A DNA stretch of 63,825 nt, the filler included, from Ministeria vibrans ATCC 50519 (lineage: Eukaryota > Protista > Filasterea), in assembly GCA_943704425.1 (NCBI GenBank). It is 7 parts of 7 records of this genome, joined end to end, with 100 filler letters (N's around TTAATTAATTAA, not from the genome) between each part and the next. Parts side by side here need not be neighbours in the genome. Positions count along the whole stretch, not along the records: positions 3,734 to 23,308 come from CALSCP010002288.1; 6 more parts are not named here. The stretch is one strand, 5' to 3'. The notes below the pieces were generated by a model, which was given only the letters and a program-made list of their open reading frames with translations, was not told the DNA's origin and did no database searches. Position 1 is the first letter of the stretch. Each line of letters opens with the position of its first letter. Made by a program: the position numbers and the translations under genes. Positions 1 to 63,825 of the stretch are shown here, in pieces.

Positions 1-98
<98 letters not shown>

Positions 99-150
99 CT
101 TTGTCTCTATCACTTTGTCTCTTTCTCTCTCCTCTCTCAATCACTTTGTC
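1..150 (+). repeat. (CT)n microsatellite followed by three copies of the (CT)ATCACTTTGT motif; intronic
   Basis: Direct reading. The tract leads to a ...ttgtgtag acceptor at 180. Confidence 0.95.
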
Positions 151-180
151 TCTTTTATGTGTACATTTTTTGTTGTGTAG

Positions 181-381
181 AGTCGAAAGAAGGCACGCGA
201 TGTGCGACGCGCACACGACCGCTTGTTCCCCAAGGGAGGCGCTGAGTCATACAAGTCGGATCGGTCGCTTCTGATGGAGCGCACCATTCAGGAGAGTATT
301 GAACGATCACGAGCGAAGAAGAAGCTGGCTATGGCGGCAGGACTGCAGAGGAAGCAGGACAAGAAGAGTAGGAACAAGTGA
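181..381 (+). CDS. Terminal exon of an unidentified basic (Lys/Arg-rich) protein; upstream exons lie outside the window
   Basis: Acceptor at 179-180, then an open frame SRKKARDVRRAHDRLFPKGG...QDKKSRNK* ending at TGA 379-381. No family recognised. Confidence 0.5.
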   Translation, partial: SRKKARDVRRAHDRLFPKGGAESYKSDRSLLMERTIQESIERSRAKKKLAMAAGLQRKQDKKSRNK

Positions 382-581
382 AGTGAAGTAAAGCAATGTG
401 TAATAACAACGACGGAGAAACGCAATTATGTGGAAGTGGAGGGAGTAATGCTGTCGAGACGGGGTGCGTCGTCATAGGAACAAGTGGAAGTAAAGACAAT
501 GTGTAATAGAAAAGAGAAGTGTCGTGAGTCGTCATAGAAACAAGTGGAAGTAAAGACTAAATGTGTAATAAAGAAACACAA

Positions 582-2768
582 CTATGTGGAAGAGGAGGAG
601 AGAGTAATGTCGTCGAGACGGAGTGCGTCGTCATCGGCATCGTTGAGGACATCATCAAAGCGCACGGTCCTCGGCGTGCGTTTGGATCTGGACGAGGAGC
701 CCGACGAAAGAGCCGAGCGTGCAGTAGGACCCGCCGAAAGATTGCCATCGTCAAAGGAGAGCGCGCCCATGACTTGCAATTCGGGCTGACTCGACTCCGG
801 GTCAAAATCAATGTCATCATCGGCCTCATTGGCCGCAAGGTCACCCGACTGAATCGACAGGCGTGCATACTTGACACGGAGTGCCTTGTAGCGCTTGCGG
901 AAGTGGACGGCAGCCAGGACGGCTGACGCCAGCGCAATCAGTCCCACAACCGTAAAGACGGCAATGAGATGCCCGTTGACACCCGAGCTAGGCTCGTACA
1001 CCACTTGCGTCACATTGCGCACGACGACCGTTTGGTTCACCACATAGATCGCTGAAATGAAAGAAAAAAAATATTATAAACACATCAAAAAAAGAAACAA
1101 ACCAAAAAAAGAGGGAAGTGGCGTACCGGCAGGACAAGGAGTCGAGATATGAGCGAGCTGGTCGTTAAGACCGCCTACACACGTGTCCCCAGATACACGG
1201 CGGTACCCGCGCGTCTGCATGTAGTGCGAACTGCTCTTGGTGAGGCACGGCTCATACATGAGCAGTTGAAGGGCCGTCTGGTTCACATACGGATCCACAA
1301 CACACGGCTCGGACGGCTGTTCACGCGTGTACCCAATGTCACTGTTGCAGAAAAAGTACATAATATAGTAAACATAGGCAGGTGTGAGGTGTTTCATCCA
1401 ACTCAAACAACTATTATAATATTTGTATATAATTATATATTATAATATATATTATATATATATATATGTATTGTCCTGTAGGTAGACAGACAAAAATATA
1501 CGCGTACCATTCAAAGTCTTCGACGGAACACTGGCAGACCGACTGGGAGACAGGTCGATCGTATTCGTTGCCGTTGAAGCAGACGGCGCTAGAGATTCGG
1601 CGCTCGTACGTCGTCTGGCGCCCCAGCATGCACCGGTCGTCGCCTCCGACCACCCTCTCGTCACTTGGCGTCCACAGCTGATAGTCGTTTGGCGTACAGG
1701 GCCGTTGAAGCACACTCCTCAGATCAACCTAAATATTGTGCCAAAGACACAAGAAAAAAAAAAAAAAAAACAACAATGTTACAACCACGAAAACCNNNNN
1801 NNNNNTTTTTTTTTTTTTTTTTCTGTATCGCTCTCGACTTTCGGAAAACAACAATGTTACAACCACGAAAACCTTCACGTATTATACTGTACCTGCTCGA
1901 CAATCCAATGGGAGTTGGCAGTCGGACTGAACCCCATCAGAGTGAACACAGTGGTGGTCTCGCCAGGCTCAGTGAAGAGACCGCGCACCATGATAGGCGT
2001 CGGGTGGAAGGTGTACTCGTGCCACGTCTCTCCCTCGTCAAAGGTGTACTTGAGCACGTTGGTCGCTTGCGTGTCGTCCACTGCCGCAATCAATCCCCCG
2101 TGGTCCGCAAATCGAATGCGGTGTCGACCCTACAACAAAAAATAAGAGGAAAAATCAATCTGAGACAATTTTGGAGGGCTATATACCTTGAGTTCTTGAG
2201 ACCAGGTGATTCCGCCGTCGCGGGACATGTAGACGTCGCCGGCGACGGTCAGCACGTCGCCAAGGTTACCCATGCCAACAATGAGGCCGACGGACGAGCC
2301 AGCGGACATGATAGGGAAGTTGACGCCTGTGCGGTAGCTAAAGGCGGAGTGGAGGTGGAGGGAGCAGGCGGGCAGCATGCAGTCGATGTACTGGTTATCG
2401 CTGTCAAGGGTGGGTGCGCGAATGGGTAGCCAAGTGCCGCCCTTGTCAAACGAGATAGACGAGCGCAGACGCGACGAGGTCCACGACACAACCGAATTGG
2501 CTACGTACACACCACTCATGCCACTGACAGGGACCAGATCAAGAATGTCCAACCCTGTCTCCCCCATCGGAATATACACAACCCGCTCAAGCGACACACT
2601 GTAGTCAACGCCCTCGCTCTCACTGATGAAGAGCGTGCGCGTCCCATTGGCATACAGCACATGACCTCCGACGTCCTTGGTCACATCCAAGTAGTCTGCA
2701 GCCACAAACGCCTGGTTTTCCGTCGCATCTGCAACAAAGTAGTGCTACACACACACATAGAGAGAGAT

Positions 2769-2836
<68 letters not shown>

Positions 2837-3431
2837 TAATAGAGAAAAAGACAACAAAATGAAAAAGAGAAAGTGAGAAAGTGAGAGAGAGAGAAAGATC
2901 ATTCCCTGTACGCCTTTGCTTGTGGCATTTTCTTCCTACCTTGATACGCTCTGGAATGGGAAAGACGGCGTCATTGTAGTCGCCTCGGTTGTGCGAGACC
3001 TTGAGGCCCGTCGACGATGTGATAAACTCGTAGTTTTCAAGAACATTGAAGGCAATGGTGTCGCACAAGATGTCGACAAAGGTCTGGCCAAGGTCCAGAC
3101 TCTTACGCGCACAGTACGAATTCGAGTTGAGCTGACGTTCCTCCATGAAAATGGTCTGAGGCGTGTCATAGTGAACCATCTTGCCAAAGCGCTGCACCTC
3201 GACGACACCCCACGAGAACGAGCGCACATGGGTGCCAATCTGAGTCCAGGTGGAGCCAAAGTCCGTCGTGAGGTGCAACGAGCCGTCCAGTGCCCATGCG
3301 AGCACGTAGTCCGCTACCGTCGGATGATACTCGATGGTGGTGGCATTAAACGTGACAGCATGATGAGTGTATGTGGCGCCGGCATCAAGAGACGTGTACA
3401 TGACGTTGTGCATGTTGTCCACAAGGATGAT
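582..3431 (-). CDS. VPS10: VPS10-domain sorting receptor (sortilin/SorLA family); multi-exon, 5' end cut off at the contig end
   Basis: Asp-box/BNR repeats (SLDAGATY, TTDFGSTW, SLDLGQTF, SFDKGGTW, SRDGGITW, TFDEGETW), Cys-rich 10CC region (CMLGRQTTYERR..CFNG..CQCSVEDFE/CDIGY..GYRRVSGDTCVGG), TM helix LIAVFTVVGLIALASAVLAAV, and a tail with YARL and acidic clusters. GT-AG introns. Confidence 0.92.
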
Positions 3432-3560
3432 CTACAGAAAACATAACTGTGTGAACTTCCAATGTAAAGAATGCTCTCGCTCCCGAACACTTAAGTCATC
3501 GACGAGACTAATGGCTCGCATCGGAGTTACAGCGTCAGAGAAACATGCAGGGGAGAAGTG

Positions 3561-3633
<73 letters not shown>

Positions 3634-3733
3634 NNNNNNNNNNNNNNNNNNNNNNNNNNNNNNNNNNNNNNNNNNNNTTAATTAATTAANNNNNNNNNNN
3701 NNNNNNNNNNNNNNNNNNNNNNNNNNNNNNNNN
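3634..3733. other. Artificial contig linker N44-TTAATTAATTAA-N44
   Basis: Identical 100-nt cassette with stops in all six frames, repeated at 23309, 46521, 54369, 60581 and 61839. Confidence 0.97.
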
Positions 3734-5241
3734 AATAGCGTAACCGTCTGATTCGCTTCCTCCCGCTCTGCCGCTGCACGAGCGCGCTTTGCCATCTCTC
3801 GCGTGCTGACTCCCATCCCAGTGCCAGTGCTTGCGGGCTCCATCCGAGCCAGAGCACCACTTGCTCGCCCGCTCTCCAATGTCACCCTCAAAGCTGGGTT
3901 GGCTCGAGCCTCAGACTCATCTTCGTTGCGCGCTATGGGCTCACCCAACTTCTCTTCCATCTCGCCCTCCTCCTTGCTTGTCACGTCTTTCGCTTCACCC
4001 ACCACATGCGCAGCCCGCACATTCTCTGCCTTCTGCTGACGCTCGCTTGCCTCGCCGTAATCCGGTTCGTCCACCTCCATCACATCCCGCACCTGTACTA
4101 TTCCAGATGATGGCTGGTATGGTGTGCGTGTCGACGCGCTGGTCAGATTCACCTCCGACGCAGTCGCCAATACCAGGCCGCTCGTGGCTCCACGGTCGCC
4201 CTCAGCCTCGTCCGCATTCATCGCGCCCTGGGCCGTCCCAGCCTGCACTTGCGCTCTGTTTGGTGGCGGTTTGTCGTCGACTGGAATTTCCATGCGTGTC
4301 GACGCCTCAGTTGCTCCCCCGTCGCGCTCGGCGTCATCCGCACCCATCGCGACTGACTTTTTCTTCACTGGAGGTGCCGTGGTAACCGCGCATTCCTTCT
4401 TCTCGCCTTGCTGTCGCTCTTTTCGCTCGTTGCCGCGCCTCTTCCCTGACATCTTGCGACGTCCCGACTTGCTCGGCCGCATTTCCATTGACTGCACCAC
4501 CGGCTTCGGGTGGCGGTTCTTTCCCGCGTCCACCACCACCACCGACACTTCCAGAGGCTCCTTGTGATGCCAGCGACGGCGTGGGCGTTGCGTCGTGCGC
4601 GTCGGGCGCGACGGGCTGCGCGAAAAGCTGTGCGTCGGGTCGAGCGACAATTTCTCATCTTGCTGCTATCGTAGGAGCACCGCTGACCAACCTCCGTCCG
4701 AGTTTGGAATGTTGGTGACCCAGACATTGTTGTCGTGAACGTTGCCTGAGTGGTGACGTAGCTCGTTGGCGCTCTGGGGCAGGAAGTGGAGCGCGCGCTT
4801 GTCGCCGTTCCACTTTACTGAGACAAATTGCCGCTGTCCGGCGCCCCTCAGTGCCTCAGCGTACGACGGCTCACGGGTCGAGTGGCACACGTCCAAGGCC
4901 TGCAGCTGGGCCTTGATCGCGGCGGTCACCTCAACGCGTTTCAGGGATTCGGAATGAAAGACTTCAAACTGCATTGAGAGGTCCGCATATTTGAAAATCG
5001 ATCGTCCGATGGTCAACCCTCAGCGGCCGATATGGCTCATCATCGCGTCCACACGGTCCGAACGCACCGTGACTACCACTCCGGGGCGCGCGTCGGCCAG
5101 CACGCGGACCGGAACCGGCGCAATGGGGCTCTCGGATGACCGCTGCACGTCGACCCTCGTTCCCACAGATATCACGTCACCCGCCGCAGAGCCGAGGCCC
5201 TCCTTCACCAGCGCAGTTAGAGCTGCCTTCCCGGGAGGCAT
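3734..5241 (-). mobile_element. Decayed intronless ORF, candidate ORF1/gag-like gene of a non-LTR retroelement; runs off the contig end
   Basis: Three ORF-track pieces (5241-5020, 5016-4666, 4650 onward) share one frame, separated only by TGA (5022-5020) and TAG (4668-4666). No introns over 1.5 kb. Has a PSYAEAL motif and a low-complexity charged C-terminal part, and starts about 160 nt from a TTAGGG tract. No RT or endonuclease is visible. Confidence 0.4.
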
Positions 5242-5399
5242 CCAGCCCGCCGGGGCCGGGAAGAAGAGAGACTTTAGTCGCGAAATGTTTTTCCTCTTTT
5301 TGCTTTTTCAAATTTGAAAAAGTTGATCAGATTGATCAACGAACGCCCGGCAGTACGCACAGGAGTTTGCTGGGGAAGGAAGAAATGAATAAAACTGAA

Positions 5400-5438
5400 C
5401 CCTAACCCTAGCCCTAACCCTAACCCTAACCCTAACCC
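5400..5438 (+). repeat. Interstitial telomeric repeat (CCCTAA)~6.5 with one CCCTAG variant
   Basis: ccctaaccctagccctaaccctaaccctaaccctaaccc. Confidence 0.95.
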
Positions 5439-5701
5439 AATTGTAAATATTCTGTTCTTCATCTTTCATCTTGATTTCCCAGTACGTGGGTGATTTTACT
5501 CTCTCTTTCGTTCTGCTACCGATTTGCGCGCAGCAGAAAAATAAAGGCGCCGTCAATTTCTTGTTCTCTCGCATTCTTATTATTATTATTGGGACATGCC
5601 CGTCGAGTGATAGTCATTTTCTCTTTATTTCGTTCTTTCTCTATTTCTCTCTCTCTCTCTTTTCTTGTTTCTTTCTGTCTTCTTCTCTCTCTCTCTGTCT
5701 T

Positions 5702-5752
<51 letters not shown>

Positions 5753-5759
5753 TTCGCTC

Positions 5760-8700
5760 TCAAATAGCGACGCGATGCGCTTTGTTGCTTGGGAGCACAG
5801 TCTGGCCACCAGTGAACAGGGACAATATCTGCTCATTCTGGTTCATGAGGGTACGGTTGTCCTGCATGAGTGTGTGGTTGACAGTGCGCTGCTTGGCACT
5901 CTGGTGACGCACAACCAAAGCCAGAACGCAGGCAAGCACAATCATCGTACACACAATGAGCAGAGTATGGTCACCCGACGCCAACATGCTCAACATGCCA
6001 CCACCCGCACCTGCACCAGTAGCGATACGCGACATCTGAATGCGCACAGGCACAGCCGCGTTCACACGCGACAGCCACTCCATCTGCGCCGCAGCTGAGT
6101 GCGTGCCATTCGCTGCAAACGCTTTGTCATACAGACGCGTCAGCAGAGCTGCAGTACTCGCCTCATGTGCTCCAGAAGTCGCATCAATTGACACAGAAAT
6201 TGTCGGGAAGCCGGTCACAGCATTGACACTGTCCACACTCACATGCACACGACCCGCGTCCACCTTGAGCAACTCGATGAGCTCACTCGTGACGGCCACT
6301 GCGCACCGCTGCTCAGCATGCTCCTCTGTCTCACCCACCCCACGCACCAGACGACGCTGTAGCGCTACCTGCGTCACCGATGCACGTACCGTCGACAATG
6401 TCACATCCGTCATGACGTACCACCAGTGCTGGCTCGCCTCAATCATGTTGCCGGCCTTGTCCTTGATACCCAACACCGTCATCTTCACTGCTGCACCTTC
6501 AATGTCGTTCCATGGCACCGACAGACCAAACTCAACCGAGATAGTGCGTCCCGAGCACACCGCCAGAAGTTCATTGATGCCCTTAGAGGACCAGGTGAAC
6601 GGCGAGGTGTTCATCGTCGCCTCAGCCTTCACCGTGAACCCGTACGGCGCACGGCAGTCCAGCTCCTCGTCAAACGTGATGCTCACAGTCGAGCCAGGTG
6701 AGTACACTCCCGACGCAGGCTGGGCAAAGTGGCCAAACACACGCGGTGACTGACGGTCCGCCACACCCCTAATCACCTTGGAGAACTTCTCGTTGATGCC
6801 CTCCGGCGGGTCCGTCATGCTCGCCGCCTTGCAAATGCAGTGCAGTCGCAGTTCGTACCCACCGTCAGGCAGTGTGGATACGTCCCAGTACGCGGTCGAA
6901 TACCCAAACACTGAAGCCAGCGACGTGAGACCACCCTCTTCGGGGAAGGCCTCTGCCTCGTCCACCATGACCATGATGGCCTTCCTCCAGGTCGTTGTGC
7001 TCAATGCGCGGTACTCCAGGTCCACACTCACCAGTCGCTCCGTCTCACCCGTCGTCCACGGCTGCTCCACCACATTCTTGTTCGCTGCCACCACACGCAC
7101 CTGGTCCTTGTGCTTGCCCGCAAAGTCACCATCCTCGCGTGTCGCACGGTTGATCGTGAATTTCGCCTCCTCAAACAGATCACCCGCAAACTCGACAGGT
7201 GGACACGGCTCAAGAAACTCGACGGGAATATCAAGGGTGGTGCCCGTGGCGTCGTAGCCGTTCTTGAGCACACGGTCCGAAGCAAAGGTGCGCTCGCAGT
7301 CCGACACCCATTGGAGCCGGAATGGGGGGTATTTGTACGTACCAGGCGCACGCCAGATCTGCAAATCAATGCGAATGCTGCCCGCGACAAAGTTCAAGAG
7401 ACTCAGCTCAGTAATGAGGGTGTCACCATCAATAATAGGCACCAAGTTCAGAGTGTTGTGGTCCGAAGGCATCACCAGACGGTAATCAGACATGTCGCCG
7501 GTCGGCGAGTCGTTGATCAACATCAATTGGAACATGGCAGGCTCATCGGGCAGCGCAGGCCTCGACGGCCACGATACAAGCATCATGCGTGCACTCTCAC
7601 GACGCACTGTGTTGTCCTCATGAATGCACATCGAGCGTCCGCTCAGCGTGAAGAACACGGGTGTGTTGAACATGGGGTCATAGAATATCTAAGTGAGTAT
7701 GACATCAGAATTCTCTTAGGGTTAGGGTTAGGGTTAGGGTTAGATGAGTGTTTATTATATACCAGCACGTCAAACTGGTCGCCAACCTCGGGATCGCCAA
7801 GGCTAAAGGATATCTCGTGCGCATCACTGCTCGACCCAGTCTCCGAGTCACCATGTGAAACCTTCACGGCGGACGAAATGGTCAGACCACCCTCGATACC
7901 AGCGCCAAAATTCATCGTAAAGCCCAACTTTAGCGATGGAATTGTGATGGTGTGGTCCCACGCCTCCGTGTTGGTACCACTACTCGACGCACCACCACCA
8001 ATACCGTATGAAAAGTCCGCGCCGCCACCCGAGAAGCTAACTCCGTTGAAGGTGTTCATGTCGGCTTCGGCGCCACGACGCCACTTGATCAACTCCTCCT
8101 CAGTCCACTCCTGCGGTTTCGCGCCAGCCCGGTCGGCCCACTCCTCCGGCACCAATGCTGGCTTCTTCGTGTACGCCTCCGCTTGGTCGCCGTTAAACTT
8201 TTTCACGCCACTCTGCAACTTGAGCGAGTTGATGGGCGGCAAAGCATACTTGGACGAGCCGTACAGGCCCTTATTCTTGTCCTTCCACTTCTTGATCATC
8301 GCAGCGTACACAGCCACATTGTCCTTGTACGAGTTGACTGCGTTGACACCCTCGCCAAGCTGTGCGGCCGTGAAGAGCGCGTCAATGTTTACTGCACTCG
8401 AATCGGTTGACGGTGCAAACGACGCTGATGGATCCACTTTCAATTCCTCGTCAAAGTCCGTCCACGTGTTAGTCTTCTGACCCACCACATGATGCACTGC
8501 GCCGTTGTACGCGAGAATGTTGATCCAGCCATTGATGGCATTGGTAAGACGCTTCTTCGTGTCAACCGGACCAGACTTCTCAATCTCATGGTTGAGCTGC
8601 TCCAGCAGGTCGGGAAGTTGGCGGTAGCGCAGGTCGTCTTCACTCTTCCACGCCATCACCTGGTCACCTTCGGGGTCGACCACAACGACGGGCTCCGCCT

Positions 8701-11700
8701 CCATTTCACACAAGTTCGGATTGAATTTGATGTTGAGTGAGCGTGTGAGCTTCACCGACAGTGCCGGCACTAGGAACATGTCGGACGCACGTCCGGCCGT
8801 TCCCAGGTTGTTACTCGTCGACACGGAGTACGTTATGGACAGCTCGCGCGATTTCTCCCAGTTACCCGACGGCAGGGACTCAGTTCGATCAAACGAGTAG
8901 CCGAGCGAGGTGCCCTTGACATTCAAACTTTTGTCTGCCTTCTTTTGTGCATCAATTGCCGTTTGCATTTGACCTGTGTAGTCTTGCATGCGCGAACTGC
9001 CGTGACCACGCTGTGCACGCTCGTTCGCGTCCTCGTTGGCCACATCACTCTTGGTAGCCCACTGCGCATCGCGCCGACCGATCGCAGCCAATGTCTTCAG
9101 ATCGAATCCGTTCTTACACACCATAAACCCGAGACCCACGCAGAGCATCATGTCGTTCTTGGTGGCCAGGGCTATATCCGCTTGGACACCCAGTCCGGCA
9201 CCAACTGTCTTCGACTCGCCCCATGTCCATGCCACTGATTTGCCAGCGCCAACTGTCGTCGAGCTATCACCGCCTGGAGGGTCGCGCACAATCATCAGAG
9301 GCAAGTACTCGGGCAGTTGCAGTGAGAAGAACGCACTCAGCTCAACCTGACCCACAATGGCAACGTCCACCTCAACGTGGTTGACGCTGTTCAGAGTGTC
9401 CCAACCAGGCACCTTCAGAGTCACATAGATGGGACGGGTGTAGGGTGCCTCGGCCGACATGACTGCCGCGTTGCGCTCCGGTTTAGCAGTCTCGCCTTCG
9501 ACAACCACCATAGGAGGTAGCTCGTCCGACGGCAACGGAGTGTTGCCAATGCTCTTGGCAATCGTCAGTCTGGCCATACAGCCCGGATAGCGACCACACA
9601 GATTCACCAAGACGGGCGCTTCCGCTTGTGCCTCGGCCCCCGCCGCGTTCACAGGCATCGCATTGCCCGTAATGTCACGCTTTGTCACCGTCACCGATGT
9701 GGTCGTAGCCACAGTGTTGACAATGCGAAGGGCACCCTCAACAAAGTGGCACACTTCTTCGGCGTTGTCGCCATACACCTCCTTCGCAGTGATCGAAAAC
9801 TTGGCCGTGGCGGGGCTCACTTTCACGCCATCACCGAGAATGGTAGGAAATGTACGACCCTTGGCAACACACGCGTCCGCCGAAGCAGCCCCATTTAATT
9901 GCTCGGCCATTTCAACCAAAATCTGAGGACGTGTGTGGAACTCGTAGCGAATTTCTCGCTCGTGATCCCCCTTGGCAGCCTCGGCAAGCGCCGCCTCGGC
10001 CACCGCAGCGTCAGCCTTGGACTTTTGCGCTACGTCGGCCTTGACGGGCACATCCTTGTCGCACAGCTTCTGCTGGTGCGACGACAGCTTGGGCAGACTG
10101 CCGCCCTCCTCCTCCTTCTTGAGACCCTTTGCCACGTCCCCCTCATCTTTCTTCTCGTCAAATAGACGGAGGTCCATCTTGGAGTACGTGCGAGTCTGGA
10201 TGCGATCCAGATACGGCGCCACTTCGGGTCGCTCGTACACCTTGTTCATCACCACGTCAAAGAGCGTTGCGGGCAGCAGGTGCGTGTCCACCGCCGCCGT
10301 TTGGATCACTGTGAGGAACACACCAGCCACGTCACACTCGAACCGCGGCAGCAGTCGAATCTCAGCCGTGCCCAGGTTAATGTTGCATTGAGGTGGACCA
10401 CCCGCCACCGTAATCGTGAGCTCCTTCATTGTCTCATCAAGGAAGTTGACACTGTTGAGGCCCTTTTCCGGAATGAGAACAAACGACGACTTGCTGGTCG
10501 GCGTGTTGGTACACAATGGCGATCGTTCGTTCTTGACGGCGTCTTTGGGTGACACGTCTGCCGACTGGAACGCCAGTACGTGCATGCCAAACGTCGCAAC
10601 CAACTCGACATTGAGACCAATCGGAATCTCCATGAGATAGGTTCCCTTGTCCGACGTTGTCGCACAAAGTACCTGGGCACCCGTGTACCAGTCGTAGGCG
10701 CACACCTCCGCATCGGGCACCACACATTTGGCTTTGGGACTGACTATGGGTGTGGGCGGCTCGTGCCAGCACAGACGTGACGTCTTGTCCGTACCGTGCA
10801 CATATTCGCTGCTGCAAGCCGTGATAGACTCCTCTTTGTCATAGACAACCTCAAATACCTCTGACCCAACTGTCTTCCACAGACTGCAAGTATTCGCCTT
10901 CCTCACATACCTCCACCAGCTGCAGCCAACGGCCATAGCGCACTTTTCCGCACACTCGAGCGTAGTCATGCCATAGTACTTGGCAAGCACACCCGACGCG
11001 ACGTAGCGGTACGTCGTGTGACGATGCACATATGACTGCGAACACAGCACACCCGTGCGGCCCGGAGGGCACTCGGGTTTGACACCTGACCCCGCAGTAG
11101 CCGGTGAACTGCGGCTCGCCACAATGCCCGACGTGGCATGTCCACCAATCCCATCGTCAAAGAGCACCTTGTCGCTCGAGCCAGCGCCAAACGACGTGCC
11201 CCTGAACAGCGAGCAGATGGTTGAGCGGTGAGTCCACGACGAACACTGATCCGCTATCTCGCACAGGAGCTCGCACGTGTTGGCCTTGAGAGTCAATGCA
11301 TCCGAAAACATCTTGCCAGGTGCCTTGATCGTCCCTCGCGCAATCTCATGCACAATCTGGTCAGTGCGTCCTTGCTCGCACCACGTCTTGCGCACGGTAT
11401 AGGCGGCGGCTGGCAGCGCCACATATTGATCCTGGAGCCACCGACGACTGCATGCCGACTGCGACCCATTATGCAAAACCAGTTTCACAACCGCATTCTG
11501 GCCGTCCACTGTCCACTTGTCCGCGTCTGCCGTCAAGAAGTGCTGACACCTCTCCTCGAGCCCACTGCCAAAATCCTGCAAGAACGACCAGCCCATGCAA
11601 GTCGCGCTCTTGTCGCAGCGGCTCGAGCACGACTCTGCCGAGTCCACCCCCGGAAGGACAATCGCACTGTCAAGGTTCCACGAGAACCCTTCACGGAGCA

Positions 11701-14700
11701 GCGACAGTTCACAACTAGCGCCACCCGTGCCGAATCCACACGGCGTCTGAGTGCACGCCAGTCCGCCAATGCGCTGGCTACACGCTGAGACGTGCGGCGA
11801 CAGCGAGCACTCACCCGGCTCGTACACACCCGCGCCGGCCGGGTAGTAGCACGCCGTCGTCTTGGTCATCGTCACCACACCAATTGAAAACGCCACAATG
11901 TCAAACACACCAGCCTGAGCCGTAACAGTCGAGATGCTGCTCCAGAGCGCTCCGTCCGACAGGGCACCATAAAATGCAGTGGAGGTCGCCACAAACTTGG
12001 TGAGTTCGCCAGGCGCACTCGCCGTCAGACCACTGGCTCCCCACACACGCGTGATGCTATCCTCGCAGACAGCAGCAAATCCAAGTGGGTGCGCATGAAT
12101 GAGCTCAACACCCTTGGTCAATTGCACTTCCAGCGTGCCCATATCACCACCTAGACTACCGCTGCCCCACGAGACGACACCACCGTTCTCGTTGAGTGCC
12201 GCAAAAGCACCCTTCGACGCATGCAGCGACACAACGCCCACCAGGAGAGAGTTCTTTTTGGAGGCGGGCACCTCACCACCGTGCGCAGCACTACCCCACA
12301 CAAACACCCGTCCGTCGTCACGCAACGCTGCAAACGCACCGCGAGTCGCCGCCACATCGACAATGCGCTCGCTGAGGAAACCCTTGAGATAAGAAGGAAC
12401 CTCATTGCCATCACCCGCAACACTAAATGTCACAACCTGGCCAGAGAGGTGGAGAGCACAAAAGGCGCCAGATGTCGCAACAACCTTGCGGTAACCCGAA
12501 TGTGGGACGGCGTCTTCAATTGGGAAGATGATCCCACGGCGATTGCGGCTGTGGACCGTCTCTGTGTCAACGTTGCGCGAGAAAAGACCATCGTGAGGAA
12601 TCCTAGCGACGGTGGCACGTTGCTCAGGCTCTTCGGTGTCACGACGGCCCCATCCTCCCCACAGACTCGGTCGAGAGCACGTCACGCCCGAATAGTTCGG
12701 CGGACAAGTGCAAGTGAACCGACCTATTTTTCCTTCGCGGCATCCGCCACCGTTTCGGCACGGGCTGCTGGAACATTCGTCGAGGTTGTTCGCACACGTA
12801 GGACCGTTGAATCCGAAATCGCAGTTACAGAAGTGGCCGTTCACTTGATCAAAACATGTCCCGGTCGAGGCACAGGGGTTGGGCGAGCAGTCATCGATGT
12901 TGGTCTGACACAGTGAACCGGTATACCCAACGACACAGCCACATGTGAACATGTTAATGCCGTCATGGCAGGTCCCGCCGTTCTTGCATGGGAACGACGC
13001 ACACTCGTTGATGTTGGTCGCGCAATGAGCTCCAGCGTAGCCCGCAAGACAGTTGCACTTGTATCCGTTGACTTGGTCGACACACGTATCACCCGACTGG
13101 CACGGGTTACTCGCACACTCGTTGATGTTCGTCTCGCACAAGTCACCAGTGTAGCCAGTGATACAGGTGCACACAAACCTATTAACCAGATCGGCACACG
13201 TACCGCCGTTCTGACACGGCGACGACACACACTCAACGTACTCTTCGCAGTGTGTTCCCGAGAACCCATAAACACACTGGCACTCATATTTGTTGACAAG
13301 GTCATTGCACGTCGCACCATTCTTGCAAGGATTCGAGGAACACTCTAGCAGCTCAGAGGCACATGTGATACCGGTGTATCCAGGTGTACAGTAACATTTG
13401 AAAATAGCGAATCCGTCGAAGCACGCCGCGCCATGCTTGCACGGATTCGAGGCACACTCGTTGACGTCATTGCCACAGCGGGCGCCCTTCCATCCTGAAG
13501 CACAATCGCACACAAAACCGTTAAGATAATCGTAACAGGTGCCACCATTCAGGCAGGGGTTCGACGCGCAATCGTCGATGTTTGTTTCGCAATGCATGCC
13601 GGTGTGGCCGGCACCACAGTCGCATGCGTACGAGCCGTGGCTGTCAACGCACGTGCCACCATTGACACACGGTGCCTTCCGGCACTCGTCAATATTGCGC
13701 TCGCACAGGTTCCCTTCGAACCCAGTCGAACAGAAACAGTTAAAGGCGTTGGGAGTCGACAAGACGGCACACGAGCCGCCGTTCTGGCATGGCAGACTCG
13801 TGCACTCGTCGGTCCCGTCCACGTTCCAGATGTACGGCGCTCCCGACGAAGTGAGTGCCACAAACGACTCGTCAGTTGTGGTGACGTGCACCACATCGGA
13901 GTAGAGGGTGAGGTCCTTTTTAAATGAACCACCCGACTGCTTGATGACGAGCACCTGATTGACACCGGTCGTGTCGATGAGGACCACGTAGTACTCTTTG
14001 CCCAGGAACACACCAAGGATGCTGGTTGTGGCGGATCCCGGCACACTCGATGCCAACGAACCCCACGACTGGAAGCCTCCGTCGCTGAACACTGCGACGC
14101 TGTAGTCGTAACGTGGGTCTGAAAAGAGCGCAGTCGCATCGTTGGCTAGGTTCACTTTGGAGATAGCACCTGCGGTATTGACACGGTGTACGTCTCCGTT
14201 GAGGCTGAGGATGTTGCCAAATGCAGTGTTGGCTGAAATCGACGAGACGCTATGCGTCACGGCAGCGTTGCGTGCGGTTGTTGAAAGACGTGACCCGGCG
14301 TATGAACTGATCGTCGCCAGGCGCTGGAAGGCCGGCACTGCGTCCGTCTTCTGCAAGTAGCACTTGGACTGTTTCACGTCAAACGTCCATGCCTTGCACG
14401 TCTCGTCAAAGTCACACTTCTCCGCACAGGCATCCAACGTGGTCGCGCTGGCGACAAGCGTCGACGCCTCAAGTGCAACTGAATCGGCGTGAGTCGTGCT
14501 CTTGGACGGCTCCTGTACACACATGGCGTCGCCGTACAGCTGGTAGCCAAAGGCACTGCAGCCCGAGGTGACACCGGTGCGCTGCCAAAAGGGCACAGTT
14601 GTGGCAGCTGACGGGACTGTCGCAATGGTGTAGCAGGTATTGGCACGGTAAGACCAACCAACACACGAGCGCGCCATCGATTCGCACTTGGCCTCACACG

Positions 14701-17607
14701 TCTTCCACGACACTGATTGCGCAGCGCTTGTAGACGCGAGCAGCGCTGTCGTCATGAGGCTTGGCTCGGCATTCTCATGGTACACCTTGGCGTTGCAACG
14801 GTCACCGGCGTAGCCCGGAGCGCATCGCTGGCACTCGATGGGATGGCTCGCCCACGACGGGGTTGAGCAGCCAGACTCGGCCTTAGAGGTACGTGTCGCG
14901 CTTCCTTGCCACGACGCCGTCGAGAACAGAGCGCAGGGGTAGCCCTTGGGAAAGCACGAGGGGCAGTAGGACCACGCGGTGCATTCGCTCGTTGCTTTGG
15001 CACACAAGTCGGAACACGCTGCGGCTGAGGCGGCCGGTGCGCGCAGGTTGGCGTCGGTGGCCGGCGTAAAAGACGTCTTGAGCAGCGTGTGCGGTGTGGT
15101 GCAGCTCGGGGAGTCGGTGAAGCCCGGCGGACACGCCGCCTTGAGCCCACAGAACGCGGCGTGTCGTTTGTCCGCGGCAAAGATGCGCGAGCAGCCGGAT
15201 TCAACGCCCGCCTCGTACACAATGCCACCCGAGTGGGTCCACACAGCGTCGCGCTGCACAAGACAAGCGCCGCCAACGGGGTAGCTCCAGGCAGTGCACG
15301 TCGCCGTGTTGTCACAGAGTGTGGCACACGCCTCGGCACTCGCGGCCACCACAGTTGTGGTGGCCGTCGACCCGGAGTACGTTGTGTTCTTATGCATTGT
15401 GCGTGTCGCACACTGCACTCCCGTCCAGCCAGGCAGACAGCCCTTTTGCGCACACGCGGTCGGCGACCGAGCATCTGAACAACCCGACTGCGATCCCTCC
15501 GAGAACTCCGATCGGTACTCGTCACCGACCTGCAGGCGACAACGGTAGCCAGCAACCACGCCCTTGGCCAGGTAGGTCCAACCAAAGCAGTTGACAATGC
15601 CGTCACACTCGGTTTGGCACGCAGCCACATCAGCTGCGTCGCTCGTCACAAACAGGTCACCGACAAACGCCGTGTCTGCATGCGGGGTCACTTTGCTGCG
15701 ACGCATCTCGGGTTTTACCTCGAGCAACTCGACTGGAACTGCATCACGCTTCGCCAGTGTCTTGGCGGCGCTGTTCTGCACAAAAGACTCGGTATGCGGC
15801 ATGGCATGGAACGCATGAGTGACGCCCTCGCCGAGCGTCGTGGGCCAGGGTGCGTCTGCGCTGTAGACACGATCGGCAGTCGATGCATCACGGCGTGCCT
15901 GTGAAGTAATGTTGTCTTCCGACGCGCCAACACGCATGGGAATCTGCACCATGCCCCGCACAGGCGCAGTGGTTGCGTCGTAGAACGTAAGCGTGTGAGT
16001 AAAGTCGAGGTGCTCCATTTCGATCAGGCGGGTGCTGCAGAATTGGCCATCCTTGCACTTGAAGATGTGGTCGATGCCTTGTGTGTTCTTGCTGACTGTG
16101 ATGTGCACGATATACTTGGAGCTCAGGAGACAAGGGTTGTTGACATGGAAGACTGTAAGACCAACCACGTCGGTAAGTTTGTTCGCCTCGCCCTTGCTCG
16201 TCGTTGCTCCGTTGCAGACTGCCGTCTTAATCTCCCATTTGACTTTTACGTCTTCGACTGGTCGCCCACCACGCACCGTCACCACTTCAACGCTGAGTTT
16301 GGAGTCAAAGTGCACGGTCCACGGAACGCGACTGTGAAGTAAAACAGATCCAATTAGATTAGAAAAGAGTGTTTCGAAATGAAGTTAGTTGCTACCTCTC
16401 TTTGGACTGGTAGTGCAAGACAGCGTTGCCACCAAAAACAGTGTAGTAGTAGGTGGATCCAAGAACAAGTTGACTGCCAACAAGGTCATCAGTGATGTCC
16501 GCGGGGGCAATGGGGTCGGCGCACGAGCTCTGGGGCAGCTCGAGTGTGTTGGAAAAGCGCAACAGAGGTCCTGTTAGGCTCTCCTGGCGAGTGAGCTCGT
16601 AGTCGGTAGCGCACAACGAGTTGATGGTCCACGAGAAGTAGATTTTGCCGCCTTCTTGACGGACAACAAAGTTCGTAGGGGAGTCTTGAACTGGGGAAGA
16701 ATCGTGTCAGGAAGGGATGTTCGGCAGTGTCGATACGTACTCTCTTCGGGGGCCAGTCTTCCCTGGTAGTCGGGGTTGGATGAGTTGCACAGGCGCGACT
16801 GTGTGCTGCAGCCACACGGCATCGTCAACAGAAGCTAACAGATAGACAGTACAAGTGAAGTGAGTGGAATAAAAAACAAGCCTGCATATTGGTTTTATTT
16901 TGGTAGCTCTCGTACGTAGACAGAGCTCTTAAAGTAAACATCGAATTGATCGCCGGCGCCCACGGCACCCTGAATGATGCCGAGTGTTGCAGCGGAAGCG
17001 CCGCCAATATTGAGGGCCTTGGCATCGGAGGAGGACTGGCGCTCAACGTGAGCGCCTGAAACCTTTGGGATTACCTTCCAGTCGCCACTCACCGAAGCGG
17101 TAAGCGTGCCAATAACAGCATTCTGTTCGCACTGGAAATGCAGTATCATGGGATGGCAGCCCACTGCGCTGAAAGTGTTATCCTTGCAAATGCACGCCTT
17201 GCGGTCGGGCGACGGACTCAAAGTGAGGGTTTTGTGGCAGTTGAAGCAAATCTGAAACGTAATAACAAATAAATTGATTTATTACAATAATAATAATAAT
17301 AATAATAATTCCATAAGAATTATATCTTCTCATTATCATTTCTTGTTTTTGTCATGATCGGTATACCTTTGAACCCTTTTGGGGCTGGTACATGTCTACA
17401 GTACCACAAAAAGCAACATTAGTACAGGTGTAGTTTCAACTCTGACGCGACGGTCGCACATGGCGTACTGTCGGGGCACTCTGTGCAGGTACGCAGGGGT
17501 CGAGACCATTTGGAAGACCGAAAGGAATACCTTCCGGCGATACAGTCTTTGCACTTTGACTGGCCTTTCTTATCCTGATACTTTCCGCTGCCACATAAGA
17601 CGGGGGT
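5760..17607 (-). CDS. Giant membrane-anchored cell-surface protein (>3,500 aa): Cys-rich GCC2/3-like unit, 8 PAN/Apple-like modules, RCC1-like repeats, 10 Notch-type EGF repeats, RDPPG module, Ig-like region and C-terminal TM helix. True first exon or signal peptide not found.
   Basis: Exon 16331-7763 is joined by the 74-nt GT-AG intron 7762-7689 to exon 7688-5760, restoring ...GDQFDVL/IFYDPMFNTPVFFTLSGRSMC. PAN pattern C-x3-C-x(5-6)-C-x2-W occurs 8 times; EGF repeats at 13813-12677; FAALRDDGRVFVWG-type repeats; TM LLIVCTMIVLACVLALVV. Smaller upstream exons reach 17607. Confidence 0.85.
7716..7743 (+). repeat. Interstitial telomeric repeat (TTAGGG)4.7 inside the 74-nt intron of the giant gene
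   Basis: ttagggttagggttagggttagggttag. Confidence 0.95.
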
Positions 17608-17647
17608 CTGCAAAGGAACATGATTGGGAACGAGAGAATGAAACAGG

Positions 17648-17815
<168 letters not shown>

Positions 17816-17849
17816 AGAGGGAGAAACAAAATGTACGTGTGATTCGTAC

Positions 17850-20206
17850 AGGTGCGCGCAAGAGATGGGAGAGAGAGCCAAGACGGAAACGCTCACGGTC
17901 CTCCATGCTGATAGACAAGGACGGCGCAGGCTTTTCTGAGAGTAGCAGCTTCTTTGCATGATCATACAACGGAGTGCCTAATAAAAACAGTATTAGTTTC
18001 AGTATGATTTTTTTAACTGGCTCTCTCTCTTAATGTTTCCTCTCATTCTTCTCATTCCATAATGACGCTCTTTCACTCTCTTCTCTCACTCTCGTCGCTA
18101 CATACCTTTAGTGCCTTGAAGAAGAAGGGCGCGCAAAAACCGAGCGCGGTCGCGAATGTCGTAGTTGAGATCGTACTTGGCGACATTGAGCACATACTGG
18201 AACAGCATTTTCGTCTGCTTCTTGTTCGTCATGTACAGCTTGGCGCCCAGATTGAGAACCTACGAAATAGGCCAGTGTTTGTTGCGACGGGGTTGATGGT
18301 TTGTTCTCGTTAAGCGTGTGCGTGCGTACCTGCAACTTGACAATGTCTTCCTCGGTGGCAAATGACTTGCAGGTGACCCGCAGCACGTCCGGCGCAACTT
18401 TGGGCACACGCGCCGAGTACTCGCCAATAAGCCACAGGATCGACGCACGAGCCATCGGCACAGCAATCTAAGCATAATAATAATATTAATAATTATTAAT
18501 ATTAGTAATAAAATAATATTATTAGATCATACCTTGTCGAGAGACTTTGCAAGGGACGCAATCATATCATCGTGTTCAGTGGGGCGCAGCTGGAGCAGTT
18601 TCTTGATGATGACAACGGCCTCGGCAACAATGTCTTCATTGCGGTTGTGCACCAGTGCCATTAGACCCGACAGGCAGTTCTCCGTCACTACAGTACATTA
18701 ATTTTGGCAAAAAATGAATTTACAATCATCTTGGTTTCGCTGCACCCACGACTCATATGGGTCTTTGAAGATTTTCACATTCAATCCCATACAAATTGTT
18801 TCCCGTTAATACATTCTCTTTGTCACTGCTCACTCTCATGTCTATCCCATTTTCAAAAATACAACTCCATACGATTTTCACCTTCAATCTCTCCCATTTC
18901 ATACACACACACATGCACCCACACACACACTTTCGATCTCATGCGGTTTCTCGTTGATTCATTCTCTCCCACTCTCTCCCATTCACGCTTCTTCTTCATA
19001 CGTACGCACAGAACGATACTCCACACTACTATTGCTTTATGATACCTTCTGGGATGGCGGAAGCACATCGGCCAATGGCCTGGATGGTTGCTGTGGCAAA
19101 TTGCTTGTGCGGCGACAGCACGTACGTCTGGAACTCCTTGAGAATAGTGGAAATGTTCACTTCCGTTGCCACATTCGTCATCACCTGAAAGAAAATGACA
19201 CACACACACACAAGCAATTAGTATCCTTTTAATACGCGCACAATTATAGTCACTACGTGTGTGACTTACTTCAATCTTGAGGAGCATGACAAAGAGAGGA
19301 TCAGTGCTCTTGACAAAAAATGACTTGAGGTGGGGCGAGAACATGCCCGGACGACGCGCACTCATAGTCGCAATCGCCTGCAGAATCACATACTGCGTCT
19401 CACGACTGCCACGCAACACTCGTACAAGCGCCTTTCCCACCTGATAAGGCAAAAATGAAAAAGAAAAAAAAAAAGAGAATGTGAGTGGGCGAGCTTCATG
19501 TGCATGATCCATTTGATATACTTGAATCGCCTCGGCACGGGGCGCCAAGTAGTGGAACACCTCAGCGACAGTGAGCACTACACCCGAATTGCGGCTCTGA
19601 AGAAGCGACTGGCACGAGCGCAGCAGAAGACGGTGGTCAGGATCCATCTCATACGCCTTCTTCTTCTACATAGAACAGACAAGAGAGGAAGGAGAAATAA
19701 ACAAAGCGATAGAGAGAGAAAAACAAAGTGATAGAGATAGAGAAGAAAGAAAAAAGAAATGAAAAAGAAAAAAAGTGATCCAGAGACAGCATAATGAGTG
19801 TTACCTTCTTCTTCGATGCGTCTTCGTCATCGCTGTCCTCATCACTGCTACTGCTCTCCTCATCGTCGTCATCCTCATCATCGTCCGAGTAAAAGGCCTT
19901 CTCGGCGTCGTCTGCGTCGTCTGCGTCTGCATTTGGGTTGATAAACTGTGTGCGCGCATAGCGGATCAGCATGTTCAGCACCACCATCTGGCCCCATTCG
20001 TCAATGTCAATCAGCACAGTACACAGCTTCTTGTACTGCAAAATATGGAGAGGGTGTGTCAGACGGGATTGTACGCGCCATCATGGTACGTGTTTGTGGA
20101 TGAGATCAAGGCGGTCCGGGCAAATCTCCTCAAAAGCCATCACTGCACTGCCCAGCACGAGCGTCGACGAGTCCTCCAACAGTTTGCCCAGCAAGTCAAT
20201 CAAGTT
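17850..20206 (-). CDS. AP3B: AP-3 complex beta subunit, internal trunk fragment; N- and C-termini missing
   Basis: [52 protein letters not shown], acidic insert, [53 protein letters not shown]. Confidence 0.93.
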
Positions 20207-20285
20207 CTATAAAATACATGTTCGTTTATTCTTTCTTCTTCCTTTCAATTGTTCTCTATCAAAATAATTGTTTCTTTCTCTCTCT

Positions 20286-20303
20286 CTATCACTTTGTCAC
20301 TTT

Positions 20304-20378
<75 letters not shown>
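20286..20378 (+). repeat. CTATCACTTTGT plus (CT)n microsatellite; probable chimeric junction between AP3B and ABCE1
   Basis: Splice acceptors point outward on both sides, with no first exon in between. Confidence 0.85.
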
Positions 20379-20381
<3 letters not shown>

Positions 20382-20475
20382 ATTATATATATATCTTCCC
20401 CCCCTCTCTATTCTCCCCTCTCTCTCCCTCTGTTTATTTCACTTTGTTTCTATTCTTGGTCTCACTTTTGCTTAG

Positions 20476-21427
20476 GCTCGTTTGAGCTGACCATTGAGGA
20501 AGGTGAGTTTACCGACTCTGAGATTATTGTGATGCTGGGCGAGAATGGCACAGGCAAGACCACCTTCATCCGCATGCTTGCGGGTCTGCTCAAGGTATAC
20601 AACGTTGGCGCTCGAGTCAATGCATCTTTATTCGTTTTTCGTTCTCCTCCTTCTCACACACTCGCACCCCTGTTCTCCGTTTTAGCCCGACTCTGAAGAG
20701 GTCATTCCCGAGCTCAAAGTCAGCTACAAGCCGCAGAAAATCAGTCCCAAGTTTGAGGGCACCGTGCGCCTGCTCTTCCACAAGCGCATTACAAACGCCT
20801 ACACGCATCCACAGTTCGTCTCCGACGTCGTCAAACCGCTCGAAGTTGAGCGCCTTCTCGACCTTACCGTCAAGAATCTTTCTGGTGGCGAACTCCAGCG
20901 TGTCGCCATGTGTCTTTGTCTTGGCACTCCTGCCGACATTTACCTCAGTGCGTATTCCAAAAGGTCGTCTCTCCAATAACTCACACACCTTCGGAATTCT
21001 ATGAACGTAGTTGACGAACCGTCCGCTTACCTTGATGTCGAGCAGCGTATCTCCTGCGCCAAAGTCATCAAGCGGTACGTATCCCCAGTCACAATGACTT
21101 TTTGTCTCTCACACGTTGTACTTAATTCTGACCATTTGCTTCAGATTCATCCTGCACGCCAAGAAGACGGCGTTCATTGTGGAGCACGACTTCATCATGG
21201 CCACGTACCTGGCCGACCGCGTTATCGTCTTTGACGGCCAGCCCGCTATCAAAACGTGCGCGCGCACCCCATGCTCGCTCCTCGGTGGCATGAATATCTT
21301 CCTCAAGAACCTTGACATCACATTCCGCCGCGATCCCACCAACTTCCGCCCCCGCATCAACAAACTCGAATCGGTCAAGGACCGTGAGCAGAAGGTTGCT
21401 GGCAACTACTTTTTCCTGGAGGACTGA
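20476..21427 (+). CDS. ABCE1: ABCE1/Rli1 ribosome-recycling ATPase, second NBD only; 5' half missing
   Basis: [90 protein letters not shown]. Confidence 0.96.
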
Positions 21428-21488
21428 TCCGTTGTAGAGAAGTGTGACTTGCAATGATATGTCTGTGCGCGTGTGTGTGTGTGTGACT

Positions 21489-21525
<37 letters not shown>

Positions 21526-23308
21526 ACTGGGTGTGTCACGGAGTGTGGGAGAGACACCAAGCTAGAGTGGGAAATAGGAGAGGAGAATAAAAGCAACGAG
21601 GCCACGATTCTCACTTGGTCGAACTTTTGGTTTGTATGTGGGTGACGACGAAAGCTCACAACGAGTACTTAGAAACCTGTGTGAAACACAAGTGTGCTCA
21701 GCACATCAAAACGCACTTTTGAGGGGACGGAATGAATTGCCCTATACAAACCAGCGTTTCTCCACGCAACATTTCTCTACGATTACAGTCCGATGCGTCG
21801 CCATCATGCTAGATTCACCCATCGTAAAGCCCAGAGAAGGATAAACGCCCGATTTCACACGAAGTGAGTGAGTGAGTATCTTAACGAAACCTTATCGTTC
21901 TCTGAATTCCCTTCGACCCCACTCTGTTCATTGATCAGCCACTCAGCCCATGGCAAGTTGACAAATTGGCTTTTGACAACCATGTAAGCATGAATGAAGC
22001 CCCAAAGACCAGTCGCCATTTGGTCGTGTCTCAATAGTTGACGTCACCAAATTGCGCTGCATTTTGCCTCCCATTCATGCAGAGCACCGCGCCGCTCAAC
22101 GTTGCTCGCCCGCCAGAACCCTCTCCCCTTCCCCTACCCCAACCTGCTAGGTAAAGGTGAATAAACGAGTGCCGGTTGGATGGAAGTGCAGGTGAGAACT
22201 AAGAAGGTGCATTCCTTTTGTACGTCGACGTCACAGAATTCAATTCGGCGGTCGAATTCCTCCGCTTCTTCCAAAATTTGGATTCAAATTTCATGTATTA
22301 TTTAGTATTTCAATATTGTTTCTTCTTCTCTCTCCCTCAGCTTGCTCTCAACTGCCCACACACGTGTATTGACTTTTGTACGTGTGTGAATTGAGACTTC
22401 TGTGAGAAGTGAGTCCTTGAAAAACGAACAGTCGTCACACTCAAGATCCTCACCGAAACAACATGAAGTGGGCCTTCCCAATCGTGGGATTGACCGCCAT
22501 GCTACTTGGTAAGCTCTTTTATTCTTCATGCTTCCCATCACTTGCGTTGCGCAGCCCCTCAATTCTAGTGGAACCTTAAAATATGCGTTTCCAATTGCAA
22601 ATGACGCGAGCAGCGTTTTCGCTCTGATTCGCACCCACAGCCACTCCTGCTGGCTGCAATTAGCACCATATCCCTTGGATTTGTTTACCAAAGTGCTTTC
22701 AAGCGCCCCGTGTGCAAACTCCACCTCTGTAACCGCAGTGCAGAGGGAAAGTTTTTTTTTGTTTTTTTGTATTCGTGACGTCCTTATCGCGAGGCAAACC
22801 TTTTCAGACCCGCTCGAGAATTCGCCACGTGCACGCTAGCCTCTCCTGCCCCTCCTCCACTTGTTGCATGTTGCTCATCGCATAAAGTCCGAATGTAAAC
22901 AGGCGGCGGATGTGATCCACGAGTCGCTCCATTCTTTACAATGTTGGAATTCAACATTCTTTGTGTGAAATACTTTGGCGGAATCTTTTCCACCGCCATT
23001 CCAGCACGATTGGCTGAGAGCCCCGCCTTACTCTGCAGCTGATTGCAGGTGGATATTGTGTACATTGTATGGACTCTCTGCCAATCGTGTGGGGTTTCTC
23101 GTCAGTTATTTGTGCATTGCTGTTGAATTAATTGCACATTGCAGAGCCTTCGGGAAAAAAAGGTATTTGAGTCATACGGCTCAGGCCTCAGCGCCTTCCC
23201 CCGCCCCCTACCGATTGTATCGCCCTACCGATTGTATCGCAACACTTTTTTCCGTCGAAAGGTACAAAACGCTCAACATTACACGAAAGACAACGACTCA
23301 CTTTTCTC

Positions 23309-23408
23309 NNNNNNNNNNNNNNNNNNNNNNNNNNNNNNNNNNNNNNNNNNNNTTAATTAATTAANNNNNNNNNNNNNNNNNNNNNNNNNNNNNNNNNNNN
23401 NNNNNNNN
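23309..23408. other. Artificial contig linker
   Basis: N44-TTAATTAATTAA-N44. Confidence 0.97.
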
Positions 23409-23430
23409 AAAAAAAAAAAAAAAAAAAAAA

Positions 23431-23642
23431 GTAGCGCAGCGCTTAGGCTGGTTCTGTAGAGTGGATATCGCTGTATGTGTAGAGGAGAGGAAGAGCGGCT
23501 GACCTTGACCCCAGTTGAGCGGGACTCCCCAGGCGTTGCTGATGAGACCCGTGAAGGAGACATCGACATGCTCAAGAGGGACCGCCTGAAGCACAGCAAC
23601 GAGCACCGCCACCAGCGCAATCACGTTGTATGGCAATCGCAT
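23431..23642 (-). CDS. First exon of a secreted protein, cut off at the contig end
   Basis: ATG at 23642 followed by a signal-peptide-like MRLPYNVIALVAVLVAVLQA. Family not recognised. Confidence 0.5.
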
Positions 23643-23781
23643 GGTGTTGAGCGCGTGGGTCGGTAAATGAAAGTGATGTTATAGGTTATCAGTGATTACT
23701 TATTACTTATTTGAGTTATTAGAATTTAGAAGAATTTTCAGTTTGTTTTGTCACAGGCGGCTGTCCATCGATATTCACTAC

Positions 23782-24380
23782 ATGGAACGTCGACCGAAAG
23801 AGGCAAAGCCCATTCTGTTTTACAGTCACATTCGTGGTGCTTGTGCCGCCTTTTCAAATTTTGCGTAACAGTTGACAGTCGACCAAAAGCTTACTATACC
23901 ATTCATTGTGCTCACGTTCGTTCCTATCCGCCTCTTGATCTGTAGAGAATATCCTATTGTGGACGAGAACGGGCGACAATGGCGGACAACGGAGCATTAG
24001 TGCGCGATTTCGTAACCACTCAACTCAACCCACAATTTTTCTTTTCTTTTAGTTTCCAAGCGCAAAAGTGTCAGGACACAGATTTCTACGACTTGATATG
24101 GAGAGCCGCAACGCCTGGTAAGGCAAAGAAGCTAGGACGATCTTGTCCTCTACGAGATGATTGGAACGAAGTGCGGCTGGATGTGATGCGCGACGCACTG
24201 CGGATGAAGTTCACCCAACACAGCGAACTACGCGACCTGCTGCTGAGTACGCACAACAAGCCGCTGGTGGAGCACACCCACAACGACCATGTGTGGGCCG
24301 ACGGTGGCGACGGCTCAGGACAAAATTTGCTGGGACAGCTCCTCATGGAGGTTCGCGAGGAGCTTCGCCGCACTCCATGA
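23782..24380 (+). CDS. NADAR/YbiA-family N-glycosidase, 3 exons
   Basis: ILFYS..FSNFA/EYPI..WRTTEHY/FQAQK..AKKLGR..LRDDWNEVRLDVMRDALRMKFTQH..LVEHTHNDHVWADGGDGSGQNLLGQLLMEVR. Confidence 0.93.
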
Positions 24381-24518
24381 GAAATAGACTTTGCTTGGTT
24401 TCCCGCGGCATTCTCCCTGTATCTGGAGCGACTGAAGGCGAGGCCACCAGTTACACCAGAATCTTTTTTTTTCTTCTTCTTTTTGATTTGTACAGCATTA
24501 CACAAATTATTAGTACAC

Positions 24519-25194
24519 TTATGACGCAGCGAGGGAAACGCCACGCAAAACGTCGAACCACTCATCACGCTCATGATCATTGCCGAGTTTCAGCAAAAAT
24601 GACTTGGACTTGTCGTCGTCCCAACCGGGGTGACGTGCGACGCGAGGCATAATCTAAAACAACAGAGTGTGGGTTCGCACTCGTACACATCGGTGAGTGT
24701 GTACGTACCTCAATGCAATGCTTGGGTTTGGCCGGCTTGGAGATGTCGGCACCGCGGAGATAAATACAGCCGCGTGGGTGGAGTTCTCTGTAGCTCTACA
24801 AAACATTATGAAGCGAGCGACAGGCGAGTGAGAGATGAGTTGGAGCTTTTTTTTAGTGTGTGTACCGGTGAAGGAACAAAATAGAAAAGAAAGTTCCCTT
24901 GGACAACACACTCTCTCACGCGGAATCCAGACGACCAATAGCGTGTACGGTCACCCTAAGAAGACGTCACACTCTGAAGTCTGAGCGAGGCGTTGTGCTT
25001 CGCGGTCGAACCTGCTTCTCCAAAAACCCCTTCTTCACCACCTCGCCGTAGACCGCCATGGACTCAAAGCTCCTCGACGACGACCCGATCATGTTGTATA
25101 TCTTTTTGTCATATTCCGTCATGACGGCACCCTCAGGCGCAGTCAGGAGCGCCGACCGTGGTCGCTCGGCAAAGGGATGGTCTTGCTCCGACAT
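24519..25194 (-). CDS. Small PH-domain protein, about 4 exons
   Basis: VVKKGFLEKQ/G..FRVRECVVQGNFLFYF, and a C-terminal helix ERDEWFDVL before TAA at 24521-24519. Confidence 0.7.
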
Positions 25195-25331
25195 GGGTGA
25201 AGAAGGCTGCGCACTCCAACAGTCGGCCTGCCAGTACGTGGAGGAGCAAAGGAGTGAAAGGGGTTGTCCGTAGTCACTATCGACTGGTTTCAGTTGAGAC
25301 GTGACAAATCACAAATTAGAAAAAACTTAAA

Positions 25332-25332
<1 letters not shown>

Positions 25333-25405
<73 letters not shown>
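25333..25405. repeat. (AAT)n directly followed by (ATT)n; AT-rich quasi-palindrome
   Basis: Direct reading. Confidence 0.9.
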
Positions 25406-25760
25406 GATTACGACTATTCTAATCAAAATCAGAAAGAGAATCGAGAGATGTAAAAAATAAGTTATGTAATATAGTGAAGTCTACGGCGGAAGTATAAATC
25501 AAGTATTCTGTATTGTCAATTGTGCTGCTCTTTGTTTTGTATATAGTTTTGTTTGGACATTAAGTACAGCTCTCGATTCTATATTTATTCTCTTATATAA
25601 TATAGTTTTTACTTTTAGAGTTGAAAGACATTCCATGAGTCGATCTTCTCATTTTATGTAGTCGTCAAAACAACAACGTCAAATCTACGTCTGTTGTTAC
25701 TCGTTTCAAGCCGCAGAACTCTGGACGCTGTACGCGAGGCTGGTTGGGAAACGCCTGGGC

Positions 25761-26677
25761 TCATAGGGAGTTGTAGGCAAGTCCAAGTTGCGTGAGATAC
25801 ACAACTCCCTCTGGACTCGTCTGCACAAGAGCACGCGCATCTTGACGTGCAGCCATCCACGCGTAACGGTAAATAAACGGCGAGGCATCCAACAGGGGGA
25901 CAACTTCTTTCATGAAGGCAAGATGGTCCTTGACCGGCTTGCCGTCGGCGTGGTCGCCACAAGAGAACTCGGTAAGCCAGATGGGGAGGTGGTACTTCTC
26001 GTGGAGACTCTTGAGATACGAAAGGGTGTGCGTAGCATTGCAGCTGTAGCAGTGCGCTGCGAGGTACTGAATACGACAGCCTGAGCTTCCATAGAGTGCT
26101 GTGCAATTTCCGAAAAATGCGTCAAACCACGGAATACCGTTGCCAGCAGTAGCTGGCGACACCAATAAACTGTGCGGAAACTTGTCCATGATGCGCGCCC
26201 AGGCGACGGCAACATCGAGAGGCGACATGTTGCAGTTGTGTTTGTTGTTCGGCTCATTGAAGCCCAGCAAAAACGTTTCGTTCGCGTACGCCGGCACCGG
26301 TTTGTCAATGGACGAAAGACACCAGTGCATCGGCACAAACTGGCGTGCAGTTGAGCCTCGCGTCTTATCACAATCGCCTATATTCTATGCGTGAGTGAGA
26401 GCTCTCTGCTGTTCTCTTCTTGGGATGTGCGTCTCACTCACCTTCCGTCGTTGAATAGTATGGAGAGTCAACATTGTAGTCGTAGTACCAGCTAGAGATG
26501 ATAGAGATGCTCGTGTGAGAGCGATGTGCGCACGCTGAACTGTGTTTACGCAGCGGAGTTCAGGAGAAGAGGATCATCGCAATTTGTGGCCGTTCCACCA
26601 TTGGCAACAAAGCCTCGCTTCTCGTGCGCTACAGTCAGATGAATAAACAGTATGGTAAATGACACAAACAGCAGCAT
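25761..26677 (-). CDS. Secreted glycoside hydrolase family 128 (Asl1-like beta-1,3-glucanase)
   Basis: Signal peptide, KRG, WYYDY, FVPMHW, catalytic LLGFNEP and PIWLTEF motifs, LVSPA, RYAW. Confidence 0.88.
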
Positions 26678-26802
26678 GCAGAAGAAAAGTATCTGTAAAA
26701 TATTTAAAATTCTCAATGGGAAGTATTTGTTTTATGTCTGTGTAAACCTGTGATCAGTCACTTCAGTGTTCACTCCCATTTCTTCTCTTTTGCTCACTCA
26801 AA

Positions 26803-28573
26803 ATGACCTCCCTCTCAACTGAATTCACAGACTCGCTGTGCGAGAAATTTGCCGCCGATCGCTCTGCGCGCACCGCACAAAACGCTGTGACAGCAACCTC
26901 AATTGTCAACGTCTCGTTGAACCGCGAAGCGATTGTGCGCGGCAAAGACTTCTCGTGTTCCGTCAAGCTGGACGACTGGTCGGCCACAAACCAGGTACGC
27001 AAAGCGAACAGGAACGCCCCCACGTCGAGCAAGACGACCGTTCTTTTTCGTTTCAGAAATCATCTGGTCGATGTTGGATCTTTGCCGCTCTCAATCTCAT
27101 GCGACCGGGCACCATGAGCAAGATGAAGCTGAAGAAGTTTGAGTTTTCCCAAAACTACGTCTTCTTTTATGAGAAACTCGAGCGCGCCAACCACTTTTTG
27201 TCGGCAGTCATTGACTTGGCCGATCGCGACATTGACGACCGCACACTCGCCTATCTGCTGGACAAGCCCCTTGACGACGGAGGCCAATGGGACATGTTTG
27301 TGGCCGTTGTGAAGAAGTACGGCGTGGTGCCCCAGTGGATCATGCCCGAGTCAGAGTCTTCCTCCTCCACTCTCTGGATGAATCGGTCCGTCTGCGCTCT
27401 ACTACGCCAGGGCGCCGCTCAGATGCGTGCCGAATTTGCCTCGGGATCGGTCATGCGCGACCAATTGCACGCTACGACCAAGGCCAAGATTCTTGCGTCG
27501 GTCCACCGTATCCTCTCCATCCATCTCGGCACACCACCACGCGCGTTCGAACTGCAATGGACAGACAAGGACAAGGCGTTCCACCGCGTCGCCGACATGA
27601 CCCCATTGCGCTTCCTCGCCGACTACACCTCGATTGAACTTGACGACTACGTGTGCCTCGTCAACGACCCGCGCGCCTCATCGCCGTACAATGCTCTCTA
27701 CACTGTTCAGTACCTTGGTAACGTCGTTGGCAGTGCGCCCGTCCGCTACCTCAACGTCCCCATGGAGACCATGCGCGCCCTTACTGTCGCCACACTCACC
27801 AAAGTAAGAGGATACCTATATAAAGAAAAGGAGCAAAAAAAAATGAATACTAAACAATCAAAACAAAACATTGGTATGCAAATAGGAACGTGAACCCGTC
27901 TGGTTTGGATGCGACTGTGGCAAATCTCTCCATCGAATCGACGGTGTCTGGGACACTCAGCTCTACGATGTAAACAGAAAAGGCAGTACCTCTCTACGTA
28001 CTTCTCACTCACTGACTTTCTCACTCTCCCTCTTAACATGCATGGGTACTAGCTGGAAGGATTGTATGGTGTTGATCTTACAATGGACAAGGCAGCGCGT
28101 CTCAACCACCACCAGACGCTTATGACACATGCCATGCTCTTTACTGGCGTTGATCTGGATGACGATGCCATTACCCCTCGTCGCTTTCGTGTGGAAAACA
28201 GGTCGATAATTATATTTGTTTTGTTATTAAATTATATAATATCTTAAATTCTCTCTTTCCCTCTATGTACCCTCGCGTTTTTGTTCCTTCTCAGTTGGGG
28301 CTCTGACAAGAGCGGCAAAGACGGATTCTACATGATGACTGCGGACTGGTTCAACGAGCATCTCTTTGAAGTTGCCATCAAAAAGGTGCACTGTTATTAT
28401 TAATTTTGTCGACAAATTGGCTGTGAATATCTGTCTCTGATTTATTCCTTTCGTAGTCTCTCCTCTCTGCTGACCTGCTGGCGGTGATTGACGAGGGCAC
28501 CGTGACTACTCTGCCCGCATGGGATCCCATGGGCGCACTCGCTCGCTCCCACGACTGCTCACTCACCCACTAA
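26803..28573 (+). CDS. BLMH: Bleomycin hydrolase / aminopeptidase C (peptidase family C1B)
   Basis: TNQ/KSSGRCWIFA, FEFSQNY, DDGGQWDMF, VWFGCD, MTHAMLFTGVD, RVENSWG, LPAWDPMGALA. Confidence 0.95.
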
Positions 28574-28652
28574 TTTTTTCATACTTATACACGTACCATT
28601 CTCTGTCCATCTCGATTTTTTTTTGTGTGAAGAGTACAATAGAATGAATATT

Positions 28653-29717
28653 TTACTCTAATAAATCGTTGGGAAATGACACGACGGGACTTGTGTTCAT
28701 CACGCGGCTCATTTCGCCATCGTACAGTCCAAAGGCACCGCCCGTGTGCCAGAACAGCACCTGCTTCCCTTGAAACACACTGGCATTTGTTTGAAGCTGT
28801 CTCTGCAGTCCCATTGCCGCTAAAACATCACACAAGAGATTAGTATTGGGCACTTATGCGTGCTCTGCAATTTGTTTCCATTTACCTTTTCCGGTGTAGC
28901 AACGGTCAAGAATGATTCCCGTCTCAGCGGCAATGCGCTTGACAAAATCAAGCTCACTGTCCGTAGACAGACCGTAACCTCTGCCTTTAGCAGTAATGAT
29001 GTTCACAATCTACGTGCCATCAAATTTTTAACGTTAATTGTTTATCATCTTATGATTGTCTTTAGTGTGCACCCCTTGGTGCGTTGAGCCTGATTCGTGT
29101 TGTTATTTTTGCTTTTTTTTTTTTGCTTCGTACACTCTCTGAGCGCACATTGGTGATTCCCAGTTCCCGAAGTTGTCCATTGATGTGCTGGTGGAAGTAC
29201 GCAGGGCCGTCGCACACGGCCATGGCGTGTATCTACACAAATTTATTATCCACACGCTGTCCCTCTCTCTACCTGATTTTTTCATGTACACGTACTCTCA
29301 TAGGCGAGCCAGCCAAATGGTTCGCAATGGCTAGTCCTGCTGCGGTGCTACCACTGCCAACCGTCACGACCACGTCGCTGACACCTGCGTCTACAATTTC
29401 CGAATACGCATCGATGTAGCCCCAGAGTCCACGTGTATTCGAGCCTCCGACAGGCACAAGCATGCACTTATGACCGTGTTCTGCAGTCGCTTGACGTGCC
29501 AAAGCCTCCATACGCGGCTTCAGACCCTTCTCATATGAGACGGGTGGCACTGCGTACATTCGAGCACCCACCAGACTTGACAACAGTACGTTTCCCGAAT
29601 ACCCAATGGCACTCGGCTGTTCATGGTGCTCCGAGCGGAGCACCAGTGAACACTCCAGACCGATTTGACGTGCTAACAACGCAGTAATTCTACAGTGATT
29701 CGACTGTTCTCCGCCAC
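28653..29717 (-). CDS. D-cysteine desulfhydrase / ACC-deaminase-family PLP enzyme; 5' exons missing
   Basis: GGEQSNHCR, GNVLL, PVGGSN..GLWGY, GSGSTAAGL, GIILDRCYTGK, VLFWHTGG. Confidence 0.88.
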
Positions 29718-29758
29718 CTACAGAGACAGAGGGAAAGAAGATAGCTCAAGGCACACAG

Positions 29759-29800
<42 letters not shown>

Positions 29801-29942
29801 TGTTTCTTTCTCCCTCTTCTCTCCCCTCTCTCTCTCTCTCTCCGACAAGTTGATTGCGGAAGCCTTTACCCACAAGTATGTGTTTGTCAAACTCTGTCTC
29901 TCTCAAACTCTCTCGCTCTCTCTCAAACTCTCTCTTGTACAG

Positions 29943-30199
29943 GTGATGATGTGATCGACACCGTCAAGGAGTGCGTCAGCGAGCAAAAACTCAAGTTTGC
30001 GAACTTTGTTGCCACCCGTCACACTTCCAGTCATATCATCACGCTTGATGCTGAGTTCAAAGTCGGCAGGTATGTCAGGAAGACACCAGGGATGAATAGG
30101 CGTGTTCCTGATTCCAAGCTACACACAATATTATGTACATGATAAGTTGAGTGTGAGTGTTTGCATCAAACAAAGCTTAGCACAGGAATTCGACTGTGA
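29943..30199 (+). CDS. Orphan 3' exons of an unidentified gene; 5' part lost at the (CA)n junction
   Basis: Acceptor at 29942, open frame [41 protein letters not shown], donor at 30070, and a possible short last exon 30181-30199. Confidence 0.4.
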
Positions 30200-30364
30200 G
30201 GGGCAGCTAAATGCCGCGCATAGGAGGGCGCAGAATATGGCTTCAGACTTGCCAATGCTTGGCGACGAAGGTGGTCAGCGAGACGAGCCATTAGAAATAA
30301 ATGGGTAAGATGTAACAAAATTGAATTGAATACGTTTATTACGTTCTTTTTGTTTGTTTTTCGT

Positions 30365-31764
30365 ATGAGTAACCAGCATACGGATCACCTTGTCGATCCA
30401 ACGTCGGCAGCTACTTCCGCTTGCTGGACTGCGCAACTCAAGTTGGACCTCTCCATTGAGTTTGAGCCGACAAAACGCATTGTCGGCAAAAATGTCGTCA
30501 CGGCAGCCTGGAACGCAAAGAACGCCAGCGATGTGAAACTGGTGCTGGATACGCGTGACCTGGACATCACAAGCGTCAGCGACGACGAAACAGGCGAACC
30601 TATCGGGTATTCTCTTGGCACATACGACAAAGTCTTTGGGGCGGCACTCACCGTCAGCGTCCCCGCTGCAAAGTGGCCTCTTGGTCAAATGGACGTCCGC
30701 ATCGAGTACGTTGCGGTTGAGGCCACCTGCACAGCGGGCCAGTGGCTCTCCTCTGAACAAACTGTTGGCAAAACGGCGGTAATTACACCAAAGCGCGCGA
30801 TTTCGTCCCCGTCTCATTCTTTCGCTCTCTTCGCAGCCCTACTTCTTCACACAATGCCAGGCGATCCACGCACGATCCTTGCTGCCATGCCAAGACACTC
30901 CCGGCGTCAAGACACCGTACAAGGCGACCATTCGTGTGCCCGCTCCTTTGACAGTGGTCATGTCTGCCGCGCACGCAACGCACCGACCAGACCAAGGTGT
31001 CTTTGAATTCGTTCAGGAACACGCCATCCCTGCTTATCTCATTGCCATTGCCTGTGGTGCCTTGGTCAGTCGCGAGATTGGTCCGCGCACGTCGGTCTGG
31101 TGCGAGCAGGCGGTACTTGACGACGCCTGCTTCGAGTTTGCCCAGACCGAAGAGTTTCTCAGCGTCGCCGAGGAGTTTTGTGGCCCCTACGTGTGGGGCC
31201 GCTACGATCTTCTTGTCCTACCACCGAGCTTTCCTTATGGTGGCATGGAAAATGTCAACATCACCTTTGTCACCCCAACCCTCATTGCAGGAGACCGTTC
31301 GGTAACGGAACGCAAACGCAATTGCATAGCAACCTGTATCTACAAAATCATAATAATATTATTAATAATTATTATTTCTTAGCTTGCCGATGTGGTTGCA
31401 CACGAAATCAGTCACTCGTGGACGGGAAACTTGGTCACCAATGCCACGTGGGAGCACTTTTGGCTCAACGAAGGCTGGACCATGTTCCTCGAGCGCAAAA
31501 TCATCGCCCGCGTCCATGGCCGCCACAACAACAACAACAAGAGCGACGACGACCTTGCCGCACGTGACCTCCATGCTCTCTCCGGGTGGAAGGCTCTTGA
31601 GGCTTCAGTCGATCTCTACGGCCACTCACATTCCTTCACCAAGCTCTTTCTCAAGGCCGACACGCCTCCCTGCGATCCCGATGACGCCTTTTCCTCCGTG
31701 CCCTACGAGAAGGTATACTTTTTTCATACATACTATCGTTCATCCGTTCTAGTATGTGACCTAC

Positions 31765-31854
<90 letters not shown>

Positions 31855-32723
31855 TCACTCACTTTGTCTATCTCACTCACTTTGTCGATATATCTATCTA
31901 GGGCTTTGCCTTCCTTCACTACATTGAGTCGTGTGTGGGCATTGGGCGCTTTGAGGAATACATGCGCGCATACATTGAGCGATTCAAGTTCAAGAGCATC
32001 ACCACGCCCGAATGGAAGGCCCATTTACTCGACTATTTTACTGCGTCCGAGCACGAGAAGCACGCAGTGGCTCAGATTGACTTTGATGCGTGGCTGACGG
32101 GCACCGGTCTGCCTCCCACGCGTGTTTCACTCAACACGACACTCTCCGACGCTGCGGTGGCCCTTGCCACTCGCTGGTGTGCTGCGACAGTCGCAGAGGG
32201 TGTTGCCACGGGCTTCTCTGGCTCCGAGTTGGTGAGTGCTCTGCCGTCACCGGCGCCCAATTTGCTCTTCTTACCGTGTGTTCTTCTCTCTTCTTTTGTA
32301 GGACTCCTTCACTTCCGCTCAAAAGCAAACATTTCTGGGCGCTCTTTTGACACAACTCAAAGCTCTCAAGACTAAACCGGGCGCCGAACTCACACGCGCC
32401 ATGGACTCCCTCTACGCTCTGTCCGACTCGAAAAACGCCGAAATCCGCTTTGCATGGCACATGATTTGCCTTCTGCTTCAAGACGAAGCTATTCTCCCGC
32501 ACGTCACCCAGTAAGAAACAATCAAAAATTTGCAAGTTGTGAGTCGTCTCACTCGCGTAGGTTCCTGACCTCTCAAGGCCGCATGAAGTTTGTGCGTCCT
32601 CTCTATCGTGCACTCCACGTCTACTCTCCTGCTGCCGCTGTGACGCTCTTCAAGGACCACCGCAAGCAGCTCCATTCCATTGCGGCGACAATGGTTGCAA
32701 AAGACCTCAATGTTACCGATTGA
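30365..32723 (+). CDS. LTA4H: Leukotriene A4 hydrolase-like M1 aminopeptidase
   Basis: [77 protein letters not shown]. Confidence 0.95.
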
Positions 32724-32860
32724 ATAAAAAATCCCAAAATAAAAACAAAATTTTGAATGAAAATGTGACACAAAGTTCTTGTGTATTTCGCACGCGCCTG
32801 GGTGTGAATATATATGTGTATGTCGGTGTGTGTATGTGTGTATATATGTGTGTGTGTGTG

Positions 32861-37100
<4,240 letters not shown>

Positions 37101-37319
37101 AGCGGCACGTCGGCGTCCACTCTATTGGCGATGACAGCAGGAGAGGTTGAAAAAAAATGTTTGGTCAAGTCAACAAAAAAACGCCGGCTTGTGAGCGATG
37201 TGGGCTGCAATAGATTCCAATCAATCTTTCATATCGGCACAAAACAGTGTTGCTGCACTATGGGGGAGAGAGTGGCTGAGCATAGGTGGAAATCGAGCGA
37301 GAGGCGCGCGTGAAAATGT

Positions 37320-37348
37320 TTTGGCGCGAGACCGGCAATGGCGCGAAA
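37320..37348. promoter_or_regulatory. Two E2F-consensus sites in the divergent MCM2/DDX54 promoter
   Basis: TTTGGCGC at 37320-37327 and GCGCGAAA (reverse complement TTTCGCGC) at 37341-37348, about 220-250 nt upstream of the MCM2 ATG. Confidence 0.6.
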
Positions 37349-37645
37349 GGATCAAACCCAGTCAAATACAATGAAAAACGTGCCGGTTTTCGTGCTCTCG
37401 CAATGATTGTAAGGTGTATATAGTTGGGAAGTGAAAGAGCCGCAAAGAAAGGTCGGCGTAGTACCATGACGAAAATGTCAAAATATGAGCGAAAAAAAAA
37501 AGATTAAAAAGAGGACAAAGAGCGCAAAGGGGGGCATGAGACGTGCTTCATACCATGTTTATGTGTGTTTTATGATCGAGAAAGGGGCTGGAGAAGGAAA
37601 ATATTTTGAGAGATAGAAAGATCAATAGAAATTAATTATTTTCCT

Positions 37646-40600
37646 ATGGTTCGCATTGTTGAGGTTAACGACGAAAAAGACCTGGACGCCGTTGAGCACG
37701 CTAGTTCTATTGGTTCTGACGAGTCGGACGAGTTTGATGAAGGAGAATCGTCCGACTTTGACGATGAGGACGACGACGACTTTTTCGACGACGACGACGA
37801 CGATGACTCGGACGACGACGACGACGACGACGAACTCCTAGAGTCGGATGAGGAGGGATCCGACGACGACGACGACGACGATGACGAGCTCGATTTCGAG
37901 GAGGTTGCTCCCGTGAAAACACCCAAGCGACTTGAGGCCGGACACGTGCAGGATTCAAACGACGACAGTGATAGCGACGAGAGCGTAGACCTGACGGATT
38001 TCATTGGAGGGCAAGTGGATGAGCTCCGTGAGGGGCGCAAGGCGTCAGGAAAGCGTGGGCACAAGGAGACAAGCAAACAGCAGCGTGGTGAACTTGACGA
38101 TTTCGACGAGCTCGACGAGGACGACGATGATGACGACTTTTCCAGTTTGACTCGTGCAGCAACCTATATGGAGGAAGGCGATGAAGAGAAGCGCGAAAAG
38201 AAACAGTCGAAGAAGAAGTCGGGTGGCTTTGAAAGTTTTGGTATAGACCAGCGCAAGGAGGAACGAAAATGCCACGTTAATAATTATTATAATTATTGTT
38301 GTTGTTTCTAGGGTTCACTCGAAACGTGTACAACGGAATCAAGAAGAAGGGCTACCGGCTGCCCACGCCCATCCAACGCAAGACGATTCCGCTGATTATG
38401 GACCAACTTGACGTGGTTGCGATGGCACGTACCGGCAGCGGCAAGACGGCGGCCTTCGTGCTGCCAATGCTTGAGCGACTCGGTTCGCACGACCGCAATG
38501 GTCCCCGTGCCCTCATTCTCAGCCCCACCCGCGAACTTGCTCAACAGACGCTCAAGTTTACGCGTGAGCTTGGTCGCTTCACTGACTTGCGTGCGCGTCT
38601 CATTGTTGGTGGTGAAAGCATGGACGTAAGTGGGTCCTTTTTTCAGTGACTAGTCTTCTTTTTGCACACATTTCTCTCCCGCTCTTTGTTCCTCCTTCGT
38701 TTTTCTTCTTCGTTTACTTATTTTTCTTCTTCTTTTCTCTCTCTTCCTTTCTCTCTCTCTCTCACACACACATTTGTTTCTTTCTCCCGCCTCTCCTCGA
38801 CCACTTTGGCTTTCTTAGCCAACCTCTCTTCATCACGTTCCTCACCCTTCTCTATTTCCCAGCAACAATTTGCGACGCTCCACGACGCCATTGACATTCT
38901 GATTGCGACACCCGGTCGTTTCCTGCACCTGTGCGTTGAAATGGAGCTGCGCCTCTCGTCCATTGCATATGTTGTCTTTGACGAGGCCGACCGTCTCTTT
39001 GAGATGGGCTTTGCCCAACAGCTCAATGAGATTCTTGCTCGACTTCCCGAAGACGTAAGCTGGACACTCTCACTCAACACTTCTCTTTCCTCACATATGT
39101 CTCTGTCTCTATTAGCGCCAAACTGTGCTGTTTAGTGCGACCATGCCGCGTCTTCTGGTGGACTTTGCGAGCGCGGGGCTACGCACGCCGCGTCTGGTAC
39201 GACTGGATGTCGAGCACAAGCTGAGTGCAGACTTGCAGCTGGCGTACTTTGCAGTGCGATCGAGTGAGCGACAGGCGGCTCTTCTGCATCTACTCGAGTC
39301 GAGTCTGATCCCGCGCACTGCGCTTACCATCATCTTCGTGGCGACACGCCACCACTGCGAGTATCTGCACATGCTGCTGCATGCACGTGCCATTGAGTCG
39401 ACCATGGTTCACGGTTCGCTCGATCCCACCGCCCGTAAGATCAACGTCGCGCGCTTCCGTGCCGGCAAAGTGCCCCTACTTATTGTGACGGACGTGGCAG
39501 CGCGCGGTATCGACATCCCTTTGCTCGACTACGTGATCAACTACGACTTTCCAGCCAAGGCGAAACTCTTTGTGCATCGTGTGGGTCGTGCGGCGCGTGC
39601 GGGTCGTGCGGGCACAGCCTTTTCGATTGTGACGCCTGACGAGATGCCCTACGTGCTCGATCTGCACTTGTTCTTGGGTACGCCACTGCGACTGGCGCGC
39701 GAGGACGGACAGCAGGAGAGTTGCAAAGGGGGCGTGCTGGGCACGTTGCCACAGGACGCGCTGGACGCCCTCACCGAGACGGTGCGAGTGGCCGTCAAGG
39801 GAAGCGACGAGCTGACGAGCCAGGAGCGCACCGTCACCAATGCCTACGAGGAGTACCATCGCAGTCGGCCGCTGGCGTCGGGCGAGTCGGTGCGGCGCGC
39901 ACGTACGCTCACGGTGACTAGTTTGCCGCGCCATCCACTCTTTTCCGAGACGTATGACGACGACGATGAAGAAGACAGCGATAGTAGTGGACATCGCCGT
40001 GGAGAAAAGGCCAAGAAGGCAAAGATGGCGGTGAGCGCGCGGGATTTACTGGAGCGTGTACGATCGTTTCGGCCACAGCAGACCATTTTCGAGCTGCGCA
40101 AGGGCAAGCAGGGCACGGCGAGTCAGAAAGCAAACGAGGTGATGGCGGAGAAGCGACGGAATCACGATCGAGTGGTGAGCGCGACGGTGAAGGAGAAGAA
40201 GCGCAAGCGAGCGCAGGCAGAGGAAGAGTGGAATGGTGTCGAGTCGACGGAGACATTCAACGAAAACAACGTCTCTGTGATGGAATTTACCGGCGGTGCA
40301 AGTGGAGGAGAGGCTGTGGGCAAGAAGCTGCGACGCGAGGAGGGCTATGTGCCGTACGAGTCGACGGATCGCGAGACTGAGGACGGGCTGTCGGTGCGTG
40401 GCACAGCCGGGGCGTTTGACAAGGCAGCCGCCAATGCCATGCTGGACCTGGTGGGCGACGATGCGACTGAGCTGGGACGCGCACGGAATCTGCGAAAGTG
40501 GGACCGCAAGCGCAAGAAGTTTGTCAATGATCAGGCTGGGGAAGAGGCACGCTCGAAGCGCATCAAGACTGAGAGTGGCTCGTGGATTCCGGCGACGTAT

Positions 40601-41128
40601 AAGTCGCAGAAATATGACGAGTGGAAGAAGAAGCAACGACTGGACGGAAGTATGGTGAGTCTTGCTGGAGAGAGGGGAGCGAGTGCTGGCGATGAGCGAG
40701 AGTTGAGTGGGCGGGACACGAAGGGAAGAGGTGGACGAGGAGCGCGTGGTGGTGGCGGTGGTGGTAGAGGGGGGAGTGGGCGTGGAGGAAGAGGCGGAGG
40801 AGGAGGAGGAGGTGTGCGGAACGAACTCAAGTCGTTTGATGAGTTGGCGAAACAGAGGAACCTGAAGGAGCGTGAGGAATCGAGGCTCAAATCAATGAGC
40901 AAACGAGGAAAGGGGCGAGGTGGGCCAAGAGGTGGCGGTAGTGGAGGCGGTGGCAAGGGCCGTGGGGGTAAGGGAGGAAGCAAATTTGGTGGTGGAGGGG
41001 GGGGAGGAGGAAGCAAATATGGGGGACGGGCGTCGGCGACTGGGGGAGCATCTTCGCGAGGTCGTTCAAGCCGTGGTGGTGGTGGAGGTGGGCGAGGCGG
41101 ACGTGGTGGTCGTGGAGGACGGCGTTGA
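37646..41128 (+). CDS. DDX54: DEAD-box RNA helicase DDX54/Dbp10
   Basis: [78 protein letters not shown]-rich tail. Confidence 0.96.
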
Positions 41129-41304
41129 TTTAGCTTGCGCTTGTAGAAAAGAAATTATTAGAAGAAGAGAAACACAGATTTTCAACTTATTATCAATCAC
41201 ACACAAAAAGCGACAACCCAAACAGCTCATGCTAAAAGCAAATATTATTATTCGTTGAAGGTGAATAAAAAAAAAGGGGGGGGGGGGGGTTTACTGCTTG
41301 TAGC

Positions 41305-42040
41305 TTAGGCAACGATAGAAGCAGACACTTCGAAGCAGAAGAAATCAGCACCGGTCTGGTCCTGGAGCTCCCATTTGACAACGAGCTTGCTGATGGTGGG
41401 GTACTCGCTGAGAACGGCAAGCTGGGCGGTGTAGTTAAAGGCAGCACCTGAGGCAATGGGGCAGCCACCCTAGAGAGAGAAGCGAGTGGGATGAGTGGAT
41501 GAGAAGCTGTCGTGGTCGTTGCCGTCTTCTTACGACAAACCCGTCAAGGGGGTCCTGGCAAGGATCGGGAAGGGCAGAAGGGAAAGGAAGCGGCACGCCC
41601 TGTGTGGGAGTGCACATGTGAGAGTGACAAAGAGATGTTGAAATCCTTTTTGAAATGTTCGTACACCGATGATTCCGTGGATGACCGTCTTAGCGTCGGT
41701 AAGGCTCTCGGTAGAGCTACCAGTGACCGAAATAGTCGCGTTCGTACCCTTCTTCAGCTGACAAGGCTATTCAAAAGAACGAGCGGAGAGAGAAAAAGAA
41801 AAAAGAAGAAAAAAAAAGAAGGAAATGAGACGACTGTGTAAGCTGGTGTGTACCAGAGTGGGGCAAGGGTTGATGTCGAGGACATAGCCGGAAGCGACGC
41901 CCGTGGATCCTGTAAAGTGTGGCGGGTTCAAAGTGGGCTGTACTGTGGCTGACTGGCTTACCGCAGTCAATATATTGTTGTGGCGTAGCGATCGTGACGA
42001 CCGCAAAGGTCACAAAGAGGGCAGCAAAGACGAGCTTCAT
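41305..42040 (-). CDS. NPC2: NPC2 / ML-domain lipid-binding protein
   Basis: Signal peptide, YIDCGS..DINPCPTL/PCQLKKGTNATISV..VIHGII..GVPLPFP..CPI..NYTAQLAVLSEYP..VKWELQD..CF. Confidence 0.9.
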
Positions 42041-42660
42041 TGATACAATAATGAAAAAGAAGTGAGTGACTACGCCCTCTGTAAATAAATTTCTCACATA
42101 AATTTGTTCTTCAATTGACTTGCGATGCGATTGATAATAAATTGGACAAATACGTCGACAACACAAACAGCTCAGAACCACTTTGTAAGCTACAGAAGCA
42201 TCGAGAGGGAGAGGAGACAGGTTGGCTGATGACCAGACAAGTGACGCGAGAGGCACGCACCAGTCACACCGGATCTCGGCGTTCCATCCCACACCATATC
42301 CTGAGACCTGAGAGGGAGAGAAGGCTCTGCCAGCCGAAGGGTGGCGCTGGGCAGGAAGAGCAAGCTCCACACCACCGTCGAGAGGGGAGTGACACGTAGT
42401 GGTGGACACCCAATATTCTGATTGTTCCGCGGGTGGAGTTTATAGTTTCACACAGTTTTGCAGTTTTAGTTTTGCTGCTGCGCACCCTTGGGCGCTGCTA
42501 GCTTTGCGGTGCGGTTGATACGGGAGGTGAAGGGTGAAATGTATGAGAGGAAGGGGGGGGTGACGTGACACGGCAGCTCAGGCGTTGCCACAATAAATAA
42601 ATAAGAAGAAGAATACAACCCATTTATTAACGACAATAAATAAATAGATAAGGGGGATAC

Positions 42661-42966
42661 CTCGCCTTGGTACTCGTCCAAAAGAATGATATGTGAGAAT
42701 CCTGCAGCGTAAGTTCGAATGATCCACTCAAGGAGATGCGGATCGAAACGTGTCAAAGTACAGGCGACGCTTCGGTACTTGTTTCCGTGTTGAGATGGTG
42801 TCGAGTCAACCAAGCGCATGATTTCTTCTTTCATCTCTGCGCTCTCGACTGAAACGCGAGAGCCTGAGGTCGAATCGTACATCAAGGAACTTTTTGAATA
42901 CAGTGCCAGTGCGCCTACAGTCAACACGAACGAGAGCACAAGGATGCGCCTGCGTGTGAAAATCAT
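42661..42966 (-). CDS. First exon of a type-II membrane glycosyltransferase-like (GT92/GT2-like) gene; no downstream exons found
   Basis: Signal anchor RRRILVLSFVLTVGALALY, then VACTL..HLLEWI..AGFSHIILLD, with a donor at 42660. Confidence 0.45.
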
Positions 42967-43481
42967 AGTGTAGGAGCGCACAACACGTGTGAAAGAAAGT
43001 CTCTCCTTAACAGGCACTCTCCACTCTCCACTCTCCACTCTCCAAAGGCGAGTGAGGAGTCGCGGGCAGACAAAGTTTGCTTCAAACGCGTGAGTTGGAA
43101 AAAAATTGTCATTGATATTTGATCATTCACTAATCTCACTCATCACTATTCAGACCATTCCGCAATTGCCACGAGTGAGTTGAAATCAAAAAGTCAAAAA
43201 GTCAAAAAAAAAAGCGCGCGCGAGGGGGGGGGGGTCCTGAAATCCTGAATAGGAGGCTATAGGTGGGCTAGGAAAGCGAATGACAATCATTTATCATAGT
43301 TAGCGTTTAATAACAATTAAAACACAAAACATCGCTCTCTCATGATGTATGATTCATGATCGGTCTTTTTACTTTTTCTTCTTCTCCTCTACTACTACTA
43401 CTTCTCTCTCCTCTCTTCTCTCCTCTCTTCTCTCCTCTCTTCCCTCCCCCTCTCTATCACTTTGTTTCTTTCTACCTCATT

Positions 43482-43558
<77 letters not shown>

Positions 43559-43568
43559 CTCTCTGTTG

Positions 43569-44292
43569 CTACACTGTGGGTGAGGGGGCATACGTCTCCT
43601 CTTCGTCCCCCTCACTGCTCTCAATCACGTCCACCAATTCAATTGGCTCTCTTTCACTCTTCCGCCTCTCCTCCCTTTCCTCCTCAAAAATATCAATTTC
43701 TCGCGTGAGTGCGTTCAGTTCCCGCAATCGCTCCTGAATTGCGCTTTGCAACGACACGTCCTCCTCCGACAGATCCTGCAGCAGTAACAAACGAGCAAAC
43801 AAACAATGAAACCCAGAAGACAATCAAACGCAAGCGCAAATCGGTTAGTGCGAAAAAGACATTGATGTAAGCCATACTCGAATGCGCCCAATGACAGCAT
43901 CGCACACGGTATTAATGGGCGCCACCTGTGCCATGTTGCCTTCTGCGGCAAGCAACCGTCCTCTGCAAACAAAGAGAGGGAGGGGGAAAGAGTGTGTGAG
44001 AGGAGGAGAAGGAGCAGAAAAGATAGGGAAGAGAGGGAAGAGAGGAAGAGAGAGAGAGAGAGAGAGAGAGGAGGAAGAAAGAAACAAAGTGATAGAGAGA
44101 GAGGGAGAGAGAGAGAGAGAGAGAGGAGGGAGAAAGAAACAAAGTGATAGAGAGAGAGGTAGAGAGAGAGGTAGAGAGAGAGAGAGAGGTAGAGAGAGAG
44201 AGAGGTAGAGAGAGAGGTAGAGAGAGAGGTAGAGAGAGAGGTAGAGAGAGAGGTAGAGAGAGAGGGAGAGAGAGAGAGGGAGAGAGAGAGGG

Positions 44293-44386
<94 letters not shown>

Positions 44387-45015
44387 TTTTTTTGGTCGGG
44401 CTTACATATTCTGTTCAATGGCACTATTCAGAGCCTGCGACTCAACCACACCAGACTCTTCGTCTTTTTGATACGACTAAGCAAAACACACACGCACACA
44501 CACAATAAGTCCGTTTCATCCATTCTCCGTCATACCGTCTGTGAGAGTTCAGTGATGGACGAGACCTCAACAGGAATAGCCTGAAAAGGGAGCGAACAAG
44601 GCACATCCTCCGAGACGGGAGGGAGATCTGGCCCAGGATTCGCGCAAGAAAAAACTCGGTAGAGAAAGCCTAATGTCGATTTGTCGTCGCAATCTTTTGT
44701 GTTACCTAACACACATACATACACACACACACACAACACATAACACATAAAAGTTACCTTCCAGATTTGAGTTTTTAGAAGGTCGTACTCTTTCTTAAGG
44801 ATGTCATACAGATAAACACTGGTGGTGCACTCACCACTTGACAATGATTCGACATGAAGTCGCCTAGTTGCAGGTGAAAGATCTTTTCTCGAAGGGACGC
44901 CTGTTGGTGACAGTATCAGTGTAGTGTATATCTCTAACAGTTCTCATAATATTTACGGCATTGATATTATTATATTGTTAGGAGTAATACGGCATTGATA
45001 TTATTATATTGTTAG

Positions 45016-45046
<31 letters not shown>

Positions 45047-45545
45047 TATTAGGAATAATAATTATTATTATTAATGAAGTGAAACGTATCAATGAAAAAA
45101 TTGGAACAGACTGAGCCAAATGGTCTCTCACCTGAAGACTTGAGGCTCGACGAAAGCGATACCAGCCTAAAAGCGTGTCCTTGCGCTCTCGAACAAACTA
45201 TGTGGCAAAATATCACTGGTGCACGTCTCTTTGTAAAGTGAGGCGGAGGGGGGGGGGTACCTTCGCAAGACGTTCTCTGTTGAACAAATCGTCGCTGTTC
45301 GCGTCGCTGGCCAGGCTCAGATCAGCAGTCTCTGGGTAAGACACACATGCCGTGATAACAGCGTCTCTGAGCTGTTTCACTGCTTCATTTTCTGCGTGAT
45401 GGTGGTCGCCAACAACCTTCGTTGTCATCGTTGCATATCGACCAAACAGCAGTCCGCCACACGGCTTGGCGCTTGCTTCTGACACGCACACACGATGTAA
45501 TCCGGCGAAAATGGGACCACCCAGCCGAACGCGGTTGATTTCCAT
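43569..45545 (-). CDS. ABRAXAS1: Abraxas/ABRO1 (FAM175) MPN- scaffold protein
   Basis: Spliced product: GLLFG..LLGWYRFRRASSLQASLRE..PVFIC..STLGFLYRVF..FQAIPVEV..AEGNMAQVAPINTV, a coiled coil, and C-terminus EETYAPSPTV*. Colinear with the Abraxas motifs GWYKFRR and terminal YSRSPTF. Confidence 0.8.
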
Positions 45546-45623
45546 AGCAGAAAAGTTTTTAAGAGTTGTCAAATTGAGTGAGCTTTCTTCTCGATCTATT
45601 CCCCCGCACTAATCTTTTTCGTG

Positions 45624-46249
45624 ATGTCGGGAGTGACAACAAAACTTGGTCGTCTGAGACCATGGGGCATGTTCAGGTCAATGGTGGTCGGATTGCAGTA
45701 TGGCGAGGTGAAAGATGCTGAGATCTTTCACTGGGCGCGTGAGCCCTCAAACAAGTTTGATGCAAATGCGATATCAGTGCACGACGAGGATGGCAAGCGC
45801 CTTGGGTTCCTTCCCAGCAAGACTGCGGCAATTGTGTCGCCTCTCGTTGACAAGCAACTCGTTGATGTACAACTCGGTAAGGAGACTGCGCAAAATCTTC
45901 TCCCAACACACACTCCCTCTCCCAATCTTTGTCTCTTCTTTGTTTGCACATGACTGATATTTTAGCCAAATTTCGTAATTTTGTCAGCGATGAGTCGCAT
46001 TTATGAAAAAGAGGGCTTACTTTGAAATATTTTCCTGTTGTTTTGAGTGCAGGGCCCTGTCCGTTTCCAGAAAGGACTTCTTTCCATCTGCCGGTGCGCG
46101 TGTACCTCTACAGTGAACCACAACACTCTCGGACCGTCACCAATCACTTCTTTGGTCATGGGCTGCGTGTTGCTGGTATTGACAAGGACACTGACGAGCT
46201 TGCCACCTTTGAAATTGTCAGCGATGGGAACATTCTCTACCATGAGTGA
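45624..46249 (+). CDS. Stand-alone HIRAN-domain protein, 2 exons, about 150 aa
   Basis: VVGLQY..REPSNKFDANAISV..RLGFLP..VSPLVD/..FHLPVRVYLY, with a stop soon after the domain. Confidence 0.85.
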
Positions 46250-46520
46250 GGGTCGTTTGAATTAAATTGAATGTGAACGTTACCCATATCCCTTGCCTCT
46301 GCTTTCGTAAGGATTAACTTTACTTTCACTCTGTACTTATCACAATGATACATAAACAAGAGCATATAACGGAGTGATCAAAAATAATTGGTATGGATCG
46401 ACTTTTTAGTCCACGGCCAATTGTTCCCACAAGCGTCTTTATCTTTGTTGCATACATCCCGCAGTAGAAAATGCGTTTTGGTGGGAGTGTAGTCCCATTC
46501 GTGCTCGGTGGTGTTCTGTC

Positions 46521-46620
46521 NNNNNNNNNNNNNNNNNNNNNNNNNNNNNNNNNNNNNNNNNNNNTTAATTAATTAANNNNNNNNNNNNNNNNNNNNNNNN
46601 NNNNNNNNNNNNNNNNNNNN
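46521..46620. other. Artificial contig linker
   Basis: N44-TTAATTAATTAA-N44. Confidence 0.97.
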
Positions 46621-46721
46621 ACGAGTGATTGTCGATTGATGAGTACAATGTGAATACAATCATTATTCATTTATCATTACGACGACTTATCATTAATTTT
46701 ATTTTGCATCTCATTCTCCAT

Positions 46722-48709
46722 ATGTCGGACTCGTTTGCTGAACTTGGTCTGGACAGCCGCCTGTCAAGAGCAATTGCGCGCTTGCAGTGGTCCAAGCCGA
46801 CATCCATTCAGTCGCGTGCTATTCCACTTGCGCTTGCGGGCAAAGACATCCTTGCGCGTGCACGAACCGGGTAAGTCGCGCGAGACGCTGAGAAACGTGA
46901 AAAATGCTTCCGCGTGCGTCGCTTACCTCCTTGTGAAGGTCGGGAAAAACCGGTGCGTACGTGCTTCCTTTGCTGCAGCGAATTCTGCAGGAGAAGGAGC
47001 GCGACTCGTCGGCCGGCGCAAGCGGTGTGCGTGGCGTGATTCTGGTGCCGACCAAAGAATTGTGCCAGCAACTTCGCCGCGACCTTGCTGCGCTGTCGCA
47101 CTTCTGTTCGCGCATTGTGCGCGTCGCCGTGCTTGGCGAGAGTTCGTCGGAGGGCACTGACCGGCGGAATGAGGCGGCGCCGTCGTCGACGACGCTCTCC
47201 ACGGCGTCGCTCGCCGCCGACCGTCAGCAGCTGCTGGTGTCGCCCGACGTGGTTGTGGGCACGCCCGCACGCGTTGTCGCCCTGCTGCGATCTGGTGACC
47301 TCGACATTCGCGACTCGCTCAATGTGCTTGCCGTGGACGAGGCGGATCTGGTGCTGTCGTATGGCTATCGCGATGACATGAACGAGGTAAAATGATAATT
47401 CAACAGTATTATAATAATTAATTATTATTATTACTATTATTATTATTATTATTATTTTTATTATAATAATCAGATGTTATATTTTATATCAACCATCCAT
47501 AATATGCAATAGTTAAATCTCATCCTTCTCCGTTGTCTTTCTTTAGATTGTGAGTCACTTGCCACGCATATACCAAGCGCTTCTCATGTCAGCGACGATG
47601 AGCGACGACGTGACGCAGCTGGGGCAAATGGTGCTGCACAATGCGGTGACGGTGATGCCGCCGGAGAGTCTGCTGCCACCGCCCGAGCAGCTCAAGCAGT
47701 ATGTGGTGCGCTGCAACGACGAGGACAAGTTTCTGTTGATGTTCACGTTGGTCAAGTTGGGTCTAGTGCGCGGCAAGACACTCATCTTTGTCAACAGCAT
47801 CGACCGTTGCTACCGCATCAAGCTGTTCCTCGAGCAGTTTGCCATCCGCGCGTGCGTCCTCAACTCAGAACTGCCCCTTAATTCCCGGTAAGATTGAGAG
47901 AGAGAGAGAAAGGAGGGAGGGAGAAAGAACAAAGTGATAGAGAGAGGAGATAGAAAGGAACAAAGTGGTAGAGAGAGAGGAGATAGAAAGGAACAAAGTG
48001 ATAGAGAGAGGGAGAGGAGATAGAAAGGAACAAAGTGATATATATAGAGTGAGAGGAGAAAGGAGGGGAAAAGAAACAAAGTGAGAGAAATAACCGTGTG
48101 AGAGGAAAAGGGAGAATAGACTGACGGTGTGTGGATGTGTAGGTTGCATACAGTGCAGCAGTTCAACCGAGGAGTATATGATATTATTGTGGCGACGGAC
48201 GAAGAGTCGACGCTCGTTGAGGAGAGCGAAGGAGAAGAGGAGGAGGAGGAGGAGGAGGGGGAAGAGGAGGTGAAGGGGAAGAGGAAACGAAAGGGAGAGG
48301 AGGGGGAAGGGAATGCGAAGAAGAAGAAGAAGAAGGAGGGAAAGGGAAAGAAGGAGAGCGAGAGCGATAGTGGGTATGGGGTGTCGCGGGGAGTGGACTT
48401 TGAAGGTGTTGCCAATGTGATTAATGTGGACTTCCCGGTGAGTGCACGGGCGTATGTGCATCGGGTAGGGCGAACAGCGCGAGGCGACGCAGAGGGCCAG
48501 GCGCTGTCCTTTGTGGTGTCAGGGGCGGACGAGGGGCGGCTGGAGCGCGTGCAAGAGACGGTTAAGGAGGGTGTCGACGGCGCTCAACTGCTTCCCTTTG
48601 CCTTCAAGAGTGACCAAGTCAACGGGTTCAAGTACCGTGTCAACGTAAGACCGACAGTGAACGAGAGAGAATGAGACTGGGAGTACGTACTGAAATCTTT
48701 CTTTCCTTT

Positions 48710-48756
<47 letters not shown>

Positions 48757-49404
48757 TTTTTTTTTTTTTNNNNNNNNNNNNNNNNNNNNNNNNNNNNNNN
48801 NNNNNNNNNNNNNNNNNNNNNNNNNNNNNNNNNNNNNNNNNNNNNNNNNNNNNNNNNNNNNNNNNNNNNNNNNNNNNNNNNNNNNNNNNNNNNNNNNNNN
48901 NNNNNNNNNNNNNNNNNNNNNNNNNNNNNNNNNNNNNNNNNNNNNNNNNNNNNNNNNNNNNNNNNNNNNNNTTTTTTTTCGTTGTTGTGGTGATAGGATG
49001 CACTTCAGTCGGTCACCAAACGAGCAATCAAAGAGGCACGTCTGCAAGAACTCAAGCAGGAACTGCTCCACTCTGAGAAACTCAAGGTAATGCCGCTCAC
49101 TACAATTGTCTCTTTCAACTAATACCTCTTGTTTATCCCGTATTTCTCTCCTTCCATGTTTATGCTGCAGGCATACTTTGAAGATAACCCGCGCGACCAT
49201 GATGTGCTGCGACACGACAAGAACCTGCAGCCGAACCGCATCAAGCGCCACCTCAAGACAGTCCCCGACTATCTCCTTAACGGCCAGCCCCCCGGTATGC
49301 TCTCCACCTCCCGCCCGCCCCGCCGTGTGTTCTTCAAGAAGCGTGATCCCGTCCGCAAAAAGCGTGCCGACGATCCTTTGAAGACCTTTCAAAAGCGACG
49401 TTGA
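46722..49404 (+). CDS. DDX56: DEAD-box RNA helicase DDX56/Dbp9
   Basis: [79 protein letters not shown]. Confidence 0.96.
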
Positions 49405-49749
49405 TGTACTCTACATTTCCATTTTCTTTTAATTTCAATGAACTATTATTTAGTACCAAACCATTTTTCATGTCAAACCATTTTCATCAATGCTTATAAT
49501 ATAATTATTCATCTGAATATTGTTATTACTAATTATTAGAAGAAGAAGAAGACATTTCTTATTATATTAGTGATATTAATTCAAGACGTTTCTCTCACTT
49601 CAACTGTCAGCAAAAGACCAAAATATTAAAACGTCATAATTATTTTGAATTTTCAATCACTTTTAAGTTTTAAGTTCTCACCGAGTGCACACTTAGACAC
49701 TCGTCACTACAAACTTCAAAGCTATTTTTGCCTCTGCGCCACTTTTATC

Positions 49750-51544
49750 ATGCAGACAATGGTTGTGGATAACGGCGCGATCTCGATCAAAGCGGGTTGG
49801 GCGCACGACGCAGAGCCAAAGTATGCGATCAAGACTATCACACCAATCCCGCCCCTCTCTCATTCTCTCTCGCCCTCTCCCTGTGGCTACCTACTTATGT
49901 TGCTGCTAGATTGATTCCAAACTATGTGGCGCGGCAGGGCAACAGCAGGCGTACGTATGTCGGTGCTCAAATGTCAGAGTGTACCGACATGTCACGTTTG
50001 TTCTTTCGGCTGTCCTTTGAAAAGGTACCCCACACCCAGACACCCTGCCTGCTCCCCAAGTGCACCCAACAGCACTGCCAGCGAGCGTGATTGCGCTGTC
50101 TCTCTCTTTCTTCATGGGCTGCTTTTCACTGATGTCGTTTGCACAGGGTTATCTGACGAGCTGGACGAGCCAACAGCAAGTGTGGGACCACATGTTCAGC
50201 CCGAGCGTGTTTGATGTGAACCCCGCCGACACGCAGATGGTGTTTACCGAGCCGCTATTTGATTTGGCGGTGATTCGCGAGAGTCTTGACGAGTGCTTCT
50301 TTGAAGAGTTTGGCTTTGGCGCGCTTGTGCGCACCACATCGGCGCGTCTGGCGTCGCTGCAGGCGCACGTCGAGCACGAGACACCGGAACGAACCTGCAT
50401 GGTAGTCGACTGTGGCTACTCCTTCTCGCACGCGGTCCCGTGTTCTCAGGGTCGTGTTGTCGACAGTGCAGTGCAGCGCGTCAATGTGGGCGGCAAACTG
50501 CTCACTAACTACCTCAAGGACATTGTATCGTACCGCCAGCTCAACGTTATGGAGGAGACATACGTCATCAACGAGTGCAAAGAGAACGCCTGCTTTATCT
50601 CTCTTGACCTTCAGTCTGACTTTGCCATCGCAAGGTAAAAACTGACAGGAGAGAGAGAGAGAGAGAGGAGATGGAAAGGAACAAAGTGATAGAGAGAGAG
50701 AGAAGGGATAGAGGAGGGAGAAAGAAACATATTGATAGAGAGAGAAAGAAGGGAGAAAGAAACAAAGTGATAGAGAGAGAAAGGAGGGAGAAAGAACGAA
50801 ATGGTAGAAAGAGCTGGAGCGCAGAGGGAGAAAGAGCACAATGGGGTAGAGGAGAAGGTGATTCTCACGTCCTTGCGCGAGTAGGAAAAAGGGAGGTGGG
50901 AACAGCATTGTAGGACAGTATGTGCTACCGGACTTTACTACTATCAAGACAGGATTTCTGCGACCAGGGGCGGGGGTGGGGCGGAGGGCGGCGGACGCGC
51001 GCGATGAGCAGACACTCGTGCTCAACAACGAACGCTTCACAGTCCCCGAGCTGCTCTTTACCCCGTCCAACGTCGCCATTGACCAGTGCGGCGTTCACGA
51101 GGCTATTGTCGAGGCTGCCCTCCGTGCTCCTGAGCACCTGCGTCCTTTTCTCTTCCACAATATCTATTTGTGTGGTGGCTCTGCTCTCTTTCCGAACTTT
51201 GCTCAGAGACTGTTAGTCGACATTGCGTTTCGTCAGCTTTGTGACTTACACCCTCGTTCTCTCTCCCCATGACAATATTTGGTGTTGTAGAGAACGGGAA
51301 GTGCGTGCACTGGCACCCAGTGAGTACCCTGTGCGAGTGCTAACCGCCCAAAAGTATGACAACACACACAAACATATGCACTACTTGTGAAAATGACGCT
51401 TTTCATTCCCGTAGTCCGATAACTTCCGCATGGAGTGGTGGCCGACATCTGGCGCAGTCAGAGGAGTTGAAAGAGTTTCTTGTGACCAAGGCAGAATACG
51501 ACGAACACGGACACGCACTCTGTGAGCGCCGGTTCCTAATGTGA
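49750..51544 (+). CDS. ACTR6: Actin-related protein 6 (SWR1/SRCAP complex)
   Basis: MVVDNGA..KAG, VVDCGYSFSH, GGKLLTNYLKDIVSYRQLNVMEETYVINECKE, YVLPDF, LNNERFTVPELLF, VTKAEYDEHG. Confidence 0.93.
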
Positions 51545-52235
51545 TAGACGGAACAATGCACAGTTTGTATTTCTAAAGGATTCGAATCGTAGACAAAGTT
51601 CTTTTGTGAAATACTTCATACGCATACTCATCTTACGAGTGCCCGTCGTGTGCCCGTCACTTCTCTGTAGTAACATTGAAGAAATCCAATTGATCGAAAT
51701 TATTTTCTCTCTCTCTTTTTTTTGGCATTTGGTAAGCACCAGGTTCCCGTCACGCTCAACTACATCTCCTGACGTGACTCCATACCACCCGTCGTCTGTG
51801 TGTGCGACTACCGACCGTTGTGTGTTTGAGCCGTTTTGTGATTTGACTTTCGCGTTTTTTTTTAAAAAAAAGCGATTTCGGGCGCTCTTGGTTGCTTGGG
51901 AGCGTCCTCGCCGCTTGCAGCATGGCTGTGGCGTGCATTCGCGGCGTGTCGCGGGCGCGCAGGGCGTATTGGTGCGACGGCATGCGTGTCCCAATCCTCT
52001 GCGCTTCTTTCCCTCTGCGCTCTCCTCGTGTTTTTCGCCTGCCGTCCGTGCGCGTCGCCCACGTGCCCCTTCTGCATCATCCACCTGTGTGCACCCTCCC
52101 CAGCCTGCGCGTGAACCCCTCGTGAGCAATGATGAGCCTTCTTTTTTTTTTTTTTTTTTTTTTTTCTGGACTTCTTTCTTCTTTTTCGCTGTCTTAACTT
52201 GTTGTACTGACGACGACCCTCCTGTGCAGGTAGAC

Positions 52236-52461
52236 ATGAAGTGCAAGGCAGACGTGTCCAGCAGCCGCCGCAAGTCGCGCAAGCTCCATTTCGCAGCGGT
52301 AAGGCGCGCTTGCGTCCGTCCCTCGCTCGCTCCCCGTTCCCCTTCCCTCTCCTCTCAAACTTCCCCTTGTAGCCTTCCAGCGTCCGCCATAAGATCATGT
52401 CCGCGCACCTCTCCAAGGAGCTCCGCGAGAAGGTAACCAACCAGATAAAGTCGACACTCGC

Positions 52462-52498
<37 letters not shown>

Positions 52499-52691
52499 GC
52501 CTTTCTCGTGTACACGAACCGCATCTTCAACATGCGCTCCGTGTAGGCGAGGGATTGGTGTGTGGAAGTAAACGGGCCAATGCCTGTGCGCGTCGTTGCA
52601 AGAGAGAGACACTTGAGTTTTTTTTTTGACATGTTGAGTTATGCGTGGTTTACAGCTTGTGTGGGTGTGTATGTGTTGATGGGAGGTGTAC

Positions 52692-52722
<31 letters not shown>

Positions 52723-53092
52723 GCATGAAAACAGGCCTTGGAATTCCGCCCAACCGACTGACGTTCTTTTCTTTTGATTGCCTCTTTGACTGTTCTAGTG
52801 GCATGTTCGCGCCATGCCCATCCGTCTTGACGACGAGGTTGTGATCAAGCGTGGCCGCCACAAGGGACAGCAGGGACGCGTGATCAACGTGTACCGCAAG
52901 AAGTGGTCCATTGCCATTGACCGACAGACTCGCGAGAAGCAAAACCGCGCCACCGTGCCCCTGGCCTACCACCCGTCCAAGGTTGAGATTGTCAAGCTGT
53001 CGCTCAACGACGACCGCAAGAAGGTTCTCGCACGCAAGTCGTCGGAGCGCTCCGCCGACAAGGGCAAGATCACCGAGGCCGAGGTCTCATAA
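52236..53092 (+). CDS. RPL26: 60S ribosomal protein L26 (uL24), with an additional 5'-UTR intron at about 51732-52229
   Basis: VSSSRRKSRKLHFAAPSSVR..MSAHLSKELR..MPIRLDDEV..RG..VYRKKW..HPSKV. Confidence 0.97.
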
Positions 53093-53114
53093 GTACACTC
53101 ACTTCATCCTGTTC

Positions 53115-53149
<35 letters not shown>

Positions 53150-53340
53150 ATATATACGTCTCAGGACGTCATTCGCTCACTGAAAGAGTCAAGAGTGAAA
53201 GCAGGTGAATTAGTGACCGATGAGAAATTTGCAGGTGTCATGATCAAAATTGTTCAATTGTTTGATTCATTGATTTGACTATCAGTCACTTATTGCCTTC
53301 TCGTCCCCCTCACCGACACTTCCTCCATTAATACATCAGA

Positions 53341-53681
53341 ATGGACGCGTGGTTCGCGTCGCTGTCGTCGTGGTTCCAGTCGTTCCTGTATCGAATTGGC
53401 CTGGCCAACAAACACGCTGCGGTCGTGCTCGTTGGCCTGGACAATGCCGGCAAGACGACTCTCCTGTACAGACTACGAGGCACCACAGATCCGTCAAGTA
53501 GCACAAGCTTTGTGCCAACTCAACGAGCGCAGACGGTGGAGGAAATTGTAAGAAGAGGGAACGACACTGGACACAACGACACAAAACGCCTGCCAAACTC
53601 ACGCGTGTTGCTGGCGCCACGTCAACCCGCTCACGTGTCTCAACACTCCTGCATCCCTTCAGCTATCGCCTAATCAATGTG

Positions 53682-53717
<36 letters not shown>

Positions 53718-53989
53718 CTCTACTGATTCTCTTTCATGTTTTTTTTCTCCTCATAGAAAATGGGCAGTTTGACAATGAAAGCTGTCGACCTGGGCGGCCA
53801 CGACCGAGTGCGCTACATGTGGAAGGAGTATCTTGTCAAGACGGACGCCATAGTCTTTGTCGTCGACTCAGCCGACCAGGATCGCCTTGAGGAGGCCAAA
53901 GTGGAGCTGCAGGGGCTGCTGGGCGATCGAGACACTGCAGACGTGCCCATTCTATTGCTCGCCAACAAATCCGATTTGCCTGTACGCCT

Positions 53990-54084
<95 letters not shown>

Positions 54085-54302
54085 CACTATCACGAAGATG
54101 ATCACTCACTCTGTCATCATTAATTTGTGGTCAACAGGGAAGCTTGAGTGAAAGCGAGTTGGCGACTGCGCTTCGCGTAACGACAGACGTCAATGCGCAT
54201 GTGAGCGACCCCTCCAAACGACCGTGCGCCGTCTTTCGCACGTCCATGCTCAACGGCAAGGGCTACCACGAAGCATTCAAGTGGCTAGCCGATGTACTTT
54301 AA
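53341..54302 (+). CDS. Sar1-related small GTPase, divergent (possibly the SarB paralogue)
   Basis: N-terminal amphipathic helix without Gly2, GLDNAGKTT, DLGGH (Sar-type catalytic His), NKSD, GYHEAFKWL. Switch I reads PTQRAQ. Confidence 0.85.
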
Positions 54303-54323
54303 GGACCACGGTTGTTCTCTTTC

Positions 54324-54368
<45 letters not shown>

Positions 54369-54468
54369 NNNNNNNNNNNNNNNNNNNNNNNNNNNNNNNN
54401 NNNNNNNNNNNNTTAATTAATTAANNNNNNNNNNNNNNNNNNNNNNNNNNNNNNNNNNNNNNNNNNNN
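54369..54468. other. Artificial contig linker
   Basis: N44-TTAATTAATTAA-N44. Confidence 0.97.
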
Positions 54469-54848
54469 ACACTCTTGTGAGGAACCCCGACTTGGACAGA
54501 AGGGGCTATGCTAAACAACTGCGCTGCCGCCGCCCTGGCTGCATGTCAAAGACGTCGAGCATCTGCGCTCAGTGCAAAGTCGGCTACTGCCACTTTGGGG
54601 GACGCCGTTGCTTCAATGTCGAGCATGGCCTGGCGTGCGACGATGAGATATGACCAGATTGAAGGACGATCAGTTTTTTTTTTCATCGTTGTTATTGTCC
54701 TAAATTCAGGCCGTTACCCAAGAGATGGAATCGAGCCCGTAAAAATAAAATTCCTGTTTTTTGCGCGATAGATTTTTTTTGTTGCTGAATAAGACAGTAT
54801 TGGCCTCCTTGGTTGTCGGACTGAGGAGTGTTTGTAATTAGTATTGTC

Positions 54849-56192
54849 ATGGCGTCTGCGATGAGGCAGAAACTCGGAGTGGGAGTTGTTGGCGTTCTGA
54901 CACTGCTTCTGCTTCTGCTTCTGCACGGCTTACGACCAGCGCAGCAGCAGAATGCTCTGCAAGAAGATACCGCACTGCCCGCATGCACACCGGCCATCTC
55001 GTTGGATATGTGTCCGTGTGACGACGTGCGGGATGTTGAGACAGACAAGGAGCGCGACGCGACGGTGACAGAGTTGCCTCACTCCAGCGCCATTTCGTCT
55101 TCATACACATATTTCGGCATCGAACTGTTCCAACAGCTCAACGACAAGTGGATCAAGCACCCAATGAACGACCGGAGATTCATCCGGCCATATCCAAAGT
55201 ACCTGAATCGCCCCGATGTTCAGAATGGTCGGCGAAACCGTCGCGCGTCCATCATGGATGATCCCGTGCGGAAGGCGTGGGAGATCAAGGACGCCAACAC
55301 CCGCATCCAGACTCTTGCAGCGGCCTTTAACTGGAACGATCCATTACGGGCGCCAGGGAGGGGAACACGGGTATGGAAAACACACACAGACAATTGGTTG
55401 ACATCCAACTCCCATCCAACACGCGCACGCAAATTGAGAGCCATCTTCACACATGCGCGCTGATCTGTAGATGCTTGAAGTTGGCTGCGGCAGCGGACAC
55501 GTCAGCGAGGCCATGATGCAAAAATATCCAGGTGTCAAGGTACGATGAATATTTCCCTGTTTAGTTTGTTTGCTCTGTAAGAGTGACTTTTTTTCTTTCT
55601 TTTCTTCTCACACCTCGCACAACAGGTAGTCTGTGTGGAGCCTGTAAGCCGGCGCGACTGGTGGGTCGGTCGAAAGGGCCCCGATTACAAGGTTCTGGAT
55701 CTGTCGACTGCCGATCTGGCTCGCGAATTCCAGCCGATCGCACAGTTCGACTTCCTCTACTCGTTTGTCGTCTACGAGCATGTGCGTGACCCCGAGGCCA
55801 TGATCAAAGCTTCGCATCGGCTGCTGAAGCCTGGCGGCCGCATGTACACGTACGCTAACCTGCAGCGCGGCTCCAGTGCGTCCCACCTCTACCGCGACAT
55901 CTTCTTCCCCTGGCCTCACTTGCTGTTCCCACCCCACGTATTTGCCCTGTACTATCGCGATGTGCTCAAGCGCGAGCCCACCATCCCGAGCTGGGTCAAC
56001 GGCTGGACCACTGCGCACTACCGCCTTGCCTATGCCGAGACCGGCTTCCACGTCGACGACTTCTCCGTCATGGAATCGCGGTGGGACGACGACGTCGAGG
56101 CATTCTATCAGCAGTTCGTCAGCATCCTGAGCATGTACCCCAAGAAGGACCTCAAGGCCGACTTTTTCAAGTCTGTTGTTACAAAGCTATAG
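54849..56192 (+). CDS. Class I SAM-dependent methyltransferase with an N-terminal signal anchor
   Basis: TM GVGVVGVLTLLLLLLL, motif I MLEVGCGSG, FDFLYSFVVYEHVRDP, LLKPGGRM. Confidence 0.85.
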
Positions 56193-56603
56193 TCATTCTC
56201 ATATCTTTTATTACGGAGTACTTCCCGGGATGTATGAATGTAGAAAAGATCCACACAATTATTAATTTACTATAGTCTATAAGGTGTTATTTGGGTGTTG
56301 GAGAGACAGGAGAGACCAAGGGATGATAAATGCAATTATATAATTATTATTGTCCATTTCCCTTCTCCCTCCAAAATACTCCATAATCCATATCGCTTCA
56401 GGTCTGCTTCTTCTTTTCCAATTCTTCAGCAATCAACGAACTGACTGTCTGACTCATGACTAAGAAAAATTATTTAGGATGACTCTTTACAGATTCCGGA
56501 CTGTTCACTGTTTGCCATTCTAAAACAAACTGAAACTCCCAACAAAAATTCAAAATTAATGTAAAAAGAGTAAAAAAATTTAAAAAAACCCCTTTTTTTT
56601 CAA

Positions 56604-59214
56604 ATGGACGAGCAAGACCTCGGGTTGTTGCGATCCGAAGAGCCTGCGGGTCTTGACAAGCCAGTCGAGCCGATTGTCGTTGGGGTGAGGCGCACTTGAG
56701 ATGGAGAGAAATAAAAATACATTAAACTCAATCCCATGACTTAGACGCTGCGCGAACCAAGTGCGTCGAGTCAAACCCTTGAAGATGAGAGACGGGCGTT
56801 GATTGCCCCGCCCGTCGCGCCCGCTGGACTGGCCGTTGCCATTTCCGTTTGGATCAAACTCGCATTTGCGTGTGGCGCCGCCCCCAGCGCCGTCACCCAC
56901 ACCGTTATTGGCTTCTACCTTTCGCCCTTCCTCCTTGAAGTCGCACGGGTACGCCAGTCGTCCAGCAAATGTCCCCTGGGCCCACAAATAAATGCGCTTT
57001 GGTCCTCTCCCACAGATTTCCCCAACACAGGTCGCAAACATTGTTCTCATTGGCCGGGTTTGGGACGCCGTGACTGATCCGCTCGTGGGTTACCTCACCC
57101 AGAAGACCAACAGTCGCTGGGGGCGCTTTAGGCCGTGGTACGTGTGACGAAAAAAAAACCGAGAAATTTGTTGTCAACGGAAGTTGCTCGCTTAGGCTCA
57201 TTGCTGCCTGCATTCCATGTGCCGTCTCCTACTTGTGTCTGTGGATCGTCCCCGACTTCTCGAAAAACGGCAAATTCGTCTACTATCTGCTGGTGTACTG
57301 TCTCTACCAGACGACCTTCACCTGCTTCTTTGTGCCGTACACTGCCCTCTCCATGGTCATCACAGCAGACGCCAAAGTGCGCGATTCGCTCGTCACCTTC
57401 CGCATGACCGCCGAAGTTGTCTCGGTGCTGATTGGCAATCTCATCCAGGGCCAGATTGTCGCGCGGCTCAGTGACAATCCGAGCTCAGCCTATCTCATCA
57501 GTGGCATCATCTTTTCCGGTGTCATTCTCACCACTGGCTTTGTCGTCTTTTTCGGTGTTCGACACGGTGCGAAAAAGAACTCCTCGGGAAAAGGGAAGAA
57601 AGATGTTCTCACCCTCTCACTTTCTCGAAAATAGAACTTCCCATTACGGAAGCACAAAAGGAAACACTCAAAAATGCGACATTCCTCAACGGATTCAAAA
57701 TTGCAGTGACGACTCGACCGTATCTGATTCTCACAATGCTCTACCTGTGCATTTGGCTCAGTGTGCAACTCATTCAAGTTCGACCAATCTTTTTATCACA
57801 TCACTTTGTCTCTCTATCACTTTGTCTCTCTCTTTACCTTTGTCTCGATCTTCAACTTTGTCTTTCTCTCTCACTTTCTCGTCTTTATCACTTTGTCTCT
57901 ATCACTTTGTCTCTATCACTTTGTCTCTCTCTATCACTTTGTCTCTCTTCAACTCATCACTTTGTCTCTCTTCAACTCATCACTTTGTCTCTTTTATCCA
58001 GCAAGCCCTCATTTTTTTCTCTCTCTCTCTCTTCTTGTGTGTAGGGCAATCTCTTACTGTACGTGAAGTATAGTTTGGGACTGTCTGGAGCATTTAGCTA
58101 TCTTCTGATTGCACTGCTTGTGGCGACGTTTGCGCAAATGCCTCTGTGGCTGATTATACTGCGTCGCATTGGCAAGAAATGGACCTACTTTGTTGGAGTG
58201 TCGAGTGTAATTCCGGTCTATCTGGGGCTTTACTGGTCGCCCTATGGCGATCAAGCGGCCATTTATGCCCTCTGCACCCTTGCGTCGTTTGGTCTGGCGA
58301 CCGCCTATCAGCTCCCTTGGTCCATGTTGTGCGGTACGCTACATAGAGAGGGGGGGGGGGNNNNNNNNNNNNNNNNNNNNNNNNNNNNNNNNNNNNNNNN
58401 NNNNNNNNNNNNNNNNNNNNNNNNNNNNNNNNNNNNNNNNNNNNNNNNNNNNNNNNNNNNNNNNNNNNNNNNNNNNNNNNNNNNNNNNNNNNNNNNNNNN
58501 NNNNNNNNNNNNNNNNNNNNNNNGGGGGGGGTTAGGTGATAGAGAGAGAGAGAGAGTGACTCTGGCGCTCTACGTGTCTCCCTCGATTGTTTTTTTTCTA
58601 TCAAGTCATTATTATTGTTATACTTTAGATTGTGTTGATGATCACGAAATTCAAAGTGGCGAACGCAGAGAGGTACGAACTGAAAACAACAAACACCAAA
58701 ATAATAAGAATAATAATTTATAATAATAATAATAATTATAATAATTATTATTTTTATTCTATAGGGCACGTTTTTCGCATTTTTTGTCTTCTTCCAAAAG
58801 TTTGGGTCAGGAATCGCACTTGCAATCAGCAACTACGCACTGGGACAGTCTGGATATGTGGAAGCAACGGATGACGTGCCAGACCCAGTACAGCCAGAGA
58901 GTGTCGATAAGGTGTTGCGCGCACTCGTGTCGTTTGCTCCGACTGCGCTTGTTGTGCTGTCGCTGGTACTGCTGTACTTTTACCCGATTACCCGTGCACG
59001 ACGCGTACAGAATGAAAAGATGCTGGTGGACCGGGAGGAACGCATGCGCAACGCAGAGTGTGTTGTCGATGAAGATGGTGTCATTCACATTGGGACGTCC
59101 CCGCACGACACCACCACAGCCGATGAAGACACCCGTCCCGAGATGGAACCCGTTGAGGCGACGGCCTTTTTCCGCGCATTGGGTGCCGATGATGACGAAG
59201 AGTCGTCTATTTAA
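56604..59214 (+). CDS. MFSD2: MFSD2-like (GPH / MFS_2) sodium symporter
   Basis: GFYLSPFLLEVA, GRVWDAVTDPLVGYL..SRWGRFRPW, VPYTAL, RMTAEV, LPWSML..DCVD..RREG.FFAFFVFFQK. Confidence 0.9.
57795..57992 (+). repeat. Degenerate tandem array of ATCACTTTGTCTCT units in an MFSD2 intron
   Basis: About 8-9 copies read directly. Confidence 0.9.
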
Positions 59215-59410
59215 ATCACACACACACACACACACATACACACACACTCAACTCACTACTCGCTCACTTGCCCACTCACCCACCACTCACTCCACTCACT
59301 CCCTCCCTCACTCAGTCACTCACACGCAAAATGTAACACTTGGCATACGGGAAAAAATAAGAGACGGTTCAATTAAAAACAAACAAAATTGATGCGTATG
59401 TGTGGGTGAG

Positions 59411-60452
59411 TTAGTAGCGACGAGAGTAGTCTCTGTCGCGATGAGAGTAATCGCGGTCACGGTATTCACCGCTGTCACCTCTCCCTCCACGCGACCCACG
59501 CGAGTCGTCTCTCCGTCTGCAAACAAAAAGGGATAAGTGAGACACGCACACATCGCACTCTCTATTTTGTTTCTATCCCTTTGCATTTCTTTCTCCATTG
59601 TGTTTCTCTATCTCTTTGTTTCTTTCTCCCTCCTCTCTATCATATTATTTCGCTCTGCCTCCTCTCTTTCGTACCTGTCGTAATGATCACTTGCTTGTGG
59701 CTGATACTGTTGTTGTTGGTGGTGTTGCGGTGGTGCCTGTGAAGTGGACTCGGGTCTCGGCTGAATGGGCTTTGGCTTGACATAGCCCTCCTTGCGCTGT
59801 TCGCCGCCAAGTCCGCCGCCGCACTTGCGCGGTCGCCACTCCTTGAGCGTCCGTCCTCGCTCATAGTCAATAATCACGCGCTGCCCACCCACAACCAGGC
59901 CGTCTGCGTACTTGTACGCATCGCGCATCTGCTGCTCTTCGGCGTACTCCAGAAACGCATAGCCGCGCGAGACCCCCTTGCGGTTGCGCACAATCCGCAG
60001 CTTGCGAACTTCACCAAACCTGCTCGAATGAAAGAGGATCCAAGACAGAAGGGGGTCAGTCGAGAATACAGCCTCCAGCGGCGCTCACCGTTCAAAGTGC
60101 GGCTTAAGATCGTCTTCCGTCGTGTCCAGAGGCAATCGGCTCACAAAGATCGTCTTGTACGGATCCGCCGTCTTATTCGCCTCGTCACTGTGCGGATCCC
60201 ACGTCGCTTTCAACCGTGCAAACTTCTCCTTGGCCGCCGCCTTCTTCTCCTTGATCTACATCAACACACACACACACGAAAAAAAAAACGATTAGAAGAA
60301 AAAAAAAAGAAAAAAAAACCTTTCGTGTTCGTTCGTACGCGCTTCTCGTGCATTTCGGTCCATGTGTAGACGGGTTCGGCGGCCGGCTTGGCATGCGGAT
60401 CGAATTCGCCGATGAAATCGGCAAGGCCTGCGTAGCGAGGGACTTTTCGGGG
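59411..60452 (-). CDS. SNRNP70: U1 snRNP 70-kDa protein; 5' end cut off at the contig end
   Basis: WDPHSD..DPYKTIFVSRL, RNP1 SRGYAFLEY, AYKYADG..RVIIDYERGRTLKEWRPRKCGGGLGG, RD/RS-rich tail. Confidence 0.93.
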
Positions 60453-60580
60453 CTGAAAGTGCAAACGAACGAGTGAGACGCAAAAAAATGAGCGGGGAGG
60501 AAAGAAAGGAGAGAGCAGACGAAGTAACATAGATAGAGTGGATATGAGGGGAAGACGAGAAGGGAGGGAGGGGGGAGGGG

Positions 60581-60680
60581 NNNNNNNNNNNNNNNNNNNN
60601 NNNNNNNNNNNNNNNNNNNNNNNNTTAATTAATTAANNNNNNNNNNNNNNNNNNNNNNNNNNNNNNNNNNNNNNNNNNNN
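60581..60680. other. Artificial contig linker
   Basis: N44-TTAATTAATTAA-N44. Confidence 0.97.
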
Positions 60681-60789
<109 letters not shown>

Positions 60790-60943
60790 ATCACTTTGTT
60801 TCTTTCTTTCTCCTCTCTCTATCACTCTCCCTCCCTCCTCTCACTTTGTCCTCTTGCCACTATGCTGTTTCTCTCTCTCCCCCCCGTCTCACTTTGTCTT
60901 TCCTCTCTCTCTCTGTCTCTCTCATTTTGTTCTCTCGTTTTAG

Positions 60944-61003
60944 TGCGACAACATGAACGTTGTTCTCATCTGCATCGACACCTTTATCAAGAAGTGTAGC
61001 TGA
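60944..61003 (+). CDS. Last exon of a probable PP2C/PPM phosphatase
   Basis: Acceptor at 60943, then CDNMNVVLICIDTFIKKCS*, matching the C-terminal DN-x-x-hydrophobic PP2C motif. Confidence 0.5.
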   Translation, partial: CDNMNVVLICIDTFIKKCS

Positions 61004-61337
61004 GTGGGAACTGAGACTTGTGAAGAGTGAACTTGCAATTTATTACAGTACTACTTCTTCCTTCATTGGAGATGGGTCGGTTTCACACAGTTTTGTCAGA
61101 GGCAGTAGAAATGATCGAGTGATTGATCTAAATGATCAGTCATGAGTGGCTCTGCCAGCACAAACCTGACTTTTGGAGTTTAAGTGGACTCATTGGACAC
61201 TGGAGGAGGGGCCAAGGGCCAAGCCCCACCGCCGACGCGCGATGGCGCGCAATATATTCTTATCTCTTAACTCTTATCTGAATTTTGAATTTTTATATTT
61301 TTCGTTTTTACTAATATTCCTCAACGCTACGTGCACA

Positions 61338-61575
61338 ATGGACTTGGACGCAGTGGAAGACATCGAACGGCACGTTTCGTTTGCGGCGGGGACCTCAGCA
61401 GCCGCAGCAGACGCCGTCCAAGCGAACGCGTCCATGGCTGCCCATCGCCGCGTCACTATCACCTTCCAGGACCTCGTACGCACCGCCTCTTGCGCCCCAC
61501 CGCCCCACCCCCCTTCCCGCCAACCCCCTCTCCGTGACCACGCTCTTATCGGTCTTGTGTCTTTTTTGTCTCTCA

Positions 61576-61616
<41 letters not shown>

Positions 61617-61731
61617 GACCTACACCATCCAGCAAAAGAAGCCCATCACGCTGCGCGAGCGCCTCTTCCAGTGCAAGCGCCCCGAGCATGTTGAAAAGGA
61701 CCTCCTGAAGAACGTCACGGGTGCCATTCGA
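61338..61731 (+). CDS. N-terminal exons of an ABCG-type transporter; truncated
   Basis: VTITFQDL/TYTI...KDLLKNVTGAIR, typical of the segment before Walker A in ABCG proteins. Confidence 0.7.
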
Positions 61732-61838
61732 GTGAGACCCAATTTCACTCACTTTTGCCTCTTTGCTCAGTTTTAACCACGTGTCAAGCACGTCGTCGTC
61801 CTGTGCCAATGCCAAGCCCCCATTGTGTTGTTGTTGTT

Positions 61839-61938
61839 NNNNNNNNNNNNNNNNNNNNNNNNNNNNNNNNNNNNNNNNNNNNTTAATTAATTAANNNNNN
61901 NNNNNNNNNNNNNNNNNNNNNNNNNNNNNNNNNNNNNN
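61839..61938. other. Artificial contig linker
   Basis: N44-TTAATTAATTAA-N44. Confidence 0.97.
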
Positions 61939-62474
61939 GAGACTTCACTGAACATAACCATTATCCTGTTACGAGAAGATTCGGGCAAAAACCGGACACT
62001 TGATTTTTCGGGCAGACCCAGGCTCTGAGTTGGGCCTGGAGTCCATTTTGCAATTCGGTCGAATGATTTTTTTTTTGGTTGGTTGGACGAAACTTCGGTC
62101 GAGAAAACGAATAAAAACCCCCCTATACAACTCTTTGCCTTCCGGATCCTGGATCTATGGTCTGATTGGTGATTGGTCATTGATTGATTGATATGGTCTC
62201 TTTGACTCTTGAGTTCTTCTCTGATATCTCCGTTTTGCATCAGATGAATGATTATTATATTATTTTTGGTCGCTCCAAAACTAAGATTGTCACTCGGAAA
62301 GACAAATCATTTAGGTATGGTGCAAGTATTTATTGGTGTCACTACTACATGGCCACTACTCGAACTCAAACACTTTCCTGATTGTTTTGATTTCGATTAT
62401 GAAAATATCAGAAAGGTATTCTGTGTAAGGATAACACAAATGTCTCTCTCACACACACGCGATCTCTTGCCCGC

Positions 62475-63781
62475 TTACTCGGAGGCAGCGGCAGCGGGTG
62501 TGTCAGTGGGTGTGTCAGTGGGTGTGGCAGCTGGAGCGGCGGCGGGTGCGGCTTTGGATTCGAGCTTGAACGTCTCGGGGGTGTACTGGAAGGCAGACTG
62601 AGTGTAGCTGATGAGATCGCGCAGAGTGTTGGACAGGTTGGTCGCCGTGGTACTAAGCTGCTCGGCCGCATCGGTGCTTCCCTCGTCCGACGCCGATGCC
62701 TTGACGGCACAGGTAATGCGCATCTGACTGAGCAGCAAGGGCACTGTCTCAACCGCTTGCAGCAGCTGACTCTTGAGCCGTGCATTAGTGCACGCTGCGC
62801 CCACTGCCCGAGCTCGCTTCTGGATTTCCCGCGCTTCATCACTATACAGCGGCGAAAACATGATGTAAGATTATCGATACACACATGCTCACATATACAC
62901 TTGTGCAAACCGTACGAAAGTTCACGGCAAGCCTGGATGAGCCCCTTCTTGTTGTTGAGCTTAGCCTGGTCGCCCACGTCGTGCATTTTGCCGACAATGG
63001 CGTCGAGACACGCGCGTACTCCGTCGTCCTCGCGACGCGGCCTGTACCGCGCAGCAACACGCTTCAAGTTCGCAGCGGCATTCTAGAGAGAGAAAAAGAG
63101 AGAGAGAGAGGAGAGAAGAATGGAATGAGTTGGAAATCAGACTGTGTGCGTGTGTGTTTGAGTGGTCTCTCTCTATTGCTTGTTTCTTTCTCCCTCCTCT
63201 CTTTATGCTACCTTGATGATATCACCGGCCGCGTACATTTCTTCATTACGCGGAAACGGCTTGGAAGTCCTCTTGACAGGAGGACTCTTACTCTCGCTAG
63301 TGCCAACGGGGGCGTACGTGGCATCGCCGTCGCCCGAGTAGTAGCCCTCGCCAACCTCACCCATGTCAATGGAGTCGAGAAGACGGCCCTTACCCTTCTT
63401 GATGCCAAACCCGCGCATGCACCGCGCACTCTTGTCCGCCACCGTCAGTAAATTGGTCATGGCTCCTTCCACCTGCTTCATATTTTCCGCCGGCTTCGAC
63501 GTGTCCGGCTCCCCTTCAAATCCTCCCGTCTTGCCCACCACTTCGCGCATTCCCCCCGCCGCCTTGTCAAGCTCCTCCGCCCCATGCGACAGCTGTCCCT
63601 TGTACACCTCGTCACTGCTGTCCACCACTTCCGCTTCACTCCGCAGAATCGCCGCTTGGTGCTCCACTCGACTCGCCGCTGCTCGAGCCGCACGCGACGC
63701 CTCTTCAATGTTCTTCTTCTTGACGGCCACGCGGAAGCGACGTCCCAGCGCCTCCAGTTGCGCAAATGACGCAGTCAGTGC
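62475..63781 (-). CDS. Vinculin/alpha-catenin family protein, C-terminal exons including the tail domain
   Basis: KKGLIQACRELS..ARAVGAACTNARLKSQLLQAVETVPLLLSQMRITCAVKAS..AAEQLSTTATNLSNTLRD matches the vinculin-tail pattern C-T-D-x-R..LL...IP....QL.I...VKA. Confidence 0.8.
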
Positions 63782-63784
63782 CTG

Positions 63785-63825
<41 letters not shown>

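Follow-up and report, generated by a model that had tools for sequence, protein, structure and literature searches.

Proteins are known to evolve by the insertion of one domain into another, and what is inserted is usually a single domain. In integrins, the beta subunit has a beta-I domain inserted in a hybrid domain that is itself inserted in a PSI domain, and the alpha subunit has an I domain inserted in its propeller. Each of these inserts is one domain, about 200-240 residues long, and the receptors have an Ig-like leg, one transmembrane (TM) helix and a short tail. PAN/apple modules occur in adhesins of protists, such as the apicomplexan microneme proteins and oomycete CBEL; these adhesins and the Notch-type EGF arrays serve extracellular binding. 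Two further groups are homologous to the protein described here and are themselves uncharacterised. The first comprises giant T9SS cargo proteins of FCB bacteria, e.g. a 2,366-aa frame on the Calditrichales chromosome OZ254086.1 (L065) and proteins of Saprospiraceae (L046) and Aureispira (L033). The second comprises eukaryotic proteins: PTSG_07019 of Salpingoeca rosetta, MONBRDRAFT_11172/32652/33191 of Monosiga brevicollis, g76968 of Paulinella micropora and Sro689_g187500 of Seminavis robusta.

We analysed a locus of Ministeria vibrans within a stretch of 63,825 nucleotides (the window), for which an earlier note had proposed a giant nested surface protein. As in this protein, the bacterial T9SS proteins combine a sandwich of CarboxypepD_reg type, in which the strand motifs recur, with a (V)AGG.C domain, PLMILRDPPG, GD.F.V and after it TPVF..G.S.C, Big_5/Ig domains, and binding domains on a long stalk. 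However, their sandwich has a loop of about 5-10 residues and is not split, their heads are N-terminal LamG_3 domains, they end in a T9SS sorting domain instead of a TM helix, and they have no introns. No PAN, EGF or RCC1 modules were found in the four that were scanned with Pfam. The named eukaryotic homologues carry the scaffold blocks in unchanged order (lowest E 2.7e-67) and are also large mosaics with variable adhesion-type domains, but their second sandwich is unsplit (gap of 7-8 residues in those measured) and the variable domains lie at the N-terminus (dermatopontin, EGF_CA, Sushi, JmjC, Vps62). The M. vibrans protein would resemble integrins as an adhesion receptor with a ligand-binding head made of loop-inserted domains, carried on an Ig-like leg with one TM helix and a short tail. 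It has no sequence relationship with them, and its insert comprises about 28 modules in 1,736 residues. Protist PAN adhesins and Notch-type arrays share its tandem PAN modules and Ca-binding-type EGF repeats, but they are linear, are not lodged within another domain and lack the RDPPG scaffold. Neither this scaffold nor the M. vibrans architecture had an entry in Pfam, NCBIfam, PDB or the literature searched, which agrees with the earlier note, whose author knew of no described protein of this kind.

Gene structure and selective constraint

The locus is a real gene, whose predicted product is a surface protein of about 3,800 residues with a membrane anchor (Table 1). On the minus strand, exons 1-5 are at 17469-17607, 17367-17395, 16916-17251, 16741-16834 and 16396-16690, and the last two exons are at 7763-16331 and 5760-7688. 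All six introns are GT-AG introns of 50-115 nt, five of them within 16332-17468. At the position of the remaining one, the paralogues C1986, C2781 and C2457 are read straight through. A stop-free frame of 8,670 nt (7646-16315, minus strand) spans both sandwich halves and the whole insert, and a second minus-strand frame of 1.9 kb (5760-7688) carries the C-terminal part. Compared with paralogue C833, pN/pS was 0.2-0.5 in all segments; the identity was 70-80% in the inserted domain segments and 60-66% in the two scaffold segments after the insert. The gene is regarded as real and constrained because of the 8.7-kb open frame, the canonical introns, these pN/pS values and an independent metagenome scaffold of identical architecture.

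Table 1. Features of the M. vibrans locus (positions in the window)
Feature	Position	Strand	Basis
Gene model: 7 exons, 3,796 codons and stop	5760..17607	-	The lone stop is the terminal one
Exon 1: one Ephrin-receptor-like Cys-rich repeat, last of an array otherwise missing here	17469..17607	-	Pfam Ephrin_rec_like, E 1.3e-4
Exon 5: fn3-like module preceding the scaffold family-wide	16396..16690	-	Conserved in paralogues, 40-79% identity
First transthyretin-like/CarboxypepD_reg-like beta-sandwich	16082..16315	-	N-half profile; CarboxypepD_reg matches in homologues
Second sandwich, first two strands, end ...FYDATTAPVRGMVQIP	15938..16018	-	Contiguous with the C-half in 66/76 homologues
Nested insert, 1,736 residues (long-frame aa 127-1862)	10730..15937	-	Absent in outside homologues, present in paralogues
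PAN/apple modules 1-5 and small Cys spacers	14252..15703	-	Pfam
RCC1-like blades, about 4, before the EGF array	13811..14248	-	hhalign against the later blades
Ten tandem EGF modules, 7 with Ca-binding-type motif	12674..13810	-	Pfam; count on translation
RCC1-like blades, about 6, after the EGF array	11786..12538	-	RCC1_2, 34.3 bits
PAN/apple modules 6-8	10736..11728	-	Single-module Pfam scans
Second sandwich, remaining strands, start KCVVPDAEV...	10568..10729	-	Homologue comparison; unsplit-homologue model
RDPPG module	7763..9448	-	Conserved blocks in 482 proteins and bacteria
74-nt intron inside the RDPPG module, with (TAACCC)4	7689..7762	-	Splits GDQFDV from TPVF
Module end (TPVF..GRSMC, 7626-7664), then Ig/MG-like beta-sandwiches	5967..7688	-	Translation; paralogue model
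Transmembrane helix, 19 hydrophobic residues	5910..5966	-	Read from translation
Predicted cytoplasmic tail, 49 residues, and stop codon	5760..5909	-	Read from translation

The earlier note gave the limits 5760-17607. Position 17607 is not the gene start but an exon border behind a splice acceptor, and C833 extends upstream with an EGF and at least eight Ephrin-receptor-like repeats. Thus the gene is 5′-incomplete on the contig, and its signal peptide and N-terminus are absent. On this contig, truncated genes abut (CT)n tracts at about 17650-17790 and 20270-20400; therefore, the contig may be chimeric there.

The truncated genes and the missing 5′ end could be taken to mean that the architecture is an artefact of assembly or annotation, or that the gene is a decaying pseudogene. 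We consider this highly improbable. Both halves and the entire insert are in one unbroken frame, other contigs show the layout again, an independent metagenome scaffold has this architecture too (99.4% identity with paralogue C1827), and pN/pS is well below 1.

A beta-sandwich probably split by the insert

The fn3-like module of exon 5 had no Pfam match, but it aligned with the equivalent region of homologues. For the first sandwich, an N-half profile of 123 positions matched 94 family proteins, and CarboxypepD_reg (PF13620) matched 6 of 20 homologue fragments.

The reference transthyretin-like/CarboxypepD_reg fold is a single seven-strand sandwich of about 80-110 residues. In the family, the pair of transthyretin-like sandwiches is marked by HL.FD...D.T..P..G.V.I, a short loop and then GCP...A.VCL...TD..G.Y; M. 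vibrans has both motif halves, with 1,736 residues between them. The halves are separated by only 1-36 residues in 66 of 76 homologues from other organisms, and they are also contiguous in the bacterial proteins. In the AlphaFold model of an unsplit homologue (pLDDT 88.8), both halves fold as a single transthyretin-like domain. The stretch 61-172 of this model aligns over the full length of single transthyretin-like domains (Z 9.5, rmsd 2.0, 82/82 residues), and the matches include carboxypeptidase D, transthyretin and teneurin TTR domains (Z 8-9.5). The M. vibrans halves had no Pfam match at E up to 1; PF13620 matched all four bacterial proteins scanned, above the cut-off in L065 only. The sequence contiguity and the homologue model support the interpretation that the two flanks of the insert would form one split sandwich domain. 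This is what the earlier note had suggested, and its insert borders, about 15940-10735, are close to the 15937-10730 found here.

Composition of the insert

The insert consists of five PAN modules, about four RCC1-like blades, ten EGFs, about six blades and three PANs. Pfam matches on the long frame were EGF (6.8e-45, nine stretches), PAN_4 (2.3e-21), PAN_1 (1.1e-17) and RCC1-like (1.5e-9). The EGF family (PF00008) scored 151 bits against a cut-off of 21.5, and hEGF and EGF_TEN also matched. A count by eye along the translation gave ten EGF modules (long-frame aa 836-1214), the same number as in the earlier note. The PAN/apple families (PF00024, PF14295) were likewise above their cut-offs (PAN_4, 76 bits against 27; PAN_1, 64 bits against 21.4). 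When scanned singly, all eight candidates had a PAN family as the best match, although each was weak individually (E 1e-6 to 0.03); the 5 + 3 PAN modules of the earlier note were thus recovered.

RCC1_2 (PF13540) matched the piece after the EGFs above its cut-off of 22. WD40_RLD (PF25390) had E 6.1e-10 and 38-39 bits, below its cut-off of 150. The blades before the EGFs had no Pfam match on their own, but hhalign aligned them with the later blades (probability 75.6%, E 2.4e-5, 141 columns). The earlier note was correct that the EGF array interrupts the RCC1-like series, but about four blades, not one, precede the EGFs. About ten short blades were counted in total; the reference propeller is a closed seven-blade ring. 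The propeller within a PAN array, as the earlier note put it, is a linear order of modules, and an insertion at that level is putative.

Order of the insertions

The M. vibrans genome has at least seven paralogues of this gene family, which are monophyletic (tree support 0.997 and 1.0). The insert was present in all six paralogues covering the site and absent at this loop from every non-M. vibrans homologue among the best 150. The EGF array was absent from C905, C1986 and C2457, and C1986 and C2457 lack exactly this stretch. In C905, the second-sandwich loop additionally holds Fibrinogen_C and laminin-type EGF. The EGF-bearing clade is nested among the paralogues (0.957). As the EGF array is confined to this one nested clade and the insert is common to all covering paralogues, the EGF array was gained later. 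The paralogue comparison shows a stepwise nesting, in which the cassette of PAN modules and blades came first, gene multiplication next, and the EGF array then entered the blades in one sub-clade.

About 28 modules would lie in a hairpin loop of a sandwich of ~110 residues, with a second insertion inside the first. Intermediates survive as paralogues in one genome, and other eukaryotes and bacteria have unsplit versions. Together they form a natural series for studying how so small a fold can accommodate a very large loop insert and how surface receptors acquire new heads.

The RDPPG module and the C-terminal end

The landmarks of the RDPPG module on the minus strand are RDPPGG (9269-9286), a Cys loop (9116-9142), a TS..AG..SD.FLVP block (8753-8830) and GDQFDV (7766-7783). 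All family blocks are collinear in M. vibrans: (V)AGG.CN, P.Y.PL.I.RDPPGG, C.G.G...C, TS.DP..AG..SD.FLVP, FSGGG...GD.FDV and DP...TPVF..G.S.C. The module had no match in Pfam, NCBIfam or PDB. It appears to be an undescribed unit of ~330-560 residues, common to FCB T9SS surface proteins and membrane proteins of protists, phagotrophs among them. In a paralogue model (pLDDT 65.7), it formed long hairpins without a convincing structural match.

These hairpins raise the question of whether the module might insert into membranes through latent beta-hairpins and form pores, as a contact-dependent weapon that the nested head would aim and that has passed between domains of life. If so, the protein would be a contact-dependent prey-attack machine, with the head as its aiming module. 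The model has 17-25-residue hairpins with Gly/Ser-rich alternating strands, and its weak structural matches are the pore forms of gasdermin, RCD-1 and perforin. A language-model search gave aerolysin/ETX-MTX2 clusters for the M. vibrans and bacterial modules at only 0.77-0.79, and the bacterial hosts are often Saprospiraceae or Aureispira, among which predators are known. However, all these signals are under the reliability marks of the tools (rmsd 10-12 Å, TM-score 0.07-0.09, atlas scores <0.9), long hairpins are common in low-confidence models, and Pfam gave no aerolysin or ETX-MTX2 (PF01117, PF03318) and no MACPF match. We therefore regard this reading, including the passage between domains of life, as very unlikely.

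After the module, Ig/MG-like domains are followed by a TM helix; the family pattern is such domains at the C-terminal end and then an anchor to the membrane or cell surface. Residues 600-729 of the paralogue model (pLDDT >90) matched HAP2 domain III and MG domains of complement C3/C4 (Z 9.4-10.1). No T9SS sorting domain (Por_Secre_tail, TIGR04183) was matched in the C-terminal frame. The module, Ig-like regions, TM helix and short tail described in the earlier note were all found.

Homologues in eukaryotes and bacteria

The RDPPG-scaffold family is unnamed and was defined by profile A1 and its 482 matches. It is widespread in eukaryotes, including choanoflagellates, diatoms and Paulinella. The best-scoring homologues with an organism name are all eukaryotic, and two others sit amid eukaryotic genes. 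When 185,579 species genomes were scanned for the motifs, 56 bacterial loci were confirmed, one Calditrichota locus being on a complete chromosome. The hosts were Saprospiraceae, Lewinellaceae, Aureispira, Prevotellaceae, Chitinophagales, Calditrichota, Chlorobiaceae, Fibrobacterota and others. These loci matched the scaffold profiles collinearly (sandwich, RDPPG, then GD.F.V/TPVF..G.S.C), consistent with the Bacteroidetes-type scaffold proposed earlier, and all four scanned with Pfam had T9SS sorting domains. The earlier note had named three outcomes that would speak against it; instead, bacterial homologues exist, the unsplit homologue was modelled as one domain, and Pfam, NCBIfam, PDB and the literature searched gave no family with this architecture. 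With 482 profile matches and at least 56 bacterial species, the scaffold family is large and unannotated, and its core module lacks a Pfam model, a structure and literature.

The whole scaffold being common to bacterial homologues might suggest that M. vibrans acquired it recently from a Bacteroidota bacterium. This seems extremely unlikely. All 40 bacterial sequences formed one clan (0.999) with no eukaryote inside, and the M. vibrans paralogues were placed among eukaryotic sequences. Moreover, spliceosomal introns are present, a TM anchor takes the place of the T9SS domain, and the best profile matches are choanoflagellates and Paulinella. As bacterial and eukaryotic members form separate clans, a transfer of the scaffold between them, if any, would be ancient. 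The family is a good case for ancient inter-domain gene exchange, because the two versions differ mainly in their anchor.

A probable receptor with a loop-borne head

We think it probable that the protein is a type I membrane receptor with a conserved stalk and a loop-borne inserted head, presumably functioning in adhesion or recognition. The stalk would comprise the fn3-like module, two transthyretin-like sandwiches, further sandwiches, the RDPPG module, Ig/MG-like domains, the TM helix and the short tail. FCB bacteria (Bacteroidota, Calditrichota, Chlorobiota, Fibrobacterota) would use it as a T9SS-secreted surface protein with lectin-type heads, and many protists as a membrane-anchored protein with varied heads. 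In the M. vibrans lineage, PAN modules and an RCC1-like blade series entered the loop between strands B and C of the second sandwich before the gene multiplied to at least seven copies and, in one sub-clade, the ten-EGF array entered the blade series. The stalk may keep the head away from the membrane, and the head may bind glycans or proteins, whether on surfaces, on prey or on other cells. Paralogues with different cassettes would then differ in specificity.

A display role is suggested by where other family members carry binding domains: some in other loops, as with MAR_sialic_bdg in P0003 and F5/8 type C in P0029, and some at the N-terminus, namely dermatopontin, WSC, RCC1 and Sushi, with LamG_3 in bacteria. 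Anchoring is suggested by the TM helix in M. vibrans and the T9SS sorting domain in bacteria. The same stalk and arrays could serve as building material if the protein had a structural part in a coat, scale or matrix outside the cell. Besides the family paralogues, open frames of 5,000-6,500 residues that bear Ephrin-receptor-like repeats are numerous in the genome, and EGF and PAN arrays are found in matrix proteins too. We consider a structural role unlikely, since the TM helix and cytoplasmic tail suit a cell-bound receptor and the variable positions across the family are dominated by lectin-type domains.

Gene model and domain content

The piece of DNA carrying the giant gene was eukaryotic, with a G+C content of 46-64%. 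The giant gene, on the minus strand, had a stop-free long frame of 2,890 codons followed by a second open frame, and it comprised seven exons linked by six GT-AG introns of 50-115 nt each. Joined, the exons could be read through for 3,796 codons to a single stop at the end. The joined exons were used for this frame check only; searches and folds were all done exon by exon, and the spliced protein of the paralogue on contig C2457 was joined for the tree only. The intron between exons 6 and 7 was verified by three paralogues that are uninterrupted across the same point (...FDVLIFYDP...). This 74-nt intron, within the RDPPG module, contains TAACCC four times, a telomere-type repeat. A second GDQFDV motif, similar to the one at the end of the RDPPG module, lies in exon 3 among the N-terminal exons and is kept in paralogues as GEQFGV (contig C833) and GGQFDV (C2457).

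Coordinates of the giant gene and of other features in the window
Feature	Position	Strand	Basis or remark
Exon 1	17469-17607	minus	frame check on joined exons
Exon 2	17367-17395	minus	frame check on joined exons
Exon 3	16916-17251	minus	frame check on joined exons
Exon 4	16741-16834	minus	frame check on joined exons
Exon 5	16396-16690	minus	frame check on joined exons
Exon 6	7763-16331	minus	frame check on joined exons
Exon 7	5760-7688	minus	frame check on joined exons
Long frame	16315 to 7646	minus	stop-free
Second open frame	7688 to 5760	minus	
Intron between exons 6 and 7	7689-7762	minus	paralogues
Second GDQFDV motif	about 16930-16950	minus	in exon 3
(CT)n tract	17650-17790		
(CT)n tract	20270-20400		
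Adaptin gene	17805-20203	minus	
ABCE1-like ABC gene	about 20500-21430	plus	
305-codon open frame	3736-4650	minus	reaches edge of its piece

The PAN and EGF modules read from the sequence in the earlier note were recovered by Pfam on the long frame (EGF, 6.8e-45; PAN_4, 2.3e-21; PAN_1, 1.1e-17; RCC1-like, 1.5e-9). Scanned singly, all eight PAN candidates had a PAN family as their top match. The ten EGF modules spanned residues 836-1214 of the long frame; a Ca-binding-type motif was present in seven. The other named elements were also located in the giant gene: RDPPGG, GDQFDV, TPVF..GRSMC, a TM helix of 19 residues and a short tail of 49. The regions described as Ig-like, at the end of the ectodomain, were Ig/MG-like in the model of a paralogue (pLDDT >90 there), matching HAP2 domain III and complement MG domains with Z scores of 9.4-10.1. 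The RCC1-like blade series is split by the EGF array, as had been proposed, but not after a single blade. The 146 residues preceding the array aligned to the later blades (hhalign E 2.4e-5, 141 columns), giving about four blades before it and about six after.

The split second sandwich

An exhaustive search with a scaffold profile from seven paralogues returned 482 proteins at E <=0.001 and 26 at E <=1e-30. A word-index protein search with the scaffold matched solely a same-species paralogue. In the homologues of other organisms, a strand pair stands directly before the conserved Cys of the C-half of the second sandwich; in the giant gene this pair (the N-half) is 1,736 residues upstream. In 66 of the 76 homologues the N-half profile match stopped 1-36 residues short of the C-half; the other 10 were N-terminally cut fragments, proteins without a detectable N-half, or a same-species paralogue.

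The unsplit homologue fragment P0060 gave a confident AlphaFold model (pLDDT 88.8), in which residues 61-172 matched single transthyretin-like domains end to end. Among these domains were a Bacteroides fragment (Z 9.5, rmsd 2.0, 82/82 residues) and the regulatory domain of carboxypeptidase D (Z 8.8), as well as transthyretin and the TTR domain of teneurin. Pfam CarboxypepD_reg also matched six of 20 homologue fragments. The suggestion that the two flanks of the insert form one beta-sandwich appears right, judging from the P0060 model, because the halves are adjacent in homologues, the model is a single transthyretin-like domain and CarboxypepD_reg matches were found. In P0060, the loop that bears the insert is represented by residues 71-87, lying between strands two and three of this domain. 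Two nestings are demonstrable: the cassette in the sandwich and the EGF array in the blade series. The "PAN array containing a propeller" of the earlier note, however, is a linear order only.

Paralogues and order of events

The source genome (29.7 Mb in 2,860 contigs) contains at least seven paralogues of the giant gene. Those on C833 (68% identical) and C1827 have the same full architecture. In the C1986 and C2457 genes, PAN modules and blades are present and exactly the EGF stretch (giant gene 841 to 1216) is missing. The paralogue on C905 is also without the EGF array; the cassette lodged in this same loop is about 2,340 residues long and has laminin-type EGF and Fibrinogen_C domains as well as PAN modules and blades. 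Trees placed the paralogues in a monophyletic group (support 0.997 and 1.0), with the three genes that bear the EGF array as a nested clade (0.957). In the simplest history suggested by these sequences, a PAN-plus-blade cassette would have entered the sandwich loop first, the gene would then have multiplied into paralogues, and the EGF array would have been gained once, inside the blade series.

Between the giant gene and C833, pN/pS was 0.2-0.5 across all segments; every segment is, by this comparison, under purifying selection. The inserted domain segments were more conserved, at 70-80% identity, than the two segments of scaffold that follow the insert (60-66%).

C1827 was also found at full length on a metagenome scaffold (ENA ERZ23497376, SCHR19-1_SAMN09406036_METAG-scaffold_317) with 99.4% DNA identity, so the same organism was present in that sample. 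Contigs C2679, C2524, C642, C1352 and others carry numerous open frames that are 3,500-6,500 residues long and contain Ephrin-receptor-like repeats; the genome is thus rich in giant surface proteins.

Eukaryotic relatives and possible function

Among 30 scaffold-search matches looked up, all the named ones were eukaryotic: choanoflagellates (Salpingoeca rosetta, S. infusionum, S. kvevrii, Monosiga, Choanoeca and Barroeca), Paulinella micropora and the diatom Seminavis. Two unnamed homologues had plainly eukaryotic neighbouring genes. In the literature searched, neither the named homologues nor the RDPPG motif in this sense appeared in any paper. The eukaryotic homologues differ in their variable domains (dermatopontin, EGF_CA, Sushi, JmjC, Vps62, WSC and RCC1). 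Two of them carry a binding domain within another scaffold loop, MAR_sialic_bdg in P0003 and F5/8 type C in P0029, and therefore nested binding domains recur in the family. The MAR domain of P0003 is sialic-acid-binding, and the two proteins use different loops.

The conserved scaffold behaves as a stalk with an anchor; eukaryotic members are anchored by a TM helix, bacterial ones through T9SS attachment. Because lectin-like or adhesion modules occupy the variable positions of family members on such a stalk, we read the giant protein as probably a receptor for adhesion or recognition at the cell surface, with a head that would be displayed from the loop of the second sandwich.

Searches of Pfam, NCBIfam and PDB sequences gave nothing for the RDPPG module itself. 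Its model, of only moderate confidence (pLDDT 65.7), shows a helical hairpin as well as long hairpins, and Foldseek and VIA matches fell solely on the C-terminal MG-like domain. Matches to the gasdermin, RCD-1 and perforin pores were rejected (rmsd 10-44 Å); the hints of a pore-forming protein all lay under the tools' reliability marks.

The cytosolic HSP70 encoded by an intronless gene on contig C2175 shares no more than 74% identity with any named protein, and the organism is therefore without a close sequenced relative. A protein identical to this HSP70 is present in ENA metagenomes. The HSP90 loci of this genome are interrupted by gaps.

Bacterial relatives and possible transfer of the scaffold

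We scanned bacteria and archaea, with one genome for each species, for the motif P[LIV][MTS][IV][LV]RDPPG. Most of the 56 confirmed loci were in Saprospiraceae and other Bacteroidota, and the remainder in Chlorobiaceae, Fibrobacterota, Marinimicrobia and Calditrichota, where one locus lies on a complete chromosome of 4.7 Mb. Each bacterial member is a single frame, about 1,800-4,165 residues long. Their RDPPG module is compact, at about 330 residues (988-1320 in the Saprospiraceae protein L046). Against the giant-gene profiles they were collinear, from sandwich to RDPPG to GD.F.V and TPVF..G.S.C; their sandwich is unsplit, whereas that of the giant gene is split by the insert. Four members scanned with Pfam had LamG_3 heads, CarboxypepD_reg and, in all four, a T9SS sorting domain; Big_5 was found in three. 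Since these loci are collinear with the scaffold, the proposed link to Bacteroidetes-type RDPPG proteins was correct.

The earlier note also considered the scaffold possibly horizontally acquired. Bacterial homologues do exist, but a FastTree phylogeny of bacteria and eukaryotes (364 aligned columns; an earlier mixed tree of only 73 columns was discarded) rules out that this organism acquired the scaffold recently. All 40 bacterial sequences formed one clan (0.999) with no eukaryote within it, and the paralogues of the giant gene fell among the eukaryotes. An ancient transfer may have taken place, in either direction.

The 5′ end and possible contig joins

The giant gene is incomplete at its 5′ end. 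Upstream of exon 1 come a splice acceptor, a (CT)n tract and an adaptin gene fragment. At the position of the missing part, the C833 paralogue encodes eight or more Ephrin-receptor-like repeats and an EGF; the missing exons were not found on any other contig of this genome. The two long (CT)n tracts coincide exactly with the truncation points of three genes. The adaptin gene is without its N-terminus, covering Adaptin_N profile positions 156-522 only, and the ABCE1-like gene lacks its first half. It is possible that these truncations are chimeric assembly joins or rearrangements at microsatellites. The 305-codon open frame had no Pfam match; its stretch has 61% G+C, with strong GC and AT skew.
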